DNA of 64,000 bases from Spirochaetia bacterium. Lineage in GTDB: Bacteria; Spirochaetota; Spirochaetia; SZUA-6; Bin103. Within the stretch, counting starts at the first letter, position 1; each line of letters starts with the position of its first letter. The notes beneath the pieces were generated by a model, which made no database searches, had not been told where the DNA came from, and saw only the letters and a program-made list of their open reading frames with translations. The stretch lies in NCBI GenBank assembly GCA_965198005.1, contig CBDAOI010000002.1, positions 832,001 through 896,000 on the forward strand. The letters run 5' to 3'. Below are positions 1-64,000 of the stretch, one piece after another. The position numbers and the translations under genes are program-made.

Positions 1-363
1 CAGCGCTGCGGCAACCTGGAGATCGTCTACTCCCCCGACCTTGAGGTCCTCACCGAGCACTACGCGCAGGACGACCGGGTGGAGATCACCGGCACCGAGG
101 GGGTGCTCCTGATCAACCGGGGGCACGGCCAGTTGGGGCGTGGGGTGGTGCCGCTGCAGCTCTACCGCGCCGGCGCCTGGACCGACTACCGCGACCTGGA
201 GACCGGCTGGGAGCGCAGCTTCGTGCACGCCACCCGGCACGGGATCGAGGCCCTGCGCCGCGGCGCGCAGGCCCGGCTGGCGGGGCGCGAGGCGCGCGAG
301 ATTCTGCGCTTCGCGCTGGCGGCGCAGCAGGCCGCGGCCACCGGCGCCGCGGTCCGGGTGTAG
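1..363 (+). CDS. Gfo/Idh/MocA-family oxidoreductase, C-terminal part (runs off window start)
   Basis: Open frame from base 1; VEITGTEGVL...F...I..G..A.E.LRFALAAQQAA.TG..V resembles the Gfo/Idh/MocA C-terminus. Confidence 0.6.
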   Translation, partial: QRCGNLEIVYSPDLEVLTEHYAQDDRVEITGTEGVLLINRGHGQLGRGVVPLQLYRAGAWTDYRDLETGWERSFVHATRHGIEALRRGAQARLAGREAREILRFALAAQQAAATGAAVRV

Positions 364-385
364 CGCCGGCCAGGGCGGCGCTACA

Positions 386-1009
386 TCACGGAACGCGGTA
401 TGGAGGAACAGAGATCAGCACGAGGTTGTCGCGCGCCGCCTGAGCTTGACGAATGGGAGCGGTGTCGCCGGTGTCGTGGAAGTGATACACGCGGCGCCAA
501 CTCGCAACCCCCGAGCAGACGTAGGACCAGGACGCGTCCCGCCCCAGATCCGCACCCGGCAGACGAGCTCCTCTTTCGTAGGAACCCTTGGATTCGGACT
601 CGACACGCCCTTCGATCCGCCCATCGTGGCTAGACACAGACGGGTAGAGCCCCGAACCCAAACGTTGCCCTCGTGCGCCCTCCGGGAATCTCGCTTCCTC
701 TCCAGCTACCGCCAGCGTACCTGAGGCCGGCGCGAGCGCGACGCGATAGTATACCTCCTTGAATATCAGCTCCGTCTCGATCGTCTGCGTTCGCTTACGA
801 CCGCCGAATAGCAAAGCGTCCGGCCCATCCTCGCTCGTGACGAATTGTTGGAGTCGCTTGTCGAAGAGCGACCCAAGCATACGGAACAGACTGATAAAGT
901 TGCTCTTACCTACTCCGTTGGGACCGATAAGGACGTTCAGTCCGCGCAACTCGAACTCTTCCAACTCTCTTATGGATTTGTAGTTGCGAACGGTCAATCG
1001 ATCCAACAT
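386..1009 (-). pseudogene. Truncated ABC/SMC-like AAA ATPase (AAA_21 type)
   Basis: MLDRLTVRNYKSI...LNVLIGPNGVGKSN Walker A and YHFHDT motif; stops after DNLVL with no signature or Walker B. Confidence 0.65.
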
Positions 1010-1038
1010 CGGCTTATGGTCAACATGGTTGTCGACCG

Positions 1039-1304
1039 CCGACGGCCACGGCCTCTCCTGCCTGTGTCTGCGCATCGCCGGCGTGGTGCACGACGATGCG
1101 CCGCAGAACTCCGCGGCCGGGGCGCCATGGTGCAGCCAGCGCGACGTCGCCACGGTTACCGAACTGGCGGTAAACGCCCCGCCGGAACTGCGGTTCGACA
1201 TCTTCTATGCCGTGTCGGCCAACCGCTACCGCTGGCTGGACAGCGAGCACACCCGGGCCGTGCTCGGCTTCAGCCCCGCCGACCGGGCCGAGGACCGGTT
1301 GTAA
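1039..1304 (+). pseudogene. NAD-dependent epimerase/dehydratase C-terminal remnant
   Basis: GLSCLCLRI...WCSQRDVA...FDIFYAVSAN.YRWLD.EH.RAVLGF.PAD; Rossmann N-terminus absent. Confidence 0.6.
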
Positions 1305-1367
1305 GCAGACAGCCCGGTGCCGCGTGCGGTACCATACTAGAACACTGCCTTCACAGGAGGTCCCCAA

Positions 1368-3152
1368 ATGAAGAGAGTCCTCGCCATCCTGATCGCCGGC
1401 GCCGCCGCCATGGCCGCGTGGGCGGGTCCCGAGGTGGAGATCGAACCCGAAGCGGCCGAGCCGTCCAGCCCCATCGACCTGCTGCAGCCGGTCGATCACT
1501 CCGCGTGGGAGCGCGGCCGCCACAGCGGCCGGTTCGTCGTGACCAGCACCTCCGATCCCAAGAGCTTCAACCCGGTGGTGGCCAAGGAAACCTCGACCAC
1601 GAACGTCACCGACCGCATGTTCCTCAGCGCAGTGCGGCGCAACCAGCTCACCCTGGAGTGGGAGCCGGACCTGGCCGAGAGCTGGGAGATCTCGGAAGAC
1701 CAGAAGACGATCACGCTCACCCTGCGCAGCGGCCTGACCTGGTCCGACGGCGACCCGATCACCGCGGACGAGGTCGTGTGGAGCGTCAACGAGATCTATA
1801 AGAACGAAGCGGTGGAGACCAGCATCCGCGACGCCCTGTTGATCGGCGGCGAGTACGCCGAGTTCGAGCTGATCGACGAGCTGACCTACCGCATCGTGCT
1901 GCCGTCGGTGTACGCCGGCATCTTCGAGGTCGCCTCGATCGGCCCGATGCCGCGCCACGTCTTCGAGCCGCTGGTCGAGGCGGAGGGCGCCGCCGCGGTC
2001 AACTCGTTCTGGGGGGTCGACGCCGACGTGACCACCATCGTCGGCAACGGTCCGTTCCTGATTGCCGAGTACCTGCCCAGCCAGCGGGTGGTGATGACCC
2101 CCAACCCCCGCTACTACGAGCAGGACGAGTGGGGCCAGCAGCTCCCCTACCTGGACGAGTTCGTGATCGAGTTCGTCGAGGATCTCGACACCGGCCTGGC
2201 CCGCTTCGTCGCCGGCGAGACCGATGCCTGGCCACTGCGCGGCGAGGACTACGGCGTGCTGGTCGACAAGCAGGAAGCGGACGACTTCCTGATCTACAAC
2301 GTCGGCCCCGCCTCCAGCACCCAGTTCATCACCTTCAACCAGAACCCGATTGAGGGCGAGGAAGACGGCGGCATCGAGCCGCCGGCGCTCACCTGGCTGT
2401 CCAACAAGACCTTCCGCCAAGCGATGGCGCACCTGGTCGACCGCCAGACCATCATCAACAACATCGCCTTCGGCTTCGGCTACCCGCAGTACTCGTTCGT
2501 GTGGACCGTCTCTCCCTATTACTGGGAGGGCGCCGCCGACGCCGCCTTCAAGTATGACCCGGAGCGCGCCAAGGAGTTGCTCGACTCGATCGGCTACACC
2601 GACCGCGACGGCGACGGCGTACGCGAGGATCCGGACGGCAACAAGATCGAGCTGACCCTCAACACCAACTCCGGCAACACGGTCCGCGAGCAGATCGGCG
2701 AGCTGTTCAGCCAGGAGGCGAAGGCGGTCGGCGTCGACGTCACCTTCAAACCCGAGGCGTTCAACGAGCTGGTCACCCGGCTGGTCTCCTCGTTCGACTG
2801 GCAGATGATCCTGATCGGCCTGACCGGCTCGGTCGACCCGGTGGGGGGCGCCAACGTCTACCCGTCGCACGGCGGCCTGCACATGATCGAGCCGAGCCAG
2901 GAATCGCCGCGGCGCGACTGGGAGGCGGCGGTCGACGCGGCCTGGGACGAGGCCAACCTCACCGCCGACGAGGAGCAGCGCATCCGCGGCTATCGCAAGC
3001 TGCAGGAGCTCTGGATCGAGGAGGTGCCCTGGGCCTACACCTTCGCCCCGGCGGTGATGCACGCCTATCGCAACACCTTCGGCAACATCAAGCCGCACCC
3101 GCTCAACGCCTACGGCATGCTCGGCTTCGTCGACCGGCTGTACGTGAAGTAG
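1368..3152 (+). CDS. Peptide ABC transporter substrate-binding protein (family 5)
   Basis: Signal peptide; DPKSFNP, PDLAESWEIS.D, WSDG.PITADEV, GNGPF motifs; AGGAGG RBS. Confidence 0.92.
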   Translation: MKRVLAILIAGAAAMAAWAGPEVEIEPEAAEPSSPIDLLQPVDHSAWERGRHSGRFVVTSTSDPKSFNPVVAKETSTTNVTDRMFLSAVRRNQLTLEWEPDLAESWEISEDQKTITLTLRSGLTWSDGDPITADEVVWSVNEIYKNEAVETSIRDALLIGGEYAEFELIDELTYRIVLPSVYAGIFEVASIGPMPRHVFEPLVEAEGAAAVNSFWGVDADVTTIVGNGPFLIAEYLPSQRVVMTPNPRYYEQDEWGQQLPYLDEFVIEFVEDLDTGLARFVAGETDAWPLRGEDYGVLVDKQEADDFLIYNVGPASSTQFITFNQNPIEGEEDGGIEPPALTWLSNKTFRQAMAHLVDRQTIINNIAFGFGYPQYSFVWTVSPYYWEGAADAAFKYDPERAKELLDSIGYTDRDGDGVREDPDGNKIELTLNTNSGNTVREQIGELFSQEAKAVGVDVTFKPEAFNELVTRLVSSFDWQMILIGLTGSVDPVGGANVYPSHGGLHMIEPSQESPRRDWEAAVDAAWDEANLTADEEQRIRGYRKLQELWIEEVPWAYTFAPAVMHAYRNTFGNIKPHPLNAYGMLGFVDRLYVK

Positions 3153-3165
3153 GCGCCCCAAGGCA

Positions 3166-3197
3166 GGAGAGTCCGGGATCGCGTTCCCGGGCTCTCC
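3166..3197 (+). terminator. Stem-loop after the SBP gene (mRNA stabiliser or partial terminator)
   Basis: GGAGAGTCCGGGA-tcgcgt-TCCCGGGCTCTCC inverted repeat with one G-U pair, no U tract. Confidence 0.6.
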
Positions 3198-3206
3198 GCG
3201 TATGGC

Positions 3207-4187
3207 ATGAGCCTGTCGCTGCTGCGACTCGTCGTCCGCCGGCTGCTGAACGCCGTGCCGATCCTGGTCGTGACCCTGGCCATCGCCTTCTGGCTGATCC
3301 AGCTCGCGCCCGGCGACGTCTACACCGCGTACGCGCTCAATCCGGACATCCGCCCCGAGGACCTGGAGCGGTTCCGCGCCAGCTTCGGCCTCGACCAGCC
3401 CTGGCACGTGCAGTTCGGGCGCTACCTGTGGAACGCCGCGCACGGCGACTTCGGCTACTCGCAGACCTTCAAGGCGCCGGTGTTCGTGCTGGTCTCGCAG
3501 CGCGCGGCCAACACGCTGCTGCTGGCGGTGGTGTCGCTGCTGCTGGCGTGGGGGTTCTCGGTGCCGGCCGGGATCATCGCCGCCGCCCGCCAGTACCGCT
3601 GGCAGGACCAGTCGATCGCCGTGCTGGCGTTCTTCGGACTGTCGATTCCCAACTTCTTCCTGGCGTCGCTGCTGCTGTTCCTGATCTCATCCACCGGAAG
3701 CTGGCTGCCGATCGGCGGCATGACCTCGATCGACCACGCCGACCTGAGCGCCCTGGGCAAGACCTGGGATCTGGCCAGGCACCTGGTGGTGCCGGCGCTG
3801 GTGATCTCCACCGCCATCACCGCCGGGCTGACACGCATCATGCGCGCCAACATGCTGGAGGTGCTCGGCCAGCAGTACACCACCACCGCCCGCGCCAAGG
3901 GGCTGGCCGAGCGCGTGGTGCTGCTCAAGCACGGGCTGCGCAACGCGGTCAACCCGATGATCACCATCCTGGGCTTCAACATCGGCGAGATCCTCAGCGG
4001 CGCGGCCCTGGTGGAGATCGTCACCGGCTGGCCGGGCCTGGGCAAGCTGATCCTGTCGGCGCTGCTCAACCAGGACCCCTACCTGGTGTCCGGCAGCCTG
4101 ATCTACGGCGTGGTGCTGCTGATGATCGGCAACCTGCTGGCCGACATCCTGCTGGCGATCACCGATCCCAGGATCCGGGTGACATGA
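3207..4187 (+). CDS. Peptide ABC transporter permease (OppB/DppB)
   Basis: Multiple TM segments; Y.TTARAKGL EAA loop; DPRIR C-terminus. Confidence 0.92.
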   Translation: MSLSLLRLVVRRLLNAVPILVVTLAIAFWLIQLAPGDVYTAYALNPDIRPEDLERFRASFGLDQPWHVQFGRYLWNAAHGDFGYSQTFKAPVFVLVSQRAANTLLLAVVSLLLAWGFSVPAGIIAAARQYRWQDQSIAVLAFFGLSIPNFFLASLLLFLISSTGSWLPIGGMTSIDHADLSALGKTWDLARHLVVPALVISTAITAGLTRIMRANMLEVLGQQYTTTARAKGLAERVVLLKHGLRNAVNPMITILGFNIGEILSGAALVEIVTGWPGLGKLILSALLNQDPYLVSGSLIYGVVLLMIGNLLADILLAITDPRIRVT

Positions 4188-5568
4188 GCTCTGCGCCGGC
4201 GGTGGGCGTGGCGGACGCGGCGCAGGAGCGCACCGAGTCGCTGCCGGAGGTGTACTGGCGGCGGTTCAAGAAGCATCGGCTGGGCCGGATCGGCGGCAGC
4301 GTGCTGATCGCGCTCTACGCGCTGGCCCTGTTCGCCGACCCGCTGGCACCGGCCACCATGCTGTGGACCGACAAGACCAAGTCGTACCAGCCGCCGACGC
4401 GTCTCCGCTTCAGCTACCTCGACGGCGGCCGCCTGGTGGTGCGTCCGTTCGTGTACGAGATGCGAATCGTCAATCAGGCGCTGCGCACGTACGGGCGGGT
4501 ACCGCGCCGCACCCTGCGGGTGGTGTCGCAGGAGCGGGTGGCCGGCCGCGCCGAGCTGCGCGCGGTGGCGCTGCAGGAGGATCCGGCGGCGCGGCGGGCG
4601 GCAGCGCTGGCCGCGGTGCGGCGCCACTACGGGCTGACGGATAGCGACCCGCGGCTCGGCGAGCTGGCGGCGCTGCTGGAGGAAATCGAGCGCGACCCGC
4701 GGCGCGACCTGCACCGGCGCCTGCGGCTGCGCCACCCCGGCGCACGACCCGAGACCCTGGAGCTGATCGTCGCCAAGGGCAACAAGAACTTCCCCGGGCT
4801 GTTCGTGCGCGGCGTCCCGTACCGGTTTCTGGGCCTGTTCACGGCGCGCGTCCACCTGCTGGCCGCGACCACCGGCGGCTTCTTTCCGCTCGGCACCGAC
4901 CACGCGGGGCGCGACCTGGCCTCGCGCCTGCTGCACGGAGCGCGCGTGTCGCTGACCGTGGGTCTGGTCGGGGCCGCGATCACCCTGGTGATGGGGCTGC
5001 TGATCGGCGGCGCCGCCGGCTACTTCGGCGGCGCGGTCGACAATCTGCTGATGCGTTTCACCGAGGTGCTGCTGTCGTTCCCGGCGTTCTACCTGCTGCT
5101 GGCGCTGCGCGGCACCTTTCCGCCCACCCTCAACAGCGTCCAGGTGTACTTCCTGATCATCCTGATCGTCTCGTTCGTGATCTGGGGCAGCTTGGCCCGC
5201 ATCGTGCGCGGCATGGTGCTCTCCCTGCGCACCGAGGAATACGTCCTGGCCGCGCGCGCGCTCGGCCTCGGTCCGTTCAAGATCATCCGCCGCCACGTGC
5301 TGCCCAACACGCTGTCGTACGTGATCGTGCACATCACCCTGACCATCCCCGGCTTCATCCTCGGCGAATCGGCCCTGAGCTTCCTCGGGCTGGGCATCAC
5401 CGAGCCGCAGTCGAGCTGGGGGCTGATGCTGTCGGCGTCGCGCAGCTATCGGGTGTTCCAGGACTTCCCCTGGATCCTGGTGCCCGGCGTCTGCATCTTC
5501 CTCGCGATCATGGCGTGGAACTTCGTCGGCGACGGCATCCGCGACGCGGTCGACCCCCGGAGCCGGCA

Positions 5569-5572
<4 letters not shown>
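4184..5572 (+). CDS. Peptide ABC transporter permease (OppC/DppC) with a large extracytoplasmic insertion
   Basis: ATGA overlap with the previous gene; LGTD..GRD..SRLL.GARVSL, EYV.AARALG, GDGIRDA.DPR. Confidence 0.9.
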
Positions 5573-6640
<1,068 letters not shown>

Positions 6641-6648
<8 letters not shown>

Positions 6649-7898
6649 ACCGGACCGGGCGACGTTGCCGCAGGCCGAGCCAACGGCCGCGCCGCTGCTC
6701 GACGTGCGCGGGCTGCACACCCGGTTCCCGGTGCGCGCAGGCACGTTCAGCACCCGCAAGGTGATGCTGCGCGCGGTCGACGGCGTCTCGTTCCGGCTCT
6801 ACCGCGGCGAAACCCTGGGGCTGGTGGGAGAGTCGGGCTGCGGCAAGACCACGGTGGGGCGTTCCATCCTGCGCCTCTATCAGCCGCAGGCCGGGCGCGT
6901 CTACCTCGACCCCGACCCCGCGCTGGTAACCGAGGTGACGGCGCTGGACGCGGAGGCGGACGCGGCGCGCGCGCGCGCGATGGAGTTGCGCGCCGCCGGC
7001 GCCAACGGCACCGACCGTGCCGACCGTGCCGACCGTGCCGACCGTGCCCGGCGGCGGCGACTCGGGCGGCATCCGCGAGTTGCGGCGCACCGAACGCCGC
7101 CTGCGGGCCGCGGCCGACCGGCGCGCCGCCGCCTGCGACGTCCTGACCATGCCGCGCGCGCGGCTCCGGCAGGCGCGCCGCCGGCTGCAGATCGTGTTCC
7201 AGGATCCGTGGGCGTCACTCAACCCGCGCCTGCTGGTGCACGATCTGATCGCCGAGGGGCCGCGCGAGTACGCCACCCACACCGGGGCGGAGCTGGCCGG
7301 CCACGTGCGTGGCCTGCTGGACCGGGTCGGCCTGCCGCGGTCCGCCGCGCAGCGCTACCCGCACGAGTTCTCCGGCGGCCAGCGGCAGCGCATCGGCATC
7401 GCCCGCGCACTCGCCCTGACCCCGTCGATCGTGATCGCCGACGAACCGGTTTCGGCGCTCGACGTGTCGGTGCAGGCGCAGATCCTCAATCTGCTGATCG
7501 AGCTGCAGGAGGAACTCGGCCTGACCTACCTGTTCATCGCCCACGACCTGGCGGTGGTGCGCTACATCGCCCACCGGGTGGCGGTGATGTACCTCGGCAA
7601 GCTGGTGGAGCTGGGCAGTGCCGAAGAGATCACCGAACGGCCGCGCCACCCCTACACCATCTCGCTGATGCAGTCGGTGCCGGTGGCCGATCCCGCGGTG
7701 CGGCTGGCCGGCCCCGGCGCCCGGCCCGCGATCCAGGGCGACGTCCCGTCCCCGGTCAACCCGCCGGCCGGCTGCCCGTTTCACCCGCGCTGCGCCTACG
7801 CCATCGACCTCTGCCGCCGGCGCATGCCGGAGCTGGAGACGGACGCCGCCGGCCGCGCGCTGGCCTGCCACAATCCGCCGCCGCCCGGTGCGGCGTAG
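6641..7898 (+). pseudogene. Peptide ABC transporter ATPase (OppF/DppF), frameshifted near 7047-7049
   Basis: Walker A GESGCGKT in the frame of 6641; [20 protein letters not shown] in the frame of 7017; removing one C from CCC at 7047-7049 joins them. Confidence 0.8.
7011..7046 (+). repeat. 9-bp tandem repeat (CCGACCGTG)x4
   Basis: Read directly; encodes DRADRADRA within the OppF insertion. Confidence 0.95.
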
Positions 7899-7948
7899 CC
7901 GGGCGGGAACGACTTGCCACGAGTCGTGATCGGCGCTTAAGGTCCGTT

Positions 7949-8167
7949 CTCGATCGGGAGCTTGAACGACGGCTGCGTGAGGTGGCAAAACGACGTGACA
8001 CGTCGTTGAACAAGGCGGCCGTGTTCCTCATGCGCAGGGGGGCCGGGCTCAGGGCACCCGACGATCAGCCGCCGGCCATCGGCAACGCCCTGAGCGAGTT
8101 TCGCGGCACGTGGTCCGAGACGGACGAGCGCCGTGTGCTCGAGGCCGTGGCCGATCTCGACCGGATT
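7949..8167 (+). pseudogene. Antitoxin remnant (RHH/FitA-like), start and toxin partner missing
   Basis: [33 protein letters not shown]...[14 protein letters not shown] resembles antitoxins usually paired with PIN toxins. Confidence 0.5.
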
Positions 8168-8990
8168 AGTCGCGGGGTTCCGGCGCGGCGGCCGGCGCGG
8201 CGCGGGCCGCGTGCAGCAGCTCGATCAGTGCCGGGCGCGCTTGGTCGGCGCCGGTGAGCGGCGCGGGGAACGCGAGCCGGGCCAGGCGCGGGCCGGAGGG
8301 GGTGTCCACGCGCAGGGTGAAGCCGTAGCGGTCGACGCCGACCATGCGGGCGGCGGTGGCGTCATCGAGGTGGGCCAACCCCTGGGCGTAGCTCAGGTTG
8401 GCATCGGCGTGGTCGTCGTTCACGTGGGCGACGATGGCGCCGGCCGCGGCGGCCAGCGGGTCGGCGCCGGCGGCGCGGTAGTCGGCGCCGGTCACCCAGC
8501 TCATGTGGCCGAAGCCGCCCACGAACCGGCACTGCTCCACCTCCAGCCGCCAGAACCCGAAGTCGGTGAAGTCCGCATAGTACGCCGCGTACGGGTGGCG
8601 TTCCACGTAGGCGGTGCGGTGCGCCGCGCGCGCCGCCGGGTCCGTTATCGGGCGCAGGCGGCCGACCAGGGTCGCGCGCGCGGTGCTGAGCGGGTCGGTG
8701 CCGGGCGCGGTGGCCGCGGTAACCAGGAGACTGGCGCGGGCGTCGGCGCGGGCATTGACGGTGTGCTCGGCCAGCTCCGAGATCAGCAGCACCGGCGCCC
8801 CGTCGGCGGCCGCGGCGTGCGACACCACGCTGCCGTAGGGGTAGCCCTGTGCGGTCAGGGTGCTGAGCGCCGCGCGGCCCTCGGTGGCCACCAGCGTGCG
8901 CGCCAACTCGGCGTCGGGCGGAAACGACCCGGGGTCGCCCGCGATCGGCGGCGGCGGCCGCCCGCCGCCATGTTCCTTGGGTCGCGTCAT
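8166..8990 (-). CDS. HugZ-like pyridoxamine 5'-phosphate oxidase family protein with a DUF2470-like C-terminus
   Basis: [52 protein letters not shown] and TGGTACACT extended -10. Confidence 0.85.
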
Positions 8991-9240
8991 CGGTGCCTCC
9001 GGCAGTGTACCATACCAGGGCCGCCACAACGACCTCTTGGCTGGGGATTCGACCGCGGGGTCGAGATGATCACTCCCTCCCGAACGGTTGATCTATGCGC
9101 CTACTCACCAGGGTGATCGTCAGCGACGCTATCGTTCTCGCTGGCGGAGAGCCGGGGAAACCGGCGTGGCCGCCGGGGGACGGCTCACAGTGACGCCAGC
9201 CGGTATTCGCCGGTCTGCTCCGCGTGCCGGTGCGCACCGT

Positions 9241-9335
9241 CGACCTTTGAGGACCTCCGCAGCGATATTGCGTTCAGCCATGCTTGATCTCCTCTACGAC
9301 CTTGCGCCACACGGCCCGTTCGGGGTTTGACTCGA
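9241..9335 (-). pseudogene. About 90-bp remnant of a RelE/HigB toxin-HTH antitoxin gene junction
   Basis: ERAVWRKVVEEIKHG* overlaps ATG 9281 MAERNIAAEVLKG, with a GAGGAG RBS; both homologies end abruptly. Confidence 0.45.
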
Positions 9336-9367
9336 CCTGATTCGCCCAGCCATCTGCGATCCGACGG

Positions 9368-9719
9368 ATGGCTGACCACTCCCTTGCGACTCAGATCGGC
9401 AACCGGGTGACCCTGACCGGGCACTTCGACGTGCCGGTGGTCCTGGAGGATGTACGGCCCCTGGGCGCGAACGGGTCGGCCGGATACGAGTGCCGCGTCC
9501 GCTTGCCGGACGGCGCGCTTGAAGAGGCGGTCATCTCTCCCGACGAAGCTCTGGCGATTCTCGGCACGGAAGAGAAGGCCGCGGCGAGACCCGCAGACGC
9601 GGAGCGCGTGCGTCTGCTGATAGAGTCCGCCCGTATCCGTCTGGCCTACGCCTACGACCGCCAGTTCGCGGTCAGCCTTTCCGGAATCCGCACGCTGCCG
9701 CACCAGATCGAAGCGGTCT
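9368..9719 (+). pseudogene. N-terminal 117 codons of an SNF2-DUF3883 helicase (paralog of 57026..60571)
   Basis: 13 substitutions in 117 aa versus the intact copy by manual count; homology stops at HQIEAV. Confidence 0.92.
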
Positions 9720-9843
9720 TTCTGCGCGTCGATTACGGAGACGCCATGCTGGTCGAGGTCGTAGTCCATGGCATGCGCCACCGCATACACGATCAGGTAA
9801 TCGGCTTGCCCTTCGACAATCAGCCAGCGCTCCGCGAAAAAGA
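9720..9843 (-). pseudogene. Inverted fragment of the OLD nuclease TOPRIM domain
   Basis: Minus strand reads FFAERWLIVEGQADYLIVYAVAHAMDYDLDQHGVSVIDAQ, matching about 63080-63203 on the plus strand. Confidence 0.92.
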
Positions 9844-10220
9844 ACAACGGTAACCCGGCTACCTTCGCAGCATTGGCGCGGGCGCTGGACATTCCCTGGC
9901 TGGCAGTGTTCGATGGCGACACCGTGGGGCAAGGATTCGTTCAAGCCATCGAAAACCGAGGATTCGATGCAGCCGAATCAATGGAACGCTGTCGCACCCA
10001 TCCGGACGGCGATCTGGAGACGCAGCTCGTCGCCGACGGACTTGGAGCGGAGTTGCGTGAGACTTTGGCGGCGGTCGGTATTCAGCATGCGCGTTTGCGG
10101 GACAATAAGACTACCTATGCAGCGGCGTTCGCGGCACGGATTCGTGGCGACACCGAATTGGCGCAACGCACGCCGGAGGCGTTCCGAGCTGCCGTCAAAC
10201 AACTGCGGGGATTGGTGTGA
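9841..10220 (+). pseudogene. C-terminal remnant of the OLD nuclease (paralog of 61693..63609)
   Basis: NNGNPATFAALARALDIPWLAVFDGD...EAFRAAVKQLRGLV; also lacks about 10 aa present in the intact copy. Confidence 0.92.
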
Positions 10221-12139
10221 TGGCGAGCCATCTCGAGACCACCTTGCAAGAACTATCGGACATTCAGCGGAAGGCCGTGGAGTGGGACAACGGCCCTCTA
10301 CTCGTGCTGGCCGGTCCCGGTTCCGGCAAGACCCGCGTGCTCACTTGTCGGGTCGCCCGCCTGCTGCATCGATCGCCAGACGAGCGCTTCCGCGTTCTGG
10401 CGCTGACGTTCGCCACCAAGGCCGCCCACGAGATGGCGAGCCGCGTGACCACCCTTGCGCCCGGGCTCGAAGAACGCGCAGACATCCACACCTTCCACAG
10501 CTTCTGCGCACAGGTCCTGCGCCAGCATGGCGTGCATCTCGGCATCAAGCCCGACTTCGCGATCTACTCCCGGACATCCGACCGACAAGCCGTGTTGGAC
10601 GATGCCCTCGGGCGCGACTCCCACCATGTCGAGCGCGCGGACCGCCGGCTGTTGCCGCTGATCGACACCCTGAAGGCCCGGCTGGTCGGCCCGGAACAAG
10701 CTGAAAAGAGGGTTACCGAAAGGAACAACGCGTCGCCCGATGCAGCCTGCCGCGTGGCCCACGCTTACCGCCTGTACGAGGACGAACTTCGCCGCGCCAA
10801 CGCATTGGACTTCAACTCGCTCATATTCAAGGCGTACGAACTCTTCGCGTATCCGGCGATGGCCCGCCATTATCAGACAGTGTACCGGTACTGGATCATT
10901 GACGAATTCCAGGACACGAACGGCGCCCAATACGAGATTCTGCGGCGCATGGCAGGCGCGAACTTTCGCCAGATCTTCGCCGTGGCCGACGACGACCAGA
11001 CCATCTACGAGTGGAATGGCGCCAACGTCCGGCGGATCAGTACCCTGGTGGACAACTTCGCCTGTGAAGTCGTGCAACTGCCAACCAACTACCGCTGCCC
11101 GCCGCGCATCGTGGAGGCGGCCAATCGTCTCGTCGTGTACAATGCCCGGCGCGCCGAGTCGAAACGCCCGGCACAAGCGGCGCAGCGGAGTCGTTCTCTC
11201 GACAACCAGCAGATTCGGTGCCGCGTGTTCGAGACATGTGCGGACGAAGTACAGGGCATTGCCGGCGAGATTGCCTGTGTCGATGTCGCCGCACGCGGCC
11301 AGACGCTGGTGCTGTGCAGGACCCGGGCACTACTGGAGTTGATGGGGCAAGCCCTGCAAGCTAAGCGTGTCCCGGCGACGATTCTGGTGCGCCGCGACGA
11401 CTTTACGTCGCCCAAGATGAGGTGGCTGGTCGCCTGCCTCAAGCAGATCAACCGGCCGCTCGACCGGCGCAACATGGCCACGGTGGCCGAGACGTTTGGC
11501 AGCTTCGCGCCTGTCCCCCTGGACTTCGACGAGCTGTTGTCCCGGTCGGCGGTGGAGGATATGACGTACCTGTCGGTATGGACGAATGCAGCACGCCAAG
11601 CCGGGTTGCCGTCGCCCGCCGCGGAGATCGTCGACCTGGTTGCGGGTCTCGCCAGCGGAGACCTGAACCTCGCATCGGCAGCCGAGAATATCCTCAGTCA
11701 CTTCGAAAGCGATGAGTCCGACGAAGACCTCAAGGACGACCTCAGCGCGTGGCGCAGGTTGTGGGGTGAAATCATATCTGCTGTTGGGCCAACGTCGCTC
11801 GACCGATTTCTTCAGGAGCTGGAGCTACGCTCCAAGGAACCCGTTTCGACACCGGGAGCGGTCTCCCTCGCAACCATTCACGGCGCCAAGGGCCTGGAGT
11901 TTGACACCGTCTACTTGATCGGCATGGCGGAGGAGGTTCTGCCGTCCTGGCACAGTGTCATGCAGAGTAACGGCAGCGCCGCGCTGGAAGAGGAACGCCG
12001 CAACTGCTTCGTTGCCATCACCCGAACGAAGAAGCGCCTGATCCTGTCGCGGGCGCGGCAGTACAAGGGATGGCTGAAACGGCCGTCGCGCTTTCTCGCG
12101 GAAATGGGCTTGCTAAACGACCACCACCATGCGCAGTGA
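10217..12139 (+). CDS. UvrD/PcrA-family helicase (GajB-like partner of the OLD nuclease)
   Basis: AGPGSGKT, DEFQD, DDDQTIY, NYR, TIHGAKGLEF, EERR.CFVAITR; GTGA overlap with the OLD remnant. Confidence 0.9.
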   Translation: MMASHLETTLQELSDIQRKAVEWDNGPLLVLAGPGSGKTRVLTCRVARLLHRSPDERFRVLALTFATKAAHEMASRVTTLAPGLEERADIHTFHSFCAQVLRQHGVHLGIKPDFAIYSRTSDRQAVLDDALGRDSHHVERADRRLLPLIDTLKARLVGPEQAEKRVTERNNASPDAACRVAHAYRLYEDELRRANALDFNSLIFKAYELFAYPAMARHYQTVYRYWIIDEFQDTNGAQYEILRRMAGANFRQIFAVADDDQTIYEWNGANVRRISTLVDNFACEVVQLPTNYRCPPRIVEAANRLVVYNARRAESKRPAQAAQRSRSLDNQQIRCRVFETCADEVQGIAGEIACVDVAARGQTLVLCRTRALLELMGQALQAKRVPATILVRRDDFTSPKMRWLVACLKQINRPLDRRNMATVAETFGSFAPVPLDFDELLSRSAVEDMTYLSVWTNAARQAGLPSPAAEIVDLVAGLASGDLNLASAAENILSHFESDESDEDLKDDLSAWRRLWGEIISAVGPTSLDRFLQELELRSKEPVSTPGAVSLATIHGAKGLEFDTVYLIGMAEEVLPSWHSVMQSNGSAALEEERRNCFVAITRTKKRLILSRARQYKGWLKRPSRFLAEMGLLNDHHHAQ

Positions 12140-12155
12140 GGGGAAGAGGTCCGTT

Positions 12156-12345
12156 GTGACGACCGATGACTGCCGACTGATTGAGGACTACCTGCCGCTG
12201 AACGTGCTCAACGCTATTGCGGGGAGGGAGAAGAAGCATCCGAAACGGTACGTGGAGTTGGTTCACTACTGGCCGGCGCGCCGCCCGATTACTGCCTGCC
12301 GGGCCGCCATCTATGCCGCGCTGTCGGCGGCGCCTCGCACGGAGT
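12156..12345 (+). pseudogene. N-terminal remnant of a DUF1156-type adenine DNA methyltransferase
   Basis: RLIEDYLP...REK...VHYWPARRPITACRAAIYAAL fits the DUF1156 RLIE/REK/H.W.ARRP pattern, then breaks off. Confidence 0.75.
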
Positions 12346-12535
12346 GCGATCAACTATGTCGAACTATCCGACCTTCCGGACGCGCGTCTACGTTCGGTAC
12401 GTTCGGCAACCCGGCACGGGCCGCGCGGCGCGCGGGACAGACTGCGCCATGGGGTGTAGAATCAGGCCAACCACGGCCAGCGGGCTTCAGCAAGCTGGAG
12501 AAACCAGCCCGTTTGGCGCATTAGGACAATACAGC

Positions 12536-14134
12536 ATGCCCAGACTGACCGGCGGACAGGCGCTCGCGCGACAGTTGCGCGAGGAAGGCGTGCGGGTGAT
12601 CTTCGGACTGCCCGGCGTGCAGCTCTACCACCTGCTGGACGGCCTCTACGACCAGTCCGGCATCCGTTTCATCACCACCCGCCACGAGCAGGCAACCACC
12701 TACATGGCGGACGGCTACGCGCGCACCGGCGCCGGCATCGGCACCGCACTGGTGGTTCCCGGCCCCGGCCTGCAGAACGCCTCCGCCGGCATCGGCACCG
12801 CGTATTCCGCGTCCTCGCCGATCCTGGTGATTTCCGGGCAGGTGGAGCGCCGCCTGGTCGGGGGCGATCACGGCGCGTTGCACGAGATCAACGATCAACT
12901 CGATACGATCCGGCCGGTGATCAAGTGGGGCCGGCGGATTCTGCACGCGCGGGAGGTGCCGGAGGTGGTGCACGAAGCGTTCGTGCAACTCAAGTCGGGC
13001 CGCCCGCGCCCGGTGGAAATCGAGATCTCGCCCGAAACGCTGGCGGAGGAGGCGGAGGTCGAGCTGCTGGCGCCGGCCGCGGTAAACCGGCCCGCCGCCC
13101 CGACGGAGCAGATCGCGCGCGCCGTCGAGCTGCTGCGGAACGCGGCCAACCCGATGATCTGGGCCGGCGGCGGCGTGCACGCGGCGGACGCGCACGCGGC
13201 GCTGCTGCGGGTCGCGGAACACCTGCAGATTCCGGTGTACACCACCGCCGCCGGCAAGGGCGCCATCTCCGCCCGGCACCATCTGTCGATGGGGCCGACC
13301 AGCTTCCGCCGGGACCCGCACAAGGATCGTCTCGCCGAGCATGACCTGGTGTTCGCGGTGGGCAGCCGCCTGTTCCAACCCGGCGTGCCCGCCGGGCCGC
13401 AGGTGCTGCAGCTCGACGTCGACCCGGCCGAGATCGGGCGCAACTACGCGAACACGGTGGGCATGGCGGGCGACGCGCGCGCCACGCTGGAGCAGCTCTA
13501 CCACCGGCTGGTCCAGGCGACGCCCGCGCGGCCCAGCCGCACGGCGGAGTTGCAGGCGCGCCGGGCCGAACGGTTCCACCCCGACACCAAGCCGGAGCCG
13601 TTGCAGTCGTTCATGGACGCGATCCGTTCCGGCATCCCCGACGACGCCATCATCGTGCAGGGGTTCACCCAGCTCGGCTACTACAGCCGCGCCTATTGCC
13701 CGATCTACGAGCCGCGGTCGTACATCACCCCCGGCTACTTCGGGACGCTGGGCTACGCCTATCCCACTGCCCTGGGGGCCAAGGTCGCGCGGCCGGACAA
13801 GGTGGTGGTCGCCATCTCGGGCGACGGCGGCTTCATGTACAACGTGCAGGAGCTGGCCACGGCCGCCCGCTACGGGATCAACGCGGTGGTGATCGTGTTC
13901 AACGACAACGCGTTCGGCAACGTGCTGCGCGATCAGCGCACCCGCTTCAACGGCCGCGCCTACGGCTCGGAGCTGTCCAACCCCGACTTCATGAAGCTCG
14001 CCGACGCGTTCGGCGTGCGCGGCGTGCGGGTGGCCGAGGCCGACGCCCTGCAAGCGGCCCTGCAGGAGGCCTCGGCAACCGCGGCGCCGACCCTGATCGA
14101 GGTGCCGGTCGGCCCCCTGCCCTTCCCGTACTAG
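12536..14134 (+). CDS. Thiamine pyrophosphate-dependent enzyme (acetolactate synthase large-subunit family)
   Basis: IFGLPG, RHEQ, MADGYAR, PGPG, GDGGF...NDN TPP-binding motif. Confidence 0.9.
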   Translation: MPRLTGGQALARQLREEGVRVIFGLPGVQLYHLLDGLYDQSGIRFITTRHEQATTYMADGYARTGAGIGTALVVPGPGLQNASAGIGTAYSASSPILVISGQVERRLVGGDHGALHEINDQLDTIRPVIKWGRRILHAREVPEVVHEAFVQLKSGRPRPVEIEISPETLAEEAEVELLAPAAVNRPAAPTEQIARAVELLRNAANPMIWAGGGVHAADAHAALLRVAEHLQIPVYTTAAGKGAISARHHLSMGPTSFRRDPHKDRLAEHDLVFAVGSRLFQPGVPAGPQVLQLDVDPAEIGRNYANTVGMAGDARATLEQLYHRLVQATPARPSRTAELQARRAERFHPDTKPEPLQSFMDAIRSGIPDDAIIVQGFTQLGYYSRAYCPIYEPRSYITPGYFGTLGYAYPTALGAKVARPDKVVVAISGDGGFMYNVQELATAARYGINAVVIVFNDNAFGNVLRDQRTRFNGRAYGSELSNPDFMKLADAFGVRGVRVAEADALQAALQEASATAAPTLIEVPVGPLPFPY

Positions 14135-14376
14135 CTGGCCTGCGGGGGCTGTGGGGGCAGTTCGACGAGTGGGTGCGTGCGCTGGCGGACACCGGCGACC
14201 TGTATCGCCCGCTGGCTTGGCCGCCCGCGCATGCTTATCGGTTCCTGCAGAGCGTGCCGGAGCTGGAGCAAAGCGGGCTGTCGGTACGGGTGCCCAACTG
14301 GTGGCGCAAGCGGTCGCGGCCACAGGTGTCGGTCACGATCGGCACGCAGATGCCGGCGTGGGTGGGTGCCGATGCT
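14135..14376 (+). pseudogene. Shard(s) of a SWIM-associated type SNF2 helicase
   Basis: LAW.P.HAYRFLQSVPELEQSGLSVRVPNWW.KR.RPQVSVTIG resembles the region preceding the ATPase in these helicases. Confidence 0.5.
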
Positions 14377-14398
14377 GGAAGCGCTGCGCAGCGCCCCT

Positions 14399-14584
14399 AC
14401 CACCGTGAAGGAACCGGGCAAGACCGGAGCGCTGTGGCGTATCCACTGGAGCGTATGCCTGCCGTCGCTGGCGTGCGACTTCTTCAGGCTCACGCCAACC
14501 GAGGGGCCGGGCACCGGCGAATCGTTGGTTCAGTTCCCGATCCGCGCCGGCGATCATGTAGTGGCCGATCGCGGTTACTCGACG
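14399..14584 (+). mobile_element. IS4-family DDE transposase fragment
   Basis: TTVKEPGKTGALWRIH.S..LPSLACDFF.LT...GTGESL..FPI..GDHVVADRGYS. Confidence 0.65.
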
Positions 14585-15258
14585 TCAGGGTGCGAGCTGC
14601 AATGCAGATCGCCATGGACCTTGAAGAGATTAACGAGGAGTTCTTGAATGGCACAGGCGATTGGAAACCTCGAGGGATGATCGGCCCTTGGTGGGACGGG
14701 TACTTTGTCCCATTTGAAATTTCGTGGACGGTCCTACATTCGTAGCTCACGTCAGAAATAAGGGTTACGGCGGGATGACTCGTGGTCTTGCGGGTGCCGC
14801 GAATTACCCGACTCACCAACTCTCCTGGCAATCGTAATTGGGCTGGTGATAGCCCTGCCGGTCGGCATCTACTCGGCGATCCGCCAGGATACGCTCACTG
14901 ACTACGTAGGGCGCACCATCGCCATCATCGGCCTGGCAACCCCTAACTTCTGGCTGGGAACCATGGTCATGGTCTACCCAGCAATCTGGTGGAACTGGTC
15001 GCCACCGATGAGGCTGATCGCTTTCTCCGAAGACCCGCTGGGGAATCATGAGACACGCCGTCAAGAATGGCTGCGCCATGGCTCGCCCTCTGGCCTGGAT
15101 TTTGCCTGACCATTGTAGTTTATAGCCTGAACATGTTCGGCGACGCGGTGAGGGACCTGCTTGATCCCAGGCTGAGCGGTGGTGTTGGTGGTCTGGGAGC
15201 TCGCGGCATGAAGTTGGCCAAGCGAGCCATCAGGACAAGAGCAGAAAAAGGCCGATAA
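14584..15258 (+). pseudogene. Collapsed peptide ABC operon: two SBP shards, an OppB middle and an OppC tail
   Basis: VRVRAAMQIAMDLEEIN...GYFVPFE; FVDGPTFVAHVRN; ALPVGIYSAIRQDT..DY..R...GLATPNFWLG; APWLALWPG...NMFGDAVRDLLDPRL. Confidence 0.7.
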
Positions 15259-15293
15259 TCAGAAGTAGATTCTCTATCATCAGGAGGTGAGCG

Positions 15294-15755
15294 ATGTTCA
15301 AGTTCAAACGGTTGGATCACATAGGATTGGCAACGGCCGATGCCGAAAGATTCATCGATTTCTACTGCGGAATCCTCGGCTTTGAAGTCCGGGAGCGGTG
15401 GACGGTGAAAGGCCTTGAGCGGTTGAAAGAGGTGGCCAACCTTTCGCTCAACGCCCCGAAGGCCGGGGAAGATGGCCCGATCCTCGAACTGTTTTCGATC
15501 GACCCGGAGGCGCCGGCCGATCCCGATTACAAGGAACCTGCGCTGGAGCAGACCGGCTTTCGGCTCCTCGCGCTCGAAGTTGACGACGATGACATGGACG
15601 AAGCGATTGCCTATCTCGAGAGTAAGGGCATCGAAGTCCATTCGGCGCACCCGACCAATCCGGCTCGCTGGTTCAGGGACCCGGACGGGAACCAGATCGT
15701 CGTCTTCCCCTCCAGCGTCTATCAGATGTACCAGCGACTGGACGAAACGCATTAG
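15294..15755 (+). CDS. VOC/glyoxalase family protein
   Basis: LDHIGLAT.D...FY..ILGF, LELF, FRDPDGN; AGGAGG RBS. Confidence 0.85.
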   Translation: MFKFKRLDHIGLATADAERFIDFYCGILGFEVRERWTVKGLERLKEVANLSLNAPKAGEDGPILELFSIDPEAPADPDYKEPALEQTGFRLLALEVDDDDMDEAIAYLESKGIEVHSAHPTNPARWFRDPDGNQIVVFPSSVYQMYQRLDETH

Positions 15756-15813
15756 AATTAGATTAGTGCGCTTCTTGATGGCGGAAGCGCTCACCTCGCC
15801 GGCTGCGCACGGT

Positions 15814-17211
15814 CTACTCGTAGGCGTAGCTGCTGCCGCCGATGAACTCGCGCAGCAGCGAGTCGGACGGGACGATGCTCTCGTCGCGCCATTCGGGGAG
15901 CTGGTCGAACACGGCGGCGACGCGCCGGAGGCGGCTGCGGGCGTCGTCGTAGTCGCTGTCGCCGGAGGCGGCGAGGTGCGCGGCGAGCGCCTCCAGGTCG
16001 CCGGCCAGACGCGCCTTGAGGATCGGCAGCTCGTAGGCCAGGAAGCTGTTGACGATGGCGTCGGCGGTGTGCAGCCGGGCGATGATGTGGCGCACTTCGG
16101 CGCGCCGCACGTACTGCCAGTGGAGCACGGTCTGGCGCGCGTCGTAGTTGCGGAACTGGCGGTCGCGCACGATCCGGCGCAGCAGGCGCAGGTCCGGCCA
16201 GCGCACGAACGCGCCGCCCTCATCCTTGAGCTGGGACAGGGTCTCGACGTAGACGCCGACCTTGAGCTCATCCGGGATGCCGCGCGTCAGCTCCGGATAC
16301 AGGCCGTGCAGCGAATCGATCAGCACCGCCGCGTCCGGGTCCACCTGCACCGGCTGCGCCGCCGGGTACTGCCGGCCGCGCTTGAAGTCGTAGTGCGGGA
16401 TGCGCACCGTCTCACCGGCCAGGATGCGCGTCAGGTCGTGGTTGAACTGCTCCAGGTCGAGCGCCTGCGGGGTCTCGAAGTCGTAGTCGCCGCGCGGGTC
16501 GCGCGGATGCTGCTCGAGATCGTAGAAGTAGTTGTCCGCCGCAATCGCGTGCAGCCGCCAGCCGAGGTGCTCCAGACGTTGCCGCAGCTTCAGCGTGGTG
16601 GTGGTCTTGCCCGAGGCCGACGGGCCGGCCACGATCACCACCCGCGGCCGCGGGTCGCGCGCGGTGACCGCCGCCACCGCGCCGTCGATCTGGTGGCGGT
16701 AGAACTCCTCGGAGGCCTCGACCAGCGCGCGGTAGCCGCCGCCGTCGACCGCCGCGGCGAGGTCGGCCAGCCGGGTGCAGGCGTGGTCCACCGTCCACGA
16801 CAGCGTCTCCCACAGCACCTTGTAGGGGATGTTGCCGAACGAGTAGGTCAGCGAGGGGCGGCCCCGGCGCTTCAAGGCGTGCTCGTAGCGGTAGATGATG
16901 TAGGCCTTGGCGGTGCGCGCGTGACCGCGTTCGATCAGCACCTTCTCCACCAGGTCCTGCACTTCCTCCACGGTGGGCACGACGCCGGTGGCGCCCGCCG
17001 CACCGGCGGCAGCACCGCCGGCAGCACCGCCCGCCGCCGCCGCGCGCCGTTCCAGCAGCGCGGCCACCTCGCCGGCGACCAGCTCCGCCGGCGCCCGATC
17101 GCGGCCGCCGACCGCCACCGCGGCGCGGTACACCGCGAACGCGATCTTGTCGCGGTTGAACGGCACCAGCCGCCCGTCCCGCTTGACTATCGAAGGAAGC
17201 GAAGGAAGCAA
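15814..17211 (-). CDS. ATP-cone domain fused to a uridine/nucleoside kinase-like P-loop domain
   Basis: IVKRDGR.VPF...KI..A...VEEVQDLVE.VL...AKAYIIYR; AGPSASGKTT, DNYF, RLLRRIVRD, YELP; TTG start inferred. Confidence 0.75.
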   Translation of the reverse strand: MLPSLPSIVKRDGRLVPFNRDKIAFAVYRAAVAVGGRDRAPAELVAGEVAALLERRAAAAGGAAGGAAAGAAGATGVVPTVEEVQDLVEKVLIERGHARTAKAYIIYRYEHALKRRGRPSLTYSFGNIPYKVLWETLSWTVDHACTRLADLAAAVDGGGYRALVEASEEFYRHQIDGAVAAVTARDPRPRVVIVAGPSASGKTTTTLKLRQRLEHLGWRLHAIAADNYFYDLEQHPRDPRGDYDFETPQALDLEQFNHDLTRILAGETVRIPHYDFKRGRQYPAAQPVQVDPDAAVLIDSLHGLYPELTRGIPDELKVGVYVETLSQLKDEGGAFVRWPDLRLLRRIVRDRQFRNYDARQTVLHWQYVRRAEVRHIIARLHTADAIVNSFLAYELPILKARLAGDLEALAAHLAASGDSDYDDARSRLRRVAAVFDQLPEWRDESIVPSDSLLREFIGGSSYAYE

Positions 17212-17221
17212 CCGAACAGAA

Positions 17222-19000
17222 TCAGCGGCGTTCGGCCACCCGTTGCCGGAACAGGTCCACGCACGCCTCGAACTCCAGCCCGCCGGTCTGCTCGCCCGAC
17301 CGGTCACGCAGCGAGACCGTGCCGGCCGCCTGCTCCTGCGCGCCCACGATCACCATGTACGGCACCTTCTGCCCCTGGGCGGTACGGATCTTGGCGCCCA
17401 TGCGGTTGTCGCTGAGGTCCGCCTCCACCCGGAAGCCGGCGCCGCCCAGGCGCGCGGCAACCGCGCCGGCATACTCGCCCGCCTTGGGGTTGACCGGGAT
17501 CACCACCGCCTGCACCGGCGCCAGCCACAGCGGAAACGCGCCGCCGTAGTGCTCGATCAGCACGCCCAGGAACCGCTCCAGCGCGCCGTGCAGGGCGCGG
17601 TGCACCATGAACGGGCGCCGCCGGGAGCCGTCGCGGTCGACGAACGACATGTCGAACCGTTCCGGCAGGTTGAAGTCGAACTGGATGGTGGTCATCTGCC
17701 ACAGCCGTCCCAGCGGGTCGCGCACGTGCAGGTCGATCTTGGGTCCGTAGAACGCGCCGCCGCCCTCGTCCACCTGGTACTCCAGCTCCTGCAGCTCGAT
17801 CGCCTGACGCAGCGACGCGGTGGCCCGGTCCCAACTGGCGTCGTCGCCCACCGCCTTGTCCGGCCGCGTGGACAGATGCGCGACCAGGTCGTGGAACCCG
17901 TACGCCTGCCACATGCGTATCGAGAACCGCAGCACCTCCCGGATCTCATCCTCGATCTGCTCCGGCGCACAGAAGATGTGGGCGTCGTCCTGGGTCAGGC
18001 CGCGCACCCGCAACGTGCCGTGCAGCGTGCCCGAACGCTCGTAGCGGTACACCGTGCCCAGCTCCGCCCAGCGCACCGGCAGGTCGCGGTAGGAGCGGAG
18101 GTCGCTCTTGTAGATCATGATGTGGAACGGACAGTTCATCGGCTTGAGGTAGTAGCTGTTGTTGTCCAGCTCCATCTTCGGGAACATGTTGGCGGCGTAG
18201 AAGTCGAGGTGGCCCGAGGTGCGCCACAGCCACTCGCGGCCGACGTGCGGGGTGTTGACCAGCTCGTAGCCGCCGGCGTAGTGCTGCTGCTTCCAGAAGT
18301 CCTCAATGATCGAACGCAGCCGGGCGCCCTTGGGATGCCAGAAGATCAGTCCCGGGCCCACCTGCTCCTGCACCGAGAACAGGCCCAGCTCCCGCCCCAG
18401 CCGGCGGTGGTCGCGCTGCTCGATCTGCACCAGCCGCTCCAGGTAGGCGGCCAGTTCCTGCTCGGTCTCCCAGGCGGTACCGTAGATGCGCTGCAGCATC
18501 GGCCGCCGCTCGTCGCCGCGCCAGTACGCTCCGGCGCTGCCGGTGAGCTTGAACGCGCGCGCGTTGAGCTCGCGCGTGCTGGCGACGTGCGGGCCGCGGC
18601 ACAGATCGGTGAAGCTGTCCTGCGTGAACTGCGAGATCTCCTCCCCCTCCGGGATATCGCCGATCAGCTCCAGCTTGTACGGCTGCCCGGCATACCGCTC
18701 CAACGCCTCGGCGCGGCTGATCACGCTGCGCTCGAAGCGGTGATCGCCGCCCAGGATGCGCCGCATGCGCGTCCCGGTCTGCTCCAGATCCTCCGGGGTG
18801 AGCGGGCGCGGCAGATCGAAGTCGTAGTAGAAGCCGTCCGCGATCGGGGGGCCGATCGCCAGCTTGGCGTCGGGAAACAGCTCCAGCACCGCCTCCGCCA
18901 TCACGTGGGCAAACGAGTGGCGGATGCGGTACAGACGGTCGGCGCCGGCGGCGGCGACCGCCACGTCGCCGGCTACGCCGCCGGGCGGATGAGCGGCCAC
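17222..19000 (-). CDS. thrS: Threonine--tRNA ligase (short form lacking the TGS domain)
   Basis: RHS.AH, DLCRGPHV, RDHRRLG, KPMNCP.H, GAFYGPKID, MVHRA; exact start uncertain. Confidence 0.96.
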   Translation of the reverse strand: MAAHPPGGVAGDVAVAAAGADRLYRIRHSFAHVMAEAVLELFPDAKLAIGPPIADGFYYDFDLPRPLTPEDLEQTGTRMRRILGGDHRFERSVISRAEALERYAGQPYKLELIGDIPEGEEISQFTQDSFTDLCRGPHVASTRELNARAFKLTGSAGAYWRGDERRPMLQRIYGTAWETEQELAAYLERLVQIEQRDHRRLGRELGLFSVQEQVGPGLIFWHPKGARLRSIIEDFWKQQHYAGGYELVNTPHVGREWLWRTSGHLDFYAANMFPKMELDNNSYYLKPMNCPFHIMIYKSDLRSYRDLPVRWAELGTVYRYERSGTLHGTLRVRGLTQDDAHIFCAPEQIEDEIREVLRFSIRMWQAYGFHDLVAHLSTRPDKAVGDDASWDRATASLRQAIELQELEYQVDEGGGAFYGPKIDLHVRDPLGRLWQMTTIQFDFNLPERFDMSFVDRDGSRRRPFMVHRALHGALERFLGVLIEHYGGAFPLWLAPVQAVVIPVNPKAGEYAGAVAARLGGAGFRVEADLSDNRMGAKIRTAQGQKVPYMVIVGAQEQAAGTVSLRDRSGEQTGGLEFEACVDLFRQRVAERR

Positions 19001-19004
19001 GGGG

Positions 19005-20423
19005 CTAGCCGCGGCGCCGCTTGCGGCTGATGCGGCGCGGCTGGATTCGGGTCACGGCCAAATCCTGGTTCGGGGTGCTGCCCGCGGGCCCGCCGGTGCT
19101 GCCGCCCGCGTCCGCCGGCGCCGGGCTGTCCGTGACCGCGTCGCGCTGCGTTCTGCCGCCGGGACCGGGCGCCGCGGGTTGCGGCTGCGCTCCCTCGGCC
19201 GCCGCCCGCGCACTGCGGCGCTGGTGCACGCGGCGCCAGGCCAGCACGGTCGGCGCAGCCACGAACATGGAGGAGTAGGTTCCCACCACCACCCCGATGA
19301 TCAGGGCGAGCGCGAAGGTCCGGATCGACGAGGTGCCGAAGATGTAGATCGCGCTCACCGCCAGCAGGGTGGTCACCGACGTGATGATGGTGCGGGCGAG
19401 CGACTGCGTGATGCTGGTGTTGATCACCACCTCGAAGTCCGCGTCCCGCATCAGCGTTTCGTTCTCGCGTACGCGGTCGAAGATCACGATGGTGTCGTTG
19501 AGCGAGTAGCCGACGATGGTCAGGACCGCGGCGATGGTGGCGGTGCTGATCTCGAACTGCAGCGTGCCGAGCACCCCCAGCATAATCGCGATGTCGTGCA
19601 CCAGCGCCAGGATCGCGCCTACCGCGAACGCGATCCGGAACCGGAACAGGATATAGATGAAGATCAGGGTGAACGCGACCACGACCAGCCACACCGCCTG
19701 CTCTCCCAGCACCCGGGACAGACTGGGCCCGACGAAATCGGTCTGCTGCACGGTAATCCGTTCCGCGCCGAACGCGTCCGCCAGCAGGGAGAAGACGCGG
19801 CCGGTGGTCGCCGCTTCGGACGGCGCCTCGCCCGCCGCCGCGGGCAGCAGCTCGGCGCGCACGATGTAACGCTGCTCACCCGGGTTGCCGATCGCCTGCA
19901 GCGCGAAGGTCTCCAGCGGCGCCAGCGCCGTGCGCACCGCCTCGATCGGGGCGTCGGGTGGCGCCGACACGTCCCGGAAGCCGAGCACCAAGCGCCGCCC
20001 CGCCTCGCGGAATCCCGGCGGCTGGAGCTGGGTGGCCGGGATGTCCGCCGGCGCCGCCAACTCCACCTCCACGCCGGGTATGGTGGCCAGCTCGCCGGCA
20101 ATCGCGCCGATGGTCGGGAACGCCGCGAAGTCGAGCACGCGCCGCCGCACGGTGCCCTCCTGCAGCCACTCGACGGTCAGGAACCCGGGGCGCCCGAGCA
20201 GCGGGTCGGGCGGCGTAAGCTCCGGCTCGAGGGCGACGCCGGCGTCAGCGATCGCCAGCGCCACCGGTGCGATCTGAATCTGCTGCGCCACGCCGCCGCT
20301 CAGATCGACGCTCAGGTTCACGCCGCCGCGCGCCACCGTACCCAGCACCCCGGCGGCGATCAGCACCAGGGACAGCGCCGCCATCGGGTAGCGGATGCGG
20401 GTGAAGGGTATCACCTGTCTCAT
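19005..20423 (-). CDS. secF: Protein translocase subunit SecF
   Basis: VGP, HD, GYSLNDTIVIFDRVREN, RTIITS, GTYSS. Confidence 0.94.
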   Translation of the reverse strand: MRQVIPFTRIRYPMAALSLVLIAAGVLGTVARGGVNLSVDLSGGVAQQIQIAPVALAIADAGVALEPELTPPDPLLGRPGFLTVEWLQEGTVRRRVLDFAAFPTIGAIAGELATIPGVEVELAAPADIPATQLQPPGFREAGRRLVLGFRDVSAPPDAPIEAVRTALAPLETFALQAIGNPGEQRYIVRAELLPAAAGEAPSEAATTGRVFSLLADAFGAERITVQQTDFVGPSLSRVLGEQAVWLVVVAFTLIFIYILFRFRIAFAVGAILALVHDIAIMLGVLGTLQFEISTATIAAVLTIVGYSLNDTIVIFDRVRENETLMRDADFEVVINTSITQSLARTIITSVTTLLAVSAIYIFGTSSIRTFALALIIGVVVGTYSSMFVAAPTVLAWRRVHQRRSARAAAEGAQPQPAAPGPGGRTQRDAVTDSPAPADAGGSTGGPAGSTPNQDLAVTRIQPRRISRKRRRG

Positions 20424-22183
20424 CGCGTGGTAACCGCCTCGCCGGCTGCGAACCCCGGCCGGCCGCGCCAGCTTATGCTGAGCCGCTGCACCCGCAGGGT
20501 CTCGGTCAGGAAGTCGAAGATGAGCCGCGACACCACCAGCGCGCTGAACATCGACGAGACGATGCCCACCGACAGGGTCACGGCGAATCCCTGGATCGGG
20601 CCACTGCCGAGCTGCGACAGCGCGATGGCGGCGATGAAGGTGGTGATGTTGGCGTCCATCACGGTCCAGAACGCCTTGCCGAAGCCCGCCTTGACCGCCG
20701 CGCCGGCGGACTTGCCGAGCCGGTACTCCTCCTTGATCCGCTCGAAGATGATGACGTTGGCGTCTACCGCCATGCCCACCGTGAGGATCACGCCGGCGAT
20801 GCTCGGCAGGGTCAGCGTGAAGTTGAACACCGACAACACCGACACCAGGAAGAACAGGTTGAGCAACAGCACGAAGTTGGCGATCAGCCCCGCGAGCTGA
20901 TAGTAGGCGACCATGAACACCAGCACGGCCAGCATGCCGAGCGCGATCGCGTTGAGGCCGGTACGGATGGCGTCTTCGCCCAGGGAGGCGCCCACCGCCT
21001 GCTGACTGAGGATCTCCAGCGGCACCGGCAGCGCCCCGGTCTCCAGCACCAGGGCCAAGTCGCGCGCCTCGCTCTCGGTGAAGCCGGTCACCACCACCGC
21101 GTTGCGAATCGCCTCCGAGATGGTCGCCGCCGCCTTGACCTTGTCGTCCAGCACCACCGCCAGCACGTTGCCCACGTTCTCGCTGGTCAGCTTGAAGAAG
21201 ATCTCGCCGCCCTCGCCGGTGAGGTTGAACACCACCGTGGGTTGTTGGGTGATCGGATGGCGGCTGACCTGCGCCTGCTGGATGTAGGTGCCCTCGAGGC
21301 CCATCTGTTCGAAGATCACGGTGTAGCCGCGGAGCTGGTCCACGCCGTAGGCGTCCTTCTCGTAGCGCCCGCGCAGCACGGTCCCGGCCGCGAGCAACTC
21401 GGGATCACGCGGCTGGCCGTCCGCCCCCAGAAAGGTGCCCGGATTGGCCGCCTGGTACTCCCGGAACCGCGCCAGGCCGTCGGTGTCCACGATGTGAAAG
21501 TTGAGCCGGCCCTTGCCGAGAATGAAGCTGCGCATGCGCTCGGGGTCCGGCGCGCCGGGCATCTCCACCACAATCTGGTCGTTGCCGCGGCGCCGGATCT
21601 GCGGCTCGGTCACGCCGAACTGATCGATCCGGTTGTTCAACACTTCGAGTGCGCGGCGAATCGCCAGTTCCTCCTCCTGCGCGTTGAGCGGTATCCCGCT
21701 CTGTTCCTGCAAGGTCTCCAGGTCCGGCTCGATCACCACGTACATGCCACCGCGCAGATCGAGCCCGAGCTGGATGCTGCGCGACCGCAGATCCTTGAGC
21801 TCCAGCAACTCGGCGCGGTGGTGGTCCTCCATCGCCACGAACGTGTCGCCCTCGGTGGGAAACACCTTGGCAACCTGTTCCACGCTCCAGGCGCCCGGCA
21901 CCGTGCGCCGCTCCACCCGCAGCCGCTCGCGCGCCCGGACGTTCAGGTAGGCCAGCCGCTCCGGCACCGGGGCGGCGGCGGCGGTCCGCACCTGCCGCAC
22001 CAGATACTCCAGGTCGACGGCGGCGCGCTGCCGGGCCAACACCCGAATCTGGTCGCGCGACGCGTTCGCCTCATGCCGCTGATCCTCCGACAGGACGAAG
22101 TACCAGCGCACCGTGGGGTAGAGGAACCACACGGACACGCCGACGAAGGCGAGAATGATCAACAGGCGTAAGCGTTTGGTCAT
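20420..22183 (-). CDS. secD: Protein translocase subunit SecD
   Basis: LGLDLRGG, RIDQFGVTEP, GALP, GMAVDANVIIFERIKEE. Confidence 0.96.
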   Translation of the reverse strand: MTKRLRLLIILAFVGVSVWFLYPTVRWYFVLSEDQRHEANASRDQIRVLARQRAAVDLEYLVRQVRTAAAAPVPERLAYLNVRARERLRVERRTVPGAWSVEQVAKVFPTEGDTFVAMEDHHRAELLELKDLRSRSIQLGLDLRGGMYVVIEPDLETLQEQSGIPLNAQEEELAIRRALEVLNNRIDQFGVTEPQIRRRGNDQIVVEMPGAPDPERMRSFILGKGRLNFHIVDTDGLARFREYQAANPGTFLGADGQPRDPELLAAGTVLRGRYEKDAYGVDQLRGYTVIFEQMGLEGTYIQQAQVSRHPITQQPTVVFNLTGEGGEIFFKLTSENVGNVLAVVLDDKVKAAATISEAIRNAVVVTGFTESEARDLALVLETGALPVPLEILSQQAVGASLGEDAIRTGLNAIALGMLAVLVFMVAYYQLAGLIANFVLLLNLFFLVSVLSVFNFTLTLPSIAGVILTVGMAVDANVIIFERIKEEYRLGKSAGAAVKAGFGKAFWTVMDANITTFIAAIALSQLGSGPIQGFAVTLSVGIVSSMFSALVVSRLIFDFLTETLRVQRLSISWRGRPGFAAGEAVTTR

Positions 22184-22536
22184 GAGTGTGGCGCGGGCTT
22201 GGACTCGCCCGGACGCGGCCCCAGCATGCCGGTGATCGAAGCCTTGGCGAATTCGATCTTGGTGGTATCGTCCACCTTGACCGTGATCGCGTCCTCCTTG
22301 ACCGCCGTCACCACCCCCCGGATGCCGCCCGAGGTCTGCACCTTGTCTCCCTTCTTGAGACGGGAGAGCATCTCGCGCGTGTCCTTCTGGCGGCGGTTCT
22401 GGGGCCGGATCACCAGGAAGTAGAAGATCAGGATGATCAGGCCGAAGGTGACCATCATGGTCACGAGTTGGCCACCGCCATTCGCGCCGCCGCCGAGACC
22501 TCCGAAAGCGCCCTGCAGAAGAGAGAACGTATCCAT
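22180..22536 (-). CDS. yajC: Preprotein translocase subunit YajC
   Basis: FYFLVIRPQ..RQK...L.KGD.V.TSGGI.G; upstream of secD. Confidence 0.93.
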   Translation of the reverse strand: MDTFSLLQGAFGGLGGGANGGGQLVTMMVTFGLIILIFYFLVIRPQNRRQKDTREMLSRLKKGDKVQTSGGIRGVVTAVKEDAITVKVDDTTKIEFAKASITGMLGPRPGESKPAPHS

Positions 22537-22605
22537 CAGCGTGTGTCTACCACGGAGCGGCGGCACGGTCAAACGGATTGCTCACGGTTTTCGCACCTCC
22601 GCTCC

Positions 22606-22896
22606 CTAGGTCGCGATTACGCGCTTGATTTCGGCCGGCACCCCGAACACCCCAAACAGCTTGCTGACGTCGTTCAGCGAACAGGGGCGCCGGGTGACGC
22701 GTTCGATCTCAGCACGTACCAACTCCATCTCGGTGGCCGATTCGGCATGCGCGGCGGAGCAGAACGCGGCCTTGTACAGCCCCCGGTCGAGGAGCTGCTG
22801 CGTGGTCAGCTTGCCGTAGCGCCGGCGCTGCTGACCGTGTACCAGTGCCGTGTCGCCATCGTAGCCGATTACGAACAGAAAGTCCGCGCGCCTCAT
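22606..22896 (-). CDS. Hypothetical protein (96 aa)
   Basis: Protein-like composition (FLFVIGYDG...VSKLFGVFGV); fills the gap between groEL and yajC on the same strand. Confidence 0.65.
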   Translation of the reverse strand: MRRADFLFVIGYDGDTALVHGQQRRRYGKLTTQQLLDRGLYKAAFCSAAHAESATEMELVRAEIERVTRRPCSLNDVSKLFGVFGVPAEIKRVIAT

Positions 22897-22903
22897 CGCC
22901 GCC

Positions 22904-22933
22904 AAAAAAGAGGGCGCGCCCGCGCGCGCCCCG
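22904..22933 (-). terminator. Rho-independent terminator of groEL
   Basis: Minus strand GGGGCGCGC-gcgg-GCGCGCCCT followed by CTTTTTT. Confidence 0.8.
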
Positions 22934-22952
22934 CAAGGTTACGCCATTCCCT

Positions 22953-24617
<1,665 letters not shown>

Positions 24618-24661
24618 TTATGTAAAGATCGCCGGTAACATACCGCCGAGCGCGCCGCGAA

Positions 24662-25453
24662 TCAAATATTTTCGCTCTCGATCCGCCCCGATACGCAGGT
24701 GTGGAGCGCGCCGGCGGCGTCGCGCACCAGCAGGCCTCCATCGGCCGCGACGCGTTCGATCCGCACCGGCGCGGGCAGGCCGCGGCCGGCATCGATGATC
24801 CGCACCCAGCAGCCGCGCGCGTACAGACGCCGGTCCACCGCGGCCGCCCAGTGCGGGTCGCGCAGCAACCGGTCCAGCTCGGCCAGAATCCGCTCCAGCA
24901 CCTGCACGCGCGGCACCCGGCGGCCGCACTGCAGCCGCACCGACGACGCCGGCAGCGCGCCGCCGGGCAGTCCCCGCAGCTGATTGCAGGTCACGCCCAC
25001 CCCGACGCTGCACCAGCCGGCCAGCGCCTCGCACAGGCAGCCGGCCACCTTGCTGCCGCGCACGATCACGTCGTTGGGCCACTTCACCCGGCACGCCACG
25101 CCGCTCACCGCCTCCACGGCACGCGCCACCGCCAGCCCGCACAGCAGCGGCAGCCGGGCCGGCGTGCCCGCGCCGCCGCCGGCGTCCGGACCGCTCACCG
25201 GCGCGCTCACCGCCGACCGTGCGAGCAGCAGATTGAACAGCAGGTTGCGGCCCGGCGCGCTCACCCAGTGCCGGCGCGGGGTGCGGCCGCGGCCGCGGGT
25301 CTGGTAGTTGGTCACGATCAAGGCGCCGTGCACCGGGGCCTGACGGATCAGCGCGCGCGCATCCTCCATGGTCGACCCGGTGCGCGGCAGGTAGTACTGC
25401 GGCGCCGCCGGCCAGGGCGAAGCCACCGCCGGCTGCAACCGCCGCCACCGCAT
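24662..25453 (-). CDS. birA: Biotin--protein ligase (no HTH domain)
   Basis: GST, QTRGRGR, KWPNDV, KVAG.L.E. Confidence 0.88.
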   Translation of the reverse strand: MRWRRLQPAVASPWPAAPQYYLPRTGSTMEDARALIRQAPVHGALIVTNYQTRGRGRTPRRHWVSAPGRNLLFNLLLARSAVSAPVSGPDAGGGAGTPARLPLLCGLAVARAVEAVSGVACRVKWPNDVIVRGSKVAGCLCEALAGWCSVGVGVTCNQLRGLPGGALPASSVRLQCGRRVPRVQVLERILAELDRLLRDPHWAAAVDRRLYARGCWVRIIDAGRGLPAPVRIERVAADGGLLVRDAAGALHTCVSGRIESENI

Positions 25454-25465
25454 GGCCGGCGCCCG

Positions 25466-26839
25466 CTACATCGAGACGAACAGCTCCTGCGGCATGCGCA
25501 GCAGCTCCAGGAAGTAGGACGCGAACTCCGCCGCCGGCACCCCGTCCACCACCCGGTGATCGAACGCGAGCGACACCGGCAGCACCCAGGCCGGCCGCAC
25601 CGAGCCGTTCACCACCATCGGCGCCTGATGAATCCGGCCCGCGCCGATGATCGCCACCTGCGGCGGCTGGATCATCGGCGACGCGTACAGGCCGCCGAAC
25701 GGCCCGAAGTTGGTCAGGCTGAAGGTGCCGCCGCGCAGGTCCTCGATCCGGATCGCACGGCTCTTGGCGCGGTCCACCATCGTCTTCATCGCCTGGTCGA
25801 TCTGGCGGATGGTCTGGTTCTCGACGTTGTGGATGACCGGGACCATCAACCCCGCCTCGGTGTTCACCGCGACGCCGATGTTGATGTCCTTGAACACGGT
25901 CAGCTCCTCCGAGACCGGGTTGAAGTGGGCATTGAGCACCGGATACCCGCGCAGCGCGGTCGCCAGCGCCTTCATGAAGAACGGCTGAAAGCTCACGCGC
26001 ACCTCCCGCCGGGCGTTCACCTTGTTCCGCACCTCGACCAGATCGTCGACGATGCCGAGGTCGAAGATGGTGGCGGTCGGGATCTTGTGGCTGGTCTCCA
26101 TCGTGTGGGCGATGGTCTTGCGCAGGATGGTCAGCTCGACCGTCTGCCCGAGCGGCAGATGGGCGGGGGTGACCAGCGGATCGTCGATCAGCGGAAAGGC
26201 GAAGTCGGAGCCGCCGACGACCGGGACCAGCGGCGCCGCGGCGGGCCGCGGTCCGGCGGGGGCGGCGTCCGTCTCGGGGAGGCCGGCCGCCGCCTGCTCG
26301 ATGTCCTTGCGCACGATGCGGCCGCCGGCGCCGCTGGGGCGCACGCGCGCGAGATCCACGTTCAGCTCGCGCGCCAGACGACGGGCGGCGGGCGTGACCA
26401 GCGGCGCGGCGGCCTGCCCGGTGCCGGCCGCGGCGCTCTCCTCGCCCGCGCCGGCGGCGCCGGTCTCGGCGCTCGGCGGCAGCGTGCTCGCGGCGGCGTC
26501 CAGCGTGCCCACCAGCGCCTGGTGCTGCCGCTTGCCGTTCGGAGGCGCACCGTCACCGCCGGCCAGACTGGCGCCGCCGGCGGCGCCAGTGCCGTCACCG
26601 TCGCCCAGGTCGATGTAGGCCAGGGTCTCACCGACGCGGATGCGGGTGCCGGCGGCGGCGCCGAACCTCAACAGCACGCCGCTCTTGGGCGATTGGATCT
26701 CGGCCACCACCTTGTCGGTCTCCACGATGGCGAGGATGTCTCCGGCCACCACCGGATCGCCGGGATCGACCCTGAACTCCAGGATCTTGCCTTCGGTCAG
26801 CCCCTCGCCGATGTCCGGGAACTTGAACTCGTAACTCAT
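25466..26839 (-). CDS. pdhC: 2-oxoacid dehydrogenase E2 acyltransferase
   Basis: One lipoyl domain (ETDK), E3-binding TPAARRLARE, catalytic DHRVVDG; substrate specificity not certain. Confidence 0.85.
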   Translation of the reverse strand: MSYEFKFPDIGEGLTEGKILEFRVDPGDPVVAGDILAIVETDKVVAEIQSPKSGVLLRFGAAAGTRIRVGETLAYIDLGDGDGTGAAGGASLAGGDGAPPNGKRQHQALVGTLDAAASTLPPSAETGAAGAGEESAAAGTGQAAAPLVTPAARRLARELNVDLARVRPSGAGGRIVRKDIEQAAAGLPETDAAPAGPRPAAAPLVPVVGGSDFAFPLIDDPLVTPAHLPLGQTVELTILRKTIAHTMETSHKIPTATIFDLGIVDDLVEVRNKVNARREVRVSFQPFFMKALATALRGYPVLNAHFNPVSEELTVFKDINIGVAVNTEAGLMVPVIHNVENQTIRQIDQAMKTMVDRAKSRAIRIEDLRGGTFSLTNFGPFGGLYASPMIQPPQVAIIGAGRIHQAPMVVNGSVRPAWVLPVSLAFDHRVVDGVPAAEFASYFLELLRMPQELFVSM

Positions 26840-26867
26840 GATCTCTCGGCTCGCTTAACGGCCCTCG

Positions 26868-27863
26868 CTAAAAGGACACAGTCTCCAGCACCGCGTCCAC
26901 GATGTGCTCGGCCGGAATGAAATAGTAGTGTTCCGCGGCCGGCATCGGAATCACCGCGTCGGTCCCGGTGACGCGGCGCGGCGGGGCGTCCAGGTGCATG
27001 AACAGCTCCTCGGTGACCAGCGCGATCAGCTCGGCGGCCACCCCGAACGACCGCGGCCCCTCGTGCACCACCACCAGCCGCCCGGTCTTGCGCACCGAGT
27101 CCAGTACCGCGGTGGCGTCGTACGGGTAGATGGTGCGCAGGTCGAGCAGCTCCGCCGCGATTCCCTCGGCGCGCAGGTGGGCGGTGGCGGCGCGCGCCTC
27201 GCGCATCATCGCGCCGTAGGCTACCAGGGTAACCGCGTCGCCGGTCTGTTCCACGCGCGCCTTGCCCAGCGGCAGCTCGTAGGGTTCGGCCGGCACCTCC
27301 TGCTGCGGCGAGTGGTAGGAGCGCTTGGGCTCCATGAAGATGACCGGATCGGGGTCCCGGATGGCGGCCAGCAGCAGCCCCTTGGCGTCGTGCGGAGTGG
27401 ACGGAATCACCACCTTGAGGCCGGGTACGTGGCCGAAGGTCGCCTCCATGCTCTCCACGTGATGCTCGAGCGCCTTGAGCACGCCGCCGTACGGCATCCG
27501 GATCACCAGCGGCAGGGTCAGCATGCCGCGGGTGCGGTTGCGCATGCGCGCGACGTGGCACACGATCTGGTTGAACGCCGGCCAGACGAAGCCGCTGAAC
27601 TGGATCTCGACCACGGGCCGCAACCCGGCCATCGCCATCCCGATCGCGGCGCCGACGATGCCGCTCTCCGCCAGCGGCGTATCGAAGCAGCGCCGCTGGC
27701 CGAACCGTTGCTGCAGCCCCGCGGTGACCTGGAACACGCCGCCGTTCACCCCCACGTCCTCGCCGTAGACGAGCACGCGGTCGTCCTCCTCGAGCGCTTG
27801 CGCGAGCGCGGCATTGATGGCACTGATGGAATTGATGGAAGAAAGCAGCGATACCGCGCTCAT
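26868..27863 (-). CDS. pdhB: 2-oxoacid dehydrogenase E1 beta subunit
   Basis: GEDVG..GGVF, DTPLAESGI, EIQF, DPVIFMEPK. Confidence 0.88.
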   Translation of the reverse strand: MSAVSLLSSINSISAINAALAQALEEDDRVLVYGEDVGVNGGVFQVTAGLQQRFGQRRCFDTPLAESGIVGAAIGMAMAGLRPVVEIQFSGFVWPAFNQIVCHVARMRNRTRGMLTLPLVIRMPYGGVLKALEHHVESMEATFGHVPGLKVVIPSTPHDAKGLLLAAIRDPDPVIFMEPKRSYHSPQQEVPAEPYELPLGKARVEQTGDAVTLVAYGAMMREARAATAHLRAEGIAAELLDLRTIYPYDATAVLDSVRKTGRLVVVHEGPRSFGVAAELIALVTEELFMHLDAPPRRVTGTDAVIPMPAAEHYYFIPAEHIVDAVLETVSF

Positions 27864-28933
27864 TTTCCGGTCCGCTCCAGCACCCGGCGGCGCGCGGCGA
27901 GCTGCCGCTGAAACGGCTCCGGCAGGTGTGCGTAGACGTGGCGGAAGGTGTCTTCGAGGGTCGGCCGGGCGAGCCGTTCCACCGCGTCGAATTCGCTACG
28001 GGCCGCGCTGCGCGCGGCGGCGATGATCTCGGCGAAGGCGGCCTCGTCCATCAGCCCCCGCTCGAGCAGCAGCTTCTGCAGGCGGATGATCGGGTCCCGG
28101 CGCTGCCACTCCTCCACCTCGCCCGGCGGGCGGTAGCGCTTCGGATCGTCGGAGGTGGTGTGCGGACCGATGCGGTAGGTGACCCCCTCGATCAGGGTGG
28201 GGCCGCCGCCGGCGCGCGCGCGGGCGGCGGCGGCGGCGGTGGCGGCGAACACCGCGGTCACGTCGTTGCCGTCCACCCGGACCCCCTCGAAGCCGTAGGC
28301 GGCCGCCTTCTCCGCGAACGTGGGCGTGGCGGTCTGGTCGTTGCTGGGGACGGACAACGCGTACTGGTTGTTCTGCACGAAGAAGATGGTGCCGGTGTTC
28401 CACACCGCGGCCAGGTTCAACGACTCGTGGAAGTCTCCCTCGGAGGTGCCGCCGTCGCCGACGAACACGATGGCGATCCGGTCGCGGCCCTGGTAGCGCT
28501 CGGCGAACGCCAGCCCGACCGCGTGCGGCAGGTGCGAGCCGATGGGGAGGGAAATCGGCGTCACGTGATACTGCTCCGGGTCGAGCGCGCACCCCTGCTC
28601 GTTGCCCAGCCAGTAGAGGTAGAACTGCTGCAGCGGCACGCCGCGCACCAGCAGCCCGCCCAGCTCGCGGTAGGTCTGCAGCATCCAGTCGTCGGCACGC
28701 AACGCCATCATCGCGCCCACGCTGTTCGCCTCCTGGCCGGTGGCGGGCGGGTAGGTTCCCAGCCGTCCCTGGCGGTTGAGGCTGAACGCCCACTCGTCGG
28801 CGGCGCGCGCCTGCACCATGTAGCGGTACGCGGCGGTAAGCTGCTGGTCACTCATCGGGAATGCCGCCGCGGCCGCCGGTCCCCGGTGGGCGGCTGCCGG
28901 TCCCGGCGCCGCGGACGTGGTCGGCCCGCTCAC
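27860..28933 (-). CDS. pdhA: 2-oxoacid dehydrogenase E1 alpha subunit
   Basis: RQGR, GQEA, YRE, GDGGTSEGDFHE...NNQYA, YR..HTTSDDP. Confidence 0.88.
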   Translation of the reverse strand: MSGPTTSAAPGPAAAHRGPAAAAAFPMSDQQLTAAYRYMVQARAADEWAFSLNRQGRLGTYPPATGQEANSVGAMMALRADDWMLQTYRELGGLLVRGVPLQQFYLYWLGNEQGCALDPEQYHVTPISLPIGSHLPHAVGLAFAERYQGRDRIAIVFVGDGGTSEGDFHESLNLAAVWNTGTIFFVQNNQYALSVPSNDQTATPTFAEKAAAYGFEGVRVDGNDVTAVFAATAAAAARARAGGGPTLIEGVTYRIGPHTTSDDPKRYRPPGEVEEWQRRDPIIRLQKLLLERGLMDEAAFAEIIAAARSAARSEFDAVERLARPTLEDTFRHVYAHLPEPFQRQLAARRRVLERTGK

Positions 28934-29517
28934 CGGCGCTCCTTCCGGAGCTGCGGCCCGTGCTCCTCCGGAGCGGAAGCCGCGGCCGGTGCGACCGCCG
29001 CTGCGGGAGAGGGCGCCACGCGCGAGCCGACCAGACGCCGGCTGAGCACGAATCCGTTCTGCACGATGCGGATCAACTCCACCGCCGCCTCCACCACGCG
29101 CTTGAGACTGGCGTTGATCCGCTGCTCTTCGCGCGCGTCGATGGTGTCGTTGTCATCCAGCGCCTCGGTGATGGCCAGGTTGAGATGCGCCACCGCCCCG
29201 ATCAGCAGCGACATCTGGCGTGACAGGTGCTTGTAGGAGAACACCGCCTTGGTCTCCGCCACGCGCGCGATCGATTCCATGTGACCGAGAATGTTGCGCA
29301 GCACGTGCACCTGGCGCGGGTTCGGATTCATCTCCAGTTCCAGCCGCCAGTTCTCGAGGCGGATCATCGCTTTCTCCAGCAGCTCCTGCAGATCGGCGTT
29401 GGAGGGAAGCCGCGCCTCCTGCGGATACGGGCGGGCCGCGACAGTGCCGGTGTCGGACACGGGCACGGCGGCTGAGGCGGCTGGTTTCGGGCCGGCAGTG
29501 TGGCGGCGGGTGGACAT
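28930..29517 (-). CDS. Hypothetical all-helical protein heading the dehydrogenase operon
   Basis: Stop overlaps the E1 alpha GTG start; helical core with ITEALDDNDTIDAREEQRI. Confidence 0.7.
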   Translation of the reverse strand: MSTRRHTAGPKPAASAAVPVSDTGTVAARPYPQEARLPSNADLQELLEKAMIRLENWRLELEMNPNPRQVHVLRNILGHMESIARVAETKAVFSYKHLSRQMSLLIGAVAHLNLAITEALDDNDTIDAREEQRINASLKRVVEAAVELIRIVQNGFVLSRRLVGSRVAPSPAAAVAPAAASAPEEHGPQLRKERR

Positions 29518-29555
29518 GCTGATTCGGCGGCGTCCGCTAACGGTTGGGCGGACGC

Positions 29556-29584
29556 TTTACAAAGCCTATGTGATTTGCTAGCGT
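29556..29584 (+). promoter_or_regulatory. Sigma70-type promoter of tRNA-Cys
   Basis: TTTACA-17 bp-TAGCGT, with TG extension, 12 bp upstream of the tRNA. Confidence 0.55.
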
Positions 29585-29596
29585 CGCTGCAACCGT

Positions 29597-29668
29597 GGCG
29601 CCGTACCCAAGTGGTAAGGGAGAGGTCTGCAAAACCTTTATACACCGGTTCGATTCCGGTCGGCGCCT
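29597..29668 (+). tRNA. tRNA-Cys(GCA), CCA not encoded
   Basis: GGCGCCG/CGGCGCC acceptor stem with U discriminator, anticodon GCA at 29629-29631, GGTTCGATTCC T arm. Confidence 0.97.
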
Positions 29669-29695
29669 GACCGCCGGCGGCGGAGCCCTTCGCGG

Positions 29696-30496
29696 TCACG
29701 CGCCGAGCGCAAAGTAGGCACCGAGGAAGCGGCTCACCCCCTCCTCGTCGTTGCTGAACAGGGTCACCGCCCGCGCGCAGGCGCTTACTGCCGGCGGGGC
29801 GTGGCGCATCGCCACCGGGAAGCCCACCGCCCGCAGCAGCGGGATGTCGTTCATCCAGTCGCCGATGAACATCGTCTCGCTGAGCGACGACCGCAGCCCT
29901 GCCAGCAACACCCGCATGCCGCTGAGCTTGGTGCAGGCGGCACTGCGCACGAACAGGCTGTAGCTGCCGTGGAACAGCTCGTCGGTAACGTAGAGGCTGA
30001 GCGTGCGGTCGCCAATGCGCGCGGCCAGCCGTTTGAGCGCACCGCGGTCGCGGCAGGGGAACACCACGTGTGTCACCCGGGTCAGCCGCGTCTGCGCGGC
30101 GAGGGGCAACACCCGGTCCGACCAGTCCCGGAACTGCGGCTCGCCCATGGCGCCGCGCCGGAAGATGACGCCGCCGGCGATCACGTAGCAGGGCAGGCTG
30201 CTGGCGGCGATGATCGCCGACGCCAGCCGGTCGTCGATCACCCCGCCGGGCACCCACTGTTCGGCCCCACGCGTCTGCGTCAGCACGGCGCCGTCGAGGC
30301 AGACCATCGGCAGCTCGAGCGGCTCCAGGCAACGCGTGGTGAGGCCGGGTGCCTTGCCGGTCACGGCAACGACGTGCAGGTCCAGCGCCAGCAAGGCGCG
30401 CAGCGCGGCCAGCGTCGGTGCGCTCACCCGCTTGGCGCTGGTCAACAGGGTGCCGTCCATATCCAGCGCCACCGTGGAGATTCCGCGCCGTGCCAT
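29696..30496 (-). CDS. Cof-like HAD hydrolase
   Basis: DMDGTLL, TGK, K..G, IGDWMND. Confidence 0.88.
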   Translation of the reverse strand: MARRGISTVALDMDGTLLTSAKRVSAPTLAALRALLALDLHVVAVTGKAPGLTTRCLEPLELPMVCLDGAVLTQTRGAEQWVPGGVIDDRLASAIIAASSLPCYVIAGGVIFRRGAMGEPQFRDWSDRVLPLAAQTRLTRVTHVVFPCRDRGALKRLAARIGDRTLSLYVTDELFHGSYSLFVRSAACTKLSGMRVLLAGLRSSLSETMFIGDWMNDIPLLRAVGFPVAMRHAPPAVSACARAVTLFSNDEEGVSRFLGAYFALGA

Positions 30497-30595
30497 AGGC
30501 GCCGGATCGTGCCACGGCGGCGCCGCCACTGTCGAGCGCGCCGCGGCAGCCGCCGCCGCCGGCGCGCGTCAGACGTTGCAGACGCCTCGGACGCC

Positions 30596-32239
30596 TCAGT
30601 AGACGCCGAGAATCGTCAGCCCACCCCAGCGCACGCGGTAGGAGCTCAGACCGCCCGCCGCCTCTTCATGCAGCAGTTGCAGCGTCCCCAGCTCCGGCCG
30701 GCGCAGGGTGCGGGCCGCCGGGTCGATCTGGTCGGTGGCGGTGAGCCCCTTCGACAGGACCAGGTGGCGATTGCCCAGGTTGCCGAAGTAGTAGTCTTCC
30801 GGTTCGACCTTGGCCTCCGGAGTCACCAGCGCCGCACCGGCGCCCAGGGCAGGGTCGACCGGCACCCATCCGAACTGGTGCAGGTAGAACTCGGTCCAGA
30901 AATGGGGGTGAGGCTGGTGCGGCGACTGAATCAGGTAGCCGGCCACGGGGCGCGCCGGAACCCCGGCGGCGCGCAGCAGGGCCGTGTACAGGATGGCGAA
31001 GTCGTAGGCATCGCCGCCGCCGGACCGCAGCACCTCGAGCGGATCGGCGGCGCGGGTGGGGCGGTAGGCGACGTGGGTGCGCAGGTAGTCGTACAGCATC
31101 CGGGCGCGGTTCCACGGGTTGTCGTCGCCGCCCGCCACCCGCGCCGCCACGGCCGTGACGTCGGCATCGTCCGCCGGTACCAGGGGGTCGGGGGCGGAGA
31201 ACGTCAGGTAGCTCCGGGCGTGCGCGTCGTACGGCACGACGCGCCGCGGCGACACCACGGTCTCGACCGCGTAGCGCTCGAAGATGAAGTGTTGCGTAAC
31301 GTCGTACACGCCGCCGGTCACCAGGTCGCGCAGGTGGAACACGGTGACCCCGGATACGTCGTCGTACAGCGGCTCCGGTTCCCGCACCACCACCTGTACG
31401 TCACGCTGCGCCGGCGCCGGCCAGATGCGCGGGACCCAGAGGTACAGCTCATTGGGGCGGGTGGCACTGACGTCCGATACCGACAGGTCGACCGCCACCG
31501 AATAGGTGCGTCTGCTGTGAAACCGCTTGGTGCCGACCGCGCCGCTCACCTCGAAGAACACCTCGTTGCTGCGGCCCTTGTCGGTCTCCACCAGCAGGTT
31601 GCCGGTGGCGGCGCCGTCGGGTACGCGCACGTGCACCTCGGTGTCGGACCAGGCTTCGTAGTCCAGGTCGTGCTCGCTGGCGGCGATGAAACGGCCGCCG
31701 GCCGCCTCCGCCTCGGAGGCCCCGCCGGTGCGCCAGGTAAACAGCACCTGGGAGTCACCGCGTTGCAGACCGAAATTGGTGCCGGTCAGCACCACCAGTT
31801 CGCCAACCGCGGCGCGCGGCCGATCCAGCGCCGCGACGTACGGCTGGCCGGGGCTGGCGGGACCGGAAATAACCACCGGCAGGAAGTCGCGGTTGGCGAA
31901 CAGCAAGCCGTTGCTGCGGGCGCCGCCGGCGACCACGTACACGTAGCCGGAGCGCACCTCCTCGGGCACACGCACGCTGATGCGGTGGTCCAGCCACTCG
32001 AGATAGGCGCCGCTGGTCGGAGACACCCCCGCGATACGCACCTCGCCGCCGGCGCGGCCCCCACCGAAGTTGCTGCCGGTAATGGTGAGCACCTCTCCCG
32101 AGCTCGCTATCCTGGGCGTAATCTGTTCAATTTCGGGCGGCCGACTACGCGACTCCAGCACCAGCACCGCGAGCAGCACGATCAGACTGGCGATGGGCAC
32201 CAGGGCCCGTGCGTGTGGCGACAGCGTAACGATGCGCAT
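30596..32239 (-). CDS. Membrane-anchored protein with two IPT/TIG domains and a transglutaminase-like domain
   Basis: N-terminal TM; GE...ITG.NFG and W.D..I.VRVP occur twice; ALLRAAGVPAR.V.GY, H.W.EFY, W.PVDP. Confidence 0.82.
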   Translation of the reverse strand: MRIVTLSPHARALVPIASLIVLLAVLVLESRSRPPEIEQITPRIASSGEVLTITGSNFGGGRAGGEVRIAGVSPTSGAYLEWLDHRISVRVPEEVRSGYVYVVAGGARSNGLLFANRDFLPVVISGPASPGQPYVAALDRPRAAVGELVVLTGTNFGLQRGDSQVLFTWRTGGASEAEAAGGRFIAASEHDLDYEAWSDTEVHVRVPDGAATGNLLVETDKGRSNEVFFEVSGAVGTKRFHSRRTYSVAVDLSVSDVSATRPNELYLWVPRIWPAPAQRDVQVVVREPEPLYDDVSGVTVFHLRDLVTGGVYDVTQHFIFERYAVETVVSPRRVVPYDAHARSYLTFSAPDPLVPADDADVTAVAARVAGGDDNPWNRARMLYDYLRTHVAYRPTRAADPLEVLRSGGGDAYDFAILYTALLRAAGVPARPVAGYLIQSPHQPHPHFWTEFYLHQFGWVPVDPALGAGAALVTPEAKVEPEDYYFGNLGNRHLVLSKGLTATDQIDPAARTLRRPELGTLQLLHEEAAGGLSSYRVRWGGLTILGVY

Positions 32240-32289
32240 GCGCCGCGCGCTCTGTTAGTGCCGCAGGCTCATCGCGCGCGGTGGGGGCA

Positions 32290-32853
32290 TCAGCCGGGAG
32301 GAGCGTCGTCCGACGCGTCGTCCGACGCGTCGGACGACGAAGGACGGGTGGCGACGTACCGGGAAACCTCGATTTCCAGCTTGAGGGTGACCTCGTCGGC
32401 CACGTCGTCGTGGATTCCGAGGGGAAAAAACAGGAGTTTCTGGCCGAGCGACAACGGTACGCTACGGTAGGTGGTTACGTAGCGCGCCGGCGCCTCGGGC
32501 GCCTCCGCCCACCAGACCTGACCCTGCGCCACCAGCGTCAAGTCGCCGCTCTCGCTCATGTAGGGGGTGAACACGGCCCGCACGTGGAGGTTGGTGCCGG
32601 TCACCTCCACGTCCACCGCGCGCCCCGGAATGGTGAGATCGGTCTGCTCGCTGTTCCAATCGGTATACGGCTCCGGCTGGTTCAATGAGAGGCCGACCTT
32701 GATCTCGAGCGCGTTGTCCAGCAGGTAGCTGATCGCATCCTCCAGCGGCGGCGGCTGGGAATACGCGGCCTGCGTGCCGATGCCGGCTCCGATCAGTGCG
32801 GTGGCCAGCATCCGGCGGAACCGCAACGCGGTGGCGGGTGTCGTCATCGTCAC
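32290..32853 (-). CDS. Exported hypothetical protein
   Basis: Signal peptide-like N-terminus, beta-rich body; overlaps the anti-sigma stop. Confidence 0.7.
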   Translation of the reverse strand: MTMTTPATALRFRRMLATALIGAGIGTQAAYSQPPPLEDAISYLLDNALEIKVGLSLNQPEPYTDWNSEQTDLTIPGRAVDVEVTGTNLHVRAVFTPYMSESGDLTLVAQGQVWWAEAPEAPARYVTTYRSVPLSLGQKLLFFPLGIHDDVADEVTLKLEIEVSRYVATRPSSSDASDDASDDAPPG

Positions 32854-33386
32854 CGGTCCGAACCCTGCAGCTCCTCTTCGAGGAGGATGGCGGGACTCCC
32901 GAACGGCAGAAGCTGCGACTCCGCGGGCAATTCGAATGCAATCGTCCGTTCATTCCGGACCGCGAGCGGTCCCAGGCCGGCGAACGTGGGCTCCAACTGC
33001 ACGACGCTGTAGTTGGAGGTCAAGGTGCCCAGCTCGCTGCGCCCGTCGCCGAGGCGGGCCCACAACGCGGCGCTGGTGGCGAGCAGCGCGATCGCCGCCA
33101 CCGCCGCCGCCGCCAGCGGCGCCGGAACCCGCACCACACCACTCCAGAATGAAGCCTGACGCACGACCGCCGCACGCACCAGCTCCAACCGCCGCCAGAT
33201 CAGTCCGTGCGCGGCATTGACGTCGGGCTCCCGGCTCTCCAGCAGGGTACGGCTCACCACCTGGTAGGCGCGCACGTCGGCCAGACAGCCGGGACAATCC
33301 CGTACGTGGGACTCGATCTGCTGCGCGTGGCGCGGCGCCAACTCGTTGTCGAGGAAGGCCGAGAGGTGCTGCTGCTCAGTACACAC
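32850..33386 (-). CDS. Anti-sigma factor (zf-HC2) with a TM helix
   Basis: C...LSAFLD.EL...H...C..C motif; follows the ECF sigma. Confidence 0.85.
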   Translation of the reverse strand: MCTEQQHLSAFLDNELAPRHAQQIESHVRDCPGCLADVRAYQVVSRTLLESREPDVNAAHGLIWRRLELVRAAVVRQASFWSGVVRVPAPLAAAAVAAIALLATSAALWARLGDGRSELGTLTSNYSVVQLEPTFAGLGPLAVRNERTIAFELPAESQLLPFGSPAILLEEELQGSDR

Positions 33387-33933
33387 GGTTGCCCCCCGCG
33401 ACGAGCAGTCGGGCGAGCCGCTGGCGGGCGCGATGGACCCGCACCTTCACGTTGCCCTCGCTGATGCCGAGGATCGAGCCGATCTGCCGATAGGTCAGGC
33501 CGGCATACTCTCGCAGAATGATAACCGTGCGCATGTTGTACGGCAGTATGCTCAATGCCTCCTGAACCGCGTCCCGGGTCGCCGCCGCAAGCACCTCGGT
33601 GTCGGCCGGCAACGCATAGGTCTCCATCTCCCATTGGAAACGCCCGACGGCACGGCGTTCCCGTTCGCGCCGCTTCTCATGATTCAGCGACAGGTTGCGG
33701 ATGACACGCAGCAGCCAGTACTTGGTATCGGCCAAGCTCGGCAACGGTGCGCTCCGCCGCAACAGTTGAACGAACGCTTCCTGTGTAAGATCTTCGGCTA
33801 TTCCGCGCTCCCCCACGATCCTGTATGCGACGCGGAATACCAGAGGGAATAACTCGCTATAGACGTGATCGAAATCAGGTGCTGAACCGTGGTGGTGATC
33901 CGTGTCCCGGAGCCGTTTGTTGTCCCGTCGCAT
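33376..33933 (-). CDS. ECF RNA polymerase sigma factor
   Basis: AEDLTQEAF, WLLRVIRN, LRE..GLTY.QI..ILG...GNVK.RVHRAR. Confidence 0.92.
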   Translation of the reverse strand: MRRDNKRLRDTDHHHGSAPDFDHVYSELFPLVFRVAYRIVGERGIAEDLTQEAFVQLLRRSAPLPSLADTKYWLLRVIRNLSLNHEKRRERERRAVGRFQWEMETYALPADTEVLAAATRDAVQEALSILPYNMRTVIILREYAGLTYRQIGSILGISEGNVKVRVHRARQRLARLLVAGGNRVY

Positions 33934-35421
33934 CTAAAAAACAACGCCGTCCGCAGTCAGGTTACAGCGCCCTCCTCCATCCGGGTTGACCCGGCGCCAC
34001 TCGGTGCCGGCCGCGGTATCGCGCACCTCGATGCCGCGCGCGGCCAGCGCGGCGCGGAGTTCGTCGGCGCGCTGGTAGTCGCGCCGCGCCCGTGCCTCCG
34101 ACCGCTCCTGCACCAGGGCGTGAACGTCGGGATCGGCGCGGCCGCCGGCAGCGGTGACCGCCAGTGCCGCGCCGATCAGGTCCAACCCGAGAATAGTGTC
34201 GATCATGGCGATCGCCTGCAAGACCTGCAACGGATCGCCATCGGGGTCCTTCGCCAGCCGCCACACGATGGCCAGCAAACGCGGCATCGCCAGATCGTCG
34301 GCGGCGTGCGCGAGCGCCGCCGCGGCAAGCTGATGGTCCGCCGTGGGCCCGGCGAGCGCGGAAGCATCCTCCACCTCGGCCCGGCGGAGCAGCTCGGCCA
34401 CCCGCTCGATCAGTCCCAGGCGGCTGGAACGGGCGCCGTCGAGGGCCTGCAGGGTGAAGTTCTGGTGCGCGCGGTAGTGCGCGCCCAGCACGAAGTAGCG
34501 AAAGTCCAGCGCGTCGTAGCCACGCTCGATGAGCCGTCCGATGGTGAACCAGTTCCCTCGCGACTTGGACATCTTGGTCCCGTTCACCATCAGGAACTCG
34601 CCGTGACACCAGTAGTTGACCCAGCGCTCCGGTGATTCGGGCCGGATCCCGAGGGCCGCCTCCGCCTGGGCGATCTCGTTGGTGTGATGCACCGGGATCA
34701 GGTCGATTCCGCCGCAGTGGATGTCGAACCGCTCGTCAAGGTAGCGCATCGCCATGGCACTGCACTCGATGTGCCATCCCGGGTAGCCGCGCCCCCAGGG
34801 CGAATCCCACAGCATCGCCTGTTGCTCGAACTTGGAGCGCGTGAACCAGAGGCCGAAGTCCTCCGGGTTGCGCTTGGACTGATCCACGCGGATGCGCGCG
34901 CCGGCCTGAAGCTGCTGGCGGCCGAGCAGTGCCAGATCCCCGTAGCGCGCAAACCGGGCCACGTCGAAGAACACGTTGCCGTTGGCGACGTAGGTGTAGC
35001 CGCGTTGCTCCAGACGCCGGATCAGGTCGATCATGCCGTCGACGTGGTCGGTGGCGTGGGCGACGACGTGCGGGTGCAGAAGATTCAGAGCACGGGCGTC
35101 GGCGAAGAACCGCTCGGTGTAGAACTCGGCGAGCTCCCACACGGTCTTGCCTTCCCGGCGCGCCCCCAGCAGCATCTTGTCGTCGCCCAGATCGGCGTCG
35201 CTGGCCAGATGCCCGACGTCGGTCACGTTCATCACGTGCCGCACGCGGTAACCCAGGGCCTCGAGCGTGCGCCGCAGGACATCGACGAAGACGTAGGTGC
35301 GGAAGTTGCCGACGGTCGCGTACTCGTACACCGTCGGGCCGCAGGCGTAGAGCCCGACCGCACCCGGCACGCGCGGGACGAACTCCTGGACGCTGCGCCC
35401 GAGCGTGTTGTAGAGCCGCAT
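33934..35421 (-). CDS. cysS: Cysteine--tRNA ligase
   Basis: LYNTL, CGPTVY, PGWHIECSAM, HH.NE, KMSKS. Confidence 0.96.
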   Translation of the reverse strand: MRLYNTLGRSVQEFVPRVPGAVGLYACGPTVYEYATVGNFRTYVFVDVLRRTLEALGYRVRHVMNVTDVGHLASDADLGDDKMLLGARREGKTVWELAEFYTERFFADARALNLLHPHVVAHATDHVDGMIDLIRRLEQRGYTYVANGNVFFDVARFARYGDLALLGRQQLQAGARIRVDQSKRNPEDFGLWFTRSKFEQQAMLWDSPWGRGYPGWHIECSAMAMRYLDERFDIHCGGIDLIPVHHTNEIAQAEAALGIRPESPERWVNYWCHGEFLMVNGTKMSKSRGNWFTIGRLIERGYDALDFRYFVLGAHYRAHQNFTLQALDGARSSRLGLIERVAELLRRAEVEDASALAGPTADHQLAAAALAHAADDLAMPRLLAIVWRLAKDPDGDPLQVLQAIAMIDTILGLDLIGAALAVTAAGGRADPDVHALVQERSEARARRDYQRADELRAALAARGIEVRDTAAGTEWRRVNPDGGGRCNLTADGVVF

Positions 35422-35466
35422 GCCCGCCACCCTACACCGTGACCCGGCGGCGATTCAACGAATCCG

Positions 35467-35520
35467 GAGTCGGGGAGTCGGGCGGGGAGTCGGGCGAGTC
35501 GGGCGGCAGTCGGGCAGTCG
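35467..35520 (+). repeat. Degenerate AGTCGGG minisatellite (6 units)
   Basis: AGTCGGG at 35468, 35476, 35488, 35497 and 35508; AGTCG at 35516. Confidence 0.9.
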
Positions 35521-35592
35521 TGCGCGGGAGACCTGCTGACTGGCGGCCGAACTATCGCTTGGGCGAACGTTTAGCGCGTTGAGCGAGGCCCG

Positions 35593-36975
35593 TCACAGCT
35601 CGACCGTGACGGTGACGGTCGCCTGCGGCGGCGGCGCAGGGCGGGAGTCCGCGGTGGACAGCGCGAGTTCCGCCAGGCGCAGGCGAAACCGGAAGCCGGG
35701 GCGGCGCGCAGCGGCCTCCAGCGCCGCGGTGATGTGCGCGCCGGCCGTGGTCACCGTGGCCTTCAGCGCCAGCGACGCCACCTTGACCTGCCCCACGAAC
35801 TGCAGTTCGCCGCGGCCGGTGACGTCGCGCCAGGTTGCGCCCAGGCCCAGGTGCGGCCCGTCCAGCTCGGCACGCAGGGTCAGCTCCGGTTGCGCCGGTT
35901 GCGCGCCGTCCAGCTCCAGCCGGGTGGCGGCGCGCAGCGACCACGGCCCCCACGGAACCTCCTGGGCGAGGCTGAGCACCGCGCTCCGCCGCGGCTCGGG
36001 GACGGGGGGCAACGGCGCCGCGGCCAACTCCTCTCCCCGTACCGACACCCCGTAGGTGGCGCGCCCCCAGGACGGTGCCGCCGTGCCGCGCAGGCGGGCG
36101 CCCCACACCAGCGGCGCGCTCGGCGATGTTCCCGCCAGGCCGAAAAAGCCGCGATGCGCCGCCGCCACCATCGCCGCCAGCTCGGCCGGCCCCAGTTCGG
36201 CGCGCGCGGCGACCCGGACGTGGGCGCCGTGCAGGTAGGCGCGGGCCGGGGAGGCGCCCCGCGGGGCGCCGGCGGAGAGGTTGCCGCTCACCCGCAACGA
36301 CACCGGGCCGGCGGCGCCGAGCGCCACCCGGGCGCCCGCCAGGTAGAGCGGGCCGCCGGGGAAGGGAACGGCCGCCAGCCGCCACGACTGCGCCACCGCG
36401 GGCGGCGCCGGCGACCGCAGCGCGGCGTACACCTCGCCGTCGGCCAGCGCCGGCGCGCTCCAGGCCGCAACCAATCCCGCCACCAGCGGAGACTGCGCGC
36501 GGCCGGGACCGCCGAGCTCATCGGCGAAAGCGGCCACGGCAACACCGGCAATCGGGGTGAGCTGCAGCCCCCGGCGCCGGCCGGGATCGAGCCCGGCATC
36601 GAGCCGCAGGCCGGTCGGTTCCGCAAACACGGCGCTGCCCGCGCTGAACCCGAGCGGGTCGCTCAGCTCACGCCAGGCACCCGCGACGGTAACCGGACCG
36701 ATGACGCCCCGTGGCGTGGTCAGCCCGACGGTTACCTCCGGCGGCTCGGGGGCGCCGTGGTCGCGGGTCCAGGCCGCGCGTGCCACCGCCCGGCCCCAGT
36801 CGCCGGCGACCAGCCAGCGTTTGGTGAGCGCCAAGCCCTGTCCATCGGCTTCGGCGCGGGTGGTCAGCTCCAGCTTGCCGTGCGGCGCTGCCTCGGCGTC
36901 GCCGGACGGCGGTGCCAGAGCCGTCATGATCAACAGTCCCACCACCGTCCAGCGCGCTCGCGATCGTTCCTGCAT
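35593..36975 (-). CDS. Exported hypothetical protein, possibly an outer-membrane beta-barrel
   Basis: Signal peptide, alternating amphipathic strands, terminal ATVTVTVEL; very GC-rich, so the frame call is less secure. Confidence 0.55.
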   Translation of the reverse strand: MQERSRARWTVVGLLIMTALAPPSGDAEAAPHGKLELTTRAEADGQGLALTKRWLVAGDWGRAVARAAWTRDHGAPEPPEVTVGLTTPRGVIGPVTVAGAWRELSDPLGFSAGSAVFAEPTGLRLDAGLDPGRRRGLQLTPIAGVAVAAFADELGGPGRAQSPLVAGLVAAWSAPALADGEVYAALRSPAPPAVAQSWRLAAVPFPGGPLYLAGARVALGAAGPVSLRVSGNLSAGAPRGASPARAYLHGAHVRVAARAELGPAELAAMVAAAHRGFFGLAGTSPSAPLVWGARLRGTAAPSWGRATYGVSVRGEELAAAPLPPVPEPRRSAVLSLAQEVPWGPWSLRAATRLELDGAQPAQPELTLRAELDGPHLGLGATWRDVTGRGELQFVGQVKVASLALKATVTTAGAHITAALEAAARRPGFRFRLRLAELALSTADSRPAPPPQATVTVTVEL

Positions 36976-37153
36976 ACCGCCCGTATTGCAAGATCGGTGC
37001 CAGGTGGTGCCGGCAATGCGCGCCCGCGCGCCGGTCTCCGGCCCCGGGCTTTACGTTGATTTACGATTTACGTTCCGATTCAGCCGACGAGGCCGGCGAG
37101 CCGGCGAGGTCGCCGGCAGCCGCCGGGCGCCGGTTCGTGGCACAATAGGCGGC

Positions 37154-37708
37154 ATGCACACCTTTCTCGACGGCCGCCTGGCGGTACGCCGCGGCGACCT
37201 CACCGACTTCGGCGGCGAGACGCCGAGCGCGATCGTGAATGCCGCGAACCGCTCGCTGCTGGGCGGGGGCGGGGTCGACGGCGCCATCCATCGGCGCGGC
37301 GGCCCGGCCATCCTGGAACAGTGCCGGGAGCTGCGCCGCACCCGCTTCCCCGACGGACTGCCTACCGGAGAGGCGGTGCTGACCACCGCCGGGCGGCTGC
37401 CCGTCGACCACGTGATCCACACGGTCGGACCGGTGTGGCAGGGCGGCGCGGCGGGCGAGCCGGAGTTGCTGCGCGCCGCGTACCGCAACAGCCTGCTGCT
37501 GGCCGCCGAGCACGGGCTGGCGGAGATCGCGTTTCCGGCAATCTCCACCGGGGTGTTCGGCTACCCGGCGGCTCCGGCGGCGCGCGCGGCGTACCAGGTG
37601 ATCGAACGGTTCTGCACCGAGCACGCCACGCCGCGCCGCGTACACCTGATCTTCTTCAGCGACGGGGACGTGCGCACCTTCCTGGAGGCCACCGCTCCGG
37701 ACGCATGA
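37154..37708 (+). CDS. Macro domain protein (O-acetyl-ADP-ribose deacetylase, YmdB-like)
   Basis: GDLT, IVNAAN.SLLGGGGVDGAIH, VIHTVGPVW, AFPAISTGVFGYP. Confidence 0.93.
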   Translation: MHTFLDGRLAVRRGDLTDFGGETPSAIVNAANRSLLGGGGVDGAIHRRGGPAILEQCRELRRTRFPDGLPTGEAVLTTAGRLPVDHVIHTVGPVWQGGAAGEPELLRAAYRNSLLLAAEHGLAEIAFPAISTGVFGYPAAPAARAAYQVIERFCTEHATPRRVHLIFFSDGDVRTFLEATAPDA

Positions 37709-39207
37709 GTGCCGGCCTCACCTGGCGCGAGATCGACGCGGTATTGGAGGAGCTGGAACTCGGCGGCTGCTTCATCCGCGACCTCCGCCAACCGGTGCCC
37801 GAGCAGCTGGTGTTCGAGCTGTACGCGCCGCGCCGCGACCGGTTCTGGCTGCTCGTTTCATTCGCCGCGCGCCACACGCGCCTGCACCGTCTGGCGCACC
37901 GCCCCCGAGCACTGGGCGACAACCAGCGGTTCGTGGCGTTCATGCGCGCGCACGTGCGCGGCCGGCGGATCGGCGCCGCCGCCCAGGTGGGTGAGGAGCG
38001 CATCGTCAAGCTGGCGCTGGCCGGCGGGACCGCCGGAACCGGCGCTGCCGGCGCGGCGGGCGGCGGGCCGCCGGGCGCCACCGGGGCGCCGGTGATCTGG
38101 CTGCGGCTGTGGGGGAACGCCGCCAACTGCATCGTCACGCGGCCGGACGGCCGGATTCTCGACGCCCTGTACCGCCGGCCGCGCCGGGGCGAGATCAGCG
38201 GCGGCGACTATCACCCGGCGCGCGACCTGGAGCGGCTGCGGGCGAACCGGCTGGACCGTGCGGGCGGCCCCGCGAACGACGCGGAACTGCGGCCGTTCGG
38301 CGATCCCGCCACGCCGTACAACCTGCGGGTGGAACACCACTACGCAGAGCGAGAAGCGGCGGAGCGCGCGGCCGCGGCGGCCCGTACGGCGGCTCGGCAG
38401 CGGGCCGCCGCGGAGCAGCGATTGCGGCGCCTGACGCACCGCCTGGAGCGCGAGCTGGCGGCCACTACCGACCACGAACGGCTGCGGCAGTTGGGCAATC
38501 TGCTGCTGGCCAACCTGACGCTGGTCGAGCCCGGGGCGCGCCGGGTGCGGGTCGACGACTACTATACCGGCGGCACGACCGACCTGGAGCTGACCCCCAC
38601 CCTGACCCCGGCCGCCAACGCCGAGGCGTACTTCGCCCGCGCCCGCCGGGCCGAGCGCCGGCATGCGGCCGCGGCCGAACGGCTGGGCCGGGCGCGCGCG
38701 GAGCTGGCCCAGGTCGAAGCCGGCGACTCCACCGCGCCGGCGCCGGTGGCGCCACCCCGGCCCGTGACCGGCGGCGGAGCGCTGGCCGTGACCAGCGCCG
38801 CCTGCACCCTGGTGGTGGGCCGAAGCGCGCGCGAGAACGACGATCTGCTGCGCCGGGCGCGCGGCAACGACTGGTGGCTGCATTGCCGCGACTATCCGGG
38901 GGCGCACGTGTTCGTGCGCGCTCCGGCCACCAAGTCGGTGCCACTGGAGACCCTGCTCGACGCCGGCAACCTCGCCGTGTTCTACAGCAAGGCGCGCACG
39001 GCCGGGCGCGCCGACGTGTACTACACCCAGGTGAAGCACCTGCGGCGGCCGCGCACCCGCGGCCGGGGCACCGCCGCCGCCGGCCGCGGGCGGGTCATAC
39101 CCACGCACGCGCGCAATCTGTTCATCACGCTTGACCAGACGCGGATCGATCGCCTGCTGCGCGCGCGCGGCGCGCCCGGATCGACCGCCGCGTCCGGAAC
39201 ACGGTAG
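37705..39207 (+). CDS. NFACT family protein (RqcH/FbpA-like)
   Basis: ERIVKL, LWGNAAN, NA..YF, VGRSAREND, WLH.RDYPGAHV, YTQVKHL. Confidence 0.85.
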   Translation: MSAGLTWREIDAVLEELELGGCFIRDLRQPVPEQLVFELYAPRRDRFWLLVSFAARHTRLHRLAHRPRALGDNQRFVAFMRAHVRGRRIGAAAQVGEERIVKLALAGGTAGTGAAGAAGGGPPGATGAPVIWLRLWGNAANCIVTRPDGRILDALYRRPRRGEISGGDYHPARDLERLRANRLDRAGGPANDAELRPFGDPATPYNLRVEHHYAEREAAERAAAAARTAARQRAAAEQRLRRLTHRLERELAATTDHERLRQLGNLLLANLTLVEPGARRVRVDDYYTGGTTDLELTPTLTPAANAEAYFARARRAERRHAAAAERLGRARAELAQVEAGDSTAPAPVAPPRPVTGGGALAVTSAACTLVVGRSARENDDLLRRARGNDWWLHCRDYPGAHVFVRAPATKSVPLETLLDAGNLAVFYSKARTAGRADVYYTQVKHLRRPRTRGRGTAAAGRGRVIPTHARNLFITLDQTRIDRLLRARGAPGSTAASGTR

Positions 39208-39218
39208 GGTGCACGCGG

Positions 39219-40616
39219 ATGGAGACTCCCCCGGTCAGCCTGCCGACCCCGGTGCCGATCACGGTGGGTGCGCAGCGGCTGCTGGCGTTTCCTGTCTCCG
39301 ACCGGTTCAGCTCGCTGGCCAGGCACGGGGCGCTGCAGGCGGCCCCCGGCTGGATCGTGCGCGGCGCGCAGGTCCACCCGTGGCGGTTCAGCGGCTACCG
39401 CCGGCACGCCGGGCAGCTCATGCTGGTGGGACCGCACCACGCGGGCGAGTCGCTGGCGGACGTGCTGCAGCGGAGCCCGGCGGAAGCGGTGAGCGCCCTG
39501 GCGCGGGTCGCGGCCGCCCTGACGCGGCTGACGGACGAGGCCGGGTGCGACCAGCCGCTGCACCTCAACGGCGTGTACCTGCTGGACGACGGCGGCCTGC
39601 TGCTGGTCCCGCCGCGGGTGGTCAAACAGTTGACCGAGGTGCTGGCGCCGGATGCGGTACTGGAGGCGGCCGGACGCATCAACCACCCCGATCTGGCCGG
39701 AGAAGAACGTCTGACGGTGGCCCTGGCGATCCTCGGCTATCGCGCCGCAACCGGGCGCGCCCCCTACCCGGGCGCCTCGGAGGAGCAGCTCCACTACCAG
39801 ATGCGCCGGCTCGAGGTGGTGCCGGCGGCGGTGCGCGCTCCCGGTCTCGATGCGTATCTGGACCGGCTGATCAGGCGCAGCCTGGGACCGGAAGGGCAGC
39901 AGCCGCGACCGCGGCTGGGGGAATGGGCCGCGGTGCTGGAGCGCGTGCGCCGGGACGGCCTGTGGCAGCCGGTCGCCGCGGCCGAGCGGGCGGCGCGGCA
40001 GGCCGAGGCGCGCGCCCTCGAAACCAGGTTCGACCGCACCTTCCGCCGGCGTTTGTTCTTGCAGCGCAACTGGCGCACGATCGTCATCATGGCGGTGGCG
40101 GTCGCGGCCGGGGGCGGCGTGCTCGGCTCGGTAATCGCCAGGCAGCTCGAACCGCGCTCCACCCGCGGCTATACCCCGCGCCAGGTGGTGGAGACATTCT
40201 ACGCCAGCCTCGGCCGGCTGGATCATGCGACGACGGACGACACGGTGATCGACGGTGCGGGCGAGGGGCTGGTCCGGGAGGTGATCGGGCTGTTCGTGAT
40301 CGGCCGCGTGCAGGAGGGCTACGAGGGCCGGGCCGGCGTGGCCAGCGCGGCGGCGTGGGTGGCGGCCGGCCAGCCGGAATTGCCGGCGGGGGTGATGGTA
40401 TACGGCCCGTCGGACCTGGAGATTGTCGCCGAGCAGGGACCGCCGCAACCGGTGTTCCGCGCCTCCTATCTGATGTGGCGCCCGGACCCTGAACCGGGCG
40501 ACCGGGGGGAAGACCGGGAGGAAGGAGCGGCGCAGCGCGGGACCCCGATGAGCGAGCGCGTGTTCCTGCGGCAGGACCGGGGCGATTGGGTGATCTTCCG
40601 GTTCGAGGACTCTTGA
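39219..40616 (+). CDS. Membrane protein with a degenerate kinase-like cytoplasmic region
   Basis: One internal TM helix; LAILGYRAATGRAPYP resembles kinase subdomain IX; overlaps the murD start. Confidence 0.65.
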   Translation: METPPVSLPTPVPITVGAQRLLAFPVSDRFSSLARHGALQAAPGWIVRGAQVHPWRFSGYRRHAGQLMLVGPHHAGESLADVLQRSPAEAVSALARVAAALTRLTDEAGCDQPLHLNGVYLLDDGGLLLVPPRVVKQLTEVLAPDAVLEAAGRINHPDLAGEERLTVALAILGYRAATGRAPYPGASEEQLHYQMRRLEVVPAAVRAPGLDAYLDRLIRRSLGPEGQQPRPRLGEWAAVLERVRRDGLWQPVAAAERAARQAEARALETRFDRTFRRRLFLQRNWRTIVIMAVAVAAGGGVLGSVIARQLEPRSTRGYTPRQVVETFYASLGRLDHATTDDTVIDGAGEGLVREVIGLFVIGRVQEGYEGRAGVASAAAWVAAGQPELPAGVMVYGPSDLEIVAEQGPPQPVFRASYLMWRPDPEPGDRGEDREEGAAQRGTPMSERVFLRQDRGDWVIFRFEDS

Positions 40617-42049
40617 GCGCAGCCGACTCGATCGCCACCCGCGCCGACCTGCGCGGTCTGCGGGCCACGGTCATGGGACTCGGGGTGCATGGGGGCGGCC
40701 TGGCCACGGCGCAGTTCCTGGCGCGGCACGGTGCGCGCGTAACGGTGACCGACCTGCGGGCGGCGGCGGCGCTCGGTGCCTCGCCGGCGCAACTCGATCG
40801 CGCGGTCCGGCTGGTGCTGGGCCGGCACGAAACCGCGGACTTCACCGGCGCCGACTGCGTGGTGAAGAACCCGGGGGTGCCGGCCGACTCGCCGTTCCTG
40901 GCGGCGGCGCGCGGCGCCGGCGTCGCGCTCGAGACCGACGTCTCGCTGTTTCGCCGGCTGCATCCGCAGGTGCCGCTGCTGGTGGTGACCGGCAGCAAGG
41001 GCAAGTCCACCGCCGCCGCGGCGCTGCACCACGGGCTGCTGCACTGGCATCCGCAGGCGCGGCTGGGCGGCAACATCACCGTCTCGCCCCTGGCGTTCGC
41101 GGACGAGCTGGCGCCGCGCGCCCCGGTGGTGCTGGAGCTGTCCTCCTGGCAGCTCGGTGACCTGCCGGATCCGGCGGCGCTGCGGCCGCGGGTGGCGGTG
41201 CTGACCAACGTTCTTCCCGACCACCAGGACCGCTACCCGTCGTTGCGGGCCTACGCGCGCGACAAGCTGCACGTGTTTGCCGGCCAGAGCGCGGCCGACC
41301 GCGCCATCGTCGGACCCGGTGCCGCGCGCTGGCTCGAACGGCTGCCGGCCGCCCCAATGTGGCACGTCGCGTCCGGCGAGCTGCCGCCGGGCCGGGCCGG
41401 AGCGGTGGTGGACGGTGGCGGGCGGGTGTGGCTGCGGCCAACGTCCGCGGGCGGCGCCGGCCGCCTGCTGGTGGACGGCTGCCGGCTGCCGGGTCGGCAC
41501 AACCTGCTCAACCTGGCGGCCGCGGCCCTGGGCGTGGTGGCGCTGGTGGCGCCGGCGGAGGCGGACCCGATCGCCCCCACCTTCGCGGACTTCACCGGCC
41601 TGGAGCACCGCCTGGAGCCGGTGGCCGAGTGGCGCGGCATCCGCTTCGTCAACGACTCCGCCGCCACCATGCCGCACGCCACCGCCGCGGCGCTGGCCGC
41701 GCTGCCGCCGCCCGTCACCCTGATCGCCGGCGGCAACGACAAGCGGCTCGACTTCGCCGTGCTCAGCGCAAGCCGCGCGCCGGCGGCGGCGGTGCTGCTG
41801 GCCGGCACCGCCACCGGCAAGCTGCAGGCGGCGCTGGCCGCGGCCGGCGTGCGCGCGCACGGCCCGTTCGGCGAGCTCGAGGCGGCGGTGCGGGCCGCGG
41901 TGGCGCAGACCCCGCCCGGCGGCACCGTGCTGTTCTCCCCGGGGGCCACCTCGTTCGGCATGTTCGCCCACGAGTTCGACCGCGGACGCGCCTTCAAGCG
42001 GGTCGTGGCCGACCTCACGCAGGGCGCGCCGGCCGGTCGCGCGCCGTGA
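40613..42049 (+). CDS. murD: UDP-N-acetylmuramoyl-L-alanine--D-glutamate ligase
   Basis: GLG..G, VKNPGV, VTGSKGKST, GGNI, LELSSWQL, DH.DRY, HRLE, NDSAAT, SPGATSF. Confidence 0.93.
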   Translation: MSAADSIATRADLRGLRATVMGLGVHGGGLATAQFLARHGARVTVTDLRAAAALGASPAQLDRAVRLVLGRHETADFTGADCVVKNPGVPADSPFLAAARGAGVALETDVSLFRRLHPQVPLLVVTGSKGKSTAAAALHHGLLHWHPQARLGGNITVSPLAFADELAPRAPVVLELSSWQLGDLPDPAALRPRVAVLTNVLPDHQDRYPSLRAYARDKLHVFAGQSAADRAIVGPGAARWLERLPAAPMWHVASGELPPGRAGAVVDGGGRVWLRPTSAGGAGRLLVDGCRLPGRHNLLNLAAAALGVVALVAPAEADPIAPTFADFTGLEHRLEPVAEWRGIRFVNDSAATMPHATAAALAALPPPVTLIAGGNDKRLDFAVLSASRAPAAAVLLAGTATGKLQAALAAAGVRAHGPFGELEAAVRAAVAQTPPGGTVLFSPGATSFGMFAHEFDRGRAFKRVVADLTQGAPAGRAP

Positions 42050-42067
42050 ACGGGTGCCCGCCTGGAG

Positions 42068-42859
42068 CTACGACGGGCCGGCGTCGAGCCCGATGGCGGC
42101 GAACTGAGCGCGGGCGCCGAAGCTCATGTGCCCGGAATCGGAGCCGCAGTTGTTGAACTGGAACCCCTGGGCGATGCGGCGCGCCACCTCCTCGCCGGTG
42201 TTGCACCAGATCCCGCACGGCATACCCGCGCCGCGACAGGTTTCGAGCACCTGCAGCACGACGTTCTCGTGCTCGGTATCAGGCCCCATCTCCGTGAGGC
42301 CCAGGGAGAGCATGAGGTCCAGCGGTCCGATGTAACACGCGTCGAGACCCGGAACGGTCACGATCTCGGCCAGGTTCTCCACCGCCTCGGCGGTCTCGAT
42401 CTGCACCATCACGGCGAGATTGTCCTCCACCCACCGGGAGTAGTCGCGGCCGGTGTACGCGCTCAGGCGGCTGCCGCCATTGCTGCGGATGCCCGCCGGG
42501 GCGTAGCGGGTGTTGCTGACCGCGAATTCGGCGTCCCCTCTGGTTCCGACCATGGGCACCAGCACCCCCATCGCACCCGCGTCGAGGGCGCGCTGAATCC
42601 AGATCGTTTCGTTCCAGGGTACGCGGACGAACGGGGCGCAGCCGCCGAGCTGGGCGGCGCGAAAACAGTTGACCATGCCGTCGTAGCCGACGGTGCTGTG
42701 CTCCACGTCCACCAGCAGCCAGTCCCAGCCCACCTGCGCCTGAATCTCCGCCGACTCCGGAGACGCCAAGCTGATCCAGGTGCCTACGCTGGGCTCTCCC
42801 CGGCGCAGCTTGTCGAGCACGACGTTGCTCTCGATGATCGTCTTTCCAATGCCTTGCAT
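42068..42859 (-). CDS. HpcH/HpaI aldolase family protein
   Basis: DW...DVEH, VRVP, LDAGA.G..VPMV, QIET, IGP.DL. Confidence 0.9.
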   Translation of the reverse strand: MQGIGKTIIESNVVLDKLRRGEPSVGTWISLASPESAEIQAQVGWDWLLVDVEHSTVGYDGMVNCFRAAQLGGCAPFVRVPWNETIWIQRALDAGAMGVLVPMVGTRGDAEFAVSNTRYAPAGIRSNGGSRLSAYTGRDYSRWVEDNLAVMVQIETAEAVENLAEIVTVPGLDACYIGPLDLMLSLGLTEMGPDTEHENVVLQVLETCRGAGMPCGIWCNTGEEVARRIAQGFQFNNCGSDSGHMSFGARAQFAAIGLDAGPS

Positions 42860-42922
42860 GGTGCGCACTAAACCAGAACGGCGCGCAATCGGCAAGCCGG
42901 GGCGGGCAGATTCTACAGATTT

Positions 42923-43150
42923 CTACTCGTCTACTCGCTCTCTACTCGCTCGCTTGCGCGCGGCATGCGCCGGAGTCGCGGCGTTCATCGCCGGCCGCGG
43001 GCTCTCGTTCGGTCTCTTGCGGGCTGCACCGAGCGCCCGCGCGGCGCGGTCGAGTTCCACCAGAATGTCGAACCGTCGCGAGATGGCTTCGGGGGACATG
43101 TCGCGCGACACTCCGCGGCTGCTGGCTTTCGCCTCCTCGACCTGGTTCAC
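42923..43150 (-). CDS. Small protein coupled to a nucleotidyltransferase remnant
   Basis: GTGA overlap with the upstream remnant; DMSPEAISRRF...EL motif. Confidence 0.5.
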   Translation of the reverse strand: MNQVEEAKASSRGVSRDMSPEAISRRFDILVELDRAARALGAARKRPNESPRPAMNAATPAHAARKRASRERVDE

Positions 43151-43345
43151 GATCCACCCTCAAGGTGCTCGACGTCGCTGAGGTCCTGGTATCGTCCGGC
43201 TACCTTCTTCATTGCAATCAGTCCCTTCACCGAAACGACCGTTATCGGCAGGTCGTCCAACTCGTAGACCTCGCGATCCTCCCACACGTCCACGAGAAAA
43301 TCCGGCAACAGCAGCAGATCCACGGTCAGAAGATCATCGCCGATC
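43147..43345 (-). pseudogene. C-terminal remnant of a nucleotidyltransferase (TA-associated type)
   Basis: DLLTVDLLL...ITVVSVKGLIAMKKVAGRYQDLSDVEHL*; no start, cut at the stop of the femX-like gene. Confidence 0.65.
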
Positions 43346-43353
43346 CTTGGACG

Positions 43354-44442
43354 TCACCGAATCGCCGGCGACGCGGGCCGGCCGCGCAACAGAGGGCGAA
43401 GCTGGGCGTAGTACCGCCGGCGCAGCGACTCCGCGCCGCGCAGCAACGGGTACGTCAACGGGTTCATCGGAACATCCCAGCAGCCCCACCGGTGCACGAC
43501 CGCGCCCCCGAACCCGGTCTTGAACCGATACAGCCCCGCCCACGGGTGGCGCGGGTCGGGAGTCGGCGGAATGCCGTACAGGTCGTAGGTGCGGCAGCGG
43601 CGCTCACGCGCCAGGCGCATGGCCGCCCACTGCAGGGCGTAGTTGGCCATCAGCTCCCGGCGGCGCGGCGCCGAGGCGCCGTACAGGTAGCGCGCCATGC
43701 GGCCGCAGACGCTGACGATGATGCCGCCGAGCAGCTCTTCGCCGTAGCAGGCGGAGAGCAGGAACACCTCCGGTGCGGCCACCGCCGCCGCCACCTCGAA
43801 CAGCGTGGCGAAGTAGCGCTCGCTGTGGGCGGTGATGCGGTGCCGCTCGGCGGTAGCGCGGTAGAGACGGTACCAGGCGGCCAGCGCCGGGCCGCGCGCG
43901 GCGGCCGCCGGGGCGACGGTCACGACCACCCCGCGGCGGTGCGCCAGGCGGATGTTGTAGCGCGTCTTGGACTTCATCCGCGCCAACAGCCGTGCCTCGT
44001 CGCCGAGCAGCGGGACCAGCACGGTGCTCGTGGGTTGCACGTCGACCGGCGCCCGCCGCAGGTCGGCGGCAGCAGCGGGCGCCGGCAGCTCGCCCGGGGT
44101 CGCCGGCCACGGCAGGTCGTAACGCACGACCGTGGGACGCGGCGGAGCGGGGCCGTCGAAGAAGGTCCAATTCTGCAGCGTGATGCGGGGAGCCAGATCG
44201 GCCAGCATCTGCGCGGCGTCGCCGGTGGCCGGCGGCGCGGAGGGGGCGCCGGGAACGTACACCAGGGGTCCGAACGGCGTCGGCCGCATCAGGCTCAGGA
44301 GCGTGCCGCCGCTGCCGCGGGCCACCCAGTACACCGGCTCCGGGCGCCAGCCGAAGCGCTGCTTGAAGCGCGCCCAGAGCGCGCTCTGCAGCAACTCGTC
44401 GCCCGGCTTCAGGTCGTCGAGAGCGATCGGGCCCGCCTCCAT
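43354..44442 (-). CDS. FemABX-family peptidoglycan bridge aminoacyltransferase
   Basis: LLQS..WA.FK...GW, KTRYNIRLA...GV, YLYGAS, YDLYG, GLYRFKTGFGG. Confidence 0.9.
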   Translation of the reverse strand: MEAGPIALDDLKPGDELLQSALWARFKQRFGWRPEPVYWVARGSGGTLLSLMRPTPFGPLVYVPGAPSAPPATGDAAQMLADLAPRITLQNWTFFDGPAPPRPTVVRYDLPWPATPGELPAPAAAADLRRAPVDVQPTSTVLVPLLGDEARLLARMKSKTRYNIRLAHRRGVVVTVAPAAAARGPALAAWYRLYRATAERHRITAHSERYFATLFEVAAAVAAPEVFLLSACYGEELLGGIIVSVCGRMARYLYGASAPRRRELMANYALQWAAMRLARERRCRTYDLYGIPPTPDPRHPWAGLYRFKTGFGGAVVHRWGCWDVPMNPLTYPLLRGAESLRRRYYAQLRPLLRGRPASPAIR

Positions 44443-44508
44443 GCGACCCATCGTACCGCGGCCAGATGCCGGCTGCTACGGCCTGACCGGATGGCGGGCA
44501 CGGAGGCG

Positions 44509-44622
44509 CCGTTTGGCGAGTGTGAATGCCCCCCGTCCGACGCCGCCCACGGCGGCGTGGATGAGCGCCCGCTGGCCCGCGCGTAGGCGCGCCAGATGCA
44601 CGAGCGAGTAGTAGGCGGTCAC
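44509..44622 (-). pseudogene. 38-codon shard of a PKS enoyl-reductase / MDR domain
   Basis: [29 protein letters not shown] matches the ER NADPH-binding consensus TAYY.L...A.L..G..VLIHAA.GGVG. Confidence 0.65.
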
Positions 44623-44707
44623 GTCCACCGACCGCACCGAGCCGGCACCTCGTATGACAGGAGGGGGGGATCAACGTGCGTCGGATAGGAAGGCTACGGA
44701 GAACGTC

Positions 44708-44950
44708 ATGGACCTCAGTGGATATCGACAGGGAGTAATCCATCTAGCGTGGTTCCGCGACGACCGAGCTCGGTTCTTGCTCTTTGGCATGGTCCAGTTG
44801 CTACCGACGGAGTTTCCTGGTGGCGGACGCATCAGCGCAATGCTGAATCAATTCGAGCAGTGGCAATCGATTGAGAGAGAGGCGCGCAAGAGCAGGCATA
44901 TCTCGAAAGCTCTGTCTGAAATGCGAGCGGAGATAGACAAACTGAGATGA
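44708..44950 (+). pseudogene. Short AT-richer ORF, probably an N-/C-terminal deletion fusion of an unknown gene
   Basis: GGAG RBS and ATG; beta-rich start joined to a helical tail; composition differs from the backbone. Confidence 0.3.
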
Positions 44951-45069
44951 TTCAACAGACTATCTTCGCGGCCCTATTCGAATCGCGGTGGTGACTGCAC
45001 CAACTGTCGCCTCGGCGCCGTTGGGGAAGTGGTCGGCAGGATGTCATACTCGCGTCCCGAGCTCGCGGT

Positions 45070-45270
45070 ATGGACTCCGCCACAGAGGTGGCCGCACACT
45101 ACGGCATCCTCTGCGTCACCGGGTACATCGTCGACGACGAGATCAAGCATGCCCCCGGCTTCTTCACGAAGCTGGAGCGGCTCGAGACGGCCATGTCGGT
45201 GCGTCACCCCTATCGACTCATGGCAAAGTTCTGCCACGTGATCGCTGCACGCATGGATGGAAGGCGCTAG
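45070..45270 (+). pseudogene. C-terminal remnant of a SAM-dependent methyltransferase (SmtA/CmoM-like)
   Basis: HYGILCV..Y...LERLE.AMS.RHPYRLMAKF.HVIA. Confidence 0.45.
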
Positions 45271-45297
45271 GGGGGCACCTGCCGGGCGGCGGCAGCC

Positions 45298-46458
45298 TCA
45301 CGCGAGCCCCAACTCCTGCAAGGCCGCGCGCCAGTGCAGGCACAGCACACCGTCGATCTGCATCCGCGCCGGATCCCTGCTGATGCACAGGGCCAGCGGC
45401 CGGGCGAAGTCACCCGTGAACCCCGCCAGTCCGCGCGCGTCGCGCTCGTCGATGCGGTCGGATGACTTGATCTCGACCAGCACCACCGGCATGCCGGGCC
45501 GGTCGATCACCAGATCGATCTCGACCCCGCCTCCGGTCCGCAGATAGAACAGCCGCCAGTCCGGGTATCGGTACCTCGAAAGGTGCAGAATCTGGGTGAT
45601 GACGAAGTGTTCGAACGCCTTGCCGAACTCGTAGGTCCCGGAGCGCAGCGGCACCTCGAGCGTCCGTTCCAGGGACCGTTTGACGCCGACGTCGAAGTAG
45701 TAGAACTTCGGATTGGCACGTTGCTGCTTCCGGATCGAGCGGTGATAGGCGGGCAGGTGAAAGCCCACCAGCGTGTCTTCCAGGATGCCGAAATAGGAAA
45801 CGATGGTCTTGGGATCCGCTCCCACGTCGCGGGCGATGTTAGCGTAGTTGATGATGGTGCCGCTCGACTGCGCCGCTACCTCGAGGAACTCCCGGAACGG
45901 ATCGAGCCGTCTGATGATCTGTTCGGCGACAATCTCCTCCTTCAGATAGGTGAGCGCATACGCGCGAAGGTACGCGTGTTTCTCCTCTCTGCCTGCCAGC
46001 GAGTAGAGCTTCGGCAACGTTCCCCAGTGCAGCGCGTCCTCGAGCACGAATGCGTTCTGCAGCTCCGGCACGGTCAGCGGGTAGAGGTTGTACACGAACG
46101 CCCGGCCCGCCAGCAGATTGGACGCCCCGCGCCTGAGCTTCCTGCCGCTCGATCCGGTAAGCACGAACCGCTTGCCGGTGCTTTCGATCAGCCGATGGAC
46201 CACGTCCAGGAGCCGAGGCGCGCGCTGCACCTCGTCGATCAGAATCCACTCCACCGATCCGGGCAGCGCTCTGACCTCACTCTCCAGCCGGCCCGGGCGC
46301 CTCCGATAGCGATCCTCCACCTCCGGGTCCAGCAGGTCCACGCACAACGACGCGTCCGGATCGAACGCTTCCCCGATGTAGGTGGTCTTGCCGGTGCCGC
46401 GCGCGCCGAACAGAAAGAACGAGTTGCTGCGGCTGACCTGCAGCAGCCGGCGGAACAT
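45298..46458 (-). CDS. AAA_14 ATPase with a DUF4143 C-terminal nuclease-like domain
   Basis: GARGTGKT, IDEVQ, LTGSS, LAGRA, KFYYFDVG, EIDLVI...VEIK. Confidence 0.9.
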   Translation of the reverse strand: MFRRLLQVSRSNSFFLFGARGTGKTTYIGEAFDPDASLCVDLLDPEVEDRYRRRPGRLESEVRALPGSVEWILIDEVQRAPRLLDVVHRLIESTGKRFVLTGSSGRKLRRGASNLLAGRAFVYNLYPLTVPELQNAFVLEDALHWGTLPKLYSLAGREEKHAYLRAYALTYLKEEIVAEQIIRRLDPFREFLEVAAQSSGTIINYANIARDVGADPKTIVSYFGILEDTLVGFHLPAYHRSIRKQQRANPKFYYFDVGVKRSLERTLEVPLRSGTYEFGKAFEHFVITQILHLSRYRYPDWRLFYLRTGGGVEIDLVIDRPGMPVVLVEIKSSDRIDERDARGLAGFTGDFARPLALCISRDPARMQIDGVLCLHWRAALQELGLA

Positions 46459-46546
46459 GGCGCAATACTATCAGAAAAAAGGATCGTAGTCCATATTTCT
46501 ATTCTGAAAAGGGATTATGTTCCGCAAACCGCTCCCCGATAGATTC

Positions 46547-47821
46547 TCAGCGGCGCAGCGCCGCGATCAGCCGTTCCGCCTCCTCGACCGAGAGCTTGCC
46601 CTCCTGCAGCAGGTTGAGCACCGTCTTGACCTCGGCGCTGGTGTCGGCCTGCTGCCGCTCGCCGTCACCCGCTTCCGCGGCGCGCGCTTTTTCGGCGCCC
46701 GCCTCGTGCCAGCGCTCGCCACCATGGCGGTGGTGCTCGTGCCGGCCGGGGCCGCCGAACCGGAAGGCGCGCCGCATTTCCCGCGACACCTCCTCGCCCA
46801 GCCGGCCGAACTTCATCCCGAACTGCTTCATGTCGCGCATGAAGCGGGGAAACTCCTCGCTGAAGTCGATGTCGAACCAGACCCCGTGCTGGCGCGGATC
46901 GTGCCGGAAGAACTCGTCCTCGTCGTCGCGCCGCCGGGTATCGAACTCGGTGTATGGCATCACCTGCACTCCTCCTTTCAGGTTGTTGATCAGAATCAGC
47001 AGCTCGGGCGGCTGGCCGCCGAACCGCAGCGTGCTTACGCCGCCTTCGCTGCGGCTGCGGGCGCCGGCGATCGTGCTGCGCATCGACCCCATGGTGCGCA
47101 CCTTGACGGTGGCGTTGATCTGCTCGGGCAGCGCCAGCGTGACCCCGCCGTTGGCTGAGTAGACTGCCAGCCGGCCCGGTCCGTCGGCCGCCGCATCGGC
47201 AGCCGCCGCCGTAGTCGAGGCAGCCTCCTCCCCGTCCGGATCGGCGTCCTCCGCGGCGCCCCCGGCCGGCGCGCCCAGCGGGCTGAGCTGGAGCGCGATG
47301 CGCCCGTTGGCGCTGCGTATCGACCCGCCGCCGACCCGGCTGGCCGCCAGCCGGATACGGCCGTTCGAGGTGGCCGCCTCCAGGTGCGCGGCCTCGACCT
47401 CCTCCAACTCCAGGGAACCGTTGGCGGCGGCGGCCTGCACGCGGCCCCGGTACCGGCGCACGTGCACCGCACCGTTGCGGGTGCGCACCTTGAGCCGGCC
47501 CTGCAGCTCGCCCACCGTGACCGATCCGTTGCGGCTGCGGATCCGGAGCTGCGTGCCCTGCGGCGCGCGCACCTCCAGCACGCCCGGCTCGGGAGTTTCG
47601 GTGCGCTGCTCCTCCAGCCGGACCGCCCGCGGGCCGTCGTTCTCGGCTGCGGCCTCGCGCACCGTGAACCGGCCGTCCGGCGGGTCGGACGATTGCCCCG
47701 CTGCGGCAACGAAGCGGGCGTGCCCTTTGCCGTCGGCGCTCGGGGCGACGGTGAGCGCCGTGTTCAGCAGCATAATCTCAAGCTGCGGTTGTGCCCCCTC
47801 CAGGGGTAACTCGATCGTCAT
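46547..47821 (-). CDS. DUF4097 beta-strand repeat protein with a SHOCT-like C-terminus (YvlB/LiaX-like)
   Basis: Repeated (T/S).NG.(V/I) units; VLNLLQEGKLSVEEAERLI.AL. Confidence 0.8.
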   Translation of the reverse strand: MTIELPLEGAQPQLEIMLLNTALTVAPSADGKGHARFVAAAGQSSDPPDGRFTVREAAAENDGPRAVRLEEQRTETPEPGVLEVRAPQGTQLRIRSRNGSVTVGELQGRLKVRTRNGAVHVRRYRGRVQAAAANGSLELEEVEAAHLEAATSNGRIRLAASRVGGGSIRSANGRIALQLSPLGAPAGGAAEDADPDGEEAASTTAAAADAAADGPGRLAVYSANGGVTLALPEQINATVKVRTMGSMRSTIAGARSRSEGGVSTLRFGGQPPELLILINNLKGGVQVMPYTEFDTRRRDDEDEFFRHDPRQHGVWFDIDFSEEFPRFMRDMKQFGMKFGRLGEEVSREMRRAFRFGGPGRHEHHRHGGERWHEAGAEKARAAEAGDGERQQADTSAEVKTVLNLLQEGKLSVEEAERLIAALRR

Positions 47822-48375
47822 ACAAGGCCTCCTCGACTCGCCGAACCCGGCGTCTCTGGCGGGATCATGCCCTCGCCCTCCTCACGCGGCCGCTCGAACA
47901 GCTTGCGCAGCGCGTCGTCCACGGCGATGCGGCCGGCGCTCACGTCCTTCAACAATTCCATACGCGCCGCGCGGCTCTGCTCCACACGCGCCCGGGCGCC
48001 CGGTTCCGGCCGGGCCGCGGCCGCATCCCGCTCCGCCCCCGGGCCGGCCGCGTCCGCGTCGCCGCCGGCTGCGGCGTCGGCGCGCAGGCGTGCTTCCGCC
48101 AGCCGCGCGTTGACGCTCGCCAGCCGCGCCTTGACGGTGGGGTAGGAGATGCCGACGCGCCGCTCGACGTTGCGGAAACTGCCCTCCGCCTCCAGGAACA
48201 CGTTGACGAAGTGCACCAGCTCCTGCGGCAGCGCGCACACCTCGCAACGCCGAAACGCTCCGCGCAACGCGACGCCGCAGCCGCGGCAGCGGTATTCCCG
48301 CACCAGCATCTCGTCGCCGCACACCGGGCACGCCCCGAGCGGCGCGTGCGCTGCGCCTACGCCCAATTCCGCCAT
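47818..48375 (-). CDS. DUF2089 family zinc-ribbon/HTH protein
   Basis: CPVCG...C..C, F...EGS...VE...GISYPTVK.RL, C-terminal G.I.VDDAL. Confidence 0.85.
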   Translation of the reverse strand: MAELGVGAAHAPLGACPVCGDEMLVREYRCRGCGVALRGAFRRCEVCALPQELVHFVNVFLEAEGSFRNVERRVGISYPTVKARLASVNARLAEARLRADAAAGGDADAAGPGAERDAAAARPEPGARARVEQSRAARMELLKDVSAGRIAVDDALRKLFERPREEGEGMIPPETPGSASRGGLV

Positions 48376-48390
48376 CGCCGTCAAATATGC

Positions 48391-48419
48391 AGCGTATCCT
48401 TGAAAAAATCAAGGGTCAA
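48391..48419 (-). promoter_or_regulatory. Promoter with a palindromic operator for the DUF2089 operon
   Basis: TTGACC-17 bp-TACGCT; the spacer region holds CCTTGA-N5-TCAAGG (48398-48414). Confidence 0.7.
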
Positions 48420-48495
48420 ATAAACTTTTTGCAGGGATTAAGCAGTGGGCCCCTCGACGACCGACGGCGGCCCAGCCGTCCTCGCAGGGTAATTC

Positions 48496-48524
48496 TTGAC
48501 TCCGGGCGGGTTGCACGCTACGTT
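48496..48524 (+). promoter_or_regulatory. Sigma70-type promoter of hflKC
   Basis: TTGACT-17 bp-TACGTT. Confidence 0.6.
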
Positions 48525-48574
48525 CTGTTGCACGATCAGGCGGCGCAATCAGGCACCTCGCCGCAGGGGGATTC

Positions 48575-49561
48575 ATGGCAGAAAGTGACGTTACGCAGGC
48601 ACGCCCGGCGGGCAACTTCAGTCCGCGCGCCGTCGGGGTCGTTGTCGCCGTCGTCGTCTTGTTCGCGATCATCGTGTCCAGCGTGTTCGTGGTGGACCAG
48701 CGGGAGACCGCCGTGGTGCTCCGATTCGGCCGCTTTCAGCGCCTCTCCAATGAGGGCCTGCACTTCAAGCTGCCGTTCGGCATCGATCGCAACATCAACG
48801 TCGAAACCCAACAGGTGAAAAAGCTGGAATTCGGCTACCGGACCGAGCGCGCCGGCGTCCAGACGGTATTCTCGGCCCAGGACTTTTCCGAAGAATCGAT
48901 CATGCTGACCGGCGATCTCAACATCGTCGACGTCGAGTGGTCGATCCAGTATCGGATCGTCGACCCACGACAGTTCCTGTTCAACGTGCTGGACCAGGAA
49001 AAGACGTTGCGCGACATCTCGCAGTCGGTGATCAACCAGTTGGTGGGCGACCGCGCGATACTGGACGTGATCAGCAGCGAGCGTGAGAACATCGAGTTCA
49101 TCGGTCAGCAACGGATGAACGAGATCTACGACTCGTACGAGCTTGGCGTCACGGTCACCGCCCTCAAGCTGCAGAACATCGTGCCGCCCAAGGGCGCGGT
49201 GCAGAACGCCTTCGAGGATGTCAACAAGGCGATCCAGGACCGCAGCCGCTTCATCGAGGAGGGCAAGGAAGCGTACAATCAGGCGATTCCCCGGGCTCGC
49301 GGTCAAGCGTTGCAGATCATCCAGGAGGCCGAGGGCTACCGGGAAGAGCGCATCAACCGCGCCCACGGTGACACCGCCCGCTTCCGCGCCGTGTACGCTG
49401 AGTACCGGCGGAACCCCGAGGTGACTCGCTCGCGCCTCTACTTCGAGATGTTCGAGGACGTGTTCATGAACGCGGACGGCACCGACCTGATCGACCGCAA
49501 CCTGGACAATTTCATTCCATTGAAGAACCTGGTGCCCACCTTCCAAGGAGCTACGCAGTGA
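48575..49561 (+). CDS. hflK: FtsH modulator HflK
   Basis: TM plus SPFH domain; MLTGD.NIV.VE..IQY, AF.DV, P.ARG.A, RLY.E. Confidence 0.93.
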   Translation: MAESDVTQARPAGNFSPRAVGVVVAVVVLFAIIVSSVFVVDQRETAVVLRFGRFQRLSNEGLHFKLPFGIDRNINVETQQVKKLEFGYRTERAGVQTVFSAQDFSEESIMLTGDLNIVDVEWSIQYRIVDPRQFLFNVLDQEKTLRDISQSVINQLVGDRAILDVISSERENIEFIGQQRMNEIYDSYELGVTVTALKLQNIVPPKGAVQNAFEDVNKAIQDRSRFIEEGKEAYNQAIPRARGQALQIIQEAEGYREERINRAHGDTARFRAVYAEYRRNPEVTRSRLYFEMFEDVFMNADGTDLIDRNLDNFIPLKNLVPTFQGATQ

Positions 49562-50559
49562 AGAAAGGGGTAACGATAGGCGTCGTCGTCATATTTCTGG
49601 TCATCGTGTTCCTGATGCTCGGGCCCCTGTGGGTGATGCAGGAGGGCGAGCAGGCGGTGCTGCTGCAGTTCGGGCGCATCGTGGCCTCGCATCGGGACGC
49701 CGGCTTGAAATTGAAGACCCCGGTGATCGACCGCGTGGTCAAGTTTCCCAAGAAGATCCTGTCGTGGGACGGCGCCGCGCAGCGCATCCCCACCGAGGAG
49801 AACCAGTTCATCTGGGTGGACACCACCGCCCGCTGGCGCATTGCCGACCCGCAGCTTTTCTACGAGTCGGTGACCTCCACCGATCAGGCGGCGTCGCGCC
49901 TCGACGACATCATCGACTCCGAGGTGCGCAAGACCATCTCTCGCAACCCGCTCACGGAGGCGGTGCGCAACTCCGACGTGATCAACCAGATCGAGCGGCG
50001 CAACGTATTCGCCACCGCGGGCCCCGAGAGCGAGATCGACGACAGCGTGATCGTCGACACCTTCACCCAGGTTACCTACCCGTCGATCAACAAGGGGCGC
50101 ACCGAGCTGTCGGACGAGGTGCTCACCGAGGCGAGCCGGCTGTTGATCCAGCAGTTCGGCATCGAGCTGATCGACGTGGTGATCCGCCAGATCAAGTACT
50201 CGGACGACCTCACCGAAAGCGTCTACAACCGCATGATCGCCGACCGCCAGCAGATCGCCCAGGCGTTCCGCTCCGACGGCGAGGGACGGAAGGCGGACTG
50301 GCTCGGACAACGCTCGCGCGAGCTCAACGTGGTCCTGTCGGCGGCGCGCCGGCAGGCGGAGGAGATCAAGGGCGACGCCGACGCGCAGGCGGCCAACATC
50401 TACGCCGACGCATACAACCAGGATCCGGAGTTCTACGAGTTCTGGAAGGCGGTCGAAGCGTATCGCATGCTGATGCCGAAGTTCCGCAAGACGCTGACCA
50501 CCGACGCCGAGTTCTTCAAGTACCTGTACAACCAGGAGGGCCAGCTCTCCGGACCGTGA
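49558..50559 (+). CDS. hflC: FtsH modulator HflC
   Basis: SPFH domain; VY.RM..DR...A..FRS.G, DPEFYEF. Confidence 0.93.
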   Translation: MKKGVTIGVVVIFLVIVFLMLGPLWVMQEGEQAVLLQFGRIVASHRDAGLKLKTPVIDRVVKFPKKILSWDGAAQRIPTEENQFIWVDTTARWRIADPQLFYESVTSTDQAASRLDDIIDSEVRKTISRNPLTEAVRNSDVINQIERRNVFATAGPESEIDDSVIVDTFTQVTYPSINKGRTELSDEVLTEASRLLIQQFGIELIDVVIRQIKYSDDLTESVYNRMIADRQQIAQAFRSDGEGRKADWLGQRSRELNVVLSAARRQAEEIKGDADAQAANIYADAYNQDPEFYEFWKAVEAYRMLMPKFRKTLTTDAEFFKYLYNQEGQLSGP

Positions 50560-50577
50560 ACCGGGCGGCGGCGGCGG

Positions 50578-52164
50578 ATGAGATCCATCCTCCTGTCGCG
50601 GCTCGCGGTCGAGCTTCGCCCTGACGCGGTGCGCGGCGGGCTGGACCGCACCGTTACCCGGATCTGCTACGACAGCCGCACGGTGCAGCCCGGCGCCATG
50701 TTCGTGGCGCAACCCGGCGCCCAGGTCGACGGCCACCGGTTCATCCCCGAGGCGCTGGCCGCCGGGGCGACCGCCGTGGTCCACAGCCGGGAGCTGGCGC
50801 ACTACGCCGGCGGCGCAACCTACCTGCGCGTGACCGACCCGGCGGCGGCCCTGTCGCGCGCCGCCGCCGGCTTCCACGGCCACCCGTCGCGCGCGCTGAC
50901 CGTGGTCGGGGTCACCGGCACCAACGGCAAGAGCACCACGGCAACCTGGATCTACCATCTGCTGCGCGCCCTCGGCACGCCGGCCGGCCTGATCTCGACC
51001 GTCGGCGCCGACTACGGATCAGGCTACGGCCCCAATCCCGAGCACGTCACCACCCCGCTGGCGGTGGAGACCCACGCCGCGCTGCGCGCCATGGTCGATG
51101 CCGGCCTGGAGGTGGCGGTGGTCGAAGCATCCTCGTGGGGGCTCGATCCGGGCAGCATGCGGCTGGCGGACGTGGCGTTCGACAGCGGCGCGATCACCAA
51201 CTTCAGCCACGACCACCTGGAGCTGCACGGCACCCGTGCCGCCTACCTGGAAGCCAAGTTGAACCTGTTTCGCGCGCTGCAGGGAAGCGCGGCGTTCGGA
51301 GTGGCGCCGGCGGCGCTGGTCGCGCGGGCGCGGGCGGCTGCCGCGGTGCCGGTGTATGGGTTCGGGCGCACCCCGGCGGCCGGCCCGGGCGCCGGCGCGG
51401 GGCCGTGGGCGTGCACCGCGGCGGCGGTCGCGGCCGTGCCGCGCACGGGCCCGCCGCGTACGGCCATGCCCCGGGAACAGCGGTTCAGCCTGTGCCTCGC
51501 CGGCGCCGCGGCGCCGGCCGTCCTGGCCGTTCCGGGCGGCTACAACCTGGACAACTGCCTGGCCGCGGCGTCGGTGGCGGCACGGCTGACCGGCGCTTCC
51601 GCCGCGGACCTGGCGGCGCCGATCGCGCACCTGCGCCTGCCGCCGGGGCACCTGGAAGAGGTCGACTGCGGCCAGCCGTTTCAGGTGATCGTCGACTACG
51701 CCCACACCCCGGCGGCGATGCGCGCCGCGCTCGCCTTCGCCGCCGGCGCCCTGCGCGGCGCCGCCGGCAACCGGCAGCACGGCCAGCGGCGCGGCCGGAT
51801 GATCGTGGTGTTCGGATCGGCGGGCGAGCGCGATACCGCCAAGCGGCCGCTGCAGGGGCGCATCGCCGGCGAGTACGCGGACCTGGTGGTGCTCACCGAC
51901 GAGGACTGCCGGGGCGAGGACCCGCTGGCGATTCTGCAGGCGATCGCGGCCGGGTGCCCGGGGCGCACGGTCGGCGACGACCTGGTGCTGGAGCCGGACC
52001 GGGCCGCGGCGATTGCCTGCGCGGTGAGCGCGGCGCGTGCGGGAGACCTGGTACTGCTGCTCGGCAAGGGGCACGAGGCGAGCATCATCGGACCCGGCGG
52101 CGCCCGGCCATGGGACGAGCGGGCCGCCGCCGCCGCCGCCCTGCGCGCCGCCGGCTACGGCTGA
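50578..52164 (+). CDS. murE: UDP-MurNAc-dipeptide--diamino acid ligase
   Basis: DSR, GVTGTNGKST, TTP, EASS, TN...DHL, VDYAHTP, GERD..KR, GKGHE. Confidence 0.92.
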   Translation: MRSILLSRLAVELRPDAVRGGLDRTVTRICYDSRTVQPGAMFVAQPGAQVDGHRFIPEALAAGATAVVHSRELAHYAGGATYLRVTDPAAALSRAAAGFHGHPSRALTVVGVTGTNGKSTTATWIYHLLRALGTPAGLISTVGADYGSGYGPNPEHVTTPLAVETHAALRAMVDAGLEVAVVEASSWGLDPGSMRLADVAFDSGAITNFSHDHLELHGTRAAYLEAKLNLFRALQGSAAFGVAPAALVARARAAAAVPVYGFGRTPAAGPGAGAGPWACTAAAVAAVPRTGPPRTAMPREQRFSLCLAGAAAPAVLAVPGGYNLDNCLAAASVAARLTGASAADLAAPIAHLRLPPGHLEEVDCGQPFQVIVDYAHTPAAMRAALAFAAGALRGAAGNRQHGQRRGRMIVVFGSAGERDTAKRPLQGRIAGEYADLVVLTDEDCRGEDPLAILQAIAAGCPGRTVGDDLVLEPDRAAAIACAVSAARAGDLVLLLGKGHEASIIGPGGARPWDERAAAAAALRAAGYG

Positions 52165-52329
52165 GGTCCTCGTGGGTCAAGGAGGCCCAGTGATGGCTCG
52201 GTGCCCAGCAGTCGGTGTCGCACACACGATCGTCAAATCGACTGCGCGCGCTGGCGCGCTGTGTTCACGCTGTCACGCTGTCACATTTGTGTTGACAGTC
52301 GCGCGGAATTGAGTATCGTATTGATCACG

Positions 52330-52611
52330 ATGGTTGCGCTGCTGATCGGTCTCGGGCTCGTTCTGTTCGCCATCTACGCCGTGTTGCCGGTGGCATGGTC
52401 TCCCGGTTGGTGGAGTGACGCGATTCAGTTCCTGAAGGGCGGCATTCCGATTCTGGCCGTGTTCGTGGGCCTGATCTCCTTCTTCGTCGGGATCGCGGAC
52501 ATCAAGGACAAGATCGAGGCCAAGCGGGAGGAAGAGGAGGAACGGCGCGAGGCGGCCGCGTCCGGTGGTTCCGGCTCATCCGGCTCGTCCGAAGGTTCCG
52601 ATCCCGGTTGA
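52330..52611 (+). CDS. Small two-TM membrane protein
   Basis: Two hydrophobic segments and a charged tail; TTGACA-16 bp-TATCGT promoter upstream. Confidence 0.75.
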   Translation: MVALLIGLGLVLFAIYAVLPVAWSPGWWSDAIQFLKGGIPILAVFVGLISFFVGIADIKDKIEAKREEEEERREAAASGGSGSSGSSEGSDPG

Positions 52612-52636
52612 CACCGGGTGCCGGTACCCCTACCTT
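52608..52636 (+). promoter_or_regulatory. Promoter of rplM-rpsI
   Basis: TTGACA-17 bp-TACCTT. Confidence 0.7.
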
Positions 52637-52664
52637 AGGCGCTCAGGCACATCGCAGTTCGCAC

Positions 52665-53105
52665 ATGGGAAATCAGTTCGACACGTTGTTCGTGAACCCG
52701 CGCGACATTACGCGCACGTGGTACCTGATCGACGCCCGCGACCGTCCCCTGGGACGGGTGGCGGCGCGCGTTGCCACGCTGCTGCGCGGCAAGCACCGTC
52801 CTTGGTTCACGCCGCACCAGGAAGTGGGCGACTACGTGGTGGTGATCAACGCGCGGCATGCCCGCCTTACCGGCCGCAAGCGGGAGCAGAAGACCTACTA
52901 CCGTCATTCCGGCTACCCGGGCGGGCTGAAGTCGGCAACCTACGACAAGGTGGTGGCACGCAAACCGGTGTTTCCGATGGAGCAGGCGGTGCGCGGCATG
53001 CTGCCCAAGGGGCCGCTGGGACGCAAGCTGTTCGGCAACGTCAAGATCTACGCGGACGCCGAGCACCCGCACGCCGCGCAGCAGCCGGAAGAGCTGCCGG
53101 TGTGA
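52665..53105 (+). CDS. rplM: 50S ribosomal protein L13
   Basis: WYLIDA...LGR.A...A.LLRGKH, HSGYPGGLK, GMLPK. Confidence 0.98.
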   Translation: MGNQFDTLFVNPRDITRTWYLIDARDRPLGRVAARVATLLRGKHRPWFTPHQEVGDYVVVINARHARLTGRKREQKTYYRHSGYPGGLKSATYDKVVARKPVFPMEQAVRGMLPKGPLGRKLFGNVKIYADAEHPHAAQQPEELPV

Positions 53106-53127
53106 CGGCCAACAGGAGGGCGAGTCG

Positions 53128-53520
53128 ATGGCAACCAACTTGGCGCTAGGCACCGGGCGGCGCAAGACCGCGGTGGCGCGGGTGTTTCTGCGGGCCGGCA
53201 GCGGCAAGGTCGAGGTAAACGGGCGCTCCCCGCGCGACTACTTCGGAGCCGACGATCTGGAGCGGGAGGCGCTCGCCCCGCTCGACGTTACCGACAACCT
53301 GAACAAATACGACGTGCTGATCCGGGTGCGGGGCGGCGGCCCGCACGGTCAGGCCGGCGCCTGCCGCCACGGGTTGGCGCGGGCGCTGCTGCAGCACGAC
53401 GAGACCAACCGCCGCACCCTGCGGGCCAACGAAATGCTGACGCGCGACCGGCGCATGGTCGAGCGCAAGAAGTACGGCCAGCCCAAGGCGCGCCGGCGAT
53501 TCCAGTTTTCGAAGCGGTAA
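53128..53520 (+). CDS. rpsI: 30S ribosomal protein S9
   Basis: GTGRRKTAVARV, GGG..GQA, ERKKYG...ARR.FQFSKR. Confidence 0.98.
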   Translation: MATNLALGTGRRKTAVARVFLRAGSGKVEVNGRSPRDYFGADDLEREALAPLDVTDNLNKYDVLIRVRGGGPHGQAGACRHGLARALLQHDETNRRTLRANEMLTRDRRMVERKKYGQPKARRRFQFSKR

Positions 53521-53591
53521 TCGACAGCATCCGGCCGGCACCGCCGCGGCGTGGCGCCGTCCACCCCACCTGGGCGCGGGCGCGGGACACT

Positions 53592-55531
<1,940 letters not shown>

Positions 55532-55644
55532 TCAACCGGAGCGGGCACCATGTCCGACCGTTGCGTCGGTCCGTCGATCGTCGAGTTGTTGACCGGCCAT
55601 GGGCGTGGGCGTATCATCTCGGCGATGAGCGGCAGGAGCTGGAT

Positions 55645-55761
55645 GTCGAGCTCAACCTTCGCTGGAACCGGATAAGCGACGTCTCGGCCCTGGTGGAGAA
55701 CACCGGACTTTCCGAGGGTGACACCATAAATCTGGCGCAGAATCAGCTCAGCGAGGAGTCG
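55645..55761 (+). pseudogene. Internalin-like leucine-rich repeat shard
   Basis: ELNLRWNRISDVSALVENTGLSEGDTINLAQNQLSEES. Confidence 0.6.
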
Positions 55762-56361
55762 ATGGCCCTCTTCTGCTCCGCTCGGGAGCGCCGCCTCTGG
55801 CTGTGGACGCTGGCCGTCGTGATGGCGATCTACTCCACCCTCGGCCTCGCGCGCACGCTGGCCGGGGCACTGCGCGAGCACGGCCTGCTGGGCGCCTCCT
55901 TCCCCCTCGTCTCCTTTCTCCTCGCCATATTCCTGGTGGGGGCGACCATCGTCACGCACGGCCTGAACGCCCGGCCGGGCGGAGTGGAGGTCGCCGTCGC
56001 CCTGGGTGTCACGGCCGCCTACCTGCTGGTGTTCCTCCGGATGGCGAGTCCGGAGGAGCGCTCGCACCTCATCGAGTACGGCGTGGTGGGCGTCTTCATC
56101 TACGAAGCGCTCGCCGAGCGCGCCAGCCAGGGTCGCCGCGTCCCGGCGCTGCCCCTGCTCGCCGTCCTGGCCACGGCGGCGCTGGGCCTACTCGACGAGT
56201 GCATCCAGGCGTTTCTGCCCAGCCGCGTCTTCGACCCGATAGACATCCTGTTCAACCTGCTCGCGAGCGCGATGGCGGTGGGTGCGAGCGTCGCGCTGGC
56301 GTGGGCGCGGCGGTGGACGAGGTCCCGCCGGGCGCGCCGTCACGTCGGCCCATCTCGATAG
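55762..56361 (+). CDS. VanZ-like membrane protein
   Basis: Multiple TMs; ERSH..EY, LDE.IQ.FLP.R.FD..D..FN. Confidence 0.75.
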   Translation: MALFCSARERRLWLWTLAVVMAIYSTLGLARTLAGALREHGLLGASFPLVSFLLAIFLVGATIVTHGLNARPGGVEVAVALGVTAAYLLVFLRMASPEERSHLIEYGVVGVFIYEALAERASQGRRVPALPLLAVLATAALGLLDECIQAFLPSRVFDPIDILFNLLASAMAVGASVALAWARRWTRSRRARRHVGPSR

Positions 56362-56444
56362 CCGGCTGGGTCCTAACCCCCTGTACCCCCCCAGTTTTTT
56401 CGAACCGAGAAACCGAGAAACAATAATCGATGAATCGAGGAAAT

Positions 56445-56590
56445 CCAGGCAATCCGGGGAAGGCGGCTCTGAGATGTCCGCCGAGAAGCAGTCATCATCT
56501 CTGATCCATATGCCTTCCGCGTGTATCAACTTGATCTTGTTGTTGATGCGCTCGACCAGCCTCTGTATAGAGACGCCAGCGACACTCAGC
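56445..56590 (-). mobile_element. Degraded ISL3-family transposase C-terminus
   Basis: Across frameshifts: CRW.LYT..VERINNKIKLI..KAYG.RDDDCF...RAAFPG, matching the ISL3 EG.NNKIK.IKR.AYG.RD..YF tail. Confidence 0.65.
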
Positions 56591-56803
56591 GACATGACAA
56601 CCTAGCCCGCGTGACGGGCGGTCACGTCGTTTGCAGTCGTGCCACGGAAAGCGCAGAACGCTGGCGGTAGCCACAGTCGAGTTCGACGATCCGGCATCCC
56701 ACCTGCCCGCCATCGACCGCCTGAGGGGTTCTGGCCAACCACGCTCGCCGCCTGGGGTCTTGCATAGATGGCTTTGGTCTTTCACGGATGGAGGCAGTAG
56801 AAT

Positions 56804-57033
56804 ATGGCTTCTGACGAATCCTGAGTCGGTATGGCAGGATGTAGCTACCCACCTGCAGGTGTCGAAGAAACGGTCTACCGATGGGTCGATGCGAGGGGCC
56901 TACCGGCGCATCGGAGCTGTTGCGATTCAGGCTCTCACAGGTGGACGAATGGGTCCAAGACAGCCGCGCCAGCCGGACGATCGGCCATCGGGCGAGGCGG
57001 AAAAACAACGGAGACGATCGAGAGAATGGCTGA
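56804..57033 (+). pseudogene. Excisionase-like HTH regulator, inactivated by a stop and frameshifts
   Basis: GGAGG RBS; MASDES*V / QDVATHLQVS / ETVYRWVDARGLPAHR / LLRFRLSQVDEWVQ; stop overlaps the SNF2 ATG. Confidence 0.75.
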
Positions 57034-60000
57034 GCATCCCCTTTCAACGAAGATCGGCAACCGGGTGTCCCTGACGGGCCACTTTGACGTGCCGGTCATC
57101 TTGGAGGATGCACGACCCTTGGGGACGAATGGGTCGGCGGGTTACGAGTGCCGCGTTCGCCTGCCCGACGGGGCGCTCGAGGAGGCGGTCATCTCGCCCG
57201 ACGAGGCCGCCGCGATTCTTGGCGCACAAGAAAAATGCGCGGCCCGGCCCGCGGACGCGGAACGATTGCGACTCCTGATCGAATCCGCCCGCATTCGCCT
57301 CGCCTACGCCTACGACCGGCAGTTTGCGGTCAGCCTGTCCGGTATCCGCACGCTGCCACACCAGATCGAGGCAGTCTACCTGAAGATGCTGCCCCAGCCG
57401 CGTCTGCGATTCCTGCTCGCCGACGACCCCGGCGCCGGCAAGACGATCATGGCCGGCCTCCTGATCAAGGAACTCAAGCTGCGGGAGGCAATCGACCGCT
57501 GTCTGATCCTCGTCCCGGCGCCCTTGACGATTCAGTGGCAGGACGAGCTGCTTCGCTTCTTCAACGAGCCGTTTCAGATCATCCACTCCGCCAATGACCA
57601 GCAGCAGCTTCTGAATCTCTGGGAACGGGAATCCCAAGTCGTCTCATCTTTGGACTATGCCAAGCAGGACGAGGTCCGCGAGCGCGTGTGGCAGCAGCGA
57701 TGGGACCTCATCATCATCGACGAAGCCCACAAGTGCAGCGCCTATACGAAGCGCTCAGCGGGGCGCGACGACGAAGTCGAGCGCACGAAGCGCTATCAAC
57801 TCGCCGAGCGTCTCTCCGAGCAGTGCGACAACCTGCTCCTTCTGACCGCGACCCCCCATCACGGCGACGACGACCGGTTCGCCCACTTCATACGACTGCT
57901 CGACCGCGATCTGTTCCCCGAGCCGCACCGCTTCAGCGAGGCAGCCGGTCGCCTGCGGCGGGATATTCTGAAGCTCGGAGAGGATTGCCCCTGGTCGCTC
58001 CGGCGCCTGAAGGAAGACATGAAGGACATGCGCGGCCGCCGGCTGTTTCCAGACCGCCACGTGCAGACCGTCAGCTTCAACCTCGGGCCGGAGGAGTACA
58101 CCATCTACAAGGCCGTCACGGCGTACATCAACGAGTACTTGCCGCAGTCGACGGGGCGCCGGAAGAACAGCGTGGCGCTTGCGCGCACCGTCTTCCAGCG
58201 ACGTCTGGCAAGTTCGACGCACGCGATTCACGAATCCCTGCGTCGCCGGCGGAAGAAGCTGGACGATCTCCTCCGCGAGCTTGAAGAGCTTTCTCCGTTC
58301 CAGCGGTCGAGGCGGCTTGCACAAATGCAAGGTCGATTGTCGGACACCGAGCAGGACGAAGACGACCTCGACGAGGCGGCCCGGGACGAGCTGATCGACG
58401 AAGCGACGACTACGGCAGAACTGGACCAGATCCGCGCCGAACTGGCGGAGTTGGCCGATCTGGTGGCCCGCGTCGGCCGGGTCCGGGAGAGCGGCCGCGA
58501 CTCGAAGCTGGTCGCCCTGCGCGAGTGCGTACGGCGGTCGGAGTTCGAGGAACTGAAGGACGGACGGGGCAAGCTCCTCATCTTCACCGAGCATCGAGAC
58601 ACGCTCAACCACCTTCGCGAGCATCTGGAGGCGTGGGGTTACTCGACCTGCCAGATCCACGGCGGGATGAATCCGCGCGAACGCAAGCAGGCGCAGGAGG
58701 AGTTTCGGACCAGCCGCCAGATTTGCGTGGCGACCGAGGCGGCCGGCGAAGGCATCAATCTCCAGTTCTGCCACCTGATGATCAATTACGACCTGCCCTG
58801 GAATCCGACCCGCCTCGAACAGCGCCTGGGCCGCATCCACCGCATCGGTCAGTCACGCGACGTGTATGCGTTCAACTTCGTGGCGACTTCGTCGGAGGAT
58901 GGCCAGCCGGTCATCGAAGGGCGCATCCTCGAACGACTCCTGAGCAAGCTGGATCGTATGCGGGAAGCGCTTGGAGACCGGGTGTTCGACGTGGTCGGCG
59001 AAGTGCTTTCCCTAAACAAGGTCAATCTGCCGGACATGCTCCGAGAGGTCGCCTACGAACCGAGGCGGCTGGACGAGTACCTCGACGTGATCGAACAGAT
59101 CGACCCCGATCTGCTCGGCCGCTACGAAGCGGCGACCGGCATCGCCCTGGCGCGAGGGCACGTGGATTTCAGCGCGTTCGCCCAGGCCAATCTGGCGGCC
59201 GAGGAGCGGCGGCTCATGCCGCGCTACGTCCAGTCCCACTTCCTGAGCGCCGCCAAGGCGGTGGGCCTGCGTACGGAAGCGCGCGCCGACGGGCTGTGGC
59301 GCATCGAGCACGTGCGCGCCGATTTGCGCTCCGAGCGTCTCGACGCCGTGCGACGCATCGGCAAGCCCGACGCGAGCTACCGCAAGCTCACGTTTTACAA
59401 GGAGCACCTAGAGCAGGATCAACACCTGGATGCCGTGCTCCTGGGTCCCGGCCATCCGCTCTACGCCGCCGCCGATGAGAAGCTGAGGGAACTCCTGCAC
59501 GACATTGTGGGGCAGACCGCCGTCTACGTGGATCCGATGACCGAGGTCCCCTACCGGCTCCACTTCTTCGAAATCTCGGTGCGCGGCCAGACCGCCAAGG
59601 GCGAAGCGGCCACCATTCATGCCGAGCTCGTGGCCGTCCGCGAGGAAGTCGGCGATGGCGTGGCGATCGCCAGTCGTTTCGCCATAGTTCCGGCCGACGT
59701 GTTGATCGACCTGCCGGCGCACCCGCACCCGCCGGAGACGCTTCCCGAGATCGAATACGGTCCAGTCCGCGACTACGTCAAGACGACCCTGCAGATGGAC
59801 CGCCGGCACAATGCGCAGCGCGAGCGCGGCCGGTACGCCGACGTGGCGCGCGACTACCTCGAGCAGTCCTTCGAGGCACGAGTTCGGGCTGCGCGGGATC
59901 GGGTGATGGCGCTGCGCGCCCGCGAGCCGAGGGAACCGGAGGTGGCCCTGGCGCGGCAGCGGGCGGAGAACGACCTGGCCGATCTCGACCGCACCCGACA

Positions 60001-60571
60001 GGAACGCATCGCCGGTGTCGACCGGCTACGCGTGGCCCGCCACGGCCCGCTACGCCACGTGGCGAGTTGCGTGGTGTTGCCGCCGGACACGGCGGTGGAC
60101 AGCTTCCCGGAGCTGGCGGAAGAGTTGGATGCCGCGCTCAAGCGGCGCATCGAGCTCGCCGCCGAGGACATCGCGGTGGCCTACGAAGAGGCCCGGGGCC
60201 GCGAGTGCGAACGGGTCGGCCACCTCAAGATCGGCTTCGACATCCGCAGCCTCGCGCCGGCCGACCCGCAGACCGGATACTTCGATCCGGTAGCCGGCGT
60301 GCGCCGCATCGAGGTCAAGGGCCGGCGGCGCGGCCGGCCGGTCAGGCTGACCACCAACGAGTGGTATAAGGCGCAGCAGCTCGGCGACTCCTATTGGCTC
60401 TACGTGGTCTGGGACCCGCTCGACCACCCGGATGCGGTTCCGCTCATGATCCGCAACCCCGCCAAGCACCTGGACTACGCCAAGAAGGAGGTGGTGGCCG
60501 CCCGCTACTACGACGTACCGGCCCGCGCCGTCGAACGGGCGGCACGCGAGCAGCGGGGGCAGCCTCGGTGA
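57026..60571 (+). CDS. SNF2-family helicase with a C-terminal DUF3883 (PD-D/ExK-type) nuclease domain, 1181 aa
   Basis: LADDPGAGKT, DEAH, LTATP, GEGINLQ, PWNP.RLEQR.GRIHRIGQ; GFDIRS...IEVKG...LT.NEW...YWLYVV; start supported by the paralog at 9368. Confidence 0.92.
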   Translation: MAEHPLSTKIGNRVSLTGHFDVPVILEDARPLGTNGSAGYECRVRLPDGALEEAVISPDEAAAILGAQEKCAARPADAERLRLLIESARIRLAYAYDRQFAVSLSGIRTLPHQIEAVYLKMLPQPRLRFLLADDPGAGKTIMAGLLIKELKLREAIDRCLILVPAPLTIQWQDELLRFFNEPFQIIHSANDQQQLLNLWERESQVVSSLDYAKQDEVRERVWQQRWDLIIIDEAHKCSAYTKRSAGRDDEVERTKRYQLAERLSEQCDNLLLLTATPHHGDDDRFAHFIRLLDRDLFPEPHRFSEAAGRLRRDILKLGEDCPWSLRRLKEDMKDMRGRRLFPDRHVQTVSFNLGPEEYTIYKAVTAYINEYLPQSTGRRKNSVALARTVFQRRLASSTHAIHESLRRRRKKLDDLLRELEELSPFQRSRRLAQMQGRLSDTEQDEDDLDEAARDELIDEATTTAELDQIRAELAELADLVARVGRVRESGRDSKLVALRECVRRSEFEELKDGRGKLLIFTEHRDTLNHLREHLEAWGYSTCQIHGGMNPRERKQAQEEFRTSRQICVATEAAGEGINLQFCHLMINYDLPWNPTRLEQRLGRIHRIGQSRDVYAFNFVATSSEDGQPVIEGRILERLLSKLDRMREALGDRVFDVVGEVLSLNKVNLPDMLREVAYEPRRLDEYLDVIEQIDPDLLGRYEAATGIALARGHVDFSAFAQANLAAEERRLMPRYVQSHFLSAAKAVGLRTEARADGLWRIEHVRADLRSERLDAVRRIGKPDASYRKLTFYKEHLEQDQHLDAVLLGPGHPLYAAADEKLRELLHDIVGQTAVYVDPMTEVPYRLHFFEISVRGQTAKGEAATIHAELVAVREEVGDGVAIASRFAIVPADVLIDLPAHPHPPETLPEIEYGPVRDYVKTTLQMDRRHNAQRERGRYADVARDYLEQSFEARVRAARDRVMALRAREPREPEVALARQRAENDLADLDRTRQERIAGVDRLRVARHGPLRHVASCVVLPPDTAVDSFPELAEELDAALKRRIELAAEDIAVAYEEARGRECERVGHLKIGFDIRSLAPADPQTGYFDPVAGVRRIEVKGRRRGRPVRLTTNEWYKAQQLGDSYWLYVVWDPLDHPDAVPLMIRNPAKHLDYAKKEVVAARYYDVPARAVERAAREQRGQPR

Positions 60572-60662
60572 TTTGCGCACAAAGACAAAGATTCAGCTCC
60601 AATACCATGCGCTCTGTCACAGCCGCTCGCACGACACTGATCAAGGGAGAAGGAGAACACTG

Positions 60663-61646
60663 ATGCCCGCAAATGTGGAATCCATGGCTTACCATGGTGG
60701 TAAACCTTGGCACGGCTTGGGAACGCAGGTACCCCACAGAGTCACCGCCAAGGAGATGATCAAGGCCGCCGGGCTCGACTGGCAGGTGCAGTTGCGTCCG
60801 GCGAGAGGCTCGCGGAAGATCAACAAGAAGGGAGACGTATCTCGCTATGAAATCGTGCGTCTTCCACGTCCGAACAGTCAAGAGGAGGAAGCCCTGTTTG
60901 GTGTGGTGAGCCGGCGCTATCAGCCCCTGCAGAACAGCGAAGCTTTTGCTTTCTTCGATCCCGTAATCGATAGTAAGAGAGCGCACTTCGAGACGGCGGG
61001 CGCACTCGGTGAGGGTGAAAGGATATGGGTCTTGGCCAAGATTCCCGGCACCATGGAAATCGTCCCGGGCGACGAGTGTCACAAGTACCTGCTACTGTCG
61101 AATACTCACACTGGCGAAGGTTCGGTAGTCGTGAAGTTCACGTCGATCCGCGTAGTCTGTGAGAACACGCTGATGTTGTCGATGGAGGATGGACAACACG
61201 CATATCGGGTACGACACTCCAAGATGATGCAATTCAGGTTGGATGAGTTGTCGAATTTCCTCGCAGTAGTTACACAGGTATACGAACGCGCCGAAGCGGA
61301 GTTGCGCAGATTGGCGGAAGTTCAAGTCACGGATGCCCGACTCAGGGAATATTTCGACGCGGTGTTCCCCAGGACTCGCAAGCAGAAGGCCGACAATAAG
61401 GATCCCGTGCGCTGGGGGCATGTTCGGGAGCTCTTCGATAGCAGCACCGATCTGCAATTGAACGGTGTCAAGGGAACGCTTTGGGCAGCGTACAACGCGA
61501 TCACGAGATTCGAAGACTACAAGCGTCCGATGGAGGACGAGATTCAAGACCGAAGGCTGGGGCGGATCTGGTTCGGTTCCGGTGCCGATGTCAAGTTGCG
61601 AGCGCTGCAAAAGGCATCCACGTTCGCGGAAAGCTGGCGCAATTGA
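60663..61646 (+). CDS. DUF932-like phage/plasmid-type protein
   Basis: MPANVESM.Y....PWHGLG, AGLDW.V, Y.PLQN..AF.FFD, ETAG.L..G, LL.N.H.G, IRVVC.NTL, GT.WAAYNAIT; AGGAG RBS. Confidence 0.85.
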   Translation: MPANVESMAYHGGKPWHGLGTQVPHRVTAKEMIKAAGLDWQVQLRPARGSRKINKKGDVSRYEIVRLPRPNSQEEEALFGVVSRRYQPLQNSEAFAFFDPVIDSKRAHFETAGALGEGERIWVLAKIPGTMEIVPGDECHKYLLLSNTHTGEGSVVVKFTSIRVVCENTLMLSMEDGQHAYRVRHSKMMQFRLDELSNFLAVVTQVYERAEAELRRLAEVQVTDARLREYFDAVFPRTRKQKADNKDPVRWGHVRELFDSSTDLQLNGVKGTLWAAYNAITRFEDYKRPMEDEIQDRRLGRIWFGSGADVKLRALQKASTFAESWRN

Positions 61647-61692
61647 TCCGGACGACGGCGGATAGTAGCAGGAGCGCCGAGGATCGTCGCCA

Positions 61693-63609
61693 ATGCGCAT
61701 AACCCGGATCGAGATTCAGAACTTCCGATCGATCCGCCACTTGGTGGTCGATCTCGGGAAGACGACGGTGTTCGTCGGCCCCAACAACGCCGGCAAGACG
61801 GCGATTCTCGACGCGCTGCGGATCGCCCTGACCCGCCGCTGGGGACAGCGCGGGACGGGATTCAGCGAGTACGACGTCCACCTTGCGGATGACGCGGCCG
61901 ATCCGAAGGCCTCCGGCGGCGTGAGCATCGAGCTGCGCTCCGAGGAGTCCGCTCCACAAGAGTGGTCGGACGCCATCACCGAGGATCTCGGGGACATCGT
62001 ACAACTGGACCTGAATACCGGTCGCCGGTCCATCACCCTGAGAACCCGGTGCGCGTGGAGCGAGGAGAGCGGCGCCTTCGAGCCAAGCTGGGAATTCCTC
62101 GACGCCAGGCGCGAACCACTCGTCGGGAGCAGCGCCCGGCGCATCAACCTCGAACGCTTCTGGCGCTATCTACCGGCGTTCTATCTCGGCGCGCTGCGGA
62201 ACGCGGGCGACGAGTTTTCGCCGCGGTCTTCGCAGTTCTGGACAGGGCTGCTCAAGGCGTTGGAAATCCCCGCCGGCCTCGAATCCCGGGCGTTGCGGGT
62301 GCTCGACCTGCTCAACCGCCGTCTGCTGAAAGCCGACCCGCGCCTAGGAGACATTGCCGCGACAATCTCGGGCGCTACGAGAATCGCGGCGCGGGATAGG
62401 GACGGCAGCCTGGACCTGCGGATGGTGCCGCTCAAGATGTGGGATCTGCTGTCCAAGGCCGAGATCATCCTGCGCAACGAGCCGGATTCCCCTTGGTTGC
62501 CGCTCCTGCGCCAGGGGCAGGGCATTCAGAGCCTGTCCGTCATTTTCCTGTTCCAGGCGTTCGTCGATCATCTGTTGGGGGAGTTGTACGAGCCCGGTAG
62601 CGAGCCGGTGCTCGCCCTGGAGGAACCGGAGACGCACCTCCATCCCCAGGCGGTACGCACGCTGTGGCGGCATATCAGCGCGTTGCCCGGTCAGAAGATC
62701 GTCACCACCCACTCGCCGTACTTCGTCCAGCACGTGCCGTTCCGGGACTTGCGGCTGGTACGGCTTACGGCGAACGGGACCGAAGTTCGCTCGCTTCCGG
62801 CCAGTTTTTCGACCACAATTCCGGCGCTCGATGGACTGGAAGCGGTGGTGGTGAAATCGGAGGCGCGACTGAGCTACGAACGCGTACCCGAGACCCTCAC
62901 CGTTCACGGCGCGCTCGACGAGACGACCTACCGCGCCCTACTCGCCGGCTGCGGCGGACACGAGAACCGCGCCGATCTCGAACAGAAGTTGCGGGACTTG
63001 CGGAACCGCTCGTCCCATTACATCGACGACGACGAGCTACGGTCTCTCGAAACCTACGCCCGGCGAATGCGCGGAGAGATTTTCTTCGCCGAGCGCTGGC
63101 TCATCGTCGAAGGCCAGGCCGACTACTTGATCGTGCACGCAGTGGCGAACGCGCTGGGTTACGACCTGGACGAACACGGTGTGTCCGTCATCGACGCCCA
63201 AAACAACGGCAACCCGACAACCTTCGCGGTGCTTGCCCGCGCGCTCGACATTCCCTGGCTGGCGGTGTTCGATGGTGATGAAGCCGGGCAGCGCTACGTT
63301 GAGGCCATCCGCAAGCGGGGATTCGCCATCGGCGAGATTGACCGCCGGTGTCGAACCCATCCCGCCGGCGACCTGGAGGCGCAGCTCTTGAACGACGGCC
63401 TCGGCCCGGAGTTGAGGGATACGCTGGCGGCGTTGGGCATCCACGATGCGGCCAAGCTGGATGACCAAGCCCTTTTGAGTCGATTGCGGGACAACAAGAC
63501 CGCCTACGCCGCGGCTCTCGCGGCCCACCTCCGCGATGACCCCGGTCTGGCGCAACGGGCGCCCGAAGCGTTCCGGGCCGCCATCGAGCAACTGCGGGGG
63601 TTGACGTGA
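61693..63609 (+). CDS. OLD-family ABC ATPase-TOPRIM nuclease (GajA-like)
   Basis: NFRSI, GPNNAGKT, GQGIQS, EEPETHLHPQ, TTHSP; TOPRIM IVEG.AD and FDGD. Confidence 0.9.
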   Translation: MRITRIEIQNFRSIRHLVVDLGKTTVFVGPNNAGKTAILDALRIALTRRWGQRGTGFSEYDVHLADDAADPKASGGVSIELRSEESAPQEWSDAITEDLGDIVQLDLNTGRRSITLRTRCAWSEESGAFEPSWEFLDARREPLVGSSARRINLERFWRYLPAFYLGALRNAGDEFSPRSSQFWTGLLKALEIPAGLESRALRVLDLLNRRLLKADPRLGDIAATISGATRIAARDRDGSLDLRMVPLKMWDLLSKAEIILRNEPDSPWLPLLRQGQGIQSLSVIFLFQAFVDHLLGELYEPGSEPVLALEEPETHLHPQAVRTLWRHISALPGQKIVTTHSPYFVQHVPFRDLRLVRLTANGTEVRSLPASFSTTIPALDGLEAVVVKSEARLSYERVPETLTVHGALDETTYRALLAGCGGHENRADLEQKLRDLRNRSSHYIDDDELRSLETYARRMRGEIFFAERWLIVEGQADYLIVHAVANALGYDLDEHGVSVIDAQNNGNPTTFAVLARALDIPWLAVFDGDEAGQRYVEAIRKRGFAIGEIDRRCRTHPAGDLEAQLLNDGLGPELRDTLAALGIHDAAKLDDQALLSRLRDNKTAYAAALAAHLRDDPGLAQRAPEAFRAAIEQLRGLT

Positions 63610-64000
63610 TCGACACTCCACTCGAAACGAGCTTGCACGAATTGACCGACATCCAGCGGCGCGCCGTGGAGTGGGACGATGGCCCCCTGCTCGTATTGGC
63701 CGGCCCCGGCTCGGGCAAGACCCGCGTGCTTACCTGCCGGGTCGCACGCCTGCTGGAAGCCTCGCGCGAGCAGCGCTTTCGCATTCTGGCTCTGACGTTT
63801 ACGACCAAGGCGGCGCATGAAATGGCGAATCGGGTGACCGCCTTGGCGCCCGGCCTCGAAGGACGGGCGAACATCGTCACCTTCCACGGATTCTGCGCCC
63901 AAGTCTTGCGGCAGCACGGCGTGCATCTCGGAATCAAGCCGAACTTTGCCATCTACTCGCGGACCTCGGATCGACAGGCCGTGTTGGAAGATGCCATCGG
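63606..64000 (+). CDS. UvrD-family helicase (GajB-like), runs off window end
   Basis: GTGA overlap with OLD; LTDIQRRAV...LVLAGPGSGKTRVL, LTFTTKAA.EM, TFHGFC; paralog of 10217..12139. Confidence 0.9.
   Translation, partial: MIDTPLETSLHELTDIQRRAVEWDDGPLLVLAGPGSGKTRVLTCRVARLLEASREQRFRILALTFTTKAAHEMANRVTALAPGLEGRANIVTFHGFCAQVLRQHGVHLGIKPNFAIYSRTSDRQAVLEDAI

Follow-up and report, generated by a model that had tools for sequence, protein, structure and literature searches.

The window, that is, the whole 64,000-nucleotide stretch of spirochaete DNA that was analyzed, very probably carries at its right end an intact Hma anti-phage system with a Gabija-type pair in the known cargo slot and a separately acquired DUF932 gene. 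Read past the window end, the row comprises HmaA, DUF932, GajA, GajB, HmaB and HmaC on one strand, followed 3' of HmaC by a single-gene OLD-family ATPase and then by mobile-element debris. Positions beyond the window are given on locus L001, in which a position equals the window position minus 56000:

56804..57033, + strand: relic of a small excisionase-type helix-turn-helix (HTH) gene 5' of hmaA (a tentative call from direct reading)
57026..60571, + strand: hmaA, SNF2 helicase with a C-terminal NOV_C/DUF3883 PD-(D/E)xK nuclease, 1181 aa (Pfam, PADLOC)
60572..61678, + strand: low-GC insert of ~1.1 kb in the hmaA-gajA spacer (Pfam, NCBIfam, GC, homology break)
60663-61646, + strand: DUF932/TIGR03299 gene within the insert, 327 aa (Pfam 3.4e-51; NCBIfam TIGR03299 2.7e-76)
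61693..63609, + strand: gajA, OLD-family ABC ATPase and TOPRIM nuclease, 638 aa (Pfam, PADLOC, alignment to OLD 6p74)
63606..64000, + strand: gajB, first 131 codons, the window ending within the gene (whole gene L001:7606-9543)
L001:9540-12353, + strand: hmaB, DUF1156 methylase, 937 aa, DPPY at 517 (PADLOC HmaB 2.2e-104)
L001:12350-15256, + strand: hmaC, DUF499 ATPase, 968 aa (PADLOC HmaC 2.1e-94)
L001:15300-17261: single-gene OLD-family ABC ATPase, 653 aa, GC 0.53 (recurs in relatives; ESM Atlas)

The original prediction had read this row as an SNF2-DUF3883/DUF1156/DUF499 system enclosing an OLD+UvrD pair, and both the composite and the order, strand and domain calls of its genes proved correct (Pfam, PADLOC): the DUF1156 and DUF499 genes that it expected beyond 64000 are hmaB and hmaC, just past the window end, and the PADLOC profiles that it proposed to run return HmaA, GajA, GajB, HmaB and HmaC, all five near end to end. 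Its claim of an undescribed system does not hold, because the frame is Hma (HmaA/HmaB/HmaC), which PADLOC contains (Payne et al. 2021, PMC8565338), which has since been given the name Type-1 DUF499-centred BREX-related system (PMC12839542) and of which an HmaA has been tested in Halomonas meridiana (PMC11232893), and because defence cargo in the hmaA-hmaB interval has been described before (bioRxiv 10.1101/2024.01.29.577857; PMC11232893). The only unusual part of the locus is the extra DUF932 gene of unknown function.

HmaA, HmaB and HmaC each occur once, on the + strand and in open frames, as in the PADLOC definition of Hma; three genes (DUF932, gajA and gajB) lie between hmaA and hmaB and none between hmaB and hmaC, within the published limit of at most three embedded genes per neighbouring hma pair (Payne et al. 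2024, bioRxiv 10.1101/2024.01.29.577857). The SNF2 and NOV_C frame spans 56831/57026-60571 (Pfam), and the start at 57026 is backed by tblastn alignments that begin at residue 1 in related loci. HmaA matches its PADLOC profile at 4.8e-186 and the Pfam domains SNF2-rel_dom, Helicase_C and NOV_C (1.3e-14), with GAGKT at 136, DEAH at 232 and the nuclease residues D1072...E1096-x-K1098, that is, the Snf2 helicase with a C-terminal NOV_C PD-(D/E)xK nuclease and D...ExK motif by which HmaA is defined (PMC11232893). The likeness to Hma thus extends to the order and strand of the three core genes, to their products (SNF2 and NOV_C nuclease, DUF1156 methylase with DPPY and DUF499 ATPase), to cargo in the hmaA-hmaB slot and to integrases nearby. 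A simple Walker A pattern found no match in HmaC. Two other assignments were rejected: for BREX proper, no PglZ occurs among the locus proteins and HmaC matches BrxC at only 5.4e-4 (PADLOC); for DISARM, NCBIfam DrmD scores 343 bits, short of the 610-bit cut-off, and DrmA, DrmB and DrmC genes are absent from the row.

The cargo pair counts as Gabija by the PADLOC models. It resembles the Bacillus cereus VD045 system (complexes solved as 8sm3, 8j4t, 8jq9 and others) in having an OLD-type ABC ATPase-TOPRIM fusion whose gene overlaps that of a UvrD-like helicase downstream, with the PADLOC profiles matched end to end (GajA, PDLC00062, 8e-248, profile positions 1-637/639; GajB, 1.2e-221). In GajA, AAA_15/AAA_21 and OLD-like_TOPRIM (1-67/67) are combined in one protein (Pfam), with Walker A GPNNAGKT at 29, EEPE at 310 and the TOPRIM motif E...DGD at 527. 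The complete GajB is a UvrD/PcrA/Rep-type SF1 helicase (GSGKT at 35, DEFQ at 229) that aligns with PcrA 1pjr over 620 residues (1.3e-70); with 645 aa it is a full PcrA/UvrD-like helicase, whereas GajB of B. cereus has about 494 aa. In phmmer comparisons, GajA matches its B. cereus counterpart over 66 residues only (E 4e-4) and GajB over about 108 residues only (1e-14), and at this distance from B. cereus Gabija the mechanism of the pair may differ. To our knowledge, the B. cereus system is the only Gabija studied biochemically. Gabija is built as a GajA-GajB supramolecular complex with nucleotide-sensing nicking. Class 2 OLD nucleases are defined by tandem UvrD/PcrA/Rep-like helicase genes, and gajA likewise stands in tandem with the helicase gene gajB; the TOPRIM region also matches solved C-terminal regions of class 2 enzymes from Burkholderia pseudomallei (6nk8, E 2e-7) and Xanthomonas campestris (6njv, 3e-6). 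The work on these two enzymes reportedly concerned isolated nucleases, with genomic embedding in Hma outside its scope. The coupled start and stop that had been noted for the OLD and UvrD genes is a 4-nt GTGA overlap at 63606, and ATGA overlaps join gajB to hmaB and hmaB to hmaC, which suggests that gajA through hmaC are co-transcribed.

To the left of hmaA, the original prediction had placed a dead HTH gene. The relic is dispersed by eye across three frames, which corresponds to two frameshifts, and Pfam HTH_17 matches 16 residues of its middle piece only, below threshold (E 0.017); no intact HTH orthologue was detected 5' of hmaA in 14 related loci. These data lend the dead gene weak support; the predicted overlap with the SNF2 gene is present, the TGA of the last HTH frame overlapping the hmaA ATG in ATGGCTGA at 57026-57033. 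To the right, the debris comprises three tyrosine recombinases in tandem, pieces of IS66 and of amidase, and transposase genes of IS1595 and rve type; the OLD-family ATPase that precedes it also follows hmaC in two related loci (L009 and L016), and L030 retains a piece of it. A blastn-short comparison of the left border with 12 kb to the right gave no attachment-site repeat longer than 13 nt, no tRNA lies at the island borders, and in an empty-site comparison with congeners enolase alone was syntenic.

A second, incomplete copy at 9.4-12.3 kb (copy B, the row above being copy A) had been taken as evidence for a stable replicated unit. It consists of the following pieces:

9368..9719, + strand: hmaA 5' stub, first 117 codons (blastn 82% to 57026-57377; PADLOC HmaA 8.5e-10)
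9720..9841, - strand: gajA piece of 122 nt from the TOPRIM region, inverted in place (blastn to 63203-63082; OLD-like_TOPRIM on the minus strand)
9843..10220, + strand: gajA 3' remnant, last ~136 codons (blastn)
10217..12139, + strand: intact gajB, 640 aa (72% amino acid identity to copy A by BLASTP; PADLOC GajB 1.5e-222; Pfam)
12129..12343, + strand: hmaB 5' stub of ~200 nt, DUF1156 zinc-ribbon region (Pfam DUF1156 1.8e-11)

A DUF1156 start does directly follow UvrD here, as had been noted (12129 overlaps the UvrD stop at 12139), but what is left of the copy is a remnant: its hmaA stub covers the first 352 nt of the gene (82% nucleotide identity), hmaB homology stops at 12343, where a thiamine-pyrophosphate (TPP) enzyme gene is next, and DUF932 is absent. 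Set against intact relatives, the 122-nt gajA piece is an in-place inversion; no inverted repeat was found at the junction within copy B, and its flanks show no synteny with those of its nearest relatives (L007 and L057). With 74-82% nucleotide identity to copy A and 87-91% to same-genus genomes, copy B is the wreck of a different Hma::Gabija lineage rather than a duplicate of copy A, so that the two copies do not count as a replicated unit. Copy B also shows what a decaying relic without current function looks like. We judge the same fate highly improbable for the main locus: the dead HTH gene, the IS66, amidase, recombinase, IS1595 and rve debris downstream and the frequent decay of the composite in relatives (L010, L011, L013, L030, L053, L054, G401 and G406, besides copy B) would fit it, but none of the six genes from hmaA to hmaC is truncated, each being as long as in relatives, the core genes have intact catalytic motifs and no frameshifts, and DUF932 retains 29 of 29 family-invariant residues.

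We compared the intact locus with 56 related GajA loci. Hma genes or scars directly flank Gabija in 23 of them (11 with complete nesting, 8 with partial nesting and 4 with scars at the flanks), and complete nested loci occur in at least three phyla, as given in the sequence records, the same order recurring in several phyla at 71-88% protein identity. Nesting is thus not confined to this lineage, which agrees with the original prediction; 33 of the 56 close OLD/UvrD loci, by contrast, show no trace of Hma in the flank covered, which speaks against it. Across nine nested loci, Mantel correlations were 0.74 for HmaA-GajA, 0.71 for HmaA-GajB, 0.84 for HmaA-HmaC and 0.72 for GajA-GajB (all p<=0.0008), and about 0 for HmaB against the other proteins. 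The HmaB proteins of these loci fall into two allele types (about 44% identity; type 1 in the main locus and L009, type 2 in L016 and L002), least alike at roughly residues 160-500, and their replacement within co-diverging composites looks like specificity switching. The frame is identical to published Hma; in the parts of the cited Hma literature consulted, we did not find the two alleles described. Cargo varies within the genome itself: among seven DUF499/DUF1156 pairs in 4.9 Mb, three are Hma loci with differing cargo, the two further ones carrying Avs2 and, in the other, DRT8, RmrA, a type II methylase and Ppl. Gene identities, intact motifs, recurrence, co-divergence and cargo diversity are direct observations at this locus.

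A firmer version of the original prediction is a single, so far undescribed system of five or six genes, obligately integrated, with the OLD/UvrD pair as its dedicated effector arm and no part working alone. Co-divergence of HmaA, GajA, GajB and HmaC, the overlapping start and stop codons and the repetition of the order across phyla agree with such a system, yet physical linkage alone also predicts co-divergence, and the Gabija clade is intact in the 33 loci without Hma. In L019 it is flanked by type I hsdM and hsdS, in L021 it comes directly 3' of the type I methylase gene, and in L026 and L046 its neighbours are type IIG or type I fusion enzymes. As one genome also holds three cargos in three Hma loci, and embedded genes are missing from 554 of 1,485 Hma systems (bioRxiv 10.1101/2024.01.29.577857), we consider obligate integration very unlikely. 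Instead, the composite behaves as a single block in inheritance and transfer, with exchangeable cargo and a methylase allele swapped by recombination.

We infer every biochemical step of the Hma and Gabija layers, and any cross-talk between them, from homologues. HmaB would mark host DNA through N6/N4 methylation, the ORC/STAND-like ATPase HmaC would scan or sense, and HmaA would translocate and nick unmarked invader DNA via its PD-(D/E)xK domain. Overexpression of HmaB had no effect on T4 escape (Liu et al., PMC11232893), so the methylation-based self/non-self step is still hypothetical for Hma. The OLD/UvrD pair would act as a self-contained second layer, in which a TOPRIM nuclease under ATP control and its partner helicase damage DNA or abort infection. 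Such embedded layers have precedents in PrrC, which lies within EcoprrI (type Ic R-M), and in BrxU, which lies within the pEFER BREX (cited in bioRxiv 10.1101/2024.01.29.577857); each is likewise a self-contained nuclease module that shares the orientation of the methylation-based system whose genes surround it. By analogy with PrrC in EcoprrI, the two layers might be separable yet coupled: Hma might silence the OLD/UvrD pair, or the pair might sense inhibition of Hma, and fire once Hma is blocked by an anti-restriction protein of the phage. The idea of a backup nuclease, raised as one possibility in the original prediction, is not new; earlier work has put it forward for BREX and BREX-related loci that carry OLD-type modules (PMC12839542; discussion of bioRxiv 10.1101/2024.01.29.577857). 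Tight co-transcription signals and the co-inheritance of Hma and Gabija are in keeping with it; against it, free-standing relatives show that the pair can be kept without Hma, and among these precedents a guard relation has been demonstrated for PrrC only. We regard this coupling as possible, if rather doubtful.

The DUF932 insert has a GC content of 0.56, compared with 0.64-0.69 in its neighbours, and homology to other nested loci breaks at 60557 and restarts at 61679; the insert was found in none of the 56 related GajA loci. The true start of the gene is the ATG at 60663, preceded by the ribosome site GGAGAAGGAG. Lying between hmaA and the remaining genes, the insert could change operon expression. 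Its protein matches no PADLOC v2.0.0 model and belongs to a tight DUF932/TIGR03299 subfamily of ~326 aa (62-72% identity among the best 120 matches). In all four of its closest metagenomic relatives (L059, L060, L061 and L079; 65-69% identity), a GmrSD-like gene (PADLOC Orf5/HEC-06, or weakly HEC-05) lies directly 5' of DUF932, and both of the two with downstream sequence run into PglZ-BrxL (BREX); a 39% relative lies 3' of HmaB...HmaC in L073. No close relative was found in 400 other genomes of the window's own phylum at E<=1e-90, and matches in plasmid and phage records all have less than 60% identity (about 29-34% for those listed). An AF2 model (pLDDT 85.6) gave no Foldseek match in the PDB at E<=0.001 and a best VIA-align wide Z of 7.0, in the tool's common range for unrelated folds; a sequence profile found no credible PDB match. 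BFVD returned 43 phage proteins, every one uncharacterised and DUF932-like, and PHROGs places the protein in phrog_1221, function unknown. From these neighbourhoods, we tentatively suggest, with low confidence, that the subfamily may be a defence or defence-regulating gene touring the cargo slots of methylation-based systems, usually paired with, and downstream of, a GmrSD-type type IV restriction enzyme in BREX and here alone in Hma, before Gabija.

Overall, the locus mainly bears out published ideas, namely that Hma is a landing pad for defence systems and that OLD-type nucleases are common cargo. It adds that the Hma::Gabija composite co-diverges and crosses phyla as one block, that the two HmaB alleles are a natural test of HmaB as specificity determinant, and that a genome with three differently loaded Hma loci is a compact natural system for embedding studies. 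Finally, given that the DUF932 subfamily recurs in BREX and Hma loci, a very common phage and plasmid protein of unknown function becomes testable as a defence protein.

The gene row of copy A, the Hma operon with an embedded Gabija pair, runs past the window end in a source genome of 4.9 Mb and 66% GC (window: contig C2, 832001-896000). We read the sequence 20 kb beyond the window end; above 64000 the window numbering is extrapolated (position in L001, the extended locus, plus 56000). The row is as follows:

56804-57033, plus strand, putative relic of a small HTH gene, frame-shifted
57026-60571, plus strand, hmaA
60663-61646, plus strand, DUF932 gene
61693-63609, plus strand, gajA
63606-65543, plus strand, gajB
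65540-68353, plus strand, hmaB
68350-71256, plus strand, hmaC
71300-73261 (L001:15300-17261), plus strand, directly 3' of hmaC, single-gene OLD-family ABC ATPase (653 aa, GC 0.53)

The SNF2-DUF3883, OLD-TOPRIM and UvrD genes observed in the original prediction were confirmed by PADLOC and Pfam matches and intact motifs, and the DUF1156 and DUF499 genes to be sought beyond 64000 are present as hmaB and hmaC. PADLOC profiles matched HmaA (4.8e-186), HmaB (2.2e-104), HmaC (2.1e-94), GajA (8e-248, profile positions 1-637 of 639) and GajB (1.2e-221), and Pfam assigned SNF2, Helicase_C and NOV_C to HmaA, AAA_15, AAA_21 and OLD-like_TOPRIM to GajA, UvrD-helicase and UvrD_C to GajB, DUF1156 and N6_N4_Mtase to HmaB, and DUF499 to HmaC. 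Motifs are intact in HmaA (GAGKT, DEAH and D1072...E1096-x-K1098), GajA (Walker A, EEPE and TOPRIM E...DGD), GajB (GSGKT and DEFQ) and HmaB (DPPY), and four-base overlaps occur at the gajA/gajB, gajB/hmaB and hmaB/hmaC junctions. By sequence, the solved structures nearest to GajA are OLD nucleases (6p74, 3.9e-21; class 2 C-terminal regions 6njv and 6nk8) and GajB is nearest to PcrA (1.3e-70), whereas likeness to B. cereus GajA and GajB is remote, with partial alignments (4e-4 and 1e-14, respectively). The window pair is therefore Gabija in PADLOC's broad sense and, in a narrower sense, a class 2 OLD pair.

Homologues of the OLD-family ATPase after hmaC (65-66% identity) occupy the same position in loci L009 and L016, and L030 has a fragment; the gene may be a companion that recurs with this Hma clade. 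Pfam found no TOPRIM in it, a DxD pattern was unmatched, and its last ~140 residues carry no assigned domain. Farther 3' lie amidase and IS66 fragments, IS1595 and rve transposase genes and, flanked by these, three tyrosine-recombinase genes in overlapping tandem (411, 338 and 394 aa; L086:3788-7003, ~11-14 kb beyond the window end), the layout of a 'recombinase in trio' element. Upstream are enolase and a VanZ-like gene, and the 47 kb separating copy A from copy B are mostly housekeeping (ThrRS, SecDF, YajC, GroEL, CysRS and Mur ligase), among which sit an AAA_14/DUF4143 ATPase gene (45298-46458, minus strand) and a macro-domain gene (36557-37708, plus strand).

The original prediction had ranked this arrangement as its best candidate for an undescribed system, with a possible backup nuclease behind methylation-based restriction; the composite nature stands, but the novelty does not, since both the composite and the mechanism have already been published. 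Payne et al. 2021 (PMC8565338) gave the name Hma to the helicase-methylase-ATPase operon. Among 1,485 Hma systems, 931 carry embedded genes, and 22.8% of these are known defence systems, according to Payne et al. 2024 (bioRxiv 10.1101/2024.01.29.577857), who also discuss embedded PARIS or Gabija being set off by phage inhibition of the host system. Liu et al. 2024 (PMC11232893) reported that the HmaA nuclease domain is required against T4 and that the hmaA-hmaBC gap is an insertion hotspot for defence genes. A 2026 NAR paper (PMC12839542) renames Hma a Type-1 DUF499-centred BREX-related system and describes OLD-ABC/TOPRIM modules as 'backup suicidal effectors' in BREX and BREX-related loci of at least 1,242 taxa.

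Whether close relatives of the pair are consistently nested was addressed by a GajA scan with one genome per species, which gave 56 loci from many phyla (61-84% protein identity), classed by tblastn with the window's proteins. Nesting recurred in part of them: a full HmaA plus a full HmaB or HmaC surrounds GajAB in 11 loci, and 8 are partly nested (L003, cut by a contig end; L045, with a divergent DUF1156 gene only; and L010, L011, L013, L030, L053 and L054, with Hma fragments). A looser threshold added four loci whose Gabija borders coincide with short Hma scars (L012, L025, L046 and L057), and in 33 of 56 the flanking sequence covered held no Hma trace. The GajA tree (49 rows; L018, L030, L037, L053, L054, L055, L056 and L057 dropped for lack of a single clean alignment) splits into 16 rows without Hma genes, including the scarred L025, and a clade of 33 in which all 17 nested rows intermix with 16 free-standing ones; starred branches force at least six changes. 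In L019 (7299-15424) a same-clade pair lies between hsdM and hsdS, the type I methylase and specificity genes, and in L021 (6247-8727) another lies directly 3' of a type I methylase gene. The Gabija cassette thus uses the cargo slots of several methylation-based systems. Two other free-standing members adjoin type IIG or type I fusion enzymes.

Cargo also varies within the source genome, which has three full-length HmaA genes, 7 DUF499 hits and 8 DUF1156 hits (seven full-length, one the copy B stub). The DUF499/DUF1156 pairs are at:

C2:670-680 kb
C4:45-58 kb
C4:570-592 kb
C4:1198-1214 kb, with the third Hma locus (C4:1198273-1213588; L133), HmaA-[Avs2, 1478 aa, GC3 0.47]-HmaB-[101 aa]-HmaC
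C4:1263-1269 kb
C4:2055-2078 kb, with the second Hma locus (C4:2055233-2077486; L131, L132), HmaA-[3 unknown ORFs, type II methylase, RmrA-like, DRT8 reverse transcriptase]-HmaB-[Ppl, weak pAgo-like hit, 174 aa]-HmaC
copy A

For a single system family, seven pairs in 4.9 Mb is an unusually high number. Three include a full HmaA and are Hma loci; the remaining four have different SNF2-type helicase hits nearby and may represent further BREX-related subtypes. Because the three Hma frames carry three different cargos, they argue for exchangeable passengers and not for a dedicated two-layer machine.

Nine loci with clean full-length copies allowed a five-protein comparison (L004, L027 and L049 were dropped, with one protein split or outside the flank). 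Pairwise-distance matrices of HmaA, GajA, GajB and HmaC correlate (r 0.66-0.84, Mantel p<=0.0008), and HmaB distances correlate with none of the other four (r -0.16 to 0.05). The Hma::Gabija block therefore travels together, as expected from linkage alone, while recombination replaces the HmaB allele. The HmaB proteins form two types (68-81% identity within, 42-48% between) that diverge most at about residues 160-500, ahead of DPPY, and the sister composites L009 and L016 differ in HmaB type.

The second copy had been read as a diverged paralogue of a stable nested unit, a reading that its make-up does not bear out:

9368-12343, copy B, whole: hmaA cut to its first 352 nt, 122 nt of gajA in inverted orientation, the last ~136 gajA codons, intact gajB and ~200 nt of hmaB

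Its DNA identity to copy A is 74-82%. Copy B GajB clusters with L007 and L057 (support 100, 89% identity), and copy A GajB with L006. Copy-B-type DNA (87-91% identity) occurs in three same-genus genomes, each decayed in its own way: in G407 the pair is intact but Hma is missing, G401 has lost an internal part of gajA and retains an hmaA scar of 30 codons, and in G406 the deletion lies inside gajB. Copy B thus represents the older, decaying Hma::Gabija lineage of the genus, and copy A is a separate acquisition. Just 3' of the TPP-enzyme gene abutting copy B, a short PF12419 match (DUF3670, 'SNF2 helicase protein'; 14203-14356, 1.1e-10) may be a further helicase fragment of the same decayed patch.

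One feature of copy A has no counterpart in any relative, namely the DUF932 gene, absent from all 56 other GajA loci. Elsewhere the hmaA-gajA spacer of nested loci is ~20 to 120 nt (mostly 20-45 nt); here it is a 1.1-kb segment of GC 0.56 with its own ribosome site. The gene is single-copy in the source genome, and none of 400 other genomes of the phylum has a close relative. Its protein is a member of a highly conserved subfamily of ~326 aa (61-72% identity to the best 120 hits) and retains 29 of 29 invariant residues of a 30-sequence alignment. Among 27 metagenomic relatives, all four close ones (65-69% identity) have a GmrSD-like gene directly 5', matched as PADLOC Orf5/HEC-06 in three and only weakly, as HEC-05, in L060 (3.7e-12). 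In both close relatives with downstream sequence, PglZ (1e-291 and 0) and then BrxL follow. One of these BREX loci has as its last gene, immediately 3' of brxL, a different OLD ATPase-TOPRIM gene of GajA type (L059:6808-8523; PADLOC PDLC04168, 6.9e-169), a further case of an OLD module joined to a BREX frame. More distantly, a 39% relative follows HmaB...HmaC in L073, and three at 39-40% lie in mobile-element contexts with ligase and sliding clamp, plus a Rep protein in L067. No PADLOC model matches the protein and structure searches gave no functional lead; a full-text search on DUF932 returned no defence system in matching titles or abstract beginnings, and one preprint reports that mutations in DUF932 were selected in Variovorax exposed to phage.

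Overall, the copy A locus is a well-preserved further example of the published Hma with embedded cargo. The new points are modest: co-divergence of the Hma::Gabija block, replacement of the methylase allele, a decay series within the genus, and one DUF932 subfamily that recurs inside BREX and Hma loci.
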